From an uncultured Poribacteria bacterium (lineage in GTDB: Bacteria > Poribacteria > WGA-4E > WGA-3G): DNA of 64,000 bases. Numbering within the stretch: position 1 is the stretch's first letter; every line of letters starts with the position of its first letter. Made by a program: the position numbers and the translations under genes. The notes beneath the pieces are model-generated. The model worked only from the letters and a program-made list of their open reading frames with translations. It had not been told where the DNA came from and did not search any database. The stretch lies in NCBI GenBank assembly GCA_951813565.1, contig OX638351.1, forward strand, positions 1,664,001-1,728,000, in the 5' to 3' direction. Positions 1 through 64,000 of this stretch are shown here, piece after piece.

Positions 1-276
1 CCTGCAGGTTTTCGCTTTGTCGCAGCTACAGATTGGGCATATCGTAGCCGAGTGCAGTTTTTTCTCTACGACTCTGTGGAATTCAGCGATGATTGGCTCT
101 TGGAGGGAGGCTTACGGGTTGCTTGCCACTTACCTGATGGCGACACAGAGGTGGCACTTATAGGACGTAACATTCTCAACGATACGTCTCCCACTGGTGG
201 TATTGATTTTAATAATCTAACTGGTTATGTCAATGAACCTCGGTTTTGGAGTTTGGAATTGGTGCGGCGATTCTGA
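1..276 (+). CDS. TonB-dependent outer-membrane receptor, C-terminal fragment (5' end outside window)
   Basis: Frame open from base 1 (PAGFRFVAATDWAYRSRVQFF...); ends GRNILND...NEPRFWSLELVRRF with terminal Phe, typical of TonB-dependent beta-barrel C-termini. Confidence 0.7.
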   Translation, partial: PAGFRFVAATDWAYRSRVQFFLYDSVEFSDDWLLEGGLRVACHLPDGDTEVALIGRNILNDTSPTGGIDFNNLTGYVNEPRFWSLELVRRF

Positions 277-301
277 ACACATCAGAAACTTTGTATCTAC
301 C

Positions 302-1603
302 TCAAGAATTCAACAAACTACGCTTTTTATTCATAGAGTTTAATCTTCTGAGGGTGCGTTCCACGGTTCGTAGGCGTCGGCGTACGAAAGTTTGTTTGGG
401 ATTTAACCTAAGTAACTTGGTAAAATCGTCAATTGCCTCTTGATATAACCGCTGTGCTTCAGCTATATTTTCATCTCCTATTTCAAATTCAGCCATCATA
501 CATTTTGCTTGACCTCGATTTAGGCGACCTAAGATATAATTTGGGTTCATTTGAAGTGCTTGATTGAGGTCATCAAGCATGTCGTGTAAATCCCCGAGTG
601 CACCTTTAGTAGAAGCCCGATTGTTGTAGGAAAAGATATCATAAGGATTTTCTTTAATAGCCTTATCAAAGTCTTTGAGTGCTCCGACGTAATTCCCGAG
701 GCGTGACTTCATTCTCGCTATTCTTGCGTGAATGCCACATAAACCCGGGTTAAGTTTTCGGGCAGAATTATACGCATTTAGTGCTTCTCTGTCGTAATTA
801 AAATCCGCATATTTGTCACCTTTACTTTCCATGTTATAAGCGCGCACGCGTGCATTTTTTTTCCACTGTGCCAAAGGTATTACATTTCCTGAATTAGCAA
901 TTAAAGTATTGATCACGTTGGAAGAAACCATAATTGTAGACATAGTGCTGAGATCTTCAACATCAGAATCTAACCCCGTGGTAGCAACACCAATGACTTC
1001 ATTGTTCTTATTCATAGCTGGGCTGCCGAAAGCTCCAGTAATAAATTCGGTTTTTACTTCGTAACGTATGTTGTCACCGTATCTACCTTGAATGTAACCT
1101 ATTCTACCCTGGTATCCCATCTCTAAATGGTATCCTGTGATATAAACTGAATCGCCTATTTGAATGGTGTCGCTGTTTCCGATGGATAGTGGGACACCCG
1201 TGTTAGTAACTTTAAGAAGTACCAGATTGTTTTTTGCATCATAGGTGGTTACCCCTTCAATAGTGATGTCTTCCGTACCGTTAATCTGAACATTTTTGTG
1301 TTGGCGCAACGGAAAAATATCCATTTCGTTCTGTTTCTTACCTAAGCGAGATGTGGCGTGCTCCCTTATTGTCTCATATTGATTTGAGGAAAACGCAACA
1401 ACATTTTCAGCATTGGCAAGAACAGCTATGGTCGTCACGATCTTGTCTGGTTCTACATAGAAACCTGTTGCAGTTATAATGTCTGGATATTCTGAGTCCA
1501 ATTCAAAGTTTTCGCTGTCATCAATTTCTATTTCCAAGTAAACTGTAGATTCTTTATTGTTATCAAAAATTTGTTGTAGTAAAGCGTCTTTTTGTTCTTC
1601 CAT
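302..1603 (-). CDS. Trypsin-like peptidase domain plus TPR protein, catalytically degenerate
   Basis: Paralog of the two upstream genes, but TTIAVL / NNLVLL / GAFGSP replace TNxHV / NDLxLL / GxSGxP; C-terminal TPRs (YNNRA, LNRGQA). Confidence 0.8.
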   Translation of the reverse strand: MEEQKDALLQQIFDNNKESTVYLEIEIDDSENFELDSEYPDIITATGFYVEPDKIVTTIAVLANAENVVAFSSNQYETIREHATSRLGKKQNEMDIFPLRQHKNVQINGTEDITIEGVTTYDAKNNLVLLKVTNTGVPLSIGNSDTIQIGDSVYITGYHLEMGYQGRIGYIQGRYGDNIRYEVKTEFITGAFGSPAMNKNNEVIGVATTGLDSDVEDLSTMSTIMVSSNVINTLIANSGNVIPLAQWKKNARVRAYNMESKGDKYADFNYDREALNAYNSARKLNPGLCGIHARIARMKSRLGNYVGALKDFDKAIKENPYDIFSYNNRASTKGALGDLHDMLDDLNQALQMNPNYILGRLNRGQAKCMMAEFEIGDENIAEAQRLYQEAIDDFTKLLRLNPKQTFVRRRLRTVERTLRRLNSMNKKRSLLNS

Positions 1604-1610
1604 AGTCTTT

Positions 1611-1751
1611 CTCCAACTATAGGGTTATTTAGTTCTCCATATTTTCGGTTATTCTTGAATGCCTCTCTTGCTGTAGGAGCGAGTTCCAGCTCGCGACTTT
1701 TTGACGAAAATGTGCAAAAACCCTAAAACTAAATAACCCTGCTCCAACTAT
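1611..1751. mobile_element. ~120-bp MITE-like element with flanking direct repeat
   Basis: TIRs agggttatttagtt / aactaaataaccct; ctccaactat at 1611-1620 and 1742-1751; internal GTAG hairpin; related copy near 23156-23259. Confidence 0.7.
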
Positions 1752-1767
1752 TTACCTAACAGTTTCG

Positions 1768-3075
1768 TTAGTTTGATATATTTTCAACATTGAGATCTAA
1801 TTCCTTCACCTTCGCAAAATCTGCTTCCGCATCTTCCTGCTGTCCGAGTGCTTCTTTCGCAATTCCTCTATTATAGTAGGCATACGTATGTTCAGGGTTA
1901 AGCCTTATAGCCAAATCATAATCTTCTATTGCCCCTTTGGTGTCACCAAGATCATCCTTTGCATTACCACGATTACAGTATGTGTTTGCAAATTCAGGAT
2001 TTAGGTGGATAGCCATATCATAATCTTCTATTGCCCCTTTGGTGTCACCAAGGTACTCCTTTGCATTACCACGATTACAGTATGCGTTGGCAAATTCAGG
2101 ATTTAGGCGGATAGCCATATCATAATCTTCTATTGCACCTTTGGTGTCACCGAGGTACTCCTTCACAATACCACGATTATAGTAAACATGATCCAAATCA
2201 GGGTTCCGTCGTAGTGCGTCATTATAATGATCTATAGCCTTATTGTGTTTCCCCTCCGCATATTCCAAGTTCCCAAGTTTTCCTTTGGAATATGCCCGGA
2301 CTCGCGGCCGGTTTCGCCATTCCTCAAAAGATATAATCTGTCCAGTATTTTCCATCAACCTTCTGAGCACTGTTAATGGAATTGCCCCAATCATTGAATA
2401 GGTATCAATGTCACTGTCACTTGGCAGCCTTCCGCCAGCATCAACAACTCCAATGACTTCACCTTTGCTGTTTAACACGGGGCCGCCGCTTAGACCTTCA
2501 CAATCCTTTGGTGAAATTTTTGCTTTTATCAGGAGTTGATAGTCGCTATTATGTCCGCTAAGTATGTTGCCTATTATACCTTTGTATTTTTTGCCTTTGT
2601 AACCGACAATAGAAACTGGATCTCCCCTCTGAAGCTCGTCGCTATTTCCAAGGGGAAGTGGCACACCTGTTTCGGCAACCTTAAGGATCACAAGGTCGTT
2701 CTTGTCATCGCATGCTGCCACACCTTCAATTGTGTAAATTGCTGTTTCATTGCAATTACGAGGTAGTTCAGGTACTCGATTTTCTTGCATCCTTAAGTGC
2801 TTAGGGGCCCTCCGAAGGGGCAGTTTTTTCATTGCCTCATAAACACGATTGTGAATAGGGGTCTTTTCAATCTCATACTGCTTTGCGGTGATTATCTTGT
2901 ATTTGACAATTGGCAAGTTCATAACGTGAATGTTTGTTGCAATCTTATCCGGTTCCACGAAGAAACCGATTCCAACCCCAGTTGTCAACCCAAATTTTTT
3001 GCCTTTCAAGAAAACAATAGACTGTTTACTGCTTTCAACTATATTTTGGTGTGTCTTTTCTCTTTTTTGTTCCAT
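1768..3075 (-). CDS. Trypsin-like serine protease plus TPR protein
   Basis: TNIHV, NDLVIL and GLSGGP triad motifs; TPR units YxNRGxxKxxLGDTKGAIEDYD. Confidence 0.85.
   Translation of the reverse strand: MEQKREKTHQNIVESSKQSIVFLKGKKFGLTTGVGIGFFVEPDKIATNIHVMNLPIVKYKIITAKQYEIEKTPIHNRVYEAMKKLPLRRAPKHLRMQENRVPELPRNCNETAIYTIEGVAACDDKNDLVILKVAETGVPLPLGNSDELQRGDPVSIVGYKGKKYKGIIGNILSGHNSDYQLLIKAKISPKDCEGLSGGPVLNSKGEVIGVVDAGGRLPSDSDIDTYSMIGAIPLTVLRRLMENTGQIISFEEWRNRPRVRAYSKGKLGNLEYAEGKHNKAIDHYNDALRRNPDLDHVYYNRGIVKEYLGDTKGAIEDYDMAIRLNPEFANAYCNRGNAKEYLGDTKGAIEDYDMAIHLNPEFANTYCNRGNAKDDLGDTKGAIEDYDLAIRLNPEHTYAYYNRGIAKEALGQQEDAEADFAKVKELDLNVENISN
1870..2185 (-). repeat. Three near-identical 102-bp TPR-encoding tandem units
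   Basis: LGDTKGAIEDYD repeated three times at 34-aa spacing with near-identical DNA. Confidence 0.85.
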
Positions 3076-3117
3076 TACAGGGTTCCTGTCTATTGCCTGT
3101 GCATTAGTGTCTAAGAC

Positions 3118-4608
3118 TTATTTTTCAAAATCTGGGTCTAATTCCTTTGCATTCGCAAAATCTGCTTTTGCTTCTTCGTGCTGTCCGAGTGCTTCTTTTG
3201 AAAGTCCGCGGTCGTGATAGTATAATGCCTTCTTCGGTCTGAGTCGGCTGGATTCATTGAAATCCTCAATCGCTTCATGGTGGTCACCGAGAGCAGCCTT
3301 TGCAGCACCGCGAGTATGATAAAAGGCAGCACGAACTCTTGAAAGTTTCGGATTGGACTTAAAAGCGGTATCAATATCGTCTATTGCAAATTGGTAACAA
3401 TATTCCGCTTCTTCTATATTGCCCAGTTTGTTTTCAAATTGCCCCAATAAATATCTCACCCATCCTCGACTATTATAGGTAATACCTGTCTTCTCTTTTA
3501 AATCAATTGTTTCAGAATATAGGTTGATTGCGTTTTTATAATATCTACGGGCTTCTTTATATTTTCCCTGATCCGTTGCAGATTTAGCTTTGCGTAGATT
3601 TGAGTTTGCATTAGCAGTTAACCAAAATCTTCTTCCCACAATAGAAACAAATAGATGGAGCGAAAACCGCAAACCATAAAGTTTAAGCATTTTCCATCTC
3701 CACGAGATGGACTCGCGAATATTTGAAAAACTAAATGGCACAGAATGGAATCTAAGCAAAGATATTAGATCAGTCATTGCCTCAGTTAAAAGTCCAAATT
3801 CAAGCTTTGCATCCGCACGGCCTGTATAAGCGTTCTGCATATCAGGGACAAGGTCAATTGCAATATCATAATGAGCAATCGCTTCTTTGTAATCTCCTTC
3901 GTTGCAAAACTTTTCTGCCGCGTCAATTTCGGCTAAATAACGCACATCTGGAAGTTCTTTCCATTCTTCAAAAGGCACTGATTCTGTTCTGTCCTGTAGA
4001 AACTTTTTCAATCTGTTTGAGGGGACAGCATAACCGCATACGACATTTCCAGCTTCATCAATCCTACTGGATTTCTTCACACCTATTACCTTTCCCTTAT
4101 TATTTAGGATAGGACTACCACTGCTCCCGCCAGTGGATTTAGTTGTCAGGCAGATCAGATCACCGCTTGGTCTTTTCCATATACTTTCAATAGTTCCGTG
4201 TTCAATCTTAGCATGATCATTTGGATAGCCAACAGCACAGATTTCATCCTCATCTTGAATTGTGTCACTATCACCAAGTGTAAGCGAAATACCTTCATAA
4301 TTAACCTTTAAAAGTATTAGGTCGTTTTTATTATCATAAGCCTCCACGTTCTCAATTTGGTATGATTCTTCTTGACCAGAAAGTTTTATGGTCACAGATG
4401 TTGCCCCAGCGATAACGTGAAAGTTTGTCACTATTAGATGTTTATCAATGAAAAAACCGCTACCATTATTCGTTTCAATTTTGATAAAATCAAATTTAGG
4501 GCGCGATGCAAGACAAGGAGTTTTTCTTTCTATATTCAAACACACAACGGAATTCTTTAGGGTATTTTCAGCAATTTGTTGTAAAATGGTATCTTTTTCT
4601 TGTTCCAT
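3118..4608 (-). CDS. Trypsin-like serine protease plus TPR protein
   Basis: TNFHV, NDLILL and GSSGSP motifs; TPRs; start set at MEQEKD (AAGGA RBS, matches paralog N-termini). Confidence 0.85.
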   Translation of the reverse strand: MEQEKDTILQQIAENTLKNSVVCLNIERKTPCLASRPKFDFIKIETNNGSGFFIDKHLIVTNFHVIAGATSVTIKLSGQEESYQIENVEAYDNKNDLILLKVNYEGISLTLGDSDTIQDEDEICAVGYPNDHAKIEHGTIESIWKRPSGDLICLTTKSTGGSSGSPILNNKGKVIGVKKSSRIDEAGNVVCGYAVPSNRLKKFLQDRTESVPFEEWKELPDVRYLAEIDAAEKFCNEGDYKEAIAHYDIAIDLVPDMQNAYTGRADAKLEFGLLTEAMTDLISLLRFHSVPFSFSNIRESISWRWKMLKLYGLRFSLHLFVSIVGRRFWLTANANSNLRKAKSATDQGKYKEARRYYKNAINLYSETIDLKEKTGITYNSRGWVRYLLGQFENKLGNIEEAEYCYQFAIDDIDTAFKSNPKLSRVRAAFYHTRGAAKAALGDHHEAIEDFNESSRLRPKKALYYHDRGLSKEALGQHEEAKADFANAKELDPDFEK

Positions 4609-4673
4609 AGAGGTTTTCCTTTTCAACTATATCCATTATACACCAAATCACTCAGGATTTATACCAAAAAGAT

Positions 4674-4703
4674 TTGACATGATGCTATAGAATGTGTTAC
4701 CAT
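4674..4703 (+). promoter_or_regulatory. sigma70-type promoter for the ileS leader
   Basis: TTGACA-N18-TACCAT with TGn extended -10. Confidence 0.6.
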
Positions 4704-4752
4704 ACATTAAAAGATACACTATCCAATTATAGTTTCCAAACGAGATTTTCTG

Positions 4753-4881
4753 ATGTTACATCTATCGCTTATCACACTGACATTGCAATATAAAAAGTCT
4801 GCCCGCCACACTGCCCTACACCAAGACCACCTTCGCGCCGGACGCATTATTATTGCAATTCGTCGTGCTGTGGTGGGCTAA
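4753..4881 (+). CDS. Putative ileS attenuator leader peptide (42 aa, IIIAI control codons)
   Basis: MLHLSLITLTLQYKKSARHTALHQDHLRAGRIIIAIRRAVVG; ATT ATT ATT GCA ATT at 4846-4860; followed by antiterminator/terminator pairing. Confidence 0.65.
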   Translation: MLHLSLITLTLQYKKSARHTALHQDHLRAGRIIIAIRRAVVG

Positions 4882-4907
4882 TCGCAAGCAGATAAAAAGG
4901 ACTATTG

Positions 4908-4957
4908 ACACGCCCATCACTGAAACAGACAATTTCGGTGAGGGTGTTTTCTTTTTT
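4908..4957 (+). terminator. Attenuator terminator upstream of ileS
   Basis: acacgcccatcactgaaa / tttcggtgagggtgt stem (two bulges) followed by tttctttttt. Confidence 0.7.
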
Positions 4958-5136
4958 AATAGTAGGTAGCAAACTAAACCTTTGACATGGAGATTGAGGC
5001 AACATGAGGAACTAAACATGTTTGAGTCAATCGTGCACCTTAGTAGAAAAGCCTCATGATGCCAACCCAGTACCCGTTTACCAAATAACCTGTTTCGGAC
5101 AACGGACGAAACAGACCAGGAGGCTAAAAGTTAAAA

Positions 5137-8100
5137 ATGTTTGAAGAGGTATCGCCGCAATTTACCTTTGCTGAAAAGGAGAAACAGACCCTTGCGTTCT
5201 GGCGTGAAAACGACATCTTTCAGAAGAGTATGGAGATGTACAAAGACGCGCCACCCTTTGTTTTCCTTGAGGGACCGCCATTTGCAAATGCACCACCCGG
5301 TGTTCATCATGTCCTTGCACGCATCATGAAAGACGCTGTTTGCCGTTATAAGACGATGACAGGACATTACGTCCATCGTAAAGCGGGTTGGGACACACAC
5401 GGGCTTCCCGTAGAATATCAGGTTGAAAAGCAACTCAATATCACAAATAAAGCGGAGCTGGAGGCTTACGGCGTTCAGAATTTTATTGAAAAGTGTAAGG
5501 AAAATGTCTTTCAATATGAACAGGATTGGCGGCAGATGACGGAACGCATCGGGTTCTGGGTGAACTTAGATGAGGCGTATATCACGTTGTCAAACAATTA
5601 TATTGAGAGCGTCTGGTGGGTGTTGCGGCAAGCGTGGGATAAAAAACTGTTGTATCAGGGGCATAAGGTGCAACCGTATTGCTACCGATGTGGCACGACC
5701 TTAGCAAGCCACGAAGTCGCGCTCGGTTACCAAGAGGTTGCTGACCCATCCATTTTTGTGCGATTTCCACTAAAAAATAGAGAGAATACTTATCTACTTG
5801 TATGGACAACGACACCCTGGACGTTGCCATCTAACGTTGCTGTTGCTGTCGGTGAAGATTATGATTATGTTGCTGTTGAACAAGACGGGCAATACCTCAT
5901 TCTCGCGAAAGAATGTATGTCAAGTTTATTCGGTGATGAACTTCCGAAAATTGTTGAGAACTATAAGGGCAGCAACCTCCAAAATTGGGAATACGAACCG
6001 CTATTTGATGCTGGACAACATCCGAAAAAATCTCACTACATTGTTCCTGGTGATTTTGTAACGACCACAGAGGGAAGTGGCTTGGTGCATATTGCTCCCG
6101 CTTTCGGACAAGACGACTATGATATTGGGCAGAGACATAATCTGCCGTTAGTGCAATTGGTGGGGGCAGATGGCAAGTTTGTCCCAGAAGTTAAAGACGT
6201 GTGGGCAGGTGAATATGTCAAAGATGCTGACCCGAAAATCATTAAGAACTTGGACGGACGCGGGTTGCTGTTCAAAGCCTCTGAGTATATACACCAATAC
6301 CCGTTCTGTTGGCGATGCGATAATCCGTTGCTCTACTATGCACGCGAATCGTGGTTTATCCGCACCACCGCCATCAGAGACCAGATGCGTCAGCACAATC
6401 AGGAAATCAACTGGTATCCTGAACATATCAAAGATGGTAGGTTCGGGAATTGGTTAGAAAATAACATTGACTGGGGATTGAGCCGTGAACGTTATTGGGG
6501 AACACCGCTACCTGTTTGGATATGCGACGACTGCGGGCATCAACACTGCGTTGGTAGTATTGCCGAACTGAAGGAACTCGGCACCGATGTGCCAGAAGAT
6601 ATTGAACTACACCGCCCCTACGTAGATGATGTTGTGCTTGCCTGTGCGGAATGTAGTGGCACGATGCACCGTGTGCAGGATGTGATTGATTGCTGGTTCG
6701 ATTCAGGATGTGCGCACACTGCACAATGGCACTATCCGTTTGAAAATAAAGAACTGTTTGAGCGTGCCTATCCTGCAGATTTTATCTCAGAAGCCATTGA
6801 TCAAACCCGCGGATGGTTCTATAGTCTCTTAGCCACCGGCACACTGCTCTACGACAAACCTGCTTACAAAAACTGTCTCTGTCTTGAACTTATTCTTGCC
6901 TCAGACGGACAGAAAATGAGTAAGAGTCGTGGCAACACAGTTGATCCGTGGACGATCTTGAACGAGCAAGGGGCAGACGCTATGCGGTGGTATATGTTCA
7001 CGGCATCACCGCCTTGGGCACAGCGAACCTTCAAACTTGAAGGCATTGACGAAGCGTTGAAGAAATTCATGGGGACGTTTCAAAATGTTTATAGTTTCTT
7101 CGTGATGTATGCCAACTTAGAGCAGGTTAATGTCTTAGAAGATGCACCACCGGTTGCGGAACGCGCTATCATAGACAGGTGGATTTTATCTCGTCTCCAT
7201 ACTTTGATTAACAAGGTGCGTGATGACATGGAGAATTACCATCTCACGAATGCACCGCGCGCGATTGAGGTGTTTGTTGATGACCTTAGCAACTGGTATG
7301 TTCGCCGTTCCCGCGACCGATTCTGGGGTGCAGAGGCAGGGCAAGACAAACAAGCAGCTTACGCCACACTTTATGAGGCACTTGTTACCGTAGCGAAACT
7401 CGCTGCGCCGTTCATCCCGTTTTTAGCAGATGAACTCTACCGTAATTTAGTCGGTTCGCTCAATCCTGATGCACCGCTCAGCGTTCACCTTGCAGAATAT
7501 CCAGTCGCAGATGCTGCGTTGATAGAGACTGCTTTAGAAAACGATATGGCGTTTACACGCGAGGTAATCAGCATGGGGCATGCTGCTCGGAATCGCTCCG
7601 GTATTAAAACGCGCCAACCACTCGCTGAAATCACACTCGGTGGACTATCTGACGCTGAAAAAGAGACCGTCAATCGTTTGGCAGCATTTGTTCACGATGA
7701 GTTGAATGTTAAGGAAATTGTTTTCACAGAGGAGTTGGACGCGTTCACACAGGTTACACTCAAACCGAACTTTAAGGTCCTGGGACCAAAATACGGCAAA
7801 GGTGTGCAGGCAATTGCAAAAGCACTCGCTACCGCAGATACAATGCATATAAAAGCGGAATTGGAAGCAAACAGGAGTTTTCAGATTGAAGCATCTGGTG
7901 AAACTTATACCCTTGAACAGTCAGAAATTGATGTGCAGACACAGAACCGAGAAGGCTTTTTTGTAGAGGTGGACGCGAGAAAATTTGTTGCATTGTCAAC
8001 AGAACTGACGCATGAGTTAGTGCTTGAAGGTATGGCACGCGAACTTGTCAACAAAATCCAGAATATGCGGAAGGATGCAGATTTTAACGTGTCCGATCGG

Positions 8101-8280
8101 ATTAAGCTCAGTGTGAACACATCATCTGCGTTGGTAGACGAAGCGTTCCAAACGCATCGGGATTACATCCTCACGGAAACGTTGACGACTGAGGTCGTTG
8201 AATCGCCAGGGGAAAATGCGTTCAGTTTTGACCAGAAACTCAATGGGGAACCGGCAACACTTAGCGTTGAACAAGTATAA
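5137..8280 (+). CDS. ileS: Isoleucine--tRNA ligase, type 2
   Basis: EGPPFAN, GVHH (HIGH variant), WTTTPWTLP, KMSKS, type-2 C-terminal region (LKPNFKVLGPKYGK, EGMARELV). Confidence 0.97.
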   Translation: MFEEVSPQFTFAEKEKQTLAFWRENDIFQKSMEMYKDAPPFVFLEGPPFANAPPGVHHVLARIMKDAVCRYKTMTGHYVHRKAGWDTHGLPVEYQVEKQLNITNKAELEAYGVQNFIEKCKENVFQYEQDWRQMTERIGFWVNLDEAYITLSNNYIESVWWVLRQAWDKKLLYQGHKVQPYCYRCGTTLASHEVALGYQEVADPSIFVRFPLKNRENTYLLVWTTTPWTLPSNVAVAVGEDYDYVAVEQDGQYLILAKECMSSLFGDELPKIVENYKGSNLQNWEYEPLFDAGQHPKKSHYIVPGDFVTTTEGSGLVHIAPAFGQDDYDIGQRHNLPLVQLVGADGKFVPEVKDVWAGEYVKDADPKIIKNLDGRGLLFKASEYIHQYPFCWRCDNPLLYYARESWFIRTTAIRDQMRQHNQEINWYPEHIKDGRFGNWLENNIDWGLSRERYWGTPLPVWICDDCGHQHCVGSIAELKELGTDVPEDIELHRPYVDDVVLACAECSGTMHRVQDVIDCWFDSGCAHTAQWHYPFENKELFERAYPADFISEAIDQTRGWFYSLLATGTLLYDKPAYKNCLCLELILASDGQKMSKSRGNTVDPWTILNEQGADAMRWYMFTASPPWAQRTFKLEGIDEALKKFMGTFQNVYSFFVMYANLEQVNVLEDAPPVAERAIIDRWILSRLHTLINKVRDDMENYHLTNAPRAIEVFVDDLSNWYVRRSRDRFWGAEAGQDKQAAYATLYEALVTVAKLAAPFIPFLADELYRNLVGSLNPDAPLSVHLAEYPVADAALIETALENDMAFTREVISMGHAARNRSGIKTRQPLAEITLGGLSDAEKETVNRLAAFVHDELNVKEIVFTEELDAFTQVTLKPNFKVLGPKYGKGVQAIAKALATADTMHIKAELEANRSFQIEASGETYTLEQSEIDVQTQNREGFFVEVDARKFVALSTELTHELVLEGMARELVNKIQNMRKDADFNVSDRIKLSVNTSSALVDEAFQTHRDYILTETLTTEVVESPGENAFSFDQKLNGEPATLSVEQV

Positions 8281-8291
8281 ATTACATTAAA

Positions 8292-8327
8292 AGAACAATC
8301 AGGCACCGCTAAGTGCCTGATTGTTCT
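8292..8327. terminator. Hairpin between convergent genes, probable terminator
   Basis: Perfect 15-bp stem agaacaatcaggcac / gtgcctgattgttct. Confidence 0.75.
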
Positions 8328-8358
8328 CGTTATATCCAGGAATTCTACTTTATAAAAC

Positions 8359-8952
8359 TCAATCGCACGCAGAACAGGCATTAGCACCAGATAAGTAGCA
8401 ATCCCATTCATCAGCATCAGCATGTGAGAAATCATCAGCATAAGCGTGCGCAATGTCTTCATAGTGGTATTCATGTCCATCATAATCGTGCATGTTCGCG
8501 CCGCCAACAATCTGTGCAGTTGCACTACAATGGCTCAGGAACTGTGCCGGAGGTGACAGGTGTTTAGGATCACCTGTCCACTTCCATTTTGCCTCAAGAT
8601 CATCATCATAATCACCTCTCCACTCACCATGGGGATTATCCCCAGTCCCATCTGGAAAAGACTTGTAATCTTCACGAGCAGTTAGCCAAAAGCCGTAATA
8701 TCCTTCATAATCATCGTCAGGCGCGTAACCTTGGATGTAGCCCCACGCCTTGAATTCAGTACCGTGGGTTTGCCATTCAGACCATTTATCGTGATCAACG
8801 TCAATACGGGCTTCGGCGTATAGTTCTGCTTGACTATCTCCTACCCGCTTCCGGGCAAATTCTTCTTGTAGATTTGCATATTTGTATTCTGCATGTAGCG
8901 GTGCCATCATTAGCATTCCCATGATAGCAGCACAAAGTATACGATAAAACAT
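8359..8952 (-). CDS. Secreted acidic hypothetical protein
   Basis: Signal peptide ending PLHA; AAGGAG RBS; D/H/W/Y-rich; Cys-rich C-terminus. Confidence 0.75.
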   Translation of the reverse strand: MFYRILCAAIMGMLMMAPLHAEYKYANLQEEFARKRVGDSQAELYAEARIDVDHDKWSEWQTHGTEFKAWGYIQGYAPDDDYEGYYGFWLTAREDYKSFPDGTGDNPHGEWRGDYDDDLEAKWKWTGDPKHLSPPAQFLSHCSATAQIVGGANMHDYDGHEYHYEDIAHAYADDFSHADADEWDCYLSGANACSACD

Positions 8953-8963
8953 TTGTTTCCTCC

Positions 8964-9728
8964 TTATGGTGGTGTGAGTCCTAAGAACTCGTAAGGATCA
9001 ATGCCCCCTTCTTCGTAAGGGACCAATTTGATATCCGGTGGTATATCTGCCTCGGTTAAATCATCGTCTTCGCCTCTGTTGAATTTCGCTTCTCTGATAG
9101 CACGCAAGCGTTTACCATCATCTGGATGGCCGGTACTTCCTGCGATATATCTGTATTCGCCCATCGGTGTGTTTTCTGTCTTCCATCGAACATAGCGAAT
9201 ACCTTTAATAATTGGGTATACCTTGCCATATTTCATACCAGCACCTCTTACGTCTACACCTTCCCAGCGTAGTTTTATCTGGACCCGTGCTAGCAGTTCA
9301 TGATTAGCGGATAGGTTATTCCATGTTTTCTCAGGTGTGCCTCGCCATCCTGGAGGCAAAGGCGGATAGGGTCCAAATCCGTAAGGTGACACAGGCACGG
9401 CTGCGTCTGTTTTTACATCTGATGCTGTCTTTTGAGACTTACTGTTGTCTGCAGTCTCCGACACAGAACCGGTAGTATTAACAGCTCCATTAGCAGGCGT
9501 AGTTTCCATAGAGGCAGTGTGTGGTACCCCTCTCTGCTTAATCGCTGTAGACGTTTTCATCGTTTTATAAGAGGCTTCCCTTTGCCGGAGTAACTTTTCG
9601 GCATCGGCTGCTGCTTTTCTGTCATCTGCCGTATCGTATCGGTACCAGAGGACACACGCAACGGCAAACACAATCAGGAAGGCTATGCCGCCAAGAATCC
9701 ACTTATTGGTAAGAAAATCACGAAACAT
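8964..9728 (-). CDS. Membrane-anchored hypothetical protein
   Basis: N-terminal TM helix, low-complexity linker, VSPYGFGPYP and GGIDPYEFL segments; AGGAGG RBS. Confidence 0.8.
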   Translation of the reverse strand: MFRDFLTNKWILGGIAFLIVFAVACVLWYRYDTADDRKAAADAEKLLRQREASYKTMKTSTAIKQRGVPHTASMETTPANGAVNTTGSVSETADNSKSQKTASDVKTDAAVPVSPYGFGPYPPLPPGWRGTPEKTWNNLSANHELLARVQIKLRWEGVDVRGAGMKYGKVYPIIKGIRYVRWKTENTPMGEYRYIAGSTGHPDDGKRLRAIREAKFNRGEDDDLTEADIPPDIKLVPYEEGGIDPYEFLGLTPP

Positions 9729-10019
9729 CGGACACCTCCTTTTATTTCTAACACATTCATATATGGCGTGTCTGTTGAAAAGGATAGGATAGTTCGGTCA
9801 AGCAAACCGAGTATTACATTAATGTTCTGCAATACAACGACATTAAGACAATCATATAAGTAATGGAAAAATAGTAAATTATCGTCTCAATATAATTATT
9901 ATATCAATTCTGCAAAAAAAAAATCAAGTTAAATTTGCATAAATTTGGAAATTATTAGAATTTTAAGGAATTAAGACAAAAAAATCACGAAATTTACGGA
10001 ATCCGCGCTATTTTTTGGG

Positions 10020-10360
10020 TTAAGGACTATATTTAAGCACACCCTCTGCATCAGAAAAGCGCAGATACAGTGCCCACGTCCAACTTTTCTGTTCAATGCT
10101 ACACACAACCTCGTTCCATCTGCTTTCAACTGACACGGAATCGTATCTGCATCTGGCGTGATACGGCGGTAAATCCGTTTTTTGTGGATTTCTGTTCCGT
10201 TTAGCCACACCGTAACTGTCTCATCGCTGCCTAACAGCAGAACGGTGTCCATGGCTTTTGGCGTATAGACGTAAGTAACAGCGTATCCAACCATACTTGT
10301 GTTCATTACGATTTTTGCTCGCAAATCCAGCATACCGTTCGTTGATGATTCACACAACAA
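10020..10360 (-). pseudogene. Frameshifted gene fragment (beta-sandwich, carbohydrate-binding-like domain)
   Basis: YAVTYVY...LGSDE..VWLNG...CQLKA continues in another frame as WNEVVCSIEQKSWTWALYLRF; shift near 10120; no N-terminus. Confidence 0.6.
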
Positions 10361-10430
10361 TTTATTTGCAATGAAAACACGCGTATGCTAAAATAATATC
10401 AGTCGTAGCGTTGCATATAGAGGAGAGAAG

Positions 10431-13400
10431 ATGAATTACGCAGAACTGCCGCTCCCACAACGTCAAAGAGACGAAATCCATCAAATTTTATCGGACGCAT
10501 CCGATAGAGACGGAGGCGTGGATAATGACTCTATATTGCGAAGTCTACAAGAACTTGCCACTGACGATACCGACATCCAAACCTGTTTTGCCGAGATCGT
10601 CATCCCGATATTAGAAACTTGCCTAAATTCACCTAATCCTGAAGCTGCCTTAAATAATTTTTCGCGTTTTGCACGTGTAACGTTTAACCGAAAATGGATT
10701 TATCAATTCTTGCGAGATGCACCGTTTCTGATGCAGACCGTGATGCTCAGTTTCGGCGCGTCCTCATATCTGTCCGATATTCTGATTCGCAATCCGATCT
10801 ATTTTTATGACATCATTGATGTGAACGTGATGGACGCCACGAAAACACGCGACATCATGTATGACGAGCTCGCTACGGCACTCAGTAGATATAAAGATAT
10901 TGATCAGAAACTTCAGATAATTCGGCGATACAAGCGTCGCGAAAGCCTTCGCATAGCACTCCGTGATCTTCTCCAGGTAGTAGCCGTTGAAACAACGACA
11001 TTGGAGATGAGCAATTTGGCAGAAGCAGCGTTGCAACACTGCTATGAAATTGGCTGCGATCAGATCATAAAGCCAAAGTTTGGCACACCGCTAAATGAAG
11101 AAGGCACCGCTCCCTGCCGCTTTGCTGTTATCGGAATGGGAAAATTCGGGGGATATGAACTCAACTTTAGTTCTGATATTGACCTAATTTTTGTTTATTC
11201 AGATGAAGGACAAACCGATAAAGGTGTTGATAATAGTGAATATTACACACGTTTGTGTGAGTTTTTAATTAAAGCGATGAGCGAAGTAACGGTGGAAGGC
11301 TATGTGTTTCGTGTGGATATTCGTTTGCGTCCGGAGAGCAGCGCTGGGGTCATTATTCGTTCTATGGAAAGCTATGAAAGTTATTATGAAGGATGGGGCG
11401 ATTTATGGGAACGTCAAGCGTTGATAAAAGCGCGTCCGGTCGCTGGGGATATGGCATTTGGAGATGAATTCATCCGCATGATTCAGCCGTTTGTGTATCA
11501 ACGCTATTTAGATGGGGTAACGCTTAATGAAATTAAGGTAGACATTCGGAATACGAAAGCGCGCATAGAGGAACGGCTTATAGGAGAGAGGACAGACCTT
11601 GAAAAGCATGTCAAACTTGGTCCGGGTGCTATTCGGGATATTGAGTTTACTGTCCAATGCCTCCAGATGATACATGGTGGACAGCAAAAGTCACTCTGCT
11701 CACAGAATACGTTGGAGACACTTGAAGCGTTGAAGGCTAACGAATTGTTGGAAACGGAAGATGCTGATACCTTATCAGATGCTTATCGGTTTTTACGAAG
11801 GCTTGAAAACAGTATCCAAATAGAGGCGGACCAACAACGTTACGCAATTCCGGCAAAAGAGGAGGAGGAGATTCAACTTGCTCGACGTTTGAAATACCAT
11901 GACGCACCGCTTGAAACATTCCGACAAGATTACCAAACCCATACAGCACGTGTCCGTGAAATCTTTGAAAAAGTGATGGACGTCCGTGAACCAAACCAGT
12001 TAGATATCCCTGTGCTGCTTAGCCAAGATGACTCAGAAGAGATTCAGGAACAATTGAGTAAGTTCGGTTTTGAGAATGTGCGTGAAGCACATCGCTTGTT
12101 GCGACAACTTGCCAACGGTAGTGATGGACAGCAGTTCTCCCCCGCAGTCAGACGTGCATTCTTCAAACTCGCTCCGAGTCTCCTGAAATATTTGCGTGCA
12201 GCCCCCGATCCAGATATGGCACTTCGCTATTTTGATGCATTTGCCGCTAAAGTCGGTGCGCGGAGCAGCTACTACACCATGTTTATGGAAAGACAAGGGG
12301 TACTTGAAGCACTCATAAGTGTCTGCGGTTCAAGCCTTTACTTGGCAGATTTACTGATTGCCAGTCCAGAACTGTTTGATTTGTTGACAGTGCCGACTTT
12401 CACCGAATCCCCGAAGACACTCGCCCAAAAACAGGAAGAGGTTTTACAACTCGTCGCGGATACATCTGATGTTCACGTGCTTAGAGCGCTTAGACGTTAC
12501 AAGAACGATGAGATTTGGCGCATCGCCTTACGAAACATCCTCGGTAACGCTGACCTTCCAACAACGACCAAAGAACTCTCCGATTTGGCCGAAGCAATCC
12601 TGCAAGCCGTCTATCCGAAGATTGACGCGCAGCTACGCGAAGAACGCGGTATCCCAATGAGCGATGACGGAACACCCGTGACTTTCGCCATCATTGCAAT
12701 GGGGAAATTTGGAGGACGTGAACTTAACTTTAGCTCAGATTTAGATGTGATGTGTGTCTACACAGCAGATGGTGAAACAACTCAAGGAATGCCAAATTCG
12801 GAGTTTTTCTCGCTTCTCGGTTTAGAATTAGTAAAGCAACTTGGTGGGGATCACGGAATGAGTATTTATGAGATCGACCTACGGCTCCGTCCCTATGGCA
12901 CAGGTGGCGCGATCGCATTGCCGTTGTCGGGATACCAGCATTACTATGACCATACTGCAGAAATCTGGGAACGGCAGGCACTCACACGCGCCCGCGTCGT
13001 GGTAGGAGATGTGGAAGGAGTAGGAAACCAATTTATGGAGATCGCACACGCCTTTTGCTATAAGCAACCACTCACTTCTGAAGATATCTCCGAGATTGTG
13101 CGGACACGCCAACGGAAAGAAGCACAAGCCACACGAAAAACTAAACCACGACGTAGACGGAGTGGAAAAGTCAGTAAACCTACTGCTAATGTAAAGTCAG
13201 GATACGGAGGACTTGTTGATATTGAATTTGCTGTGCAAACCCTTCAACTGATACATGGAACCGATACAATTTCAGTCCGTGTGCCGAATACGCTTCTTGC
13301 AATTGACAGATTGCACGCTATTAGCGTTCTGACAGAGGCACAGCGTACAGGATTATCAGAAGCGTATCAATTTCTTCGGCGCGTGGAAAATGCATTACGG

Positions 13401-13580
13401 ATTGTTCACGACCGCGCGTTGGATGCGTTGCCTACAAATCGGGCAGAATTGACGCAATTAGCCCGTCGGCTCGGATACGTGGAAACGGAAGATACCTCTA
13501 TCGTGGAGACTTTTTTGCAGGATTATGGAAAGTGGACCGAAAAGACTCGTGCGCTTTTCAATGAGATCCTTGTTAATTGA
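10431..13580 (+). CDS. glnE: Bifunctional glutamine synthetase adenylyltransferase/adenylyl-removing enzyme
   Basis: Two MGKFGGxELNFSSDxD nucleotidyltransferase motifs; DxRLRP, WERQAL and DIEFxVQ each present twice. Confidence 0.95.
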   Translation: MNYAELPLPQRQRDEIHQILSDASDRDGGVDNDSILRSLQELATDDTDIQTCFAEIVIPILETCLNSPNPEAALNNFSRFARVTFNRKWIYQFLRDAPFLMQTVMLSFGASSYLSDILIRNPIYFYDIIDVNVMDATKTRDIMYDELATALSRYKDIDQKLQIIRRYKRRESLRIALRDLLQVVAVETTTLEMSNLAEAALQHCYEIGCDQIIKPKFGTPLNEEGTAPCRFAVIGMGKFGGYELNFSSDIDLIFVYSDEGQTDKGVDNSEYYTRLCEFLIKAMSEVTVEGYVFRVDIRLRPESSAGVIIRSMESYESYYEGWGDLWERQALIKARPVAGDMAFGDEFIRMIQPFVYQRYLDGVTLNEIKVDIRNTKARIEERLIGERTDLEKHVKLGPGAIRDIEFTVQCLQMIHGGQQKSLCSQNTLETLEALKANELLETEDADTLSDAYRFLRRLENSIQIEADQQRYAIPAKEEEEIQLARRLKYHDAPLETFRQDYQTHTARVREIFEKVMDVREPNQLDIPVLLSQDDSEEIQEQLSKFGFENVREAHRLLRQLANGSDGQQFSPAVRRAFFKLAPSLLKYLRAAPDPDMALRYFDAFAAKVGARSSYYTMFMERQGVLEALISVCGSSLYLADLLIASPELFDLLTVPTFTESPKTLAQKQEEVLQLVADTSDVHVLRALRRYKNDEIWRIALRNILGNADLPTTTKELSDLAEAILQAVYPKIDAQLREERGIPMSDDGTPVTFAIIAMGKFGGRELNFSSDLDVMCVYTADGETTQGMPNSEFFSLLGLELVKQLGGDHGMSIYEIDLRLRPYGTGGAIALPLSGYQHYYDHTAEIWERQALTRARVVVGDVEGVGNQFMEIAHAFCYKQPLTSEDISEIVRTRQRKEAQATRKTKPRRRRSGKVSKPTANVKSGYGGLVDIEFAVQTLQLIHGTDTISVRVPNTLLAIDRLHAISVLTEAQRTGLSEAYQFLRRVENALRIVHDRALDALPTNRAELTQLARRLGYVETEDTSIVETFLQDYGKWTEKTRALFNEILVN

Positions 13581-13589
13581 ATCGAGGAC

Positions 13590-13850
13590 GTAGGTTGGGT
13601 AGAGTTTGCGAAACCCATAAATCAACGCAGCATGCGCGTATGGCATGCTGCGGGTGTAAACTTAAGAAAAAAATGCTGGATTTTCTCTTGTGGGAGGGAG
13701 ACCTTGTCCGACCGATTTTCGAGATTCAACCAAGTAAATCCGGGTTGAAAACCCGACAAATACCATACGCGTATTTGGCGTTGATTCACTCCCACAAGAA
13801 GATATATCCTTAGAGTTGACACGTATAGGCAGAGTTTGCGAAATCCAACA
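13590..13850. repeat. Composite REP/MITE-like element (family A)
   Basis: Ends cccata.../...gttgacacgtatagg; agagtttgcgaaa duplicated at 13601 and 13831; homologous to 24965-25225 and 40830-41115. Confidence 0.7.
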
Positions 13851-13959
13851 ACCGAACACTAAAATATCGCTCTGGTAGGCGCGCTTTGTAAGCACGCCTA
13901 CAGTGGAAGGTTCTGTCTTTTTATCTGTAACAAAAATACAAAACCTTAAGGAGACATTC

Positions 13960-15018
13960 ATGGCATCCGATTCGTCACCTATCAGTCCCCGTTTCCCGAA
14001 AAATGTTATTATATGCATCGGGGACGGGATGGGTTTTGAAGCAGTCAAAGCCGCGGGCTACTACGCATTGGGCGAAACGGGAACCCTGTCCTTTGAGGCG
14101 TTTCCTCACCAGGCAGAATTGAAAACTTATGCAGCAAACACACCGATGACTGACTCCGCCGCTGCTGCAACCGCCATAGCGACAGGACACAAGGTCAACA
14201 ACGGTGTTATTAGTATGGAGATCCCGGGCACTGGCACCTCACTGAAGACGCTCCTTGAGGTTTCTAAGGAATTGGGCAAAAGAACCGGCCTCGTCTCAAC
14301 AACCTACATCACCCATGCGACCCCCGCTGCTTTTGGCGCACACAACTCGCAACGTAACAACCTCGGTGAAATCGCACATGATTACCTCCATCTCACCCGT
14401 CCCAACGTGCTGTTGGGAGGCGGTGGCAATGGAATTACAGAGGAGAGGGCAGAATCCGCTGGTTATACAGTCGTAACTGATCGAGAGGAACTGCTTACCC
14501 TCAACACCAATACGGAAACCTTTGTTTCTGGACAGTTCGGGCAGACCAATATCCCGTATATGTATGAAGGAGCTAACAATCTACCACATTTGTCAGAAAT
14601 GGCAAATGTGGCGTTAGATATTCTCTCTAACAACGAAAATGGGTTTTTCCTGCTTTTGGAAGGTGGACGCATTGATCATGCTGGACATTCTAACGATATA
14701 GAACGTCAACTTTTAGAGACAATTGAGTTTTCTAAAGCGGTGCAAACCGTTTATGATTGGGTGTCAGATGATGCGGATACCGTTATTCTTGTTACCGCTG
14801 ACCACGAAACCGGTGGATTGAAGGTACATAAAAACAACGGACAAGGAAAAGTGCCTGAAATCTCTTGGACGACTGGTGGACATACTGTGAGTAATGTACC
14901 GCTTTACGGTTGGGGAAAGAACGCAGAACGCGTTGAAGGTGTCATGAACAATACGGATTTGATTAAAGTGGTATCAAGCGATAGTGATTTAGGTGAGGTA
15001 CAACTTCCACTATTATAG
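13960..15018 (+). CDS. Alkaline phosphatase (PhoA family)
   Basis: IGDGMG, TDSAAAATA, THATPA, EGGRIDHAGH, TADHETGG; AAGGAG RBS before ATG 13960. Confidence 0.9.
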   Translation: MASDSSPISPRFPKNVIICIGDGMGFEAVKAAGYYALGETGTLSFEAFPHQAELKTYAANTPMTDSAAAATAIATGHKVNNGVISMEIPGTGTSLKTLLEVSKELGKRTGLVSTTYITHATPAAFGAHNSQRNNLGEIAHDYLHLTRPNVLLGGGGNGITEERAESAGYTVVTDREELLTLNTNTETFVSGQFGQTNIPYMYEGANNLPHLSEMANVALDILSNNENGFFLLLEGGRIDHAGHSNDIERQLLETIEFSKAVQTVYDWVSDDADTVILVTADHETGGLKVHKNNGQGKVPEISWTTGGHTVSNVPLYGWGKNAERVEGVMNNTDLIKVVSSDSDLGEVQLPLL

Positions 15019-15059
15019 TGCCATTTTTGTATGATAGCTTTCATAAACAAAACATGCGT

Positions 15060-15377
15060 TTGTAGTCGCGCAATTTATTGCGCCTCTTATACCAAATTAA
15101 CCTAATCTGTAGCGCGAGGTCTCTGTGCCTCGCAATATTGACTTGCCCAAGAAACACCTAATCAAGTTAATTTGGTATAATACCAAATTAACCTAATACC
15201 ATTTCTAATTGACAAAATGTCATAATATATTGTAGGTCGGGTAGAGGAACGAAACCCGCCAAGTGCCAAATGTGCACTTGGCGTTGATTTGGACAGGACG
15301 CTATAAAAAGTCGGGTTTCGCTACCGCTTCTACCCGACCTACGAAATAATGCCACATAATCATTTAGAAATGGTATT
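15060..15377. repeat. Cluster of GTAG-REP hairpins and TIR-bounded mini elements
   Basis: ataccaaattaac/gttaatttggtat and ataccatttcta/tagaaatggtat inverted pairs; the same pairs recur at 31867-32127. Confidence 0.7.
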
Positions 15378-15534
15378 AGAATTTTATCATAGATTATGCC
15401 GTTGCGTCAATTTTCTTATTTCTCCCAGAGGTGTTCTGTTTTAGAGTTTTTCTCAACATTAACACCTGGAAATGAGGAAATTGCGTTCGTCTCGCATACA
15501 ATATACAAAAATGCCCTAAAAAGAAAAAAAATTG

Positions 15535-15623
15535 TTGACAAAAAACATGAAATGTTGTATGATAACTAAAAATGTAAAATTACTTATAAAGTGATTGACA
15601 TTTTTGGTAAAGTTATGTATACT
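15535..15623 (+). promoter_or_regulatory. Tandem sigma70-type promoters
   Basis: TTGACA-N17-TATGAT (15535-15563) and TTGACA-N17-TATACT (15595-15623). Confidence 0.6.
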
Positions 15624-16659
15624 TTACAAGAAGGTGTAATAGATGCACAGGATGCATCTGTTGCCCCTGGGCACGCTTCACCCCTCCCCCGCGAGGGGGC
15701 GCGTCGACAGTGGTGTTAGCATTTATCCACTATCAACGCGTAGCCATGCCATAATGCAACTATGACAAGGTTGGTTTTCATTTTAACACAAGTATCACGC
15801 TTGCTGTTATAGAAATATGAAAGCCAGCGAGCCCGAAGGAAACCGTTGACAGCAACTTTCCATTTTCCTGCCAACTTCTCCTTTCGGGTCTGTCACATTT
15901 AGAAAGATCGCTGGACGCTTTTTTTGTCCAGTCCGATAAATTCAACGATATGCTCGGGAGAGTATATCTACTCATTAAGGAGAAAAAAATGAAATTTAGA
16001 TCAATTAGCATCGCCGTGACGATGCTACTTTCCTTATCTTTGTTCGGCATTCCCAGAAGAGTGATGCCTTTGAGATCACATATATGTATGTATGGGCCGA
16101 TAATGATTTCGGTGATGGTGCAAATGCGACTGCTTATGTGAATACAGATGAAGACATCGTCTGTATAAGGTGGTCTGTTGACGATGTCTATAGCCATACA
16201 ACTCATTACGGTGCGGGCACGCGCTTTGCCTCTGAGATATTCACGCTCACGGGGAGCATTAAAGGTGAAAAATATACTATCGAAGCAGAAGTCTCGTTCT
16301 GGGATGGTGATAATTGTGTATCGGATACCGATTCGTATAAGTTCCGGATGTTTAAACCGATCGACTCGCCTCAAAACGGTCCCGGTCAAAATACGGGTGC
16401 CTCGGGACACGCAGTGATTTCAAGTTTCTACTATGACGGTTCGTCTATTATTATGTCTTCTTACGCCTATGCCTATAACCCAAGAAATAATCCGAAGGCG
16501 AAAGACCCAGACGATAACCCACTACAGGTTTTGGCGTGGTTCCGAACGCAGGAATACCCTGCACCCGATGGTGCCGCGGGAAATGAACATCGAGATACCA
16601 AAGACTCCGAAATTATTACAGTGGGTGAAACCTCTAAGAATTTTACCCCCGGTCCTAAT

Positions 16660-18338
16660 CTTACTATTACCCATAAGTCGAAATTCTTACTATTGATCAT
16701 AAATTCGACATAAAGTGCAGACATCTATTTTCTTGATTTACATTCACCTGTGCTGTCAAGATAAGTGTATTTTCGCTTGGGTCATTGGGTCATAATATAC
16801 TTGCATATCAAGAACATTTGTGTTATGTTCAATAGATATTATTACCAACACAAGTAACACTTATGGATCTGATACATTGGAGTGAATAATGATGTCTACA
16901 AACAAGAAAGAGTTATCTACATCTTGGAGTATTGAAGAGTTTACGGGTCTTGATTTGGGAGATGCCCGTCTAAATAAAAGGTTGCTCAGCGTTGCAGATG
17001 CGTTGGCGGCACATCCTACCGCAACCATCAACGCTGCGTGTGGCGATTGGGCATCGGTGAAGGGTGCCTATCGTTTATTTGATAATGAAAAGGTTTCTTC
17101 AGAGAAGATATTGGCACCTCACTTTAGACAGACGATTGCGCGGATGTGTGCGTATCAGCGTGTGTTTGCTATACAAGATACAACCTATCTGGATTACACC
17201 GATCACCCGTCAACAGAAGGTTTAGGTCCGATTGGTGCCTCGTCTCATCACCATTATGGTTTTGTCAAACACACGACACTCATCGTGAGTGGGTCGGGGC
17301 TCCCGCTTGGGTGTTTGACAGATAAAGTGTGGGTTCGGGATGCGCCGACACAAGAAAAAAAACGGAAATCCAGACCGCTGGTAGAAAAAGAGAGCTACAA
17401 GTGGATTGAAGCAGTGTCGGCAATAAAATCCGAAGCCCCAGAAGGTGTTGAGGTGATTTGCATTTGTGATCGTGAAGCTGATATTTATGAGTTTTTCGTT
17501 GAAGCACAAGAGATGCCTTTTGTAATGCGTGCTGCGCAAGATCGTGTGGTTGATAATGATGTTGGTAGATTGCGTGCTTTAGCAGAAAGTCTACCGGTTG
17601 CTGGTGAGTTTAGCATACAAGTTGCAGCGCGTGGTGCCCAACCTGCCCGAGAAGCAACTCTGAGCGTTAGTTTCACAAAAACGACGCTTCTCCCACCGCA
17701 TCGTTCGCAAGCATCACGCTCCCAAGAGCTGCCTGCTGTGGAAATATATCTCGTATGGGTGATAGAGACGAACCCACCCGATGGCACAACACCTGTGGAA
17801 TGGCTGCTCCTTACAAATGTGAAAGTGACAGATTTCTCAGATGCGATTGAACGGGTAGACTGGTATACGCAACGCTGGCACATTGAAGTCTATTTCAAAA
17901 TCCTCAAATCAGGAACGAAAGTTGAGGAAGTCCGCTTCCAAACCCAAGAGAGACTCCTACGCTTTATTGCCCTGCTGAGCGTGATTGCTTGGCGTCTTTA
18001 TTGGTTGACAATCATCAATCGGCAGGCACCGGATACGGACTGCACACATATATTGACTGAAGTTGAGTGGAAAGCACTTTACTGTATAACACATAAGACG
18101 CACATTTTACCGAAAAAACTACCAACTGTGTCTGAAGTCGTTGTTTGGATCGCCAAACTGGGTGGCTTTTTAGGACGAAAGTCCGATGGTAAACCTGGAG
18201 TGACCGTTATTTGGAGAGGATGGCAAAGGCTTAGTGATATTTCTGACACCTTTGCTCTTTTTCACCAATACACACAAAACAATATCGGTCAGAACCTTAT
18301 TGATGGACATGTTCCATAAACTTATGGGTAATAGTAAG
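16660..18338 (+). mobile_element. Complete IS4-family insertion sequence (1679 bp)
   Basis: Perfect 19-bp TIRs cttactattacccataagt / acttatgggtaatagtaag; 9-bp TSD ggtcctaat at 16651-16659 and 18339-18347. Confidence 0.95.
16889..18319 (+). CDS. IS4-family (IS50/Tn5-like) transposase
   Basis: LGDARLNKR, IQDTT, EKESYKW, CDREADIYE, YTQRWHIEVYFKILKSG (YREK-type), LGGFLGRKSDGKPG. Confidence 0.95.
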   Translation: MMSTNKKELSTSWSIEEFTGLDLGDARLNKRLLSVADALAAHPTATINAACGDWASVKGAYRLFDNEKVSSEKILAPHFRQTIARMCAYQRVFAIQDTTYLDYTDHPSTEGLGPIGASSHHHYGFVKHTTLIVSGSGLPLGCLTDKVWVRDAPTQEKKRKSRPLVEKESYKWIEAVSAIKSEAPEGVEVICICDREADIYEFFVEAQEMPFVMRAAQDRVVDNDVGRLRALAESLPVAGEFSIQVAARGAQPAREATLSVSFTKTTLLPPHRSQASRSQELPAVEIYLVWVIETNPPDGTTPVEWLLLTNVKVTDFSDAIERVDWYTQRWHIEVYFKILKSGTKVEEVRFQTQERLLRFIALLSVIAWRLYWLTIINRQAPDTDCTHILTEVEWKALYCITHKTHILPKKLPTVSEVVVWIAKLGGFLGRKSDGKPGVTVIWRGWQRLSDISDTFALFHQYTQNNIGQNLIDGHVP

Positions 18339-18614
18339 GGTCCTAATACGGACCCCGAGCCGTGGGCTGGCGGAGGGGCACCCTTCGATCGTTTTGTCGG
18401 CGACCTGGGCGATGATGCGGTTTATTATAACGCGCATACGCACCTTGTGGTGTCTACAACAAAGGGCCCTCACAAGGAGGACCACTGGGAAGCAGATACA
18501 CAACAACAGACAGGCACCGCTGCTGTGACGTTTACTTCGGACGATGGGCCATAACCCTATTGCAACGGCAGAGGACATGCGCCCCTGCCATTCCTTCTTT
18601 TAAGGAGCAGAACC

Positions 18615-19643
18615 GTGAAAAGACACAAAGTTGTTATGTTGTGCCTGTTACTGCTACTGCTTGCGTCTACCTTAGTCCATACCAAAATCGTTTTTAATTC
18701 AGTACGCGATGGTATTTATGGGATCTACGTGATGGATGATGATGGCAGCAACCAGACACTGCTTACCGACGCGTTCCGTCCCCGCTTACCGAGTTGGTCT
18801 CCCGACGGCAGACAGATTTTATTTCGAAGATTTGTGCATGGTAGTGCTATTCTTTGCTTGATGAATCCAGACAGCACAAACATTCGTCAACTCACAAAAG
18901 CTGATTATATCGATAGAGCTTCATTTTCACCGGACGGCAAATTTCTCGTTTTTAGGAGAACGATTGAGGATCCCGGTGATTGGAAAAACCGCACCGTCGT
19001 CCTCAATATAGAAACGGGAAAGATGAAAGAGATCTCGGATTTCTGGGGTGTCCAACATGATTGGTCGCCGGATGGCAAGCATATAATATGTGCGGAACCT
19101 TGGACGCACGGTGTCAATAATACGATTTGGATTATGGCAGCGGATGGTCACAACCTACGCCCACTGATACCCACAGCGGCTTTCGACGGAGAGTTCATGA
19201 TTCACCGTAAATATCCGCGCTGGTCGCCGGATAGTCAACAGATTGTGTTCACCCAGGTAGAGTGGAAAACCGTGCGTCAGATGAATGCCCGGGAAGGCCC
19301 TTTCTACAAGGCGTTTCGGTATATGATCTGTAATCGCAACGGAGAAAACCTCAGAGTGCTCCCTATACCGAAGGGCATGCAAGGGTTTAGCGTTGACTGG
19401 ATGGATGACGGTGAATCCATCGTTTTTAGTGCGCGTGCTGACATCCCTTTGAACCAACCGCTACCGGGTGATTTTGAGTTTCCACCACCGAATATCTATA
19501 AGTATCATATCCGGACACGCGATATGACACGGCTCACAAACCATCCGGGCCGTGATTACGGGTTGGACTGGATCAGTGATGATGTGCTTTCTGTAACACC
19601 ACAAGGCAAAAAAAAAATAACGTGGGGGGCAATTAAGGAGTAA
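18615..19643 (+). CDS. Secreted TolB-like (PD40) beta-propeller protein
   Basis: Signal peptide; WSPDG/FSPDG repeats; C-terminal VTPQGKKKITWGAIKE. Confidence 0.85.
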   Translation: MKRHKVVMLCLLLLLLASTLVHTKIVFNSVRDGIYGIYVMDDDGSNQTLLTDAFRPRLPSWSPDGRQILFRRFVHGSAILCLMNPDSTNIRQLTKADYIDRASFSPDGKFLVFRRTIEDPGDWKNRTVVLNIETGKMKEISDFWGVQHDWSPDGKHIICAEPWTHGVNNTIWIMAADGHNLRPLIPTAAFDGEFMIHRKYPRWSPDSQQIVFTQVEWKTVRQMNAREGPFYKAFRYMICNRNGENLRVLPIPKGMQGFSVDWMDDGESIVFSARADIPLNQPLPGDFEFPPPNIYKYHIRTRDMTRLTNHPGRDYGLDWISDDVLSVTPQGKKKITWGAIKE

Positions 19644-19669
19644 GTCGTCTGCTGTAACATCATATTTTG

Positions 19670-19714
19670 GACAGGCAGGTCCCCTTTTTTATGGGGACCT
19701 GCCTGTCTCTTTTT
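19670..19714 (+). terminator. Rho-independent terminator
   Basis: gacaggcaggtcccc / ggggacctgcctgtc 15-bp stem followed by tcttttt. Confidence 0.85.
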
Positions 19715-19843
19715 AAGTTATACCGAATTAACAGGATTTATTTGTTTTATTGGAGACAGGCAGCATACACCAAATCAACGGTATGAATCATGCAGCATGC
19801 CGGACGCGCATGCTACCAATGGCATTCCCCATGTTCCACAAAT

Positions 19844-19980
19844 GCACAAACTGTATGAAGATTAATTTATTAATTCGGTAATTTTCTATCCGTACGAGGC
19901 AAGTGTACTCCTCCGCTGGCGAGGTTTCCTAACCTCGCCAAATTACCGAAATATTTTCTTAATCTTCATACAGTTTGTGC
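19844..19980. repeat. MITE-like element (family B)
   Basis: atgaagattaa..ttcggtaattt / aaattaccgaa..ttaatcttcat inverted ends; related copies at 25294 and 37677-37828. Confidence 0.7.
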
Positions 19981-20049
19981 TACAATGTGTTTTTATCAAA
20001 CTCACGTTGTCAATTAAGCTATACGGTATACGCAGTCCAGTTATGGACA

Positions 20050-21603
20050 CTACCCCTCTGAACGGAGTTGGATAAGTTTATTCACAGCATGGATATACGC
20101 CTTAGCACTGGCTTCAATAATATCCGTACTTGCACCGTTTCCTGTGATGACGTGTCCGTTGTCCTGCACCTTCAGCGTAACTTCACCGATAGCATCTTCA
20201 CCTTCCGTTACAGAACGAATCTGATAATCAATCAAGTTCAGTTTGATTTTGACAATTTGATTAATTGCCTTAAAGGCGGCATCAACAGGACCATCACCAG
20301 TAGAGGCATTTTCAACTATTCCGTCCTCAGTTCGGATACCAACGGTGGTTGTTGGTGAAATCTTTGTCCCACTGACGACTTGAATGTAATCAAGCTCAAA
20401 GATCGCAGGAACAGTTCGAATCTCGTCGCTCATAATCGCTTCAAGGTCAGCATCATGAACAGCTTTTTTCTTATCTGCAACGCGGAGAAATCTTTCGTAA
20501 ACCTTCTCTATCTGCTCTGAATCCAGCTCATACCCAAGTTCGCTAAGGCGATGTTTCAAGGCGTTCCGTCCAGAACGTGGACTGAGAATTATTTGGCTTG
20601 TTTGCCAACCGATCTCTTTCGGATCAATGATTTCAAAAGTCACACGTGACTTAATAATGCCATCTTGATGGATCCCAGAACTATGCGCAAAAGCGTTTTC
20701 ACCAACAATTGCCTTATTCGGTTGCACTGGAATGCCCATAGTCCGACTCACACGTCTGCTGATAGGAACGATTTCTTTGGCGTTAATTTCGGTGTAATAT
20801 TCTTTAAAGTAATCACGTCGGGTTCGGATTGCCATGACGACTTCTTCAAGTGAGGTGTTTCCTGCTCGTTCACCAAGTCCATTGATAGTGCACTCCACCT
20901 GCCGTGCGCCTTGTTCAATTGCAATAAGGCTGTTTGCTACTGCCAACCCCAAATCGTTGTGGCAGTGGACACTAATAACGGCATCGTCAATATTTGAGAC
21001 ATTTTCCCTGATTCCTGCAATAAGACCACCAAATTCTGCAGGAACTGTCCATCCGACTGTTTCAGGGATATTGACTACGGTTGCACCTGCGGCGATAGTG
21101 GCTTCAACCACCTCGTACAGATATGCTAATTCTGTTCTACCTGCATCCATCGGCGAAAACTCAACGGTGGCATCTGGATGATCTGCACACAAACTCTTTG
21201 CATAAGCAACCGCATCCACCGCCATTTCAAGGGTTTTCTCTGGTGTTGTGCGGGTGATGCGTTCCATGTGGATAGTTGATGTGCCAACAAACGTATGGAT
21301 ACGTGCGCGGTGAGCATCTTGGATCGCTTTCCACGCTGCCGTTATATCCTTTTCAACAACGCGTGAAAGCGCGCAAATTTCGGGACCCTTAACCTCGTTA
21401 GCTATGCGTTGAACAGCATCAAAATCACCCGGTGACGAAATTGGAAAACCAGCTTCAATGACATCAACATTTAATTTAGCGAGGTGTTTGGCAATCTCCA
21501 ACTTTTCTTCAATGCCGAGAGCGGCTCCGGGAGTTTGCTCCGCATCTCGGAGTGTTGTATCAAAAATATAAACCTTTTCTTGGTTCGTTTCAAAATCGTC
21601 CAC
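20050..21603 (-). CDS. leuA: 2-isopropylmalate synthase
   Basis: FDTTLRDAEQ, HCHNDLG, GERAGN, HSSGIHQDG, C-terminal GDGPVDA regulatory domain; GTG start after GGAGGA. Confidence 0.93.
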   Translation of the reverse strand: MDDFETNQEKVYIFDTTLRDAEQTPGAALGIEEKLEIAKHLAKLNVDVIEAGFPISSPGDFDAVQRIANEVKGPEICALSRVVEKDITAAWKAIQDAHRARIHTFVGTSTIHMERITRTTPEKTLEMAVDAVAYAKSLCADHPDATVEFSPMDAGRTELAYLYEVVEATIAAGATVVNIPETVGWTVPAEFGGLIAGIRENVSNIDDAVISVHCHNDLGLAVANSLIAIEQGARQVECTINGLGERAGNTSLEEVVMAIRTRRDYFKEYYTEINAKEIVPISRRVSRTMGIPVQPNKAIVGENAFAHSSGIHQDGIIKSRVTFEIIDPKEIGWQTSQIILSPRSGRNALKHRLSELGYELDSEQIEKVYERFLRVADKKKAVHDADLEAIMSDEIRTVPAIFELDYIQVVSGTKISPTTTVGIRTEDGIVENASTGDGPVDAAFKAINQIVKIKLNLIDYQIRSVTEGEDAIGEVTLKVQDNGHVITGNGASTDIIEASAKAYIHAVNKLIQLRSEG

Positions 21604-21694
21604 GGTTGTGTCCTCCAAATGGGTTACCTGTCTGTCATTAGAAGGGATGATATACCCCTTTACAATGGAATTAGTAAAATCCTACTTTGCCGTT

Positions 21695-22711
21695 TTATAT
21701 TTCACGTCCAACAGCGATAGCGATCGGTTTTAGTTCTTGAATGAGTGCCTCAAATTGATCAGGAAACAGAGACTGTGCACCATCACCTGTCATTGAATTA
21801 TCAGGATCATGATGAACTTCAAGTAACAGTCCATCTGCTCCAGCTGCGACGGATGCTTTTGTCATATCGCTCACCAAGTTACGGATACCGGTTCCATGGC
21901 TCGGATCAACAACGATAGGCAAATGGCTTAATTCGTGAACAACAGGAACAGCGTTAAGGTCCAATGTGTTACGCGTGTGGGTTTCGAAGGTGCGGATGCC
22001 TCGCTCACATAGAATAACATCCGGATTCCCTTCAGAAAGTATGTATTCTGCAGCAAGCAACCACTCTTCAATCGTCGAAGCCATTCCACGCTTCAGAATA
22101 ACAGGTTTGCGGGCACGACCAACTTCACGCAACAGATAGAAGTTTGTCATATTCCGTGTGCCGAGTTGAAATATGTCCGTATGTTCACCAACAAGTTCAA
22201 CTTCGTTGGGAGTCATCACTTCTGTTACGATGCCCAAACCCGTTTCCTCTTTGGCTGCGACAAGCATTTTCAATGCATCTGCTCCAAAACCTTGGAAACT
22301 ATAAGGACCTGTGCGAGGTTTAAATGCGCCACCTCTAATAAAACCGGCTCCCGCTTTCTTCACCTGTTTTGCAATAGTTACAATCTGTTCGGTACTCTCA
22401 ACCGCACAAGGACCCGCCATAACCGCTAACTTCCGTCCCCCAATTTTCGTCCCGTTTGTGGAGATAACAGTCGGTTCATCCCGAAATTGGCGGCTTGCTA
22501 ATTTATATGGGGCAGTGATCGGCATCGTCCTTTCAACGCCAGACATTGACTCCATCGGAATATCGCCAAGCAATGTTTTATCTCCTATTACACCGATGAC
22601 GGTGCGTTGTTCGCCAGTTGAAATCTGTGCTTTCAACCCTACACTCTCAATCCGTTTGACAATTGCGTCAATCTGATTAGGTGTTGCATCCGTTTTGGTA
22701 ACGATTACCAT
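21695..22711 (-). CDS. aroF: DAHP synthase, type I-beta, with N-terminal regulatory domain
   Basis: AGPCAVES, RGGAFKPRT, LKRG, CERGIRTFE, DPSHGTG; start MVIVTK after GGAGGG RBS. Confidence 0.92.
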   Translation of the reverse strand: MVIVTKTDATPNQIDAIVKRIESVGLKAQISTGEQRTVIGVIGDKTLLGDIPMESMSGVERTMPITAPYKLASRQFRDEPTVISTNGTKIGGRKLAVMAGPCAVESTEQIVTIAKQVKKAGAGFIRGGAFKPRTGPYSFQGFGADALKMLVAAKEETGLGIVTEVMTPNEVELVGEHTDIFQLGTRNMTNFYLLREVGRARKPVILKRGMASTIEEWLLAAEYILSEGNPDVILCERGIRTFETHTRNTLDLNAVPVVHELSHLPIVVDPSHGTGIRNLVSDMTKASVAAGADGLLLEVHHDPDNSMTGDGAQSLFPDQFEALIQELKPIAIAVGREI

Positions 22712-22766
22712 GGTTTGAATTCCCTCCGACACATAACTCTGTTTCAAGTCAATGTTGATGATTAGT

Positions 22767-22806
22767 AAAAAAATAACCCAACATCGAATTATTCTCGACA
22801 CTGGGT
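22767..22806 (-). terminator. Attenuator terminator upstream of aroF-leuA
   Basis: Minus strand acccagtgtcga-gaataat-tcgatgttgggt then tattttttt (stem with three G-U pairs). Confidence 0.65.
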
Positions 22807-22856
22807 AGTGATGTATAAGATTCAATTAAAACTTTTTCATGAGTGCTTACAAACTA

Positions 22857-23006
22857 TCACCACCTACCGCCGCAGTACAAAAACGGGTACAACCCGAGCG
22901 TAAAGAGTGCCCAAAGATCAAAAATATTTCCCCGTAAAAATGATAGAGCGGACCGTGTTCCACTTGCCAGTACTGTAGAGATGGTAGAGCGTTCAAACTT
23001 CTGCAT
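22857..23006 (-). CDS. Putative leader peptide (49 aa, Phe/Trp/Tyr/Leu-rich)
   Basis: MQKFERSTISTVLASGTRSALSFLRGNIFDLWALFTLGLYPFLYCGGRW; AGGGA RBS; stop codon overlaps an antiterminator arm. Confidence 0.55.
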   Translation of the reverse strand: MQKFERSTISTVLASGTRSALSFLRGNIFDLWALFTLGLYPFLYCGGRW

Positions 23007-23108
23007 CACAAAAGATCCCTAATTTCTTTGGTTGTAAGCCTTTCCTATTTTCTTGCCTTATAATACGTTATTCCAAACAAAACGTTTAATGTAAGACTAC
23101 TTTTTAAT

Positions 23109-23138
23109 ATGGTAACACATTTCATAAGGTTATGTCAA
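23109..23138 (-). promoter_or_regulatory. sigma70-type promoter for the aroF-leuA leader
   Basis: TTGACA-N18-TACCAT, sharing AATGTGTTACCATA with the ileS promoter. Confidence 0.6.
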
Positions 23139-23437
23139 GTTTTTATGATAGTATTGCAGGGTTATTTAGTTTTCGGGTTTTCTGCTATATTTTTTCACAT
23201 TTCTAAATAAACTATTAGTAACACGCATCAACCGGTAATTCATAAACTAAATAGCCTGCTCTATAAAACGGGTGTGTAAAGTTTTTGTAGAAATCCGCCC
23301 TACAGTGGAAAACGCCGCGTAATCATTGTAAATTGAACCTATGTAACCAAATATTTACAAACCCTATAAAACTGATTCCTTGCATTAAAAAGGAATTTTT
23401 ATTATGATATGCATATCCCGAATGAAGGAGAAAACGA

Positions 23438-24943
23438 ATGAGCCTATTGGGCATTGATGTTGGTACAACAGGATGTAAAGTTATAGCATTTCGCGAGGAT
23501 GGTGAAACTCTTGCACAAGCGTATGGCGAATATCCGTTGATACACCCGCAACCCGGTTGGTCAGAACTGGATTCAAATGTTGTCTGGGAAAATGTTTCCA
23601 ACGGAATTCGCAAGGTTGCGGCACAAACAAAAACAGATCCGATTGAAGCAATTAGCGTGGCATCACAAGGCGAAGCCGTGACGCCCGTTTGGGGTAACTG
23701 TGATGTGCTTGCAAACGCTATTACTACCTTTGATTCTCGCACCACAGGAATCTGCGAAGAAATCCTGCAAGAAATTACACCTTTAGAAGTGATGCAAATC
23801 ACTGGTATGCCACCGAGTAATATCCACACACTTGCGAAACTGGTATGGATACAGCGGAATCAACCAGAAATTTATAAAGAGGTGTGGAAATTTTTCGGCT
23901 TTGAAGATTTCGTCAATTTCAGGTTGGGCGTGCAACCTGCGGTAGACTATTCTCTGGCAGCGCGTACGATGTGCTTTGACATTATCAACAAATGCTGGTC
24001 CGAAAAAATGCTCAGTTTGGCGAATGTTGACGTGTCAATCTTGCCCGATACAGTTCCGTCAGGCACTATCATCGGCGAAATTGGTGCTAAGGTTTCAGGT
24101 GAACTCGGTCTTCCCAAAGGCGTAGTTGTTGTTGCAGGCGGGCACGACCAACCTTGTGGGGCGTTGGGTGCAGGAATTATTCGCGGTGGCGAACTTATGG
24201 ACGCAACTGGCACTGTGGAATGTATTGCCCCTGCTTTTAGCGAACCTGTTATCAACCAACAGATGATAGATGGGAATTTTGCATGCTATCCGCATGTCGT
24301 TGAAGGGCTATATGTCACATTGGGATTTGTTTCAAGCGGTGGTGTTGTGCTACGCTGGTTTCGGGATACCTTAGCACAAGCAGAAGTAACACAAGCATCT
24401 GCAGAGGGACGCGATGTCTACGATATCCTCCTTGAAGATATATCCGATTCCCCCGGAACAGCCATGCTCCTTCCGCACTTTACCGGTTCTGGAACCCCAC
24501 ATCTTGACTTGGAATCGAAGGGCGCAATCGTTGGATTGACACTTTCTACAAGCAAAAGTGAACTTGTTAAGGCGATACTTGAAGGTATTAGTTATGAAAT
24601 AAAACAGAATCTTGCGATGCTGCAAGATGCCGGTGTTGTCATAAACGAGGTCCGTGCCATCGGCGGCGGCGCAAAATCGGAAAAATGGTTGCAACTCAAA
24701 GCGGATATGTTCGGTAAAAAGGTCATCGCACTTGACATTTCCGAAGGTGTCTGTCTTGGGACTGCTATCCTTGCAGGAACGGCAATAGGTAAGTATAGTG
24801 GAATTGAAGAGGCGGTTGACCTATTAGTCAAACCACAAAAGGTTTACTATCCGCGTGAGGAAATAGCCCAACAGTACGATGAGAAGTTGAAAGTTTATGA
24901 GCAGATTTACCCTACTTTGCGTGAGTTGAACGATCAATTATAA
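23438..24943 (+). CDS. FGGY-family carbohydrate kinase (xylulokinase-like)
   Basis: LGIDVGTTGCK, GGHDQ, LPHFTGSGTP, AILEGI, GGGAKS. Confidence 0.9.
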   Translation: MSLLGIDVGTTGCKVIAFREDGETLAQAYGEYPLIHPQPGWSELDSNVVWENVSNGIRKVAAQTKTDPIEAISVASQGEAVTPVWGNCDVLANAITTFDSRTTGICEEILQEITPLEVMQITGMPPSNIHTLAKLVWIQRNQPEIYKEVWKFFGFEDFVNFRLGVQPAVDYSLAARTMCFDIINKCWSEKMLSLANVDVSILPDTVPSGTIIGEIGAKVSGELGLPKGVVVVAGGHDQPCGALGAGIIRGGELMDATGTVECIAPAFSEPVINQQMIDGNFACYPHVVEGLYVTLGFVSSGGVVLRWFRDTLAQAEVTQASAEGRDVYDILLEDISDSPGTAMLLPHFTGSGTPHLDLESKGAIVGLTLSTSKSELVKAILEGISYEIKQNLAMLQDAGVVINEVRAIGGGAKSEKWLQLKADMFGKKVIALDISEGVCLGTAILAGTAIGKYSGIEEAVDLLVKPQKVYYPREEIAQQYDEKLKVYEQIYPTLRELNDQL

Positions 24944-24964
24944 ATTGGTAATTACGGATAGCGC

Positions 24965-25225
24965 GTGGGTTGGGTAGAGTTTATGAAACCCATAAGCGTC
25001 AACTTAAGGAAAAAATGTTGGGTTTCCTCTTGTGGGAGGGCTTTCTAAGCCCGATTTTGTGAGACCCAAGCCGTTAAATCGGGGTTGAAAACCCGCAGCA
25101 TGCCAAACGCGCATGCTGCGTTGATTTGGACAAATGCCAAAAAGCGCATTTGGCATTGATTCACTCCCACAAGAAAGATTGGACGCTAAATTGACACCTA
25201 TGGGTAGAGTTTATGAAACCCGACA
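24965..25225. repeat. Composite REP/MITE-like element (family A)
   Basis: 21-nt direct repeat tgggtagagtttatgaaaccc at 24971 and 25201; inverted ends cccataagcgtcaa / ttgacacctatggg. Confidence 0.75.
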
Positions 25226-25457
25226 ATGGCTATCAGCAATCGACTTTCAGCCATCAGCGGTAGGTGCGTTCCATCCTTGGTAGTCGCGCTTTGATGAAGA
25301 TTAAGAAAATATTTCGGTAATTCTAATTTTTCCGTCTTGTTCTTATGTGGATTTCAAACACACCATGAATATAAGAGGCGCAATGAATTGCGCGACTACA
25401 AACGCCGCTAATCTGAAGAAAATGTTAAGATATTTTTAGATTTACTATAATGCCACT

Positions 25458-26411
25458 ATGAAAAAACATGTCGCAGGAATAGACATTGGCGGTACAAAAC
25501 TCGCAACCGTCGTTGCGGATAATTCTGGCAAGATTCTTAGCAAAGTCCGCAGACCGACATTTGCTGATAAGGGGCCTGAATATGCTATCCAACTTCTATT
25601 TGAGATGGTGGACGAAACTATCACCAAGGCAAATCTCAAGCAGGAAGCAATTTCAGGGATTGGTGTGAGTTGTGGTGGTCCATTGGATACAAAAACAGGG
25701 ATCGTTTATTCTCCTCCGAATTTGCCTGGTTGGGATGCATTTCCACTTAAAACGCGTCTTGAAACGGAGTTTCAGATACCCGCTACGATTGAAAATGATG
25801 CCAACGCCTCAGCACTCGCCGAATACCGGTTTGGAGGTGGCAGAGGCTATAATACTGTCCTTTACATGACGATGAGCACTGGAATTGGTGGCGGAATTGT
25901 TATAAATGGACAGATATTCCACGGTGCCAACGACAGCGCAGGCGAAGTCGGTCATCAGATTCTTTTGCCCAATGGTCCGCTATGTGGGTGTGGTAAGCAC
26001 GGGTGTTTGGAGGCTATCTGCTCAGGTCCAGCTATTGCACGTCGTGCTAAGGAAGCAATTCAAAAACAGTCAAACACTACAATACTTGCTCTTGCAGATG
26101 GACATATAGAGACGGTAAAATCAGAACATGTACTTGCAGCAGCACGGCAAGGTGACGCGTTGGCACTTAAGTTGATTGACGAAACAGCATATTACATGGG
26201 ATGGGGCATCGCAAATTTGGTCAATATTTTGAATCCGGACATTGTTCTACTGGGAACAATTGCTATCGCCGCTGGAGACCTTTTACTTCAACCGATTCGA
26301 AAAACTGTATCAGACTTTGCAATGGCACGTCCTGCCGAAGCAGTCAAGATAATGCCTGCACAGTTGGGTGAATCACTGGGAGACCTCGCTACCATTGCAT
26401 TGGTAGTATGA
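25458..26411 (+). CDS. ROK-family sugar kinase
   Basis: GIDIGGTK, ENDAN, GIGGG, GEVGH, CGCGKHGCLE. Confidence 0.9.
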   Translation: MKKHVAGIDIGGTKLATVVADNSGKILSKVRRPTFADKGPEYAIQLLFEMVDETITKANLKQEAISGIGVSCGGPLDTKTGIVYSPPNLPGWDAFPLKTRLETEFQIPATIENDANASALAEYRFGGGRGYNTVLYMTMSTGIGGGIVINGQIFHGANDSAGEVGHQILLPNGPLCGCGKHGCLEAICSGPAIARRAKEAIQKQSNTTILALADGHIETVKSEHVLAAARQGDALALKLIDETAYYMGWGIANLVNILNPDIVLLGTIAIAAGDLLLQPIRKTVSDFAMARPAEAVKIMPAQLGESLGDLATIALVV

Positions 26412-26439
26412 TGTTCCATTCAAATATGGAGAAAACTTG

Positions 26440-27003
26440 ATGGAGAGAATCAAAAAATACATTTCGCATCTACAAGGCGCTTTAGAACGCTTAAAACTGG
26501 AAGATGTACGGCGTTCTATAGATGTAATCATGGGTGCCTATCATGCCGACAAACAAATTTTCGTTATCGGCAACGGCGGCAGTGCGTCTACTGCATCCCA
26601 CCTCGCCTGTGATTTGGGTAAAGGTACAAGCATTGCAGGTAAACCTCGGTTCCGCGTAATTAGTTTAACTGATAACGTGGCGACGATGACAGCATGGTCA
26701 AATGACGTTGCTTACGAAGATGTCTTTGTAGAACAACTCAGAAATCTCGTGAATCCAGAGGATGTCGTGATAGGTATCAGTGCAAGTGGCAATTCAGAGA
26801 ACGTTATCCGTGCGATGCAGCACGCCGTAGACATAGGCTGTCAAACCATCGGATGGAGCGGATTTGGTGGCGGAAGATTGGTAACAATTTGTGATGTCAA
26901 CGTTGTTGTTGATAGTGACCAGTATGGTCCGGTTGAAGATGTGCATCTTATTTTAAACCACGTCCTACACGCTTGGATTAAGGAGGAATTTTCAGCATTA
27001 TAA
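26440..27003 (+). CDS. SIS-domain sugar-phosphate isomerase (GmhA-like)
   Basis: GNGGSAS, ISASGNSEN, VEDVH. Confidence 0.85.
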   Translation: MERIKKYISHLQGALERLKLEDVRRSIDVIMGAYHADKQIFVIGNGGSASTASHLACDLGKGTSIAGKPRFRVISLTDNVATMTAWSNDVAYEDVFVEQLRNLVNPEDVVIGISASGNSENVIRAMQHAVDIGCQTIGWSGFGGGRLVTICDVNVVVDSDQYGPVEDVHLILNHVLHAWIKEEFSAL

Positions 27004-27004
27004 A

Positions 27005-27136
27005 ACGAGTGTAAATATTTTGCCATTAACCATGTGATCTTTCTTGTTGAAAGGATTTGTAATCCCGATTTATCGGGGTTGAAAACCCTCCTACAAGAGA
27101 GGAGAAATACCCATGCCAAAAATTTTACACACCCTG
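27005..27136. repeat. Inverted-repeat-bounded mini element
   Basis: gtgtaaatattttgcca / tgccaaaattttacac ends with internal atcggggttgaaaaccc segment shared with family A. Confidence 0.5.
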
Positions 27137-27158
27137 TTCACCTCATAAAACACATTTC

Positions 27159-27188
27159 TTGACATACTAACCGCTTTTAAGGTATACT
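27159..27188 (+). promoter_or_regulatory. sigma70-type promoter for the nfeD-floA operon
   Basis: TTGACA-N18-TATACT. Confidence 0.55.
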
Positions 27189-27265
27189 TATAGCAAGACT
27201 TTACTATCCACTAATCAGCAAAATATATTTAAGGGCATTTTTAATTAAACAGGAGTGATAGGAAG

Positions 27266-28807
27266 ATGAAAAGCCAAAAAAATCTGCTATATTGCTCGCT
27301 TCTCTTAATCGGGTGCCTTCTCATGAGAGGTGGAGTGTCCGCTGAGGACAACGCTTTAGTTTATGTCATAGATATCCGCACAGAAATCGGAGGCGGCGTA
27401 AGTACCTACATTAATAAAGGTATTACAAAGGCAGAAGATGTAAATGCTGATGCTATTATTTTTGATGTTGATACCCCCGGTGGGAAAGTTGATTCTGCTA
27501 TAAAAATTATCAGAGCAATCCAAGAAACACAAATACCGACTATTGCTTTCGTCAACCGACAAGCTATCTCCGCTGGTGCCATGATTTCTGCTGCATGTGA
27601 TCAGATTGTTATGACATCAGGCGCAACGATTGGCGATTCTGCCCCCGTAGATGCACAAGGTAATGAAGCTGGTGAGAAAATCGTCACCTATATCCGAGGC
27701 ACTATTCGCTCCACTGCTGAACGACAAGGTCGAAATCCTGATATCGCTGAGGCTATGGTGGACAAAAGGCTTATTCTTGTACGTTTAGAAAATGGCGATA
27801 TAATTAAATTACGGCCTGAAGAGTACTTTAATGAACAAGATGCTGCCACGCGGATGCAAGTGCTTTGCGCAGAGGGAGAACTTCTCACCTTAACGACCCG
27901 TCAAGCCCTTGAATACGGTTTTGTTGATACGCAAGCAGAAAACCTATCCGAACTGCTTGCTCAATACCAAATTGTTGAAATTGATGAGAATTACAGAGAC
28001 GATGAAAATGATGTTGTAATGATCGCTCTCACTGAAGACGGTATCTTAGGCAGGCAAGAAGAACTCGGTACCGATAAAGTTACCCCCATTAAATCGCTGG
28101 CAAACGCTCAAGTTACTAAATTTGTAGTGACACTTGCAGACCGCACAGTCTTTTTTATTACTAGCCCCTACATCAGCGCGCTTTTGCTTTCTTTAGGCGG
28201 CCTCGGTTTAATCGTTGAGATTCGGACACCAGGTTTTGGCATTCCTGGATTTCTTGGATTGCTTTTCATCGGTCTTTTCTTCGGTGGACACATGCTAAAC
28301 CAAGTCCCGAATGCGTATATTGTTGCATTAATCTTTGTAGTCGGATTGGCATTAATTATATTAGAGGTTTTTGTGATTCCAGGTTTTGGGGTCGCTGGGA
28401 TTTTGGGTATAATTTTGATGTTGGCAAGTGTTTTTTACACGTTTTTCCAAAGTACTGACGATTTCAGTATTGCACTATTATGGCTCTCTATTTCAGTGAT
28501 TCTTACTTCCGTGTTGGCAATTCTTGCTACTATTTTTCTTCCTAAATCGGCACCATTTCAGCACCTTGCATTGTCCACAGTGATGAGTGCTGAACAAGGT
28601 TACCACTCAGCTGGCAGTCAGGATTTTGAGGTTTTTCTCGGTAAAACAGGTGTAGCATTAACTCCCTTACGCCCAGCGGGAACAGCCAGAATTGATAACA
28701 AGCGATTGGATGTTATCACAGTTGGTGACTTCATCGCACAAAACACACCTGTTAAAGTATTAGAAGTTGAAGGTTCCAAAATTTTGGTTGAAGCTATTGA
28801 GCAATGA
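27266..28807 (+). CDS. nfeD: Long NfeD protein (ClpP-like domain, TM region, OB fold)
   Basis: DTPGG, AISAGA, PGFG TM segments, LTPLRPAG. Confidence 0.9.
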   Translation: MKSQKNLLYCSLLLIGCLLMRGGVSAEDNALVYVIDIRTEIGGGVSTYINKGITKAEDVNADAIIFDVDTPGGKVDSAIKIIRAIQETQIPTIAFVNRQAISAGAMISAACDQIVMTSGATIGDSAPVDAQGNEAGEKIVTYIRGTIRSTAERQGRNPDIAEAMVDKRLILVRLENGDIIKLRPEEYFNEQDAATRMQVLCAEGELLTLTTRQALEYGFVDTQAENLSELLAQYQIVEIDENYRDDENDVVMIALTEDGILGRQEELGTDKVTPIKSLANAQVTKFVVTLADRTVFFITSPYISALLLSLGGLGLIVEIRTPGFGIPGFLGLLFIGLFFGGHMLNQVPNAYIVALIFVVGLALIILEVFVIPGFGVAGILGIILMLASVFYTFFQSTDDFSIALLWLSISVILTSVLAILATIFLPKSAPFQHLALSTVMSAEQGYHSAGSQDFEVFLGKTGVALTPLRPAGTARIDNKRLDVITVGDFIAQNTPVKVLEVEGSKILVEAIEQ

Positions 28808-28843
28808 AAATTCTAAAGTTCTAACTATGTGGAGGAAATATCA

Positions 28844-29326
28844 ATGTTATGGGTTCCAACTATTCTCATTGCCCTTGGAATATTATTAGTTTTTGTTGAG
28901 ATTTTGATTCTTCCGGGGTTTGGTGCAGCGGGTGTTCCGGGAATAATTTTACTCATTGTCGGATTCTGGATGATTTGGTCAAAATCGGGGGTCACGACGG
29001 CACTCATTTATGCGAGTGTCGCGCTAATTTTCGTGATACCTATAGCGATTTTTGGTCTATCACTTATCCGTGAATCACCTATAGGAAAAACCTTTATCCT
29101 TAGTGCTGCCCAAAGAAGTGAGGAAGGTTTTCAAGCAGCACCTGAAGAGTTAACTGCACTTGTCGGAAAATCAGGAAAATCTGTAACCCCGCTTCGTCCC
29201 GCAGGGGTTGCGCTAATCAACGGTCAACGTGTTGATATCGTTACGCAGGGAGAATTTGTAGAGTCAGAAACAGAGATAGAAGTTATTCAAGTAGAAGGTA
29301 GCCGTGTTGTCGTCCGTAGTTTATAA
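28844..29326 (+). CDS. Short NfeD-family protein
   Basis: EILILPGFG TM region plus TPLRPAG OB fold; GGAGGA RBS. Confidence 0.85.
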   Translation: MLWVPTILIALGILLVFVEILILPGFGAAGVPGIILLIVGFWMIWSKSGVTTALIYASVALIFVIPIAIFGLSLIRESPIGKTFILSAAQRSEEGFQAAPEELTALVGKSGKSVTPLRPAGVALINGQRVDIVTQGEFVESETEIEVIQVEGSRVVVRSL

Positions 29327-29393
29327 AAATTGTGAAATTGACATTATTATTTTATGAATCAACGAACTCTAATTTAAAGAGAGGAAATTTGAT

Positions 29394-30314
29394 ATGGGAG
29401 AGTTTTCAGTAGGAGTCCCGATATTAGCGGTAATTGTTCTCATCGTTATTTTTATGTTCTTCTGGTTCGTCCCAGTTGGGCTCTGGATTGCTGCTGTTGC
29501 AGCCGGTGCCCCATTGCGCATTTCTGAACTCATTGGAATGCGACTGAGACGAGTTAATCCAAATGTCATTGTTAGAGCACTTATCAGTAGCCACAAAGCT
29601 GGGTTGACAGTGGCAACGTCTGATTTAGAGGCACACTATCTTGCTGGAGGTAACGTTCTTAATGTTGTCAGTGCGCTTATTGCGGCAGATAAAGCGAGAA
29701 ATATTAACCTTGATTTCACGCAAGCAGCTGCAATTGATTTAGCAGGTAGAGATGTGTTTGAGGCGGTTCAAATCAGCGTTAACCCGCGCGTCATAACTAC
29801 TTCCAGAATCAGCGCGCTTGCACTTGATGGCGTTGAACTGATTGCCACCGTCAAAATCACTGTGCGTACTTTTATCAATCGCCTTGTCGGTGGTGCTGGT
29901 GAAGAAACCATCATTGCACGTGTCGGTGAGGGCATCATCAGTGCGATCGGTGCATCTGAAACTTACGAAGATGTGCTTGAAAATCCAGATATTATCTCAA
30001 AAACTGTTCTGGATCGTGGGCTTGATGCAGGTACCGCTTTTGAAATCCTGTCTATTGATATTGCAGACGTGAACGTTGGGAAAAATATAGGTGCAGAACT
30101 TCAAGCGGAACAAGCAGAGGCTGACCTTGTTGTTGCACAGGCAAAGGCGGAAGAACGCCGCGCACTCGCTGTTGCAAGGAAACAGGAGATGACTGCAGGT
30201 GTTCAGGAACAGCGCGCAAAGGTTGTGGAAGCAGAAGCTACTGTGCCTCGCGCACTCGCCAGTGCCTTTCGTGAAGGCAATTTAGATATTTCACCTCAGA
30301 GAGAAGGAGAATAA
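29394..30314 (+). CDS. floA: Flotillin-like protein FloA
   Basis: [43 protein letters not shown]. Confidence 0.92.
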
Positions 30315-30315
30315 A

Positions 30316-31341
30316 ATGGTTTTTGTTGCAATTATTGCTGTTTGTATTCTGCTATTTTTAATCGTTGTTGGATGGTTCGTTCCACTTGGATTGTGGATTA
30401 CTGCAATTGCAGCGGGAGTTAAAGTCGGTATTTTTGACCTCGTAGCGATGCGTTTACGTCGTGTGCCACCCAACCAAATTGTTGAACCACAAATTAACGC
30501 AACTAAGGCAGGGTTAAGTCTTTCGCTTGATGATCTTGAGGCACATCTCCTCGCGGGTGGACGTGTAGGAAGTGTTGTTGCTGCACTCATCGCCGCAGAT
30601 AAAGCGAACATTGACCTTGAATTCGCACAAGCCGCCGCTATTGATTTAGCAGGTAGGGATGTCTTACAAGCTGTACAGGTCAGTGTTACACCAGAAATTA
30701 TTGATATTCCAAGCCAAGAGGATCCAAACAGCGGCATTACTGCGGTTGCGCGCGATGGAATCCAACTCATTGTCAAAGCACGCGTCACCGTTAGAGCAAA
30801 CATTGATCGCCTCGTCGGTGGTGCTACCGAAGATACCATACGTGCAAGGGTCGGCGAAGGTATTATCACAACGATCGGGTCTTCCGGGAACCATAAACAA
30901 GTTTTGGAAAACCCAGTACGAATCTCTGAAACAGTGCTTGAAAAAGGGCTTGAGGCTGGAACCGCCTTTGAAATTTTGTCTATTGATATCGCTGACATCA
31001 ATGTTGGTGAGAACGTTGGGGCAAAATTACAAACCGATCAGGCACAAGCTGAGCTTAAGATAGCACGCGCAAAAGCGGAAGAGCAACGCGCACGTGCAGA
31101 AGCGGAAGAAGAAGAAAATAAGGCACTTGTTGAAGAAATGACAGTGAAATTGATTGCAGCGGAAGCTGAAATTCCGCTTTCTATCTCAGATGCATTTAAT
31201 TCAACAAGGATGAGTGTGATGGATTATTACACGCTTCGCAATATCCTTGCAGATACTGAAATGCGTCAATCCATCGCCTCACCAGGTGGTCCTGAAGACG
31301 GAGACACAACCCGATCTTCTCATTCCTTGGGGCTCTCATAA
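30316..31341 (+). CDS. floA: Flotillin-like protein FloA, second paralog
   Basis: Same motifs plus VMDYY and ADTEMR C-terminal segment. Confidence 0.92.
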
Positions 31342-31363
31342 ATAACTTCTAAAGGAGAAACTG

Positions 31364-31840
31364 ATGGGATTTGATCTGGAAGCACTAATTCCTATAATTA
31401 TCTTTCTACTTATAATGATATTTGGAGGAATGCGCCGTCGGAAAACTGACCAACGCCCAGCTGAAAACAACCAAAGTCAAACTGAAAACATGAGTGAGGT
31501 TGATACGGCTCAAGAAAGTGAAACTGTATTTCCGCCATTTATGGAAAATTTTGAGGGTTTTCCCTCTGAACCAGAAATGGTGGAGGAAACTGTGGAAAAC
31601 ACCGAAGCGGATATGCCAATGGTTGCGGCGCAATCTGAACCAGAACCCGTTCAAGAACCAGCACCTGAAAGAAAACCTATAGAACCGCCACCGATCCCAG
31701 TGGATTCTCGGACTCCGCTGCCAACGAAACCGTTACCTATAACTTCTCTGATTGATCCGTCTCCCGAAACATTTCGTCAAGGTATCATTCTTGCTGAAAT
31801 CCTCGGGAAACCTAAGACACTGCGAATGAGGAGAAGGTAA
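31364..31840 (+). CDS. Small membrane protein, YqfB-like (flotillin operon)
   Basis: N-terminal TM, acidic/Pro-rich linker, C-terminal RQGIILAEILGKPK. Confidence 0.7.
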   Translation: MGFDLEALIPIIIFLLIMIFGGMRRRKTDQRPAENNQSQTENMSEVDTAQESETVFPPFMENFEGFPSEPEMVEETVENTEADMPMVAAQSEPEPVQEPAPERKPIEPPPIPVDSRTPLPTKPLPITSLIDPSPETFRQGIILAEILGKPKTLRMRRR

Positions 31841-31866
31841 ACATATAGAAACGCAAAACAGTTCTT

Positions 31867-32127
31867 ATACCATTTCTAATTGATCGCCTTTCATTAACAA
31901 AAAACGCGTTTGTAGTCGCGCAATTCATTGCCAAATCAACGCCAAATGCGCGTTTGGCATTTGGCGCCTCGGACATTCTTCAACTCAGCTTGAACCGATA
32001 ATTTCAAAATGATGTTTCATCTTTTAAAAATGGTATTATACCAAATTACCCTAAATCGTAGGGGCGGGTCTCTGTGCCCGCCCTTACCATCGGCAGTGAA
32101 AACAATACAATTCTCGTTAATTTGGTA
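31867..32127. repeat. Adjacent TIR-bounded mini elements with GTAG hairpins
   Basis: Same end pairs as 15088-15377; gtagtcgcgcaattcattg and gtaggggcgggtctctgtgcccgccc cores. Confidence 0.7.
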
Positions 32128-32160
32128 TTAGATACTCACAATATAGATCGAGGACTACGT

Positions 32161-32622
32161 ATGGATTATAATCTGTGGTCAAGGGTGATTCTACCACTGA
32201 CAATATTGATTTTCATAATTTACGTAATCATCTCAAGTAATAGAGAATATAAGAAGATAGAACGGAAGAAATTAGAAGCCAAAAATGAGATGGGTACGCC
32301 TGTTAATAAAGAAAATGTGCTTCCGCCCTTTATGGAGAATTTTGAGGAATTTCGCTCTGGTACAGAATTAGCACATGAAACTCAGGAGAGTGCTGAAGCA
32401 GATGTCCTAATGGTAACTGAGCAATCTGAACCTGTTTATGAGCCAGTACCTGATATAAAACCAATAGTCCCGCCATCCATTCCTATAGATTCTCCTGGAC
32501 GACTGTCAACGAAATCAATGCCTGCGACCTCTCTGATCGATTTCTCTCCTCAAACGTATCGTCGGGGGATTATTCTGGCAGAAATCCTCGGCAGACCTAA
32601 AGGACTACATCGTAGAACGTAG
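32161..32622 (+). CDS. YqfB-like paralog
   Basis: PPFMENFE and RRGIILAEILGRPK shared with 31364-31840; GAGGA RBS before ATG 32161. Confidence 0.7.
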   Translation: MDYNLWSRVILPLTILIFIIYVIISSNREYKKIERKKLEAKNEMGTPVNKENVLPPFMENFEEFRSGTELAHETQESAEADVLMVTEQSEPVYEPVPDIKPIVPPSIPIDSPGRLSTKSMPATSLIDFSPQTYRRGIILAEILGRPKGLHRRT

Positions 32623-32726
32623 TAACTTTACAGGCCTTTTGTCCGTAGTCTTAAGTTTGGTTTGAGGTTACGGACATTTTTAGTATCTTCGCGAACTGCG
32701 TCCGACAAGAAGATAGGTTTAGAAAA

Positions 32727-34874
32727 ATGTCTCGTCATATTTTTCAGTATACCGCTATTGTCCTATTTCTTTTATTTTTTCTTTCTTGTGCGCAACAACA
32801 CCCTGAGGTATCAACCAAACAAGATGCTGTTGAAGTAGAGATTCCGCCTTATGCGCGCCACCTCAAAGGTTTTAAAATTTGTCTTGATCCAGGGCATGGT
32901 GGCCAAGGACACGTCCCAGATTACAAACGCGGTCCAACAGGTCTCCGCGAAGCTGAGATCAACCTAAAGGTTGCATTCTACCTAAAAAAGATGTTGGAAC
33001 AGGCAGAGGCGACCGTCATCATGACTCGCGTTGACGATTCTTATGTCAGCCTACCAGAACGCGGTCAAATTGCTAACGAAAATCACGCCGATTTCTTCAT
33101 ATCGCTACACCATAATGGAATTGATAATAATCCAGAAATAAACTATACTTCAACGTGGTATCACGGTGATGCTGACGACTCCCGCCCAAGTTTAGACCTT
33201 GCGCGCTATATCCAACAAGGTGTTTCAGATGCCTTGCGTTTGCCCAAATCTGCGTCAACAGGTCTATATTCCGATAAGTTAATCGTTGCATCAGGTTTCG
33301 GTGTTTTACGGTTGACAGAATGCCCTGCAGTTGTATGTGAAGCATCTTTTTATACGAATCCAGAAGAAGAGGCAAGACTGAAAAATGATGATTACCTCAA
33401 AAAAGAGGCGTACGGGTATTTTCTCGGTATTGCCCGCTATGTTGAAGCAGGGTTTCCAAAAGGTATTCTGATAACTCCCAAACATGAATCTGTTATACAA
33501 ACCAAAACACCTACGCTTAAGATTCAGGTGCAGGATGGCTTGCACGAACGTGGTGCGTGGATGCTTAAACGTCAGCAGATTTTTACCAATTCTATTCAGG
33601 TCAAAATCGATAATGTGAACGTGCCGTTCAAATACGACAGTGATACGGATATAATCACTGTCCACATCAAAGAACCATTGTCAAACGGTATCCATTTAGT
33701 CCAAACAGAACTGGTAAACTATTATGGGAATCATAGTTTACCGAAGCCACAGCAATTTAAGGTCGCACCACCAGCGGTGAAACTACAGTTGAGCGCATGG
33801 ACAGATAGCCTACCCTATGACGACAGAAGCTACGTAGGCATCACTGTAACCGCTCTTGACGCTGATGGCATGCCGATTGCAGATGACGAGATAATCAAAG
33901 CAAAAACTACCAACGGCACCCTCACTGATACCAAAAATCTTTCAAAAGGTGGCACTTCACACTTTTATCTGCATGCTCTTGAAAAATCCGGCACTGCGAC
34001 AGTGGAAGCAGCCTACGGTCAGACTCGCAATTCGCTAAAAATCAACTTCACGGACATTAGCAATGGGATTTTACAAGGACAAGTTTCTGATGCAAATTCT
34101 GGCGCCTCAATTCCTGGTGTTCAATTGCGCGCCGATCCTGAGTTAACTGCTACTACAGATGCTGAGGGACACTACTTCATTAAAACCAATTCCATATTAA
34201 AAAAATCGCTTGAAACAATACTACACCTTTCAAAACCCGGGTTTTATCCCGATAAACATCAAATCCGCATAGAACCGAATAAAGCAACAATAGTCAATGC
34301 GAAACTTCACGCTATTGCTGATGGCGCTTTTGCCAAAACTGTTCTCGTCCTTGACTCACAGACAGATACGCCTAAAACCCGTCAACTCATTACAAAGTTG
34401 AAAGAGATGTTGGAACTTGCTGGGGCAAAGGTTTACGATGTTCATACACCCGGACAAAAAGTTTCTACAGAAAAACGAATTGAGACTGTTAACAATATCA
34501 AAGATGAAGGATATTACCTACAAATAAACCACATCACACGACGTAAAGGTAAACCTGCAGTTGTTGCTGCACATAACCGCGGCAACCAAGGCACGGAGAC
34601 GTTTCAAAAACGGATACTTGAACAATTCAACCAAAAACTATTTGAGACACCAATTATCACCGTGCAGGACAGAGAAACACCTGTAATTCAACATACAAAC
34701 AAAATGGCGATGACACTTGAAATCCGAACTTTAGATTATCCTGATTCCAGCGCTTTGCAAGAAGCGTCCGCTATTTTCATCGGTGCGTGGCTTTTCCTAA
34801 AAGAGAAAACGGAGATTGATACGGAAAAATTAGAACGTTTCATGTTATACTTAAACAAGGTGCCAGGTGAATGA
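32727..34874 (+). CDS. Lipoprotein N-acetylmuramoyl-L-alanine amidase (Amidase_3), multidomain
   Basis: Lipobox FLSC; DPGHGG, REAEIN, SLHHN, CEASF. Confidence 0.88.
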   Translation: MSRHIFQYTAIVLFLLFFLSCAQQHPEVSTKQDAVEVEIPPYARHLKGFKICLDPGHGGQGHVPDYKRGPTGLREAEINLKVAFYLKKMLEQAEATVIMTRVDDSYVSLPERGQIANENHADFFISLHHNGIDNNPEINYTSTWYHGDADDSRPSLDLARYIQQGVSDALRLPKSASTGLYSDKLIVASGFGVLRLTECPAVVCEASFYTNPEEEARLKNDDYLKKEAYGYFLGIARYVEAGFPKGILITPKHESVIQTKTPTLKIQVQDGLHERGAWMLKRQQIFTNSIQVKIDNVNVPFKYDSDTDIITVHIKEPLSNGIHLVQTELVNYYGNHSLPKPQQFKVAPPAVKLQLSAWTDSLPYDDRSYVGITVTALDADGMPIADDEIIKAKTTNGTLTDTKNLSKGGTSHFYLHALEKSGTATVEAAYGQTRNSLKINFTDISNGILQGQVSDANSGASIPGVQLRADPELTATTDAEGHYFIKTNSILKKSLETILHLSKPGFYPDKHQIRIEPNKATIVNAKLHAIADGAFAKTVLVLDSQTDTPKTRQLITKLKEMLELAGAKVYDVHTPGQKVSTEKRIETVNNIKDEGYYLQINHITRRKGKPAVVAAHNRGNQGTETFQKRILEQFNQKLFETPIITVQDRETPVIQHTNKMAMTLEIRTLDYPDSSALQEASAIFIGAWLFLKEKTEIDTEKLERFMLYLNKVPGE

Positions 34875-35881
34875 CGGTGCACATCGCTTCGAAAATCACC
34901 CAACTGCAACTCAATCATCCGTTCAAGATTTCCCGCCGGGAGACAGACGCATACCGGGAAGTAATCTCTGTAGAAATAGATGACGGTATCGGTGAAGCTG
35001 CCCCCGCAAAATTCTATGGTGAAACTGTTCAGACAGTAGAAAAAGCATTAGGAACCCTCTCCTCAGCACTTGACGGTAACCTTGACGAAATTCAAGATGT
35101 GATGGCAGGGATTGAATCAACGCTGGATGGCAACTACGCTGCAAAATCTGCCATTGATATGGCGCTTCATGATAGGTTGGGCAAAAAACTCGGTGTACCG
35201 CTTTACAAACTCTGGGGTCTCAACCCACACAAAACACCATGCACCTCGTTTACAATCGGTCTTGATGAACCAGCAGTTATGGCGGAAAAAGTACTACAAG
35301 CAGAAGCGTATCCGATTCTCAAAGTGAAGTTGGGCACACCGCGCGATATTGAGATATTTCAAACACTACGAAACGTCACAGATAAACCGATCTACGTTGA
35401 TGCTAACACGGCATGGACACCGAAAGAGGCTGTTAAGAAAATCCGTCAGCTTGCACAGTACGGTGTAGCGTTAATTGAACAACCTACAAAACCTGATGAT
35501 ATAGCAGGAATCAAATATGTCCGCGAACATTCAGAATTACCGATTATTGCAGATGAAAGTGTCAAGCGGGCAAGTGATATTCCTGCACTGGTAAATGCTG
35601 TAGATGGGATTAACATAAAATTAGTCAAATGCGGCGGCATTTTAGAAGCAATTCGGATGATACACACCGCTCGCGCGCACGGTTTGCTTGTTATGATCGG
35701 TTGTATGATAGAGAGTTCCCTCGGCATCACAGCTGCAGCCCACTTAACACCGCTTGTAGACTATGCAGATTTAGACGGAAATCTGCTAATATCAAACGAT
35801 CCTTACATCGGTGTTACCCTTGAGAATGGCAAGTTGATTTTACCAGATCGTCCTGGCATCGGGGTCTTAACAACAACGTAG
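34871..35881 (+). CDS. Dipeptide (L-Ala-D/L-Glu) epimerase, enolase superfamily
   Basis: KVKLG, VDANTAW, IEQP, ADES, INIKLVKCGG, GCMIES, DLDG. Confidence 0.9.
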   Translation: MTVHIASKITQLQLNHPFKISRRETDAYREVISVEIDDGIGEAAPAKFYGETVQTVEKALGTLSSALDGNLDEIQDVMAGIESTLDGNYAAKSAIDMALHDRLGKKLGVPLYKLWGLNPHKTPCTSFTIGLDEPAVMAEKVLQAEAYPILKVKLGTPRDIEIFQTLRNVTDKPIYVDANTAWTPKEAVKKIRQLAQYGVALIEQPTKPDDIAGIKYVREHSELPIIADESVKRASDIPALVNAVDGINIKLVKCGGILEAIRMIHTARAHGLLVMIGCMIESSLGITAAAHLTPLVDYADLDGNLLISNDPYIGVTLENGKLILPDRPGIGVLTTT

Positions 35882-35929
35882 AAAAGAAAATACATCGTCA
35901 AGACATACGAGTCTTCGTCAAAAATCAAT

Positions 35930-36862
35930 ATGGCAGAAAATATAGAACAGTGTACATCTACTGAATCATCAGTCCCGCGCGGGCAATACGACATCGTGTC
36001 AAAAAACGTTATTCAACAAAATCCTGAGGACTGGATTCAGTTTGGCCTCGGCATCTCAGAGGCACGGGTTATTGAAGTTCTCAATACTGAGCAACCGACT
36101 GTCAAATCAAATCGTGCCGATAGTTTTATACATGCAAACGTTCACGGCAAAAATGCCGTTATACATTTTGAGATTCAGACACGTGACAGTACGGAGATTC
36201 CTATGCCATACCGAGTAGCAGGCTACGCGGGAAGAGGTATTGAAACCTTTGGAATGCCGGTCTATTCACATGTTATCTATCTGCATCCGGATGCAGGTCG
36301 CAATGACCCAGGGCAATACGTTCAAGAGATGCACGGATACAACATCTTAATACAATACAAGGTGATTAGACTATGTGAATTAGACGGACAAAACTTCCTG
36401 GATGCTAAACTAAAAGGCTTAATTCCATTCGCGCCTCTTATGAAGCCACCAGAAAACGTGGATTCTAAGGAGTGGTTACGGCAATGTGTTCAGATCGCTA
36501 AATCTGTACTGCAAGACGAATCACAACAAGCGAATTATCTTACCAACCTTGGTATTTTGGGTGGAATAATATTAGACTACGAAACCATTCGTGATATTAT
36601 ATTGGAGGAAACCATGCAAGAATCATCTGTTATCCAACACTTCACACAACAAGGTATTGAACAAGGTATTGAACAAGGAGTGCGCAAAGGCACTATTGAG
36701 GCTATACTTGATGTGCTTGAGGAACAATTTCAATCCAATGATGTTCAGACTTTAAAGCTTGTACTTGAAAACATTGAAGAACTGCAACGTCTTAAGCAAT
36801 TGCTTCGCGAGGCAGCACGGGCAAACAGTCTTGAGGCATTCAAACAAACGTTAGAGGGATAG
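35930..36862 (+). CDS. Rpn/PD-(D/E)XK-like protein
   Basis: RADS..HFEIQ..MPYR motif and QQGIEQGIEQG tail. Confidence 0.7.
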   Translation: MAENIEQCTSTESSVPRGQYDIVSKNVIQQNPEDWIQFGLGISEARVIEVLNTEQPTVKSNRADSFIHANVHGKNAVIHFEIQTRDSTEIPMPYRVAGYAGRGIETFGMPVYSHVIYLHPDAGRNDPGQYVQEMHGYNILIQYKVIRLCELDGQNFLDAKLKGLIPFAPLMKPPENVDSKEWLRQCVQIAKSVLQDESQQANYLTNLGILGGIILDYETIRDIILEETMQESSVIQHFTQQGIEQGIEQGVRKGTIEAILDVLEEQFQSNDVQTLKLVLENIEELQRLKQLLREAARANSLEAFKQTLEG

Positions 36863-36873
36863 GAGAGCTTAAA

Positions 36874-37587
36874 ATGACAAAACCGAACCGAAATGTCCTT
36901 ATCACTGGTGGAACTGGTATTTTAGGTAGTGCTGTCACCAAAGCCTTCCTTGCCCAAGGCGACACCGTTGTAGTTACATATCTGTTTGATAATGAGGTAG
37001 AACGTTTCAAACAACATAACCCTGAACTTAGCGAAGATGTTACCTTCCTATTTGCAAACGTCACTGAAGAACCAGAAGTGCAGAAAACTATACAAACTTT
37101 CATAACACAATTCGGTCATCTGGATATTTTGGTGAATATTGTTGGCGGATTTGTTGGAGGAATTCTGACAGCCGAACTTGAAACGGATCGATGGGATTTC
37201 CTGATGAACCTCAATCTTAAATCTGTTTTTCTCTGTTGCAAAACGGTGATTCCGCACATGACGGAGCGTGGTTTCGGCAAGATTGTTAATGTCTCCGCCC
37301 GTGCAGGACTAAAAGGTGAGGCAGGATTGAGTGCTTACTGTGTCTCAAAAGGTGGTGTGCGCACTTTAACTGAAGCATTAGCTGCTGAGGTAATGGATTC
37401 TGGTATCAACGTCAATGCTATTATGCCGAGTATTATGGACACTCCTGCTAATCGTGAGGCAATGCCGGACGAAGACCATAGCCGGTGGGTAGCTCCTGCC
37501 GATGTTGCAAAAGTGATCTGTTTCCTTACTTCAGATGACTCATCTATAATCAACGGTGCCGCTATACCTGTTTACGGTAGGGCATAG
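36874..37587 (+). CDS. Short-chain dehydrogenase/reductase
   Basis: TGGTGILG, YCVSK (YxxxK). Confidence 0.9.
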   Translation: MTKPNRNVLITGGTGILGSAVTKAFLAQGDTVVVTYLFDNEVERFKQHNPELSEDVTFLFANVTEEPEVQKTIQTFITQFGHLDILVNIVGGFVGGILTAELETDRWDFLMNLNLKSVFLCCKTVIPHMTERGFGKIVNVSARAGLKGEAGLSAYCVSKGGVRTLTEALAAEVMDSGINVNAIMPSIMDTPANREAMPDEDHSRWVAPADVAKVICFLTSDDSSIINGAAIPVYGRA

Positions 37588-37659
37588 CGTGTTTTGCCTT
37601 AAAAAATGTCCACCCACAACATGCACACATGAAACACCCAAATTCTGAGCATACACCGG

Positions 37660-38167
37660 TCGCCCGGCGCGCTTAAATGAAGATTAATTTTTTAATTCGG
37701 TAATTTCTTGTTAGGTATATTCTGAATATGTCAAACGCTCTTCAGTCCCGCTGAATGCCATAAAGGCATTCATAGCGTTGATTTTGTAGGGACTAAGGAA
37801 AATACCGAATTTATTTTTTTATCTTCATAAAAGCGCGCCTACCAGTAGATGACAACACCTAATTATATTTCACCACATTCTCAACTTCTTAAATAAATGA
37901 GGGGTGTGCATAAATAATTTCGATGTTAAATATGCGCTTAAAGGTAGTCCGCACACGCCGTGGGTTTCCGTCCACAAGTTCAAAGAGGCGCAGCATGCCA
38001 CACGGGGAATGCCATAAGGCATTCGGACCCGGTGAATGCCATAAGGCATTCATACCGTTGATTTGGCAATGAATTGCGCGACTACAAACGCGTTTCTATA
38101 AATCAAGCGGCACCTGGCGTCTGTCCCTGTCTGTGTTGATGCACCAAATATTTATGCACACCCCTCA
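37660..38167. repeat. Nested mini elements (family B 37677-37828; gaggggtgtgcataaata-ended element 37898-38167)
   Basis: Inverted terminal pairs with internal GTAG-REP and gttgattt hairpin modules. Confidence 0.7.
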
Positions 38168-38181
38168 AATAAATTCCCTAT

Positions 38182-38220
38182 TGCTAAAAAAATAAGATTT
38201 TTCTGCTTAAAAAATAAGCA
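38182..38220. promoter_or_regulatory. Candidate tandem enhancer-binding-protein (NtrC-like) sites
   Basis: tgctaaaaaaataagat and tgcttaaaaaataagca (TGCTTA-N5-TAAGCA), 22 bp apart, upstream of the sigma54 promoter. Confidence 0.45.
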
Positions 38221-38293
38221 ACTTACAATTCAATGATTGTTTTCAATCCTTGAAATTATAGAGAGTGCTTGTTATTAACCATTTCTACGTACT

Positions 38294-38309
38294 TGGCACT
38301 GATTTTGCA
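38294..38309 (+). promoter_or_regulatory. sigma54 (-24/-12) promoter
   Basis: TGGCAC-tgatt-TTGCA, consensus match. Confidence 0.85.
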
Positions 38310-38385
38310 ATAAGTTTTATGTGAGCCTTAATTATGCACTTTTACTTGCATTGTATCGGATTTAGAAAGGTTTAAATTCAATAGA

Positions 38386-38988
38386 ATGGAAACAGTCTCT
38401 AAAACACAGAATCTATTAATCGTTGATGACGATGTGAATCGGATAAATCAGTTAGACCAAGTCTTTGAAGCAAGCAGGTATAATGTCATAGCACACATAC
38501 CGCTCCAGCGCGATCTTCTGCAACGAGTCGAACAGGCTAATCCGGACATCATTCTCATTGGCGCTGACTCGCCTTGTGATGAAACTTTAGACACCGTTGC
38601 ATCAATCAATCAAAATCATCCGTGTCCGATTGTAATGTTTGCACAGGATGAGCGATCCGAGACAATTCAAAACGCTACGTTGGCAGGTGTTTCCGCGTAT
38701 GTTGTGGGTGAACTTAGTAAGGAACGTATTGAAACGATTATTAAGGCGGCTGTTGCGCGTTTTGGAAAGTTTCAAGCATTGCAGCAAGAACTTGAAAAGA
38801 CGAAAACAAGCCTTGCTGAACGCAAAATCATTGAAAGAGCAAAGGAAATTGTTGCGCAGCAACGCGGCACTACCGAGGCAGAAGCATATCAGACTTTGCG
38901 AAAAATGGCAATGAATCGCAGAAAACGCCTCGCAGAAATTGCCCAAGATGTCCTCTCAATTTCGGAAGTATTGACAAACAAGGAGTAG
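38386..38988 (+). CDS. nasT: Receiver-ANTAR antiterminator, NasT-like
   Basis: Receiver fold plus ERKIIERAK...EAEAYQTLRKMAMNRR ANTAR domain; upstream of nitrate genes. Confidence 0.85.
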   Translation: METVSKTQNLLIVDDDVNRINQLDQVFEASRYNVIAHIPLQRDLLQRVEQANPDIILIGADSPCDETLDTVASINQNHPCPIVMFAQDERSETIQNATLAGVSAYVVGELSKERIETIIKAAVARFGKFQALQQELEKTKTSLAERKIIERAKEIVAQQRGTTEAEAYQTLRKMAMNRRKRLAEIAQDVLSISEVLTNKE

Positions 38989-39080
38989 GAACACCTGATC
39001 ACTACATTTTAGATTAAGATAACAGTACTCGTTCAACGTTGAACGCTACTACTGAATTAAAAAGAATATCAAAAACACCC

Positions 39081-39157
39081 AACCAATGTTGGTTAGGTTT
39101 GGACATAGGTGTCCATCTGGCGAAAGCATTACGCTTGCCGATGGGCGCTTTTTGTTT
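39081..39157 (+). promoter_or_regulatory. ANTAR-target tandem hairpins overlapping an intrinsic terminator
   Basis: aacc-AATGTT-ggtt and ggac-ATAGGT-gtcc (A1/G4 hexaloops); second hairpin overlaps stem gtgtccatc/gatgggcgc followed by tttttgtttt. Confidence 0.8.
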
Positions 39158-39247
39158 TAACTATTCATCGGTATTCATAAGATAGCAGATACATATCCAT
39201 GAACAACACTGACTGAAAGTCACATAGGTAAAATAGGAGATTCAAAG

Positions 39248-40801
39248 ATGAACCAACTTGAAAAGAAGAAAACAGTATTGAAGCGAACAAGTGCCCGAAA
39301 AAAGGGAAAACCCAAGCTTCATCCCGCTGAGGCACTCAAACGTGAAAAAAACGGTCTTGAGGTGATAGATGATATTCCACACTACGTTAGGAATGGGTGG
39401 GAATCAATTCCTCCAGAAAAACGCGATAGACTTAAGTGGGTAGGCGTGTTCTACCGGCGACAGACACCAGGTGCTTTTATGATGCGGCTCCGAATGTCAA
39501 GCGGTTTTAGTAATTCAGCGCAATTTCGTACTATCGCCTCAATCAGTGAGGCACACGGTCCAGGCTTTGTTGACCTCACCACTCGTCAGCAGATTCAACT
39601 TCGCGGGTTTACGATTGAAAACGTGCAAAATATCTGGAACCAGCTTGAAGAGGTAGGCTTAAATTCACTTCAAACAGGTTTTGACAATATCCGAGGTGTT
39701 ACAGGTTGTCCTGTTGCTGGACTGACTCCGAATGAATTGTTTGATGCTTCACCTGTCGCAAAAAAGTACACTGATATTATCGTAGGCAATAAGGAATTTA
39801 CCGATCTTCCGCGTAAGTTCAATGTCGGCATTACAGGGTGTTTGGACAATTGCACACACGCAGCGTCTCAGGATATAGCGCTTATTCCTGCTGTTAAAGA
39901 GATTGATGGACAAGAAACAAAAGGTTTCAATGTTTCAGTTGGTGGGAAGATGGGTTCTGGCGGTTACACCCTTGCGGAAGACCTTGATGTGTTTGTTCTA
40001 CCTGAAGATGCTGCGGCGTTGTGTGCCGAAATAACGTTGATTTTTAGAGACCACGGTCCACGCACAGTTCGCAACAAATCTCGGATGGCATTTCTTATTG
40101 CTGACTGGGGAGTGGAAAAGTTTCGTAAGGAGTTAGAGGTTAGTTATCCAAAAACACTTCTACCAGCAGGAAAAGATATGCGTGGCAAGAAAAAAACAGA
40201 TCATACCGGCATTTTCTCACAGAAACAAAAAAACCTTAACTATGTAGGACTTATTGTGCCAGTGGGACGCATAACAACCGCGCAACTTTATGAAGTTGCA
40301 CGCCTTGCTGACCAATATGGCACTGGAGAGATAAGGTTAACCCAAGGACAGAATCTGATTATTCCTAACGTGCCGGATGCAAAAATTGGCGAGTTAACGG
40401 CTGAACCGCTCCTACAAGAACTCCGCTATGATCCGTCAGAAGTTATGCGTGGAATGGTCAGCTGCACAGGTATTGACTACTGCCACTTCTCCCTCATAGA
40501 AACCAAAGAACGCGCAATGGAAGCAATCCGACATTTGGAGGCGAAACTCGGAAATACACAACCTCTTACTGTACACTGGTCGGGATGCCCAAACGGATGC
40601 GGTAACCATGCCGCTGCTGATATTGGACTTCTCGGTAAGAAAACCAAAATCGATGGGGTTGTTACCGATGCAGTAGATGTATTTGTTAAGGGAGATGCAG
40701 GACCAAATCCCAAAATCGGAGCGAAGTTGTTAGAAAACGTACCTTGCGACGATTTGCCGCAGGTACTTGAAGGGCTTGTACCTTATCTTTCAAGAAAATG
40801 A
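39248..40801 (+). CDS. nirA: Ferredoxin--nitrite reductase
   Basis: FMMRLR, TTRQQIQ, LPRKFN..TGC, SCTGIDYC...HWSGCPNGCG siroheme/4Fe-4S motif. Confidence 0.9.
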   Translation: MNQLEKKKTVLKRTSARKKGKPKLHPAEALKREKNGLEVIDDIPHYVRNGWESIPPEKRDRLKWVGVFYRRQTPGAFMMRLRMSSGFSNSAQFRTIASISEAHGPGFVDLTTRQQIQLRGFTIENVQNIWNQLEEVGLNSLQTGFDNIRGVTGCPVAGLTPNELFDASPVAKKYTDIIVGNKEFTDLPRKFNVGITGCLDNCTHAASQDIALIPAVKEIDGQETKGFNVSVGGKMGSGGYTLAEDLDVFVLPEDAAALCAEITLIFRDHGPRTVRNKSRMAFLIADWGVEKFRKELEVSYPKTLLPAGKDMRGKKKTDHTGIFSQKQKNLNYVGLIVPVGRITTAQLYEVARLADQYGTGEIRLTQGQNLIIPNVPDAKIGELTAEPLLQELRYDPSEVMRGMVSCTGIDYCHFSLIETKERAMEAIRHLEAKLGNTQPLTVHWSGCPNGCGNHAAADIGLLGKKTKIDGVVTDAVDVFVKGDAGPNPKIGAKLLENVPCDDLPQVLEGLVPYLSRK

Positions 40802-40829
40802 ATTGGAAATAACGAGCAAATGTAGCTTA

Positions 40830-41115
40830 TGTGAACGTAGCAAAACCCATAAATCAACGCTATGAATGCCTGAATCAACGCCAAATGCGCCTATGGCATT
40901 TGGCGGGAGCGGTATGTTATGCGCATCGGTTTACCCATCAAGGTATGTCGCTCCTACGGAGCTAAAGAAGGGTGGTAATACATGGACTATAAACATATCG
41001 TCTCTACGAGACTAAGTATGGGACAGTCTCAATAATCATGCGATTTAGAGATGTTTACAATAACGCAGATATTTTCTTAAGTTGAAACCTATGGGTAGAG
41101 CATAGCGAAACCCGA
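40830..41115. repeat. Composite REP/MITE-like element (family A variant)
   Basis: aaacccata...cttaagttgaaacctatggg ends; internal aatcaacg modules and gtcgctcctacggagc hairpin. Confidence 0.6.
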
Positions 41116-41160
41116 CAACTACTGACAACTGAAAGGAATAAAATAAATTAGGTAAAAATA

Positions 41161-42516
41161 ATGAATATAAAAAATAAAGCAACACAAATTAAGCTGTTTA
41201 GTCTAAAAACGGTTCAGATGCGTACCTTCCATACGACATGGTTCGCATTTTTTTTAGCGTTTTTCGGATGGTTCGGGATTGCACCACTCATGGCAATTGT
41301 GCGCGAAGATTTGATGCTAACGAAGGCACAGGTTGGTAACACAATAATTGCCTCTGTTGCAATTACGGTTTTGGTGCGAGTCTTGATCGGTCCGCTTTGT
41401 GACCGAATCGGGTCTCGGAAGGCGTATACGTGGCTGCTCATTCTCGGCTCAATACCGGTGATGGGTATCGGACTCGCACAGGATTACAAGACGTTCCTGC
41501 TATTCCGTTTAGCAATCGGTGCGATTGGAGCATCATTTGTCATCACGCAGTATCACACCTCAGTGATGTTCGCTCCGAATTGTATCGGCACAGCAAACGC
41601 CACGACTGCAGGTTGGGGAAATTTAGGCGGCGGGGTAACGCAGATGGTGATGCCACTTATCTTTACGGCTATCCTGAGTTTTGGCGTAAATGAATTTCTC
41701 GGATGGCGATTGGCTATGATTGTTCCAGGAATTGCCCTATTTATTATGGGATTCGTTTATTACTTCACTACCCAAGATGCGCCAGATGGCGACTATAAGG
41801 AACTTCGAGAGCGAGGTGACCTTGAACCTGCTAAAGGCAAAGGCATAGAATCCTTCATGCTTGCGATTAAGGATTATCGCGTATGGACACTGTTTTTTAT
41901 TTACGCTGCATGTTTCGGTGTAGAACTTACCATTAACAATGTTGCCGCACTTTACTATCACGACCACTTTCAGTTAGATGTCCAAACTGCAGGTCTCATC
42001 GCAGGTTTGTTCGGACTGATGAACATTTTTGCACGCACGGTTGGCGGTATTTTCTCCGATTTTTTTGCGAAAAACATGGGACTACGAGGGCGTGTCCTGT
42101 TCCTGTTTATTGTCCTATTAGGTGAAGGTATTATGCTAATGTTGTTCTCACAGATGGCAGTGCTGGTTATTGCCGTTGGAACAATGATTGTTTTCAGTCT
42201 TTTTGTGCAGATGTCTGAAGGGGCAACGTTTGGTATCGTGCCATTTATCAATAGGAAGGCATTGGGGGCAGTTGCCGGTATTGTTGGTGCGGGAGGAAAT
42301 GCGGGAGCAGTTGCTGCAGGTTTCCTTTTCCGGGCAGAAAGTATAACAACACAACAAGCATTACTCTTCCTCGGTGGAATGGCAATTGTCGCATCATTTG
42401 CTACGGTATTAGTGCGATTCTCGCCTGCAGTGCAAGACACAGAGAAAAAAGCATTTGATGCTGCGCTGGCTGAAAAACAACGTCTCAAAGCAGAAGCAGG
42501 GAATGTGCCAGCCTAA
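41161..42516 (+). CDS. MFS nitrate/nitrite transporter (NarK/NRT2 family)
   Basis: AGWGNLGGG signature, YAACFGVEL, GIVGAGGNAG. Confidence 0.92.
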   Translation: MNIKNKATQIKLFSLKTVQMRTFHTTWFAFFLAFFGWFGIAPLMAIVREDLMLTKAQVGNTIIASVAITVLVRVLIGPLCDRIGSRKAYTWLLILGSIPVMGIGLAQDYKTFLLFRLAIGAIGASFVITQYHTSVMFAPNCIGTANATTAGWGNLGGGVTQMVMPLIFTAILSFGVNEFLGWRLAMIVPGIALFIMGFVYYFTTQDAPDGDYKELRERGDLEPAKGKGIESFMLAIKDYRVWTLFFIYAACFGVELTINNVAALYYHDHFQLDVQTAGLIAGLFGLMNIFARTVGGIFSDFFAKNMGLRGRVLFLFIVLLGEGIMLMLFSQMAVLVIAVGTMIVFSLFVQMSEGATFGIVPFINRKALGAVAGIVGAGGNAGAVAAGFLFRAESITTQQALLFLGGMAIVASFATVLVRFSPAVQDTEKKAFDAALAEKQRLKAEAGNVPA

Positions 42517-42601
42517 CCTAACAGCGTGTTGTAGACCAAATTTGTCTACAGAGGCAGTACAGGAACAAAAGCCTTTTACATTGTAATTTACTTTCTTAAC
42601 T

Positions 42602-44716
42602 ATGGAGAAATCAGTGAAAAGTTCAACAGGAAAAGCCGTATGCCCTTATTGTGGGGTCGGTTGTGTTATTCGCGCGACAGTTCAAAATAACAAAATCACC
42701 AAGATTTCAGCAGACGACGATGTAGCGCCAAATTACGGCATGCTTTGTCCAAAAGGTGCTCATCTCAAACAGGTGTTTCAAAATCACGATGGCAGGCTCG
42801 CATACCCGATGATTCGGGAACGCAAGGGTGAAGCACCGCGTCAAGTTTCGTGGGAACAAGCCATCGCTTTTACAGCGAACCGTCTTCAAGAGATTCGATT
42901 AGAACACGGCAAGGATGCACTTGCTCTCTACGGTTCTGGACAATTGGACACCGAAACCTCATACATTTTTAACAAGTTGTTCAAAGGGTTTCTGCGAACG
43001 AATAATATAGATACAAATAGCCGACTCTGTATGTCTTCTGCAGTAGTTGGCTATATGCAAGCGTTCGGTTCAGATGGACCGCCGACCTGCTATGATGACA
43101 TTCAGCAGGCGGATGTCTTTCTAATTATCGGTGCAAACATGGCATTCAATCACCCTGTCCTTTTCCAGATGATTCGGAAACGGCGGGCATCGGAACCCAA
43201 TGCCCGGATTATCGCAGTAGACCCTCGCCGCACCCAGACAGCAGAATTTTCCGATGTACATGTTCCGCTTGCCCCTGGAAGCGATGTTGCGTTCCTGCAA
43301 CTCATTGCAAAACGTCTGCTTGCAATGGGACGCGTTGATAGACGTTTTGTCCAAAAAAACAGTGAAAACTTTAGTGCATATAAAAATCATCTTGAAAGTC
43401 TTGACGAGGACGCTCTTCTCTCTATCTGCGATGTCCATCCTGGACGTATCGACGAAATTGTCGAATTTCTATCAAAACCGAGCAACCGTTTACTCAGTTT
43501 TTACTGCCAAGGCACAAATCAAAGCACCAGTGGGGTTGATAAAAATGCCGCGCTTATCAACCTACATCTTCAATTAGGTGAGGTTGGCATAAGAGGAGCA
43601 GGACCCTTTTCATTAACAGGACAACCGAATGCTATGGGTGGTAGAGAGGTTGGGTATCTGTCGCACCAATTGCCCGGCTATCGTGTTGTAACAAATGATA
43701 TGCACCGTGCTTATCTTGAAGGGGCGTGGCGAATTCCGCCCGGCAGCATTGACCCGGAACCGGGATTAACGGCTGTGCCTATGTTTGAAGCTGCCGCTGC
43801 GGGGGATGTTCGCGCACTCTGGATCGTCTGTACAAATCCAGCTGTGAGCATGCCTGATACCAAGGTATCTCAAGCAGGACTCAAACGTGCCGACTTTGTG
43901 ATCGTGCAGGATTGTTATTATCCGACAGAAACAGCGGAATATGCTGATGTGCTGCTTCCCGCTGCGCAGTGGGGTGAAAAGCGCGGGACAATGACAAACA
44001 GTGAACGCCTCGTCGTTCGAAGCGATAAATTCCTGGATCCACCTGGAGAAGCAAAACCGGATTGGTGGATATTCTCACAAATCGCAAAGGTGATGGGGTT
44101 CAAACGTGACTTTGATTTCCACAACCACAAGGAGATATGGGACGAATATCGTCTGTTGACCGCAGGAACACCGTGCGACCAGATGGGAATGACGAATGAA
44201 CGTCTTGAGAAAACGTCACTGCGATGGCCCTGTCCTAACCCGCGGCATCCTGGAACACTTCGCCGTTATACGCGTAGGAAGTTTTTCACGCCATCAGGAA
44301 AAGCGCAATTTAAAACGCCTGTCTATCAACCGCCCGATGAGAACACTGATGCGGAATTCCCACTCGGCTTGACAACGGGTCGCGTTGCGAGTCAATGGCA
44401 TACACGTACCCGTACTGGGAAAGTGCCACAACTTACGAAAAAAGACCCTGAGCCTTTCGTTGAAATTCATCCTGAAGATGCGGCAGAAAACGAGGTAGAA
44501 GATGGAGAATGGATATATCTTGTTGGGAGACGGGGCAGGTGCTATGCGCGTGCACGCGTTACAGATACTATTCGGCGCGGATTGTTGTTCACACCGTTCC
44601 ATTGGGGCGATCTTTTCCACGCCGAATCCAATGCGAATTATGTAACGAATTCAGCGTTTGATCCGGTGTCTAAACAACCGGAGTTGAAATTCTGTGCTGT
44701 GCGGATTGAGTTATAG
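42602..44716 (+). CDS. Assimilatory nitrate reductase catalytic subunit (NasA/NarB-like)
   Basis: CPYCGVGC..LCPKG, DTNSRLCMSSA, TGQPNAMGGRE, SKQPELK. Confidence 0.92.
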   Translation: MEKSVKSSTGKAVCPYCGVGCVIRATVQNNKITKISADDDVAPNYGMLCPKGAHLKQVFQNHDGRLAYPMIRERKGEAPRQVSWEQAIAFTANRLQEIRLEHGKDALALYGSGQLDTETSYIFNKLFKGFLRTNNIDTNSRLCMSSAVVGYMQAFGSDGPPTCYDDIQQADVFLIIGANMAFNHPVLFQMIRKRRASEPNARIIAVDPRRTQTAEFSDVHVPLAPGSDVAFLQLIAKRLLAMGRVDRRFVQKNSENFSAYKNHLESLDEDALLSICDVHPGRIDEIVEFLSKPSNRLLSFYCQGTNQSTSGVDKNAALINLHLQLGEVGIRGAGPFSLTGQPNAMGGREVGYLSHQLPGYRVVTNDMHRAYLEGAWRIPPGSIDPEPGLTAVPMFEAAAAGDVRALWIVCTNPAVSMPDTKVSQAGLKRADFVIVQDCYYPTETAEYADVLLPAAQWGEKRGTMTNSERLVVRSDKFLDPPGEAKPDWWIFSQIAKVMGFKRDFDFHNHKEIWDEYRLLTAGTPCDQMGMTNERLEKTSLRWPCPNPRHPGTLRRYTRRKFFTPSGKAQFKTPVYQPPDENTDAEFPLGLTTGRVASQWHTRTRTGKVPQLTKKDPEPFVEIHPEDAAENEVEDGEWIYLVGRRGRCYARARVTDTIRRGLLFTPFHWGDLFHAESNANYVTNSAFDPVSKQPELKFCAVRIEL

Positions 44717-44734
44717 AATGTTATGAAAAATATG

Positions 44735-45064
44735 TTAATCTGCCGAAACAACTTTCTCTAAGACCTCTTGAAGGTAAACATCTATCTCTAACTGTCTACG
44801 CGCGGCGTTCATGGCTATCCGACCGTACAACTCAGGACTTGTTTGGATCGTCAGTTCTCCTGAAAAAGGTTTGTCCGGGATTTTTCCTTGTTCCTCACAA
44901 ACTTCAAAGTAAACCTCAAGCGACTTCCGCATCTCTTCCCGCATTTGGTTTACTGATGCACCGTAGAATGTGATTACGTCATGTGTATTTATAACTGTTC
45001 CGTGAAATAGGTCTATTTCCGGATCAAAATCAATGACTCCAATATAACCTTTATATTCAATCAT
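44735..45064 (-). CDS. HicB-family antitoxin
   Basis: MIEYKGY...DVITFYG...YFEVCEEQGKIPDKPFSG. Confidence 0.8.
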   Translation of the reverse strand: MIEYKGYIGVIDFDPEIDLFHGTVINTHDVITFYGASVNQMREEMRKSLEVYFEVCEEQGKIPDKPFSGELTIQTSPELYGRIAMNAARRQLEIDVYLQEVLEKVVSAD

Positions 45065-45070
45065 TCATTG

Positions 45071-46018
45071 CTAAAACCCAAGTTGTTTATCCACAACATT
45101 CTTCAATTCTTCACCCTTCAGATACCGCTCAAGGTTGTCTAAGAAAAACTCGGTAATACGCCGCATGCGGTGCTGCGAACCTCCTGCAGCGTGTGGCGTA
45201 ATAATAACGTTATCCATATCCCATAAAGGACTCGCTTTATCCAGTGGCTCAACCTCTGTCACATCCAACCCAGCACCAGCGATTTCACCGGCTTCCAATA
45301 TTTCAATAAGGTCTGCCTCGTTAACAATCGGACCGCGCGCAACATTGATGAGATATGCAGTCGGTTGCATCACAGACAGGTTTTCAGCATTTATCAGTCC
45401 ACGTGTTTCCTCAGTCAATGGACAGGCAATCATCACAACATCCACGCGACTCATCATGTCTGCAAGTTTATCCATCGGCATCAGTTCGTCTACGTTATCC
45501 GGTTTTTCGGTGCGGTAAGCATCGACTGCGATAACGTGCATATCAAAGCCTTTCGCGCGTTTCACCATCTGCATGCCGATACCACCTAACCCGACGATAC
45601 CAATTTTGAATCCATCAATCTCAATCATCGGAGATTTACTGCCACCCCACTGATGATTATCTTGGTTACGTGTGAAATGGTGGATACCACGTGTTATACC
45701 GAGCAGGAGCGCAAACGCTTGGTCAGCGACATGCGTGCCGTAAAGTCCTGCAGCATTTGTCAAAATCACATCGCTTTCGCGTATCGCAGAATACATGTGT
45801 TTGTCCATACCTGCGCTCGATGCCTGAATCCACTTGATATTGGGTAGGAGTGGAAAAATATCCTCACTACAAAAACCGAAGAAAATATCGGTATCTTTGC
45901 CTTCTTCTGCAATTTCCTCGCGCGAACTCGGAGCAACATAGGTATGTTCATCACCAATAATGTCTTCTAACCGCTTTAACTGTTCACCTTCAACTCGATG
46001 TTGTAATAAAATCTTCAT
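45071..46018 (-). CDS. D-2-hydroxyacid dehydrogenase
   Basis: GLGGIG, INVARG, LDVTEVEPL, TPHAAG. Confidence 0.9.
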   Translation of the reverse strand: MKILLQHRVEGEQLKRLEDIIGDEHTYVAPSSREEIAEEGKDTDIFFGFCSEDIFPLLPNIKWIQASSAGMDKHMYSAIRESDVILTNAAGLYGTHVADQAFALLLGITRGIHHFTRNQDNHQWGGSKSPMIEIDGFKIGIVGLGGIGMQMVKRAKGFDMHVIAVDAYRTEKPDNVDELMPMDKLADMMSRVDVVMIACPLTEETRGLINAENLSVMQPTAYLINVARGPIVNEADLIEILEAGEIAGAGLDVTEVEPLDKASPLWDMDNVIITPHAAGGSQHRMRRITEFFLDNLERYLKGEELKNVVDKQLGF

Positions 46019-46053
46019 ATATATTCCTTTCGTAAATCAGTTTCGCTTTCGTC

Positions 46054-46947
46054 CTACCACGGAGGTGTTTCCGGTAGCAATTCTTGGAATTTGCTAAGCA
46101 ACCTGTCTTCATATTCACCAGCATATTGCCCGTTGAAGAATCTATCAATGCCTTCGTCAAGGAAGTGTGCCCAAGATGTGTCTTCTGCACCGGGATTGAC
46201 AGGAAAAAACAACGCGTCTACACTACGACCCGCCTTTAAGTCACCAGGTGAATCCCCAATCATCAAGACATGGTTTTTGGGATATTTGTCTTTTGTTGTG
46301 ATGGTAAGATGTTCCGTTTTCGTTCCCATTTCCTGTCCAGCAATTAAGGCAACGTATTGGTCGATATCATGCTCATCCCATTCCCGTTTGAGTGCTTCGT
46401 CTGGCGTAGCAGAAACAACAATGACATCTGCCTTTCCTTGGAGTCGTTGCAATGCTTCACGTACACCGGGAAACGGCGGAAGGTTATAGACAATCTCCGC
46501 AACACTTTCATTAACACCAAGACTCCATTGCATCACATGACTCAATTCATCATGTCTTTCGCCAGTTGCGTTATCTATTGCTTCCTGAAGTGCGGGATTT
46601 CCGAGTTTTGTTTCAGTTTCAGTCCATTTTCGCAAGTGTGGTAGTTCTGGAACTTCTAAGCCCATCTTCTGCACAAGGGACATTTCACGTAGATAATCAA
46701 ACACGAGCAGGACTGCTTTAAACCGATTCGTGCCGCGCATCGTGGAATAGAGATTGACAAAATCCCACGCCTGATGCACCTGTCGTGAAATGGATGCCAA
46801 TCCAAAATGTTTGACGACGTTTACACTGAAGCAGTCGTTGTGTTTGACCTCCATGCTGTTGAAAACGCAACCGTCCGAATCAATTCCGACAAAAAAATCG
46901 TGTTGCGGTTTAAAATCGTATAATGCTTTTTGTGGTTCTTGAGCCAT
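46054..46947 (-). CDS. HAD-family hydrolase
   Basis: IDSDG (DxD), VVSAT, MIGDSPGD. Confidence 0.85.
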   Translation of the reverse strand: MAQEPQKALYDFKPQHDFFVGIDSDGCVFNSMEVKHNDCFSVNVVKHFGLASISRQVHQAWDFVNLYSTMRGTNRFKAVLLVFDYLREMSLVQKMGLEVPELPHLRKWTETETKLGNPALQEAIDNATGERHDELSHVMQWSLGVNESVAEIVYNLPPFPGVREALQRLQGKADVIVVSATPDEALKREWDEHDIDQYVALIAGQEMGTKTEHLTITTKDKYPKNHVLMIGDSPGDLKAGRSVDALFFPVNPGAEDTSWAHFLDEGIDRFFNGQYAGEYEDRLLSKFQELLPETPPW

Positions 46948-47004
46948 GAATTCTCCTTTAAAAGAATACCTTGGGCTACGGCACAGCGGAGTGTGCCTGC
47001 TACC

Positions 47005-48483
47005 TTATTCAATAATAACTTCTGGGCGGTTCTTTAACATCCATTCGGTGTGGAACACCGTGGGTTCTCCGTCTTTTCCGACCACCGTGTTGCCATCAGC
47101 ATCCAATTTATGATAGGTATGTGCACCGAAGTAATCGCGCATCGCTTGGATAAGATTTGCAGAGAGTCTGCTACTGCGATAACTATCAAAATAGGCTAAC
47201 GCTGAACTGAATGCTGGAATGGGAACTCCGAGTTGTGTGGCAGTGCTAATGACATTCCGCCAGTGAGGTTGTGCCGCTTCTATGACACCGCGAAAATAGG
47301 AGTCAAGTAACAGATTCGGCAAATCAGGATTGCGCTCAAACGCTTCTGCAATTCTATGCAGGAATTTTGCCCGAATGATACAGCCTCCGCGCCAACCTAA
47401 GGCGATTTTACCGAGATCCAGACCCCAATCATTTTCTACACTTGCTTCGCGCATCAGTGCGAATCCTTGGGCATAAGAGCAGATTTTGGCAGCATAAAGC
47501 GCATCGTGGATAGCTTGCAAAGCTGCTTCTCGGTTTCCGTCGAAAGTGTCAACCGGTCCTTTAATTACTTCAGATGCATCAACACGTTCGTTTTTAATTG
47601 CAGAGATACAGCGTGCAAAAACCGCCTCAGCAATCGTAGGGGCAGATATGCCAAGATCAAGTGCCGAAATGCTTGTCCATTTGCCAGTGCCTTTTTGTCC
47701 CGCTTTGTCCAGCACGACATCAACAAATGGAGTTCCATTTGCGTCGCGTTGTGTGAAGATGTCAGCGGTTATTTCGATGAGATAGGAGTTTAGTTCGCCT
47801 TGATTCCATTCGTTAAAAACTTCGTGCATTTCGTCAGCGTTCATTCCCAAGACGCTTTTCATCAAGGAGTAAGCCTCGCAAATCAGCTGCATATCACCAT
47901 ATTCAATGCCGTTATGCACCATTTTGACGTAATGTCCAGCACCGTTGGGTCCGATATATGAACAACAAGGGGTGCCTTCAACTTGTGCTGCAATCTTGGT
48001 AAAAATCGGTTCAACGAGCGTATATGCTTTAGCCGAACCACCCGGCATCATCGCAGGTCCCTTCAATGCCCCCTCTTCACCGCCAGAGATTCCTGTTCCA
48101 ATAAATAGAATACCTTGTTCAGTCAACGTTTCGTGTCGGCGCATAGTGTCATTAAAATTGGAGTTTCCGCCATCAATGATCAGATCGCCTTTTGAGAGAT
48201 GTGGAACGAGTAACTCAATAAATGCATCAACAGGTTCCCCTGCTTTCACCATCAATATTATTTTTCGAGGAGTGTCTAATTTATCAATAAATTCTGTAAT
48301 AGAGTGTGCGCCGGTGACATTTTTTCCTTTTGCTGCACCTGCAATGAAATCATCAACGCGAGAAACGGTTCGGTTAAAAACCGCTACCTCAAAGCCTTTG
48401 CTTTCCATATTCAGTGCAAGGTTTTCACCCATCACGGCTAATCCGATGAGTCCTATATCTGCTGCCAAATTTGTTTCCTCCAA
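47005..48483 (-). CDS. gndA: NADP-dependent 6-phosphogluconate dehydrogenase
   Basis: GLAVMG, DGGNS, GISGGEEGA, KMVHNGIEYGDMQ, QKGTG, RDYFGAH. Confidence 0.96.
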   Translation of the reverse strand: MEETNLAADIGLIGLAVMGENLALNMESKGFEVAVFNRTVSRVDDFIAGAAKGKNVTGAHSITEFIDKLDTPRKIILMVKAGEPVDAFIELLVPHLSKGDLIIDGGNSNFNDTMRRHETLTEQGILFIGTGISGGEEGALKGPAMMPGGSAKAYTLVEPIFTKIAAQVEGTPCCSYIGPNGAGHYVKMVHNGIEYGDMQLICEAYSLMKSVLGMNADEMHEVFNEWNQGELNSYLIEITADIFTQRDANGTPFVDVVLDKAGQKGTGKWTSISALDLGISAPTIAEAVFARCISAIKNERVDASEVIKGPVDTFDGNREAALQAIHDALYAAKICSYAQGFALMREASVENDWGLDLGKIALGWRGGCIIRAKFLHRIAEAFERNPDLPNLLLDSYFRGVIEAAQPHWRNVISTATQLGVPIPAFSSALAYFDSYRSSRLSANLIQAMRDYFGAHTYHKLDADGNTVVGKDGEPTVFHTEWMLKNRPEVIIE

Positions 48484-48618
48484 TGGTAGTGTATGTTTTG
48501 CATATCATACACTGCAAGAGGTAATAATGTCAACAGCAAATAATAGGAAAGGATTAGCTTTAAATTTATAAAATGGATCTGTTTTTTTGGGAAGTCTGGT
48601 GGTTTGTGTGTCGTCTGA

Positions 48619-48767
48619 ACCAAGATTCACAGAATTATAGGATTTTTAGGATTGGGTTTCTGCAGTGGACAAGGATCGCGTAGAATTGATATTGGCAATG
48701 GTGTTACGTACATTATGGTATAATCCTTGTTGAAATCATGATGAGAAATAATTCTGTGAATCTTGGT
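48619..48767. repeat. 20-bp inverted repeat pair
   Basis: accaagattcacagaattat / ataattctgtgaatcttggt. Confidence 0.7.
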
Positions 48768-48773
48768 AGATAA

Positions 48774-50267
48774 TTAACTCATAACTTGCCAAATCGGTTC
48801 CGCACCCTCAACACCGACGAGTTTTTGATCTAATCCGCTATGGAAGTAGGTGAGTTGATTAGGATCGATTCCAAGTTGATGGAGGATTGTTGCGTGCAGA
48901 TGTCTGACATGAAACGGGTCTTTGGCAGCCGCACTACCGAGTTCATCCGTTTCGCCAACACTGATACCGCCTTTGATACCGCCACCCGCCATCCACATCG
49001 TGAAGCCATACGAGTTGTGGTCACGACCTGTGCCTTTGGCATATTCTGCTGTCGGTTGACGACCAAATTCACCACCCCAGACGACGATAGTTTCATCAAG
49101 TAACCCGCGTTGTTTTAGGTCTTTAAGGAGTCCAGCAATCGGTTTATCAGTTGCCTTGGCGTGCTTGTTGTGATTTCTCTCAATATCACCGTGTGCGTCC
49201 CAATTGGCATCGTTATGGGCACCGCCAGAGTAGAGTTGAATGAAGCGCACACCACGTTCAACTAATCGCCTTGCCAAAAGGCATTTTGTGCCGTACTCCT
49301 CCGTTTCCTTCTCATTGATGCCGTAAAGTTCCTTGATGTGTTCTGGCTCACTGTTCAAGTCAACCGCTTCGGGTGCTGCGGATTGCATTTTGTATGCTAA
49401 TTCATAACTTGATATCCGTGCTGCGAGATCGGTGTTATCAGCATGTTTTGATAGATGTGTTGCATTATATTTATGTAAATAGTCGAGTAATCTACGTTGT
49501 TGGCTGTCGGACATTCCCTGTGCACGTTTTAAATTGAGAATAGGTGTGCCATCCGAACGAAAGACGGTTCCTTGAAATACGGCAGGCATATAGCCACTAC
49601 TCCAGTTTTTAGCCCCACTAATTGGTCCACCTATCCTGTCAAGCATCACAACGTATCCTGGCAGGTTCTCGTTCACACTCCCAAGTCCATAATTCACCCA
49701 AGACCCAAGTGATGGGTGACCGCTGATGATACGACCTGCGTTCATCATCAACATCGCTGATCCGTGTAACGGTGAATCTGCAGTCATTGATTTAATAAAT
49801 GCAATATCATCAACGCATGTGGCAAGATGTGGAAATAGTCCTGAAACCCATTGTCCTGATTCTCCGTACTGTTTGAATTCCCATTTTGGTCCGACAATTC
49901 GTCCTTGATTTCTTTCACCACCACGTCCTTTTGTTTTCACTTGGACAGTCTTATCGTTTAACTTAATTAACGACGGTTTGTAGTCAAAAGTATCTACATG
50001 GCTTGGACCACCATACATGAATAGGAATATAACATGTTTTGCCTTGGGTGTGAAGTGTGGTTGTTTTGGAGCAAGAGGATTAGTGTAGGGTGATACCCCA
50101 TCTGCTGCGAATGCCTGTGAGTCCAGAAATCCATCTGAAGTGAGTAATCCAGTTAGAGCTAATGACGCAAAACCACCTGCAATGTTCCCAATAAATTCTC
50201 TACGTGTTTGACCACAGAAAGAACCATTTGAATTTGTATCTCTACTTGTCTTTGAACGACTGTTCAT
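48774..50267 (-). CDS. DUF1501 protein with Tat-like leader
   Basis: TRREFI; GGPSHVDTFDYKP, ARRLVERGVRF, WDAH, GEFGR, GRDH. Confidence 0.88.
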   Translation of the reverse strand: MNSRSKTSRDTNSNGSFCGQTRREFIGNIAGGFASLALTGLLTSDGFLDSQAFAADGVSPYTNPLAPKQPHFTPKAKHVIFLFMYGGPSHVDTFDYKPSLIKLNDKTVQVKTKGRGGERNQGRIVGPKWEFKQYGESGQWVSGLFPHLATCVDDIAFIKSMTADSPLHGSAMLMMNAGRIISGHPSLGSWVNYGLGSVNENLPGYVVMLDRIGGPISGAKNWSSGYMPAVFQGTVFRSDGTPILNLKRAQGMSDSQQRRLLDYLHKYNATHLSKHADNTDLAARISSYELAYKMQSAAPEAVDLNSEPEHIKELYGINEKETEEYGTKCLLARRLVERGVRFIQLYSGGAHNDANWDAHGDIERNHNKHAKATDKPIAGLLKDLKQRGLLDETIVVWGGEFGRQPTAEYAKGTGRDHNSYGFTMWMAGGGIKGGISVGETDELGSAAAKDPFHVRHLHATILHQLGIDPNQLTYFHSGLDQKLVGVEGAEPIWQVMS

Positions 50268-50317
50268 TAGGTATCTCCATTCTTAGAGTTACTGTTATGC
50301 AAATTCGTATATACGGC

Positions 50318-53215
50318 TTAATCTAAAAAGATAAATTCGTTTAAATTCAATGCTAACAATGCAAATCTGTCAAGTGCGATGTCTGTAGTTACACCATTCT
50401 GTTGCTGGAGTTCAGAGATGAAATTTAATGCATGTTGTATCTCTGTTTGTTCGGGTTCACGACATAATACAAGACGTAATCCATATTTCACACGATCCTC
50501 TATCGTAATTCCACCTTCCCAACGCATTCTATTTGCAAATATGTGTGCTTGTTCATTAATGAACTTTCCGTTAAGCATCGTCAGTGATTGCGTTGGTACA
50601 GTTGTTGTAAACCGAACAGGACAGGTAGAATCTGTATTTGCTTGGTCATATAGGTTCAATATTGGTACAAGTAACGAACGTTTTACCTTTACATAAACAC
50701 TTCTCCGATTTGTCTCATCTGGTGGAGATTGCCCCCAAACACTCCCTGGTCTTGAGGCAGTTGCCAACACTTCTTCAGGTAGTTCTGGATATATACTTGG
50801 TCCTGCCATTTTCAAGTTCAGTTTACCAGTTATCCATAACACTGTATCCCGAATCTCCTCGGCAGTTAACCGTCGCATGTTGAATCTCCAAAATAGGTCA
50901 TTATTCGCATCCTTATGTATGTAAGTCGGATTGCTCTGTGTAGACATCTGATATGTGTTTGATGTCATAATCAACTTATGCATCGCTTTTATTTTCCATC
51001 CAGAAGTGATGAATTCGGACGCAAGCCAGTCAAGAAGTTCAGGATGTGTAGGAGGTGAACCCAATTGCCCAAAATCGTTGGATGTACGGACGATACCACG
51101 TCCGAAGTGATATTGCCAAATGCGGTTGACCATCACGCGCGCGGTAAGTGGGTTGTCATCCTTTGCAACCCATTCTGCAAAGACACGTCGTTTACCAGAT
51201 GTCTTTGACTCTTTTGGCATCACTGGTGTCTCTACCACAGGTGGATTTAGCACAGAAGGAAATGCTGGGTTAACCTCCCGACCAACAAGAGTTGGATTAC
51301 CTCTCCGCAAAATGTGTGTCGGTGTCTGCGAGTCTTCTGTTACTACCAAGGCTTGATGTTCATAGGGTATACGTTGGCGATGACGTTGATCACGCTGTTG
51401 TTTTATCACATTATATTTATCCACTAATGATTTTAGTTCTTCATTAGATTCAATATAGTCTTTGTGTGTATTCAGCAATTTTCCGAAATTGATATTTGCT
51501 GTGGTAGAAAGAAATTGTCTTTCAATATTTGGAGCAGACCACGAAATTTCCAGACTCGGTTTATCCAAATCCTTATTAAAATATTCTAGACGAATCGGTA
51601 TATCACCTGTCTCAAGTGCAAGTTGTGTTTCACTATCACCGCTTAATTCGCTTACTAACTGACCGTTGAGTATCAGTCTAAATTCTCCATTCAAATTAAG
51701 ATGAAAGGTATAAGTTGCATCTTCAGCTACTTGTAATGTGCCCACAAAGACCAAACCTATGTTTTTCTTTGGATTTGCAGGTGCAAGGGAGAATAGGTTG
51801 CTAAATAATCTACCTTCGGCAGTCAATTCAAGAGAATCAAAATCACTTGGAATCTGTTCAAAAATACCACGATAGAAACGATAGGTCAAGTTTTGTATAG
51901 GAGATTCGGTGATGTTAGGTGCAATCGGTTCAGAATGAATTTTAGCAAGCTCTATTTTTATGTTTTCCTGTATATGAAAGAGTTGATCGTGATATTCTTC
52001 TTCTGCTTGTCGTTTTTCAGTAAGCAACCTGTTACGTTCTGCCTGTTGTTCGGGTGAACCAATATCTGCAAGTGGTCCACCGTTGTGGGGTCTAATGTCG
52101 TGGAAAAATGCGAGAAAACTATAATAATCCTGCATTGAAATAGGATCAATTTTATGGTCGTGGCAACGTGCACATCCTATTGTCATCCCCAGCATAACCT
52201 GTCCAGTAGTAGACACAATATCATCAAGATAGTTATACCGTGCAAGTTTGCGATCAGCAGGACCCGTATCCCACACTCCAAGTTTATGATAACCTGTAGC
52301 GATAACGGTTTCTGACGTTGCAGTATCAAGTTCATCACCAGCTAATTGCTCTTTTAAAAATTGGTCGTAAGGTTTATCTTGATTGAAGGAATTTATAACA
52401 TAGTCTCTATATCGCCATATATATGGTTTATCAGAATCGCTTTCATATCCGTTTGTCTCAGCATATCGAACAAGGTCAAGCCAATGTCGTCCCCATTTTT
52501 CACCATATCGTGGAGACTTAAGGAGTTTGTCAATGAGTTTCTCATAAGCATCAGGTGCAGTGTTGTTAAGAAATGCGTCTACTGCTTCTGGTGAAGGTGG
52601 TAGACCTGTAAGATCGTAGTATACACGACGAATAAGAGAAAGTTTGGTTGCAGGTGCGGCAGGGGTTAGTCCATTTGCTTCCAACTTTGCAAGAATAAAT
52701 GAATCAATCGGATTCAGTACCCAATTTGCCTTATGTACTGATGGTATAGATGGTTGTGTTAATGGAAGATATGCCCAATAATTGGATGCTGAGTCAATAT
52801 TCGGATGAGTATCGTTTTCAAGTGTGGGGTAGGGTAGTCCTATGTTGATCCACTTTGCTAAAATTTCAAGTGATGCGTCATCTAACTTGCCATCCGGTGG
52901 CATTTGTGCTGTTTCTTGGTTGTAACCAACCATTTCAAGTAATAAACTTTGATTTGGATTATCTAATGAGACTGTAGCACCGTAATGTCCACCTTCAAGG
53001 ATTTTTTCCCGATTCGTCAAGTCGAGTCCACCCTCTACTTCAGTCCTGCCACCGTGGCATTGGAGGCAGTTTTCTTCAAGAATAGGCTTCACTTGAGTGT
53101 TAAAGAATTCAGTTTTTTCTTTATCGCTCAGATTATTCGCATGACTGGTGCTAAGAAAAATCAACGCACATAAGAAAACAATGATACGAAAACAGAAATA
53201 ATAGGAATGTTGCAT
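50318..53215 (-). CDS. Planctomycete-type cytochrome c plus DUF1549/DUF1553 protein
   Basis: CLQCH and CARCH; NPIDSF, DLTGLPP, WLDLVRYAET, PTHPELLDWLA; central PA14-like insert. Confidence 0.88.
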   Translation of the reverse strand: MQHSYYFCFRIIVFLCALIFLSTSHANNLSDKEKTEFFNTQVKPILEENCLQCHGGRTEVEGGLDLTNREKILEGGHYGATVSLDNPNQSLLLEMVGYNQETAQMPPDGKLDDASLEILAKWINIGLPYPTLENDTHPNIDSASNYWAYLPLTQPSIPSVHKANWVLNPIDSFILAKLEANGLTPAAPATKLSLIRRVYYDLTGLPPSPEAVDAFLNNTAPDAYEKLIDKLLKSPRYGEKWGRHWLDLVRYAETNGYESDSDKPYIWRYRDYVINSFNQDKPYDQFLKEQLAGDELDTATSETVIATGYHKLGVWDTGPADRKLARYNYLDDIVSTTGQVMLGMTIGCARCHDHKIDPISMQDYYSFLAFFHDIRPHNGGPLADIGSPEQQAERNRLLTEKRQAEEEYHDQLFHIQENIKIELAKIHSEPIAPNITESPIQNLTYRFYRGIFEQIPSDFDSLELTAEGRLFSNLFSLAPANPKKNIGLVFVGTLQVAEDATYTFHLNLNGEFRLILNGQLVSELSGDSETQLALETGDIPIRLEYFNKDLDKPSLEISWSAPNIERQFLSTTANINFGKLLNTHKDYIESNEELKSLVDKYNVIKQQRDQRHRQRIPYEHQALVVTEDSQTPTHILRRGNPTLVGREVNPAFPSVLNPPVVETPVMPKESKTSGKRRVFAEWVAKDDNPLTARVMVNRIWQYHFGRGIVRTSNDFGQLGSPPTHPELLDWLASEFITSGWKIKAMHKLIMTSNTYQMSTQSNPTYIHKDANNDLFWRFNMRRLTAEEIRDTVLWITGKLNLKMAGPSIYPELPEEVLATASRPGSVWGQSPPDETNRRSVYVKVKRSLLVPILNLYDQANTDSTCPVRFTTTVPTQSLTMLNGKFINEQAHIFANRMRWEGGITIEDRVKYGLRLVLCREPEQTEIQHALNFISELQQQNGVTTDIALDRFALLALNLNEFIFLD

Positions 53216-53409
53216 AACTTCTCCTATCACATTGTGTAATTGACATCAAACACCAATGCTTGAGGATATCTTGAGTTTGACAATATCTGCTGAACGGCAA
53301 GATTTCATGATCAACTTCACTATAATAACATATTTGAGGAAAAGAAATCTATGAAAATCAGCTAAATTCTGATTTTCATTCAATCTTGCCGAGTATGCCC
53401 ATTTTTACT

Positions 53410-54963
53410 TTACAACGAATCTTCTGTTTCCTGCGTTTCAGTTGGCACGACAGAAATCCGCGCAAGAAATGCGTTAGTGCTCCCCTTCTCACAGAACCAA
53501 TTACCCGTTGCGCCTAACCTAAACCGTTGTCCACAAACAAACTGGTGACGAATTTGTCCTGTGTCACCAGGCGGAATATCCCATGCTGAAGCAAGTGCGT
53601 CATCTGGATACCCCTCTGTGGGCAGTTCAACGTTAGCATCAAACAGATCGAACGAACCAGTCGCTTCACCCTCACCAACCTGTATATCAATAATAAGCGT
53701 TCCTCCTTGTTCATAAGAAGTAGCGTCAATTTCAGTAGGCGTATAATCCTGATAGCCTTCTCCCGGTCCGCGGAAGACATTCAAAACCTCCATCAATTCT
53801 TCCCTCTTTTCGTTGCTATCGGTGCGGTCTCCACCCGTTACTTGGGAGGTACTATCAATTTTCCCTTTCGCAACGTCCGCTAACAGTGATAAATACCTTT
53901 GTGCTGGATTTCGGCTTGGGAGTTTGTTTTCTGGCTGGTGCATAATTACCTCGGCATCAGGATTCAGCACCTGAATATCAACTGCACCTACGTAATTATC
54001 TTTGAGCGTTTTAGCGAAAATGCCGACCCCTTCACCCTCTGAATCTGCAATCAGTTCTGACAAATCGCGAAAGAGGACGCAGGTATTGACAAAATTCTCG
54101 TTGAGCACTTTGATGAGTTCCGAATTCGAGAGTGGACCCACCCTCAAGTTTTTACCATTCGCTCAGCAGGATTCATCGTCCAATGGGCCCCAGCTAATGA
54201 CTGCATGCATCGGACGTTGTGTTGCCTCCACTTTTTCAACTGCCTCTTCAAGCGGTAGCCAGTCAATTTCAGCAAACTTGTAGAACTTCAATTCTAATCT
54301 TTTGCGTGCCTCTTCGGATGTGACTGAACTTTCCCAATCAATTTCGTCTCGTGCTTTAGTTGAGGTGGCATGGAGTTTCATACGCGGCACGAAAACCATG
54401 TCAGCATACCCAAAGTCGTTAATATCCACATTGATATTGCGCGGTGGTAAAGCGAGCGAAAAGTCACAAACGACACCTATTTTCAGATTGATAAGCAATC
54501 GTCCTGAAAATTGCGATGGAATAAATCGAGCGACATCTATCAGATCGTCATCGTTGCGGCGTTTCGATTCCGGTTTGGGACGTGTTGCCAAAGTAAACTC
54601 TGCATGAATTCGGAACGTGATGTCGGCATAGTCCGGCGAAAGTGCGCGTAAGCAGGCGAAAGCCCCTTTCTCTCCATGGCGTAATTCTCCTGTAGCACCC
54701 AGGTGAAACTGTGAAAGGAACGGAATAACTTTGTCCAGATCCAATTCCCAAACATCACCTACCGCCACATTTGACGTTGGAAAAAAGGCGTTGAAAGCCT
54801 CTACTTTATACTCTCTGGTGGGTTCGTTTGGTGATAGATCAAAGAGTTCTATGTTTTCTGGTGAGTCTTTGTGTAGATCGTAAGTCGCATTGGTAATCGG
54901 GTCCCAGTGCGCATGGACTTGTAAGGTTGCTGTATTTTTCAAGACATTGTTAAGGTCTACCAT
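53410..54963 (-). CDS. Selenoprotein N (SELENON)-like selenoprotein, ~517 aa, UGA at 54163-54165 read as Sec
   Basis: Two ORFs in the same frame joined by a single TGA; GAFACL, FRIHAEF, PSQFSG, NVD, WGPLDDESC-U, LNENFVNT match SelN motifs as recalled; SECIS-like hairpin follows. Confidence 0.85.
54126..54147 (-). promoter_or_regulatory. Bacterial SECIS-like hairpin
   Basis: UUGAGGGUG-GGUC-CACUCUCGA; apical loop starts after 24 nt 3' of the UGA. Confidence 0.7.
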
Positions 54964-55065
54964 CGATTTTTCCTTTTACATGATTCATTTTATAGTTTCA
55001 TATATTATAAATTATACAGGCTACGGACAAATTTTGCCAAACTTATCGTATCATGAAATTTCTTG

Positions 55066-57105
55066 CTACAGGTAAGGTGTCACATCCCAAAGCATGATAG
55101 TGCCATCAAAACTACCACTTGCCAAAAGTGTGCCATCTGGTGAAAATGCAAGCGACTGAATATCTGTCGGATGTCCCCAAAGAGTAGTGATATTTTCTCC
55201 ACTTGCAACATCCCATAAGCTAATTGCCATTTTTTCCATTCCCGTTTGCCACCAGGTCCCCGAGGCAAGATAACGTCCACACGGTGAAAATGCCAAAGCA
55301 TAGGGTTTTTCTGTTTGAGTCTGTGGTATTGCAAAAAGCGTCGTCAAACTTTCAGCACACCACAAACGCAATTCGCCAAACATTCCGCCTGCAATTAAGT
55401 TACCATCTGGAGAAAATCTTATATTCATAAGTGTCTTAGGTTCACTTAATGGAAATATCGCAATTTCTTCACCAGACGCGACATCCCATAGTCTATTGGT
55501 ATTATCACTTGAACCACTCGCAAGTCGTTTGCCGTCTGGAGAGAAGCAAACTGACCAGATGAACTCTGTATGTCCGATAAATGGCTTTAACTTTTCCTTA
55601 TTTTTGAAATCCCAATGATATATTGTGCCCTCTCTGCTACTAACTGCAATTCTGTCACCTGTCGGTGCGACTGCTATTTTCCAAGTTAATTGTGCTTTTT
55701 CAGTAAATTCAGCAATCGGTTCGTCAGGTTTTTCAGCGTCCCACACACAGCCATAGTCTTCATTGCCTCGGATATACGCAGCGATGATGTTTCCGCAAGG
55801 TAAAACAGTGAAAGAGGTAATCCGTTTGTCCCCAAGTAATGTTTCTCGCGCCTGCTTACTTTCAACATCCCATAATACAATTCCCCTACGATCACTTGTA
55901 CTCGCAAGCGTCTTTCCATCCGGTAAAAATAGAACCGGATCTGGAACATAGTCAAATCTGCGAAGCGATGAGATTCGGTGTATGTTATGCCCCCTCTCTG
56001 ACTCTTTGCTCAATGTAATGTCTTTAAGAACCAACTGCGGAAACTCTCTAAACCACATAGCATCAATACTATTCGGATGAATTTCTGGAATGGGTAGTTT
56101 TTCCCTGCGTTCCACATTCCATACCTCAATAGTATTTTCTCCATCCACGATAACAAATAGCTCACCTTCTGTCGAGTAGAATGGTACTGCCCGAGTCGTT
56201 TGAAAATCAGTGTACACCTTCTTTTCCACACCCTTTGTCATGTCCCATACGAACAGGATTTCATCTCTACTACTAAATGCAAGAAACTCGCCACAAGGTG
56301 AAAAGGTAATAGTGTCAATCCAATCACTTTTCACTCTAAAGTGGGAGATGCGTTCACCTGTTATTATATTCCATACTGAGACGTAGTGGTTAATTGGATC
56401 GGCATCATCACGGGATTCGTCAGAAGTTAATCCAGCAAGTAGACAACTATTTTGAGAGAAACAATAATATCTGCCTGCGAACTTGAAAGTTAGATCATCT
56501 GTATCAGGACACCAGACGTAAGTTTGCGTGCCTTCTGTGCCAAGATTATCTGCAGTTGCAGCAACGTACTGCCCATTTGGTGAAAATTCCAGTTCGGTAA
56601 TATCAGCAGATATTACTTCACGTTCACCACGATCCATCTGTGCAACACAAACACCTTGATTCACATCTAATACCTCAACGATGCCTCTCCAATTCGCAGT
56701 AGCAACCCACTTACTATCTGGGGAAAAGGTAATGCGCCAATAGATATTTTGTTCTTGCATCCGTTTGATCTGTGCAAGGCACTCACCACTCTGAGCATCT
56801 AACACTTTGATTATGCCATCCCAATTTGCGATAGCAAGGCATTCACCATTTGGTGAAAAATCGACAGCAGAAATCATCCCGCGTTCTGTTTCCCACAGAG
56901 CGATAGGTGACTTTGACGACATCTCATACCACCAAAGTCCAATAAGTGTTCCGACAGCGAAATACTTTCTGTTAGGGGAAAGTGCCACTCTAAAATCCCT
57001 TCCTTTTCCCAAACGAGCAATTGCGCCATCAGGTAACGCCCATGTAGTTCCTTCAGTGTCACCCTGCACAACGTTGAATGGTGCGGGTCTTCTATTTTGT
57101 CTCAT
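55066..57105 (-). CDS. WD40-repeat protein
   Basis: TWALPDGAIARLG N-terminus, FSPDG/GH..WD repeats; AAGGAG RBS before ATG 57105. Confidence 0.9.
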   Translation of the reverse strand: MRQNRRPAPFNVVQGDTEGTTWALPDGAIARLGKGRDFRVALSPNRKYFAVGTLIGLWWYEMSSKSPIALWETERGMISAVDFSPNGECLAIANWDGIIKVLDAQSGECLAQIKRMQEQNIYWRITFSPDSKWVATANWRGIVEVLDVNQGVCVAQMDRGEREVISADITELEFSPNGQYVAATADNLGTEGTQTYVWCPDTDDLTFKFAGRYYCFSQNSCLLAGLTSDESRDDADPINHYVSVWNIITGERISHFRVKSDWIDTITFSPCGEFLAFSSRDEILFVWDMTKGVEKKVYTDFQTTRAVPFYSTEGELFVIVDGENTIEVWNVERREKLPIPEIHPNSIDAMWFREFPQLVLKDITLSKESERGHNIHRISSLRRFDYVPDPVLFLPDGKTLASTSDRRGIVLWDVESKQARETLLGDKRITSFTVLPCGNIIAAYIRGNEDYGCVWDAEKPDEPIAEFTEKAQLTWKIAVAPTGDRIAVSSREGTIYHWDFKNKEKLKPFIGHTEFIWSVCFSPDGKRLASGSSDNTNRLWDVASGEEIAIFPLSEPKTLMNIRFSPDGNLIAGGMFGELRLWCAESLTTLFAIPQTQTEKPYALAFSPCGRYLASGTWWQTGMEKMAISLWDVASGENITTLWGHPTDIQSLAFSPDGTLLASGSFDGTIMLWDVTPYL

Positions 57106-57143
57106 ATTAACTCCTTGATTTTTTGTTGATCCCAAACTTGGGT

Positions 57144-59153
57144 TTAAACATCTATATAGGGTTTGATATCCCAAAGCATGATGGCACCATCATAACCGCC
57201 ACTCGCTAAAATCTCGCTATCCGGAGAAAAAGCGAGACATTGAACATCACTGCTGTGTCCTCGGAAGGCTGCGATATTTTTACCACTCGAAACATCCCAT
57301 AACAGCACGGGACACTTTTTCATACCGAAGTCGCGTATCCACCACGCACCAGAAGCCAAATAGCCACCACATGGTGAAAATGCTAACGCAAAAGGATAAA
57401 AACTCTCTTGTGGTAGCGGTAGTGTCAAAATGATCTCACAATGAACGGTGTCCCATAACAGAAGTTCTCGAATTCTTCCACAGGCTATCAGACGACTGCA
57501 ATCAGAAAAGGCAATTGCACGAAATTTATTTGGAAACGCTTCAATAGACTCACCACTTTCAACATCCCACATTCGGGATTTAGGTCCAGTGCTGCTAATG
57601 CTTACCAGCAGTTTTTCATTTGGGCTAAAAGCAAGTGAATACGTCCCTTCATCATGTGCTTCGCACGCATGCTGTATGTGCTGTTTCTGCACATCCCACA
57701 CATACAGCATGCCATCACTATCCCCACATGCCAGTTTGTTGCTTTTGTGTGCGAATGCTGCCTTTGATACTTGCCGCTCTTGTTCGACAAGCGGTCTTTT
57801 TTCGTTGGGAAGTGTGAAAGTGGCAACTGGTGTATCAGTGTTTCCAATGTCCCATACCCTTGCAATTTTGCCATCGCGCCCTGTTGCGTAGATTTTTCCT
57901 TGTGACGACACAGAGACAATATATTCTCTTCCAGGCAGATTGAAACTGGATGGCAGTGAGGAGGGTTGGGTAATATCCCACAACATTACCTTCTCGTTTT
58001 CGCTCCAATACCCGCCTGCAAGCGTTTTTCCATCTGGCGCAAAAACCAGCGAAAAAGGAACACCTGTATGTAAATGCGGAAACGAACGTGGTTCAAAATC
58101 ACTTACCGTCCATTTCCGAAATTCACGGGGGTTCTTGGAAGCTAAAACATAAGAGGTGCCCTTTGGAACGTGGGCATCATGGAGATAAATGTGCTCTTCA
58201 AGGAAGCGTTCACACTTTTCACCGCACGCTACGTCCCACAAGATGAAAGCATCAGAAACTTCCAAAGCGTGCAGCACACCCTCTGGAGAGTAGAAAACTT
58301 TCTTCCGTTCCGTGCCAAGATTTTGAAATGTATGGAGCAACTCCCAATTTATGACTGACCAAACCCGGATTGCCCCATCTCGTCCTCCAGATGCAAGGAA
58401 CTTTCCACAGGGTGAAAAGACAACACTATAAACAAAATCAGGATGTTCTGTAAGACAAGTGAGTTGCTCACCTGTTTTTATATTCCATATAGCGATATAG
58501 TTGGAAGTGTGTTCGGTTTTAGGGATTCTAGGGATTCTCCAACCGAGATCTGCATGTGTGAATAAGCGTTCATCAGGCATTGTACAAGCGATTAAACTGC
58601 CATCCGGAGAGAAGGCAATAGGACGTCGTAGAATAGGAGCCCATATATAATTGGTATTGTCGTGAAATTTTGCAATCAGCTCCCATGTTTCAGTATTCCA
58701 GACGTATAAGATGTAGTCACGCTTATTGGAAATAGCGAGAAGCTGACTATCAGGCGAGAAGACGAGGTGGGAGACATAATCGTAAGATCTCTCCGCTTCA
58801 TTTCGTTCCATTTGTGAAATGCAAACACCTCTCTGCCAATCCCATACCTTGACGAGTCCGTCTCCATCGGCTGTAGCAAGCCACTTGCCGTTTGGTGAAA
58901 AGGAGACAGCATCAATATATCCCCTATCAGTGTCCCAGAGATCAATAGTAGCCATAGTGGATAAATCATACCACCAGATCCCTATAGTACTCCCGCATGC
59001 AAAGTGTTTTCCATCAGGAGAATATGATGTAGTGTTAGGCATTATTAGCCCTTGCCCTAATCGGGCGATTGCGTCTTCAGGAAGTTCCCAAGTCGTTATA
59101 TCGCTGTTTTCATACGGTGCTAAAGCAGGTGACCAATTTTTACTATTTTGCAT
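57144..59153 (-). CDS. WD40-repeat protein
   Basis: TWELPEDAIARLG, FSP repeats, LASGGYDG. Confidence 0.9.
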   Translation of the reverse strand: MQNSKNWSPALAPYENSDITTWELPEDAIARLGQGLIMPNTTSYSPDGKHFACGSTIGIWWYDLSTMATIDLWDTDRGYIDAVSFSPNGKWLATADGDGLVKVWDWQRGVCISQMERNEAERSYDYVSHLVFSPDSQLLAISNKRDYILYVWNTETWELIAKFHDNTNYIWAPILRRPIAFSPDGSLIACTMPDERLFTHADLGWRIPRIPKTEHTSNYIAIWNIKTGEQLTCLTEHPDFVYSVVFSPCGKFLASGGRDGAIRVWSVINWELLHTFQNLGTERKKVFYSPEGVLHALEVSDAFILWDVACGEKCERFLEEHIYLHDAHVPKGTSYVLASKNPREFRKWTVSDFEPRSFPHLHTGVPFSLVFAPDGKTLAGGYWSENEKVMLWDITQPSSLPSSFNLPGREYIVSVSSQGKIYATGRDGKIARVWDIGNTDTPVATFTLPNEKRPLVEQERQVSKAAFAHKSNKLACGDSDGMLYVWDVQKQHIQHACEAHDEGTYSLAFSPNEKLLVSISSTGPKSRMWDVESGESIEAFPNKFRAIAFSDCSRLIACGRIRELLLWDTVHCEIILTLPLPQESFYPFALAFSPCGGYLASGAWWIRDFGMKKCPVLLWDVSSGKNIAAFRGHSSDVQCLAFSPDSEILASGGYDGAIMLWDIKPYIDV

Positions 59154-59244
59154 AAACTTTTTCTCTTAATAATTGTTATATTTTAGATTCAAGTAATTTG
59201 AACTTGAGTGCCGCGTAACACTTGTAAGGCCAATTCAAACCGTT

Positions 59245-61287
59245 TTAAGAGTCTATGTAAGACTTCAAATCCCAAAGCATTATGACGCCATCGTAACCGC
59301 CACTCGCTAAAATATCGCTATCCGGAGAAAACGCGAGGTCCTGAACATCACTGCAGTGTCCTCGCAAGGTGACAATATTTTTACCTGTTGCTACCTCCCA
59401 CAATCTGATTGCAACTTTCTTTGTGTTCACGCCGCGTTGCCACAACGTGCCGGATGCTAAATACCTGTTACATGGCGAAAATGCTAAAGCAAATGGATCC
59501 CAACTATCTCGCGGCTGGGGGATAGTTAGGAATGTTTCACGACGCTCAATATCCCATAATAGAATTTCTCTCGCCCCACATGCAATCAAGCTGCTACAAG
59601 GTGAAAACGCAAACGCATAATTCCTTTCTGGAAACGCTTTGATCGGTTCACCGCTTTCAACGTCCCACAACCTGGAAACAGGGCCAGTTCTTACCATACT
59701 CACAATATACTTTTCATCTGGACTAAATGCTATAAATTTAATCCATTCCGAATGTGCTTTAAGTGTATGTCGTATATACTGTTGCTGTACATCCCATACA
59801 TACATTGTGCCATCACTATCCCCGCATGCCAACAAGTTGTTTGTCGGTGCGAACGCAACCGATGCAACCTGTCTCTCTTGATCCTCGGAATCGCTTTCTT
59901 GCTTTGGAAGTGTGAAAGAGGCAATCGGCATCTCATCGTTACCAATTTCCCATACCTTCGCTGTATTACCGTCAGGACCAAATGCATAAAGTTTTCCAAG
60001 AGACGATGCGGAGACAACAAGGTTTCCACCAGACGGATTAAAACGGGTTGGTGGATGTGTCAGATTGGTAATATTCCATAACATTACTTTCCGTCCCCAA
60101 CATCCACTTATGAGAGTCTTACTATCCGAAGCAAAGACGAGCGAATCCGGTATGCCTATGGACGAATAACTAAAACTACTTGGCTTAGAGTTACCAATTT
60201 CCCACATTTTTATCGATCTATTAAGGGCACTTTCAGTAGTAAAAATTAACTGATTTCCATTTGAAAAATGTGCGTTTCGGATACTTCCATGCGTTTCTTG
60301 GTGTGTGTAGTGCGTATCACCATTTTCTACGTCCCAAACAACGACAGTGTCATCTGATATTCCAGTAGCGCGCAGAATACCCTCTTTCGAATAGGATATT
60401 TGTATAAGGTTGACATCATAATCGCTGAATGTTTGGGTTAATTCCCAACTCGGTACGTTCCAAACATGAATTGTATTATCTTGTCCTGCAGCAGATAGGA
60501 ATTTACCACACGGTGAAAATTTTAGGCTACACACAAAATCGGTAGGTTCTGTTAGACATGCTAACCTTTCACCAGTTTCTATGTTCCATATTGCAATAAA
60601 ATCAGCGGAATGCTCAAGGGTGCGAATTCTACCTATCCTGTCAGCATAGTCAAACATTTTAGAGTCAGGCATCATACACGCCAGCAAACGACCATCCGCG
60701 GAAAAGGCAATAGGACGTGTAGATCCACGGAACCATTTAAAATCCGTTTCACCTTGAAATTTTGCGATCTGTTCACCTGTTTTTGCGTGCCAGACATATA
60801 CGATATAATCACGCCTGCTCGATACTGCGAGGTACTCACTGTCTGGTGAAAAGGCAAAGTGGGAAACCAAATTATATAGTCTTTCTGTATTATTTACGAT
60901 GCCCGACTCCGAAATGTTTGGTTGTGATGACAGGATAGGACGGTCCATTCTGGAAACGCAAGCACGCCGCTGCACATCCCAGACCCTAACAAGACCATCT
61001 CCATCACCAGTGGAGAGCCATCGACCATTTGGCGAAAATGAAATAGCTGAGATAAATCCTCTGTCTGTGTCCCAGAGCGCGATCGGTTCGAAGGTAGAAA
61101 CATCGTACCACCAGACACCTATGCAAGAAGCTACGACAAGGTACTTCCCATCAGGCGATGGCACGATATTTCCTATCATGCCTCCTTGTCCTAATCGGCA
61201 AATTGCGTCCTCAGGAAGTTCCCAAGTCGTTATATCACTGTTTTCAGCCTGCATTAAAGCAGGCGTCCATTTTTCATTTTCTTCCAT
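59245..61287 (-). CDS. WD40-repeat protein
   Basis: TWELPEDAICRLG; start MEENEKW set by RBS and paralog alignment. Confidence 0.9.
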   Translation of the reverse strand: MEENEKWTPALMQAENSDITTWELPEDAICRLGQGGMIGNIVPSPDGKYLVVASCIGVWWYDVSTFEPIALWDTDRGFISAISFSPNGRWLSTGDGDGLVRVWDVQRRACVSRMDRPILSSQPNISESGIVNNTERLYNLVSHFAFSPDSEYLAVSSRRDYIVYVWHAKTGEQIAKFQGETDFKWFRGSTRPIAFSADGRLLACMMPDSKMFDYADRIGRIRTLEHSADFIAIWNIETGERLACLTEPTDFVCSLKFSPCGKFLSAAGQDNTIHVWNVPSWELTQTFSDYDVNLIQISYSKEGILRATGISDDTVVVWDVENGDTHYTHQETHGSIRNAHFSNGNQLIFTTESALNRSIKMWEIGNSKPSSFSYSSIGIPDSLVFASDSKTLISGCWGRKVMLWNITNLTHPPTRFNPSGGNLVVSASSLGKLYAFGPDGNTAKVWEIGNDEMPIASFTLPKQESDSEDQERQVASVAFAPTNNLLACGDSDGTMYVWDVQQQYIRHTLKAHSEWIKFIAFSPDEKYIVSMVRTGPVSRLWDVESGEPIKAFPERNYAFAFSPCSSLIACGAREILLWDIERRETFLTIPQPRDSWDPFALAFSPCNRYLASGTLWQRGVNTKKVAIRLWEVATGKNIVTLRGHCSDVQDLAFSPDSDILASGGYDGVIMLWDLKSYIDS

Positions 61288-61526
61288 AAATATTGTCCTT
61301 TCCAATTGTTTAAATTTTGGGTTGTAATACTGTCTCTCTATGTTTAGATGTGAGCAGGTTTTCAGAAAATATAAAATGATGATCCACTTATACACATTAT
61401 TGGATGCACTTTTATGTTTACTGCCTGCACAAAATGGAGCGTATACAACTACCCTTAACCTGTTCTTGTTGTAAAACTCGATTAAACACACATCCCAAAT
61501 TCACGTCAAAACGAAATACCTAAATT

Positions 61527-63338
61527 GTGCAACACACGCAGTATAGATTCATCGGTGTGGAAAGGAAGAATCCCATTCGCAGTCTACTCGGTCTCAAAAA
61601 GTACGTTAAACGTTATCGATACGCCATCTTGTTCAGTTTCATCCTTGTTGTTTTAACAAATGGATTACTTCTGATCGGTCCGCAGATATTAAAGACTGTT
61701 TTTGATGAGTTACAACAAGCGGATAGAGACCCGAACCTGACAGTGTCAAGAGATCGGATTTTGTTTTTAGCTGCGTTTTTTTTCGGTGTCGCCCTCGTTG
61801 GGGGTATTCTGCGTTTCGTCCAACGTCGTACTATGCAAGGTGTTGCGCGGCAAATGGAATTTCACCTCCGCGCTGACTTTTTTCTACATCTCCAAAAACT
61901 CTCCGCTTCCTATTACGATAATGTGCGCACAGGCGATTTAATGACGCGCGCTACCAGCGACCTAAATGCTATTCGGATGGTTCTTAGCAGTGCCATCATA
62001 TATACTGCCGATGCTACGGTGTTTTTTGGATTAGCATTAGTTATCATGTTGCACATTGATGCTACACTGACTCTCGTCGCTTTGTTGCCCTTTCCTATCC
62101 TTGCTATCATAATTCGTTTACTTGCCAAACGCCTACATGCCCACTACGAGAGAATTCAAGAGGCTTTTTCGACAATGAATACAAAGGTTCAAGAAAACTT
62201 GTCAGGTGTACGGGTTGTCAAAGCATATACACTTGAGGCGGATGAGGTTGAAAACTTCAAGGAACTGAATCAAGAATTTGTTAATCGTAACCACAAGCAG
62301 ATTCGATTGATGAACTTCTTCTTTCCGTTATTCCGTTTTCTACCGGGGATTGCTGGCGTAGTCGTCCTTTGGATGGGAGGACTCCATGTGATTCAGGATA
62401 AAATAACCCTTGGTGATTTTATTGCTTTCAGTGCCTACCTTATGATGCTTCGCCGTCCGATGATCACGCTTGGATTTATCGTTAACACTTTTGAACGTGG
62501 CGCTGCATCTATGGATCGGATAAATGCAATCCTAAGTGAAGAACCCGAAATTTACGATGGTGAAGACGTTAAGTGGGACATAAAAGATATTGAAGGCGAG
62601 ATAGAATTTAGAAATCTCAATTTTTCATATCCTGATGGACAGTCCGTACTAAAAAGCATCAATCTTAAAATCAAACAGGGAACTACGCTTGCAATTGTAG
62701 GTGGAACAGGATCAGGAAAATCCAGCCTTGTCAATCTAATTCCACGTATCCGTCAAGCAGAACGTGGTACCATTTTTATTGATGGTGTAGACATCCAAGA
62801 TATACCGTTGAATGTTCTCCGTTCCAATATCGGATTTGTAGAGCAAGAGCCATTTCTGTTTTCAGATTATTTACGGAATAACATCGCTTACGGTGTCGAC
62901 ACCCCGAATGACGAGGAGATAAGAGAGGCAGCACACAGTGCAGATCTACTATCGCAAATTGAGGAGTTTCCAGACGGATTGCAGACCTTACTCGGTGAAC
63001 GTGGGATCACAATTTCGGGAGGACAACGCCAACGGAGCGCACTCGCGCGTGCTATTATAATTAAACCTAAAATACTTATCCTTGATGATGCATTTGCGAA
63101 TGTAGACACACAAACCGAGGATACAATTCTCAGTCGACTCGCTGAAATCATGAAGGGTCGAACAACTATCCTCATTTCGCACAGGATTTCAACAGTTAAA
63201 GCAGCCGATCACATAATCGTTTTGAATGATGGCAGTATCGTTGAATCTGGCACGCATGAACAGCTTCTTGAAAAAAACGGTATTTATGCTGGTATCTATG
63301 AAACACAACTCTTGCAGGATGAGCTTGAGGAACTTTAG
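61527..63338 (+). CDS. ABC exporter, fused permease/ATPase (degenerate Walker B)
   Basis: GGTGSGKS, ISGGQRQR, ILILDD, SHR. Confidence 0.92.
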   Translation: MQHTQYRFIGVERKNPIRSLLGLKKYVKRYRYAILFSFILVVLTNGLLLIGPQILKTVFDELQQADRDPNLTVSRDRILFLAAFFFGVALVGGILRFVQRRTMQGVARQMEFHLRADFFLHLQKLSASYYDNVRTGDLMTRATSDLNAIRMVLSSAIIYTADATVFFGLALVIMLHIDATLTLVALLPFPILAIIIRLLAKRLHAHYERIQEAFSTMNTKVQENLSGVRVVKAYTLEADEVENFKELNQEFVNRNHKQIRLMNFFFPLFRFLPGIAGVVVLWMGGLHVIQDKITLGDFIAFSAYLMMLRRPMITLGFIVNTFERGAASMDRINAILSEEPEIYDGEDVKWDIKDIEGEIEFRNLNFSYPDGQSVLKSINLKIKQGTTLAIVGGTGSGKSSLVNLIPRIRQAERGTIFIDGVDIQDIPLNVLRSNIGFVEQEPFLFSDYLRNNIAYGVDTPNDEEIREAAHSADLLSQIEEFPDGLQTLLGERGITISGGQRQRSALARAIIIKPKILILDDAFANVDTQTEDTILSRLAEIMKGRTTILISHRISTVKAADHIIVLNDGSIVESGTHEQLLEKNGIYAGIYETQLLQDELEEL

Positions 63339-63352
63339 AGAGGAACGCACTT

Positions 63353-64000
63353 ATGTTTGGTATGGGAAGCAACCTATATGAATATAGTGATGAGGAACAA
63401 GACCTCGGAAAAGTCTATGACCGAGTGTTGATGAAGCGGCTGCTTGCATACCTCAAACCTTACACATTTCAATTGCTTGTTATCGCTATATTTACGGTAG
63501 GTAGCACGCTTGCCCGGCTCGTCGGACCATTTCTTTGGCAAATCGGTATTGATAATCATATTACACCTGGTCAATTAGACGGTTTGAACACAATCGCTGT
63601 TTTTCTCGTGTTGGGATTGATCAGCGATTTTGTGTTTACCTATTTTGCGGAGTACCACACGCAAATGACTGGACAACACGTCATGCGTGATCTTCGGCAG
63701 ACACTCTTTTCACATCTACAACGTTTGGACGTACAGTATTTTGATAAGAACCCCGTTGGTAGACTGATGACACGCGTCATGGGAGATGTCCAAGTTCTCA
63801 ATGAGTTATTTACTTCTGGTGTAATTACCGTTTTTGCTAACCTGTTGGATATATTAAGTATCATGGTGGCGATGCTGCTCTATAACTGGAAGCTTGCGCT
63901 TGTGACGTTTACAGTATTACCAATCATTTTTGGGGCAACACTTGTATACCAAATTTACTCGCGCCGTGCTTTTCGTGAACAACGCAAACAATATGCACGT
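63353..64000 (+). CDS. ABC exporter partner subunit, 5' part (runs off window)
   Basis: MFGMGSNLYEYSDEEQDLGKVYDRVLMKRLLAYLKPY...FDKNPVGRLMTR. Confidence 0.85.
   Translation, partial: MFGMGSNLYEYSDEEQDLGKVYDRVLMKRLLAYLKPYTFQLLVIAIFTVGSTLARLVGPFLWQIGIDNHITPGQLDGLNTIAVFLVLGLISDFVFTYFAEYHTQMTGQHVMRDLRQTLFSHLQRLDVQYFDKNPVGRLMTRVMGDVQVLNELFTSGVITVFANLLDILSIMVAMLLYNWKLALVTFTVLPIIFGATLVYQIYSRRAFREQRKQYAR

Follow-up and report, generated by a model that had tools for sequence, protein, structure and literature searches.

An apparently split gene of a Poribacteria-type bacterium that very probably encodes a selenoprotein N-family protein across an in-frame UGA

Locus and reading frame

The window, that is, the whole 64,000-nt stretch of DNA that was analyzed, carries on its minus strand (54963..53410) a single frame with exactly one recoded codon, which encodes 517 residues if its TGA is read as selenocysteine (U). 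Translation of this strand confirmed that two ORFs, one of 266 aa (54963..54163, TGA included) and one of 245 aa (54147..53410, listed from a TTG), have a common frame, with nothing between them but the TGA (54165..54163) and the five sense codons that follow it (A N G K N), as the original prediction had it. The recoded site of the read-through protein is U267 (...HAVISWGPLDDESC-U-ANGKNLRVGPLSNSELIKVLNENFVNT...), with a junction reading ...DDESC-U-ANGKNLR, and the motifs GAFACL, FRIHAEF and PSQFSG lie upstream of it in the predicted order. The features of the locus are as follows.

55011..55040, minus strand: sigma-70-like promoter match, TTGGCA-18 nt-TATAAT (11/12), some 48 nt ahead of the ATG; consensus match only
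54970..54975, minus strand: Shine-Dalgarno-like AAGGAA, 6 nt before the ATG; read from the sequence
54166..54963, minus strand: codons 1 to 266, without a signal peptide, ending ...WGPLDDESC; frame translation
54364..54927, minus strand: N-terminal beta-rich domain, residues 13 to 200; predicted structure
53854..54279, minus strand: thioredoxin-like domain, residues 229 to 370, beginning before the TGA; predicted structure
54163..54165, minus strand: in-frame TGA, selenocysteine codon 267, right after Cys266; frame and homologue comparison
54126..54147, minus strand: SECIS-like hairpin within the coding sequence, 9-bp stem; comparative folding
54128..54145, minus strand: 7-bp core of the hairpin stem; comparative folding
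54135..54138, minus strand: apical loop GGUC of the hairpin; comparative folding
53413..54162, minus strand: codons 268 to 517; frame translation and dN/dS
Residues 371 to 384, minus strand: disordered linker; predicted structure
53443..53805, minus strand: C-terminal beta-sandwich module, residues 387 to 507; predicted structure
53410..53412, minus strand: TAA stop of the full-length gene; sequence
53351..53379, minus strand: hairpin resembling a terminator, with a T-rich run behind it, located 31 nt beyond the stop; consensus match only

The whole frame is bracketed by promoter-like, ribosome-binding-site-like and terminator-like sites, the first and last of which are consensus matches of types found in the region four times against 4.0 expected from shuffles (promoter) and once against 2.0 expected (terminator).

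Comparison with relatives showed the TGA directly after the same Cys in 32/32 loci and in 20/20 further paralogues, that is, in all 52 family genes opened, and the codon persists down to about 35% identity; two loci from Planctomycetota metagenome-assembled genomes (MAGs) likewise have TGA directly after Cys. A search of the phylum gave 1,037 matches in 131 of 176 genomes, and among the 150 matches listed nearly every one spanning residue 267 contains one TGA, the two listed without it being G134, with no stop, and G025, with one TAG. Four public runs, each from a different study, yielded contigs identical to the window at positions 54163 to 54165; one of the runs may be the window's own source. 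Among the public runs listed as matching the locus, none was of RNA. Against the closest orthologue, dN/dS is 0.13 both before (0.057/0.442) and after the TGA (0.057/0.428), while a second orthologue gives a higher post-TGA value of 0.32 in an alignment that is possibly out of register there. The conservation of the TGA after the same Cys, the agreement of the public runs and the dN/dS values on both sides rule out that the arrangement at this codon arose by chance or through faulty sequencing.

Were the TGA instead a real stop, the locus would represent a split or decaying gene giving a 266-aa N-terminal protein and perhaps a 245-aa C-terminal one with a start of its own. Gene callers do split the locus in this way, many database entries ending at ...DDESC, a TTG is found five codons after the TGA, and natural deletion variants of the orthologue exist in the form of two relatives with the core deleted (P0002 and P0010), from which it follows that the window orthologue is dispensable in some genomes. 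However, a stop codon would hardly be kept in every gene opened, at such low identity and in another phylum, nor would purifying selection act on the downstream frame as it does on the upstream one; in animal homologues and Cys-form proteins the chain runs on without a break at this point, termination there would cut the thioredoxin-like domain midway, and the genome encodes the full selenocysteine machinery (see below). We therefore regard a real stop as highly improbable. As selenocysteine insertion is usually inefficient, some truncated product is likely to be made as well.

Probable selenocysteine decoding

The genome that harbors the locus also contains selA (607 bits), selB (344 bits), selD (372 bits) and, just downstream of selB, a tRNA-Sec (78 bits), all four scoring above curated cut-offs, so that the machinery for which a search had been proposed was found in its entirety; selD of this genome itself holds one in-frame TGA. 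Since TGA terminates 6 of the 30 long frames in the window, the codon is not reassigned throughout the genome, and genome-wide reassignment was rejected as an explanation.

Conservation of TGA or Cys at this codon had been put forward as a check, and it bears out the selenocysteine reading: besides the TGA-containing genes, four homologues (P0187, P0191, P0193 and P0212) carry Cys at the selenocysteine position. Sense codons other than Cys, which had been named as evidence that would speak against this reading, do occur as well, with Gly, Trp (P0004 and P0007), Thr, Ala or Phe in some homologues, but they are confined to one other subclade, where they stand beside selenocysteine forms. Such forms do not overturn the reading, and they imply that selenocysteine is not indispensable to every family member.

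The stem of a hairpin begins 15 nt after the UGA, and its 7-bp core begins 17 nt after. Over 46 distinct rows, 88.6% of cells pair, compared with no more than 60.6% for slid partners, and four pairs vary on both sides (14 cells), a level of compensatory change reached by 0 of 500 shuffles; where C-G is found in 31 rows and U-G in 3, the window copy carries U-A. RNAalifold recovers a 5-bp core independently, and the hairpin is also present in the two Planctomycetota loci, which have in common with the window a stem sequence specific to the family. The 81 nt around the UGA, folded alone, are no more stable than shuffles (z -0.58), so that the evidence for the hairpin comes from comparison, and its conservation is partly protein driven, as it overlaps the conserved peptide L-R-A/V-G-P-L-S. 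Bacterial SECIS elements are stem-loops located shortly after the UGA, with a G-rich apical loop and set rules of spacing and loop. Like that of Escherichia coli fdhF, the element described here is a stem-loop inside the coding sequence, lies close behind the UGA and has G and U in its apical loop (GGUC); unlike it, it has a stem sequence specific to the SelN-like family.

Read-through of the UGA without selenocysteine, by a near-cognate Trp or Cys tRNA or another suppressor and with the hairpin as a general read-through stimulator, would account for the continuous frame, and the Trp and Cys homologues indicate that such residues are tolerated. We nevertheless consider this very unlikely: the genome keeps a complete, apparently functional selenocysteine system that includes a selenocysteine-containing SelD, TGA also serves it as an ordinary stop, the position, size and G-rich apical loop of the hairpin fit a bacterial SECIS, and the homologous animal residue is, by protein naming, selenocysteine. 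The apparent stop is thus almost certainly read as selenocysteine.

Relationship to animal selenoprotein N

The original prediction placed the protein in the SELENON family on the basis of motifs of the human protein, and similarity was indeed found on both sides of the TGA. By BLASTP, the read-through protein matches a fish selenoprotein N (142 bits, E 5e-41, query 13 to 342) and coelacanth SelN (137 bits, E 4e-39, query 45 to 346), both alignments covering the two sides of the selenocysteine codon, and a third direct comparison with animal proteins gave an E value of 8e-25. A profile of 14 N-terminal halves matched a Lymnaea protein, an animal SelN fragment whose long relatives carry the name Selenoprotein N, at E 1e-36. 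This link surfaced only in the exhaustive profile search and was missed by word-index searches: the best 120 of 138 matches of one such search with the bacterial protein, as well as the 36 matches of another, comprised bacterial or metagenome entries only, with no named animal protein. Searches of Pfam, NCBIfam and PDB sequences with the read-through protein returned nothing useful, the last finding no solved structure of any relative. An Atlas cluster matched by the N-terminal ORF is automatically named 'Putative selenoprotein n 1' (score 0.94), which we take as a lead only.

Between LxVxAxW and YLxFL, an alignment of 27 rows shows colinearity throughout; its Cys column is invariant (27/27 rows), and the starfish SelN row has C for U in the next column. 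The motifs named for the human protein were recovered in the fish and coelacanth sequences, with which, rather than with human SELENON, they were compared, and which carry P[GA]QFTG. Together, these sequence comparisons support the view that the protein and animal selenoprotein N are truly related. The predicted single selenoprotein of about 517 aa with a vicinal Cys-Sec pair is likewise supported, by the length of the frame, the conservation of the TGA, the selenocysteine machinery and the similarity to SelN.

Among bacteria, the family amounts to 476 clusters at 50% identity, with many paralogues across the 131 matching genomes of the phylum, and it is present in Planctomycetota MAGs; a three-row alignment of sense-codon (Cys-type) forms used as the query retrieved only 3 loci, and outside Poribacteria the family is poorly sampled. 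The orthogroup of the window gene spans two genera at 70 to 88% identity; C-U-ANGKNLR is invariant in it, and a signal peptide is absent. Other poribacterial SelN-like genes belong to the same family and have the Cys-TGA and a GGUC-type hairpin, but most encode exported proteins (signal peptide or lipobox) that read SCUG, whereas the window gene encodes SCUA and lacks a signal peptide.

The sponge habitat raises the alternative that the gene was recently acquired from the host and is not an old member of a bacterial family. Source names give Poribacteria, some matching runs are labelled sponge metagenome, and sponges possess a SelN gene with a eukaryotic SECIS (PMC3473315). In a 51-row unrooted tree without sponge SelN, however, all 12 animal sequences group together (SH-aLRT 100), set apart by a stem of 1.48 changes per column and lying within neither of the two poribacterial clades, and this single, long-stemmed placement makes a recent host-symbiont transfer appear unlikely. 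The breadth of the bacterial family, with its many paralogues and its Planctomycetota members, points the same way, as do bacterial genes that have a bacterial-type in-frame hairpin and lack an EF-hand or membrane anchor. Recent acquisition from the sponge thus seems very improbable. As to the choice between horizontal transfer and a bacterial origin, which had been raised at the outset, the unrooted tree argues against the recent form of transfer and does not decide the rest. This opens the way for a tentative hypothesis, which we hold to be possible rather than probable: SelN would go back to an ancient redox protein of bacteria, namely Poribacteria, Planctomycetota and relatives, that was already equipped with Cys-Sec, entered the animal stem once by transfer and then gained its anchor and EF-hand.

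Work on a poribacterial homologue has reportedly been done by a French SelN group. The human gene, SELENON, is mutated in SEPN1-related myopathy, a muscle disease, and its product is poorly understood, with an unresolved enzymatic reaction and structure. No description of a bacterial SelN was found in the literature searched, which lay within open reach, apart from subscription journals, book chapters and theses. SelN is treated as animal specific in PMC2375036, and a 2020 survey of endoplasmic reticulum (ER) calcium components counts the SelN EF-hand among the domains recruited at the base of Metazoa (PMC7016017). The existence of an extensive bacterial family that shares the Cys-Sec center alters this animal-specific picture and raises the question of the origin of the gene. 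The family further supplies crystallography, redox biochemistry and genetics with small soluble proteins, and the window copy is a good candidate for such work, having no signal peptide, anchor, EF-hand or glycosylation needs and a confidently modelled core; if the bacterial origin holds true, its soluble form could serve as an easily expressed stand-in for the human protein in studies of its catalytic chemistry and of how it recognizes clients. In public databases, genes of this kind are annotated as two pieces divided at the UGA, about a thousand of them in this one phylum.

Predicted fold, proposed function and comparison with known systems

The full predicted model has a pLDDT of 84.3 and the N-terminal domain model one of 94.7. 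In the model, residues 229 to 370 match DsbH (Z 12.4), Thermus thioredoxin (Z 12.3), Thioredox_DsbH 7tkv (Z 12.0), AGR3 and ERp19 (both Z 11.1) and the UAS domain of UBXD7 (Z 10.0), with 114 to 125 aligned residues in these superpositions, which argues for a selenocysteine-bearing domain of thioredoxin-like or UAS-like fold. Residues 387 to 507 match GOLD domains (Z 9.8); this C-terminal module is variable in the family and absent from L053 and L054. For the N-terminal domain, Foldseek gave no match at E <= 0.001 (E > 0.03), and the structural matches were generic beta-barrels only (Z <= 6.4), with no convincing solved relative among them; any functional reading of these matches, a nitrobindin-like or lipid-binding role included, was rejected. 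Whole-model Foldseek matches, mostly spurious multidomain ones, were set aside.

Considering these data, we propose a model in which a ribosome reaching UGA-267 would meet the GGUC-loop hairpin 15 to 17 nt downstream, which would recruit SelB and Sec-tRNA(Sec), and selenocysteine would be inserted adjacent to Cys266. The pair is predicted to follow the first strand of the thioredoxin-like domain, the usual place of the redox motif in such folds, and may cycle between selenol/thiol and selenenylsulfide forms. Fold and motif suggest that the protein could act as a thiol-selenol oxidoreductase on oxidised client cysteines or peroxide-derived species, with the conserved N-terminal beta domain probably holding the client or ligand and the GOLD-like beta-sandwich as a lineage-specific add-on. 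Since the orthogroup has no signal peptide, it is expected to act in the cytoplasm, whereas animal SelN, in the ER lumen, and most bacterial paralogues appear to act outside it. In all, 54963..53410 is very probably one gene of a Poribacteria-type, sponge-associated bacterium, encoding a 517-aa selenoprotein of the SELENON family, a predicted cytoplasmic thiol-selenol oxidoreductase that would be decoded by SelB and a hairpin.

Animal SelN is the closest of the known systems. Homology to it is colinear over about 330 residues at 28% identity, comprising the N-terminal beta and thioredoxin-like domains; the motifs GAxACL, FRIHAEF, PxQFxG, WGxLDDxSC, LRxxxL and LNxxF are common to both, and the vicinal Cys-Sec occupies the same alignment column. 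Animal SelN reads SCUG, as do the paralogues of the window protein and the Planctomycetota loci, in contrast to SCUA in the window protein itself. The animal protein has a membrane anchor and an EF-hand, and the bacterial protein has neither (no Pfam EF-hand family); the animal N-terminal extension is without counterpart in any bacterial row of the 27-row alignment, several animal-specific insertions are missing from the bacterial protein, and the latter has the extra C-terminal beta-sandwich. Selenocysteine is specified in animals through a 3'-UTR SECIS and in the bacterial gene by a hairpin directly after the UGA, and an ER-luminal location contrasts with a predicted cytoplasmic one. According to PMC7474598, animal SelN is a calcium sensor with SERCA2 as its target; a SERCA2-type partner is not expected in the bacterium.

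The DsbH, Thioredoxin_7, AGR2/AGR3, ERp18/ERp19 and UAS proteins likewise have their redox residues after the first strand, but as CxxC rather than as the adjacent Cys-Sec of the window protein; no Pfam or NCBIfam model of DsbH/Thioredoxin_7-type families matches its sequence, while the structural match is strong (Z 10.0 to 12.4). Mammalian thioredoxin reductase, by its C-terminal Gly-Cys-Sec-Gly, offers the same adjacent Cys-Sec pair, thought to form a selenenylsulfide, in an unrelated fold and position: its motif lies on a flexible C-terminal tail and that of the window protein inside a thioredoxin-like domain.

A single SelN-type reading frame spanning an in-frame UGA

Our data showed that the minus-strand gene at 54963..53410 is one reading frame encoding a homolog of selenoprotein N (SelN; SELENON or SEPN1), in a genome carrying the machinery for selenocysteine (Sec) and with a conserved UGA followed by a conserved hairpin. 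The locus comprises the following features.

55040..55011, minus strand: promoter-like site, near-consensus (consensus match)
6 nt ahead of the ATG, minus strand: AAGGAA (sequence inspection)
54963..54163, minus strand: 266-aa ORF (ORF listing)
54147..54126, minus strand: hairpin UUGAGGGUG-GGUC-CACUCUCGA, starting 15-17 nt past the UGA
54147..53410, minus strand: 245-aa ORF in the same frame as the 266-aa ORF (ORF listing)
53379..53351, minus strand: terminator-like hairpin (consensus match)

The original prediction of two in-frame ORFs with a TGA between them was borne out by the ORF listing and by translation of 54963..53410 with TGA read as U, which yields a 517-residue protein in which U267 is the only recoded codon (...HAVISWGPLDDESC-U-ANGKNLRVGPLSNSELIKVLNENFVNT). 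The proposed spacing of a TGA plus five sense codons also held, the 245-aa ORF being listed from a TTG five codons past the TGA. Since the frame has no possible upstream extension, the protein starts with MVDLNNVLKN..., and examination of this N-terminus revealed no signal peptide in the 517-aa protein. The promoter-like, AAGGAA, and terminator-like sites flank the entire frame; promoter- and terminator-type matches are as many as chance predicts and are thus weak evidence.

Searches of Pfam, NCBIfam, and PDB sequences gave no match for the read-through protein, and the matches listed by two word-index protein searches (120 of 138 in one, 36 in the other) were bacterial or metagenome proteins only. 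A profile of 14 N-terminal halves, each ending ...ESC, run against 1.84 billion cluster representatives, yielded 476 matches at E <= 0.001, 195 of them at E <= 1e-30. It matched a protein of the snail Lymnaea stagnalis ending ...WGALDDQSC (E 1e-36), the longer relatives of which, in fish, birds, mammals, and molluscs, carry the names "Selenoprotein N," "SELN," and "SEPN1." By BLASTP, the 517-aa protein aligned with fish SelN (142 bits, E 5e-41, 28% identity, query 13-342), coelacanth SelN (137 bits, E 4e-39, query 45-346), and a scallop entry that stops at Sec (94 bits, E 8e-25). The fish and coelacanth alignments continue through the Sec site, so that similarity to SELENON flanks the TGA. The proteins in a 27-row alignment were colinear between LxVxAxW in the first strand and YLxFL at the C-terminal end, with the Cys invariant, and GAxACL, FRIHAEF, PxQFxG, WGxLDDxSC, LRxxxL, and LNxxF were common to animal and bacterial rows; the first three are the SELENON-type motifs already recognized upstream of the TGA in the original prediction.

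Decoding of the UGA and the hairpin that follows it

The window's own genome, a single contig of 5.43 Mb that is 95% complete, was found to encode selA, selB, selD, and tRNA-Sec, all above curated cut-offs.

selA: 607 bits
selB: 344 bits
selD: 372 bits, one in-frame TGA
tRNA-Sec: 78 bits, just downstream of selB

Its in-frame TGA makes selD (G000:C1:4610940-4611866) probably a selenoprotein itself. The tRNA-Sec gene lies directly after selB on the shared strand (G000:C1:5209008-5211116). TGA terminates 6 of the 30 long frames in the window and thus serves as a normal stop codon elsewhere in the genome.

Of 176 genomes of the phylum searched, 131 contained matches to the read-through protein, 1,037 in total. 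Among the 150 matches listed of these 1,037, nearly all rows spanning residue 267 have one TGA, those of genomes G134 (no stop) and G025 (one TAG) being without it. Conservation of the TGA/Cys pair across homologs was confirmed: the TGA is immediately 3' of a Cys codon in 32/32 loci (the 30 best and the genome's two paralogs) and follows Cys in all 20 further loci picked from rows at 40-58% identity. A TAG at locus L062 was dismissed as a spurious pattern match in another frame. Orthologs of the window gene, found in two genera at 70-88% identity, have an invariant C-U-ANGKNLR. Relative to the closest ortholog (L026), dN/dS is 0.057/0.442 upstream of the TGA and 0.057/0.428 downstream, an equality which argues that the downstream half is translated in this frame; relative to a second ortholog (L029), it is 0.16 before the TGA and 0.32 after, with the alignment register taken as given. 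No difference at 54163-54165 was seen in contigs of four public runs, which come from four studies and may include the window's own source. From the sequence, we infer that Sec insertion at U267 is SelB dependent.

The 81 nt around the UGA fold no more stably than shuffles (z -0.58), and the case for the hairpin thus rests on comparison between genes. Of 52 sequences, 46 were aligned, the six dropped having 63 nt identical to other rows. Across this alignment, 88.6% of cells in the 9-bp helix are paired, versus at most 60.6% with the 3' partner slid 1-3 columns, and both-sided changes occur at four pairs (14 cells), a level reached by 0/500 shuffles. At pair 30-35, 35 rows have G-C and 9 have A-U; at pair 24-41, 45 rows have G-C and one has C-G; and at pair 29-36, 31 rows have C-G, 3 have U-G, 11 are unpaired, and the window copy alone has U-A. 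The 5-bp core was recovered unprompted from this alignment by RNAalifold. Since the stem coincides with codons of the conserved peptide L-R-A/V-G-P-L-S, conservation of the hairpin is partly protein driven. The Arg codon is AGA/AGG in 46/46 rows and the partner Leu codon is CUC in all save a few, a codon choice that is just what pairing demands. Two Planctomycetota MAG loci have a TGA at the matching place and share the hairpin, as GAGRGCG-GGUC-CGCUCUC, with G+C-rich flanks.

Relatives, origin, and neighboring genes

Among the database proteins, the Sec position is occupied by Cys in P0187, P0191, P0193, and P0212, forms that would be expected for a selenoprotein family. In P0256, a Cys-Cys pair is shifted by one residue and Phe aligns with Sec; in P0270, the residue is Ala. 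Members of one poribacterial subclade have Gly (P0006, P0008, P0009, P0014, and P0015), Trp (P0004 and P0007, the latter also without the Cys), or Thr (P0011). This survey indicates that Sec is the rule and that some lineages gave up the selenium center.

Of the three SelN-type genes in the genome, two form a tandem pair some 1.1 Mb from the third, the window gene. The second gene of the pair (G000:C1:2854568-2858875; 678 aa) has the C-terminal beta-sandwich module twice. In an unrooted tree of 51 rows and 364 columns (IQ-TREE short search, sponge SelN left out), the backbone of which lacks resolution, the 12 animal sequences fall into a single clade (SH-aLRT 100) with a long stem (1.48), and the poribacterial rows form two well-supported clades. 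The window gene falls in the clade of 19 rows, the other, of 14 rows, holding the tandem paralogs, the Gly/Trp/Thr forms, and two Cys forms; Planctomycetota loci cluster with the Cys form P0191. Horizontal transfer had been raised for this probable sponge symbiont. With the animals in one clade on a long stem, the tree argues against a recent exchange of the gene between the sponge and its symbiont; being unrooted, it gives no direction for an ancient transfer.

The gene lies among the following neighbors.

55066..61491, minus strand: three consecutive large WD40-repeat genes (702, 669, and 748 aa), upstream
48774-53230, minus strand: PSCyt1/PSCyt2/PSD1 protein with a PA14 domain (970 aa), then a DUF1501 protein (497 aa), downstream
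Downstream, from the neighborhood annotation: 6-phosphogluconate dehydrogenase

WD40 repeats are a eukaryote-like family said to be common in Poribacteria, and the PSCyt1/PSCyt2/PSD1 and DUF1501 gene pair is typical of Planctomycetes-type genomes; none of these neighbors hints at a SelN partner.

The ortholog of the window gene has decayed in related genomes. In P0010 (831 aa), the upstream WD40 protein (compare window 55066-57174, minus strand) is joined in frame to the C-terminal module alone, with 84% identity over that module; this looks like a deletion product with the entire SelN core removed. P0002 (374 aa) has an internal deletion of roughly residues 140-300, Sec included. Loci L053 and L054 are missing the C-terminal module.

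Other relatives have unusual architectures. In P0192, P0220, P0229, P0234, P0244, and P0271, the N-terminal beta domain is interrupted by a coiled-coil-like insert of ~200 aa with abundant repeated LEKxL motifs, and these proteins appear to stop without the thioredoxin-like domain; P0244 has an additional ~300-aa region at its N terminus. In P0212, an ECF sigma-70-like region is fused ahead of a Cys-form SelN; in P0040, a similar region that includes a membrane segment is followed by the C-terminal beta-sandwich module in two copies. The entry P0003 begins with the part of one SelN gene that follows the UGA and continues into the part of the next gene that precedes it, two tandem SelN genes on its contig sharing a frame with no stop in between. 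Window positions 53637-53670, in the C-terminal module, are also matched by low-depth contigs of three runs with flanks unlike on both sides, probably module copies in paralogous genes.

Fold, proposed mechanism, and comparison with known systems

The AlphaFold model of the full protein (mean pLDDT 84.3, pTM 0.65) has four regions.

Residues 13-200: beta-rich domain
Residues 216-365: alpha/beta domain
Residues 371-384: disordered linker between the alpha/beta domain and the beta-sandwich
Residues 388-507: beta-sandwich

Known structures were compared with residues 229-370 by re-comparing Foldseek matches, and with residues 387-507.

Residues 229-370: DsbH, Z 12.4 (rmsd 2.9, 118 aligned)
Residues 229-370: Thermus thioredoxin, Z 12.3
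Residues 229-370: Thioredox_DsbH protein of Brucella (7tkv), Z 12.0
Residues 229-370: AGR3 and ERp19, Z 11.1
Residues 229-370: UAS domain of UBXD7, Z 10.0
Residues 387-507: GOLD domains, Z 9.8, and similar jelly-roll sandwiches

In the model, Cys266-Sec267 sit after strand 252-257 and before helix 271-275, the usual place of the redox motif in thioredoxin folds. Modeled by itself, the N-terminal domain reached pLDDT 94.7; Foldseek gave nothing for it at E <= 0.001, and the only matches in an exhaustive structural comparison were generic beta-barrels (best Z 6.4, under the tool's meaningful level).

We propose a mechanism in which SelB-dependent insertion would place Sec at residue 267 and Cys266/Sec267 would alternate between the reduced form and a selenenylsulfide, a cycle also proposed for other adjacent Cys-Sec centers. 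The protein would act as an oxidoreductase toward oxidized client thiols or peroxide-derived species, with client recognition supplied by the conserved N-domain. As its orthogroup is without any signal peptide, the protein would be expected to work in the cytoplasm. Most bacterial paralogs carry a signal peptide or lipobox, and animal SelN resides in the ER lumen.

The window gene is a real and interesting gene. A poribacterial SelN homolog has reportedly been the subject of prior work. No bacterial SelN was found in the literature searched, the coverage of which mostly leaves out subscription journals, book chapters, and theses, nor in passages from the 2026 paper describing a bacterial selenoprotein database or from 2026 reviews of the prokaryotic selenoproteome and of SelN. 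According to PMC2375036, SelN appears to be animal specific.

Animal SelN is extended at the N terminus by a membrane anchor and an EF-hand region and also contains several insertions, and none of these features is present in the bacterial proteins; the poribacterial proteins, for their part, have an extra C-terminal module of ~120 aa that is not in the animal, Cys-type, or Planctomycetota proteins. Bacterial SECIS elements lie within the coding sequence, near the UGA, and have a G-rich apical loop, and by analogy the window hairpin would agree with them in all three features: location in the coding sequence, distance from the UGA, and G-rich apical loop.
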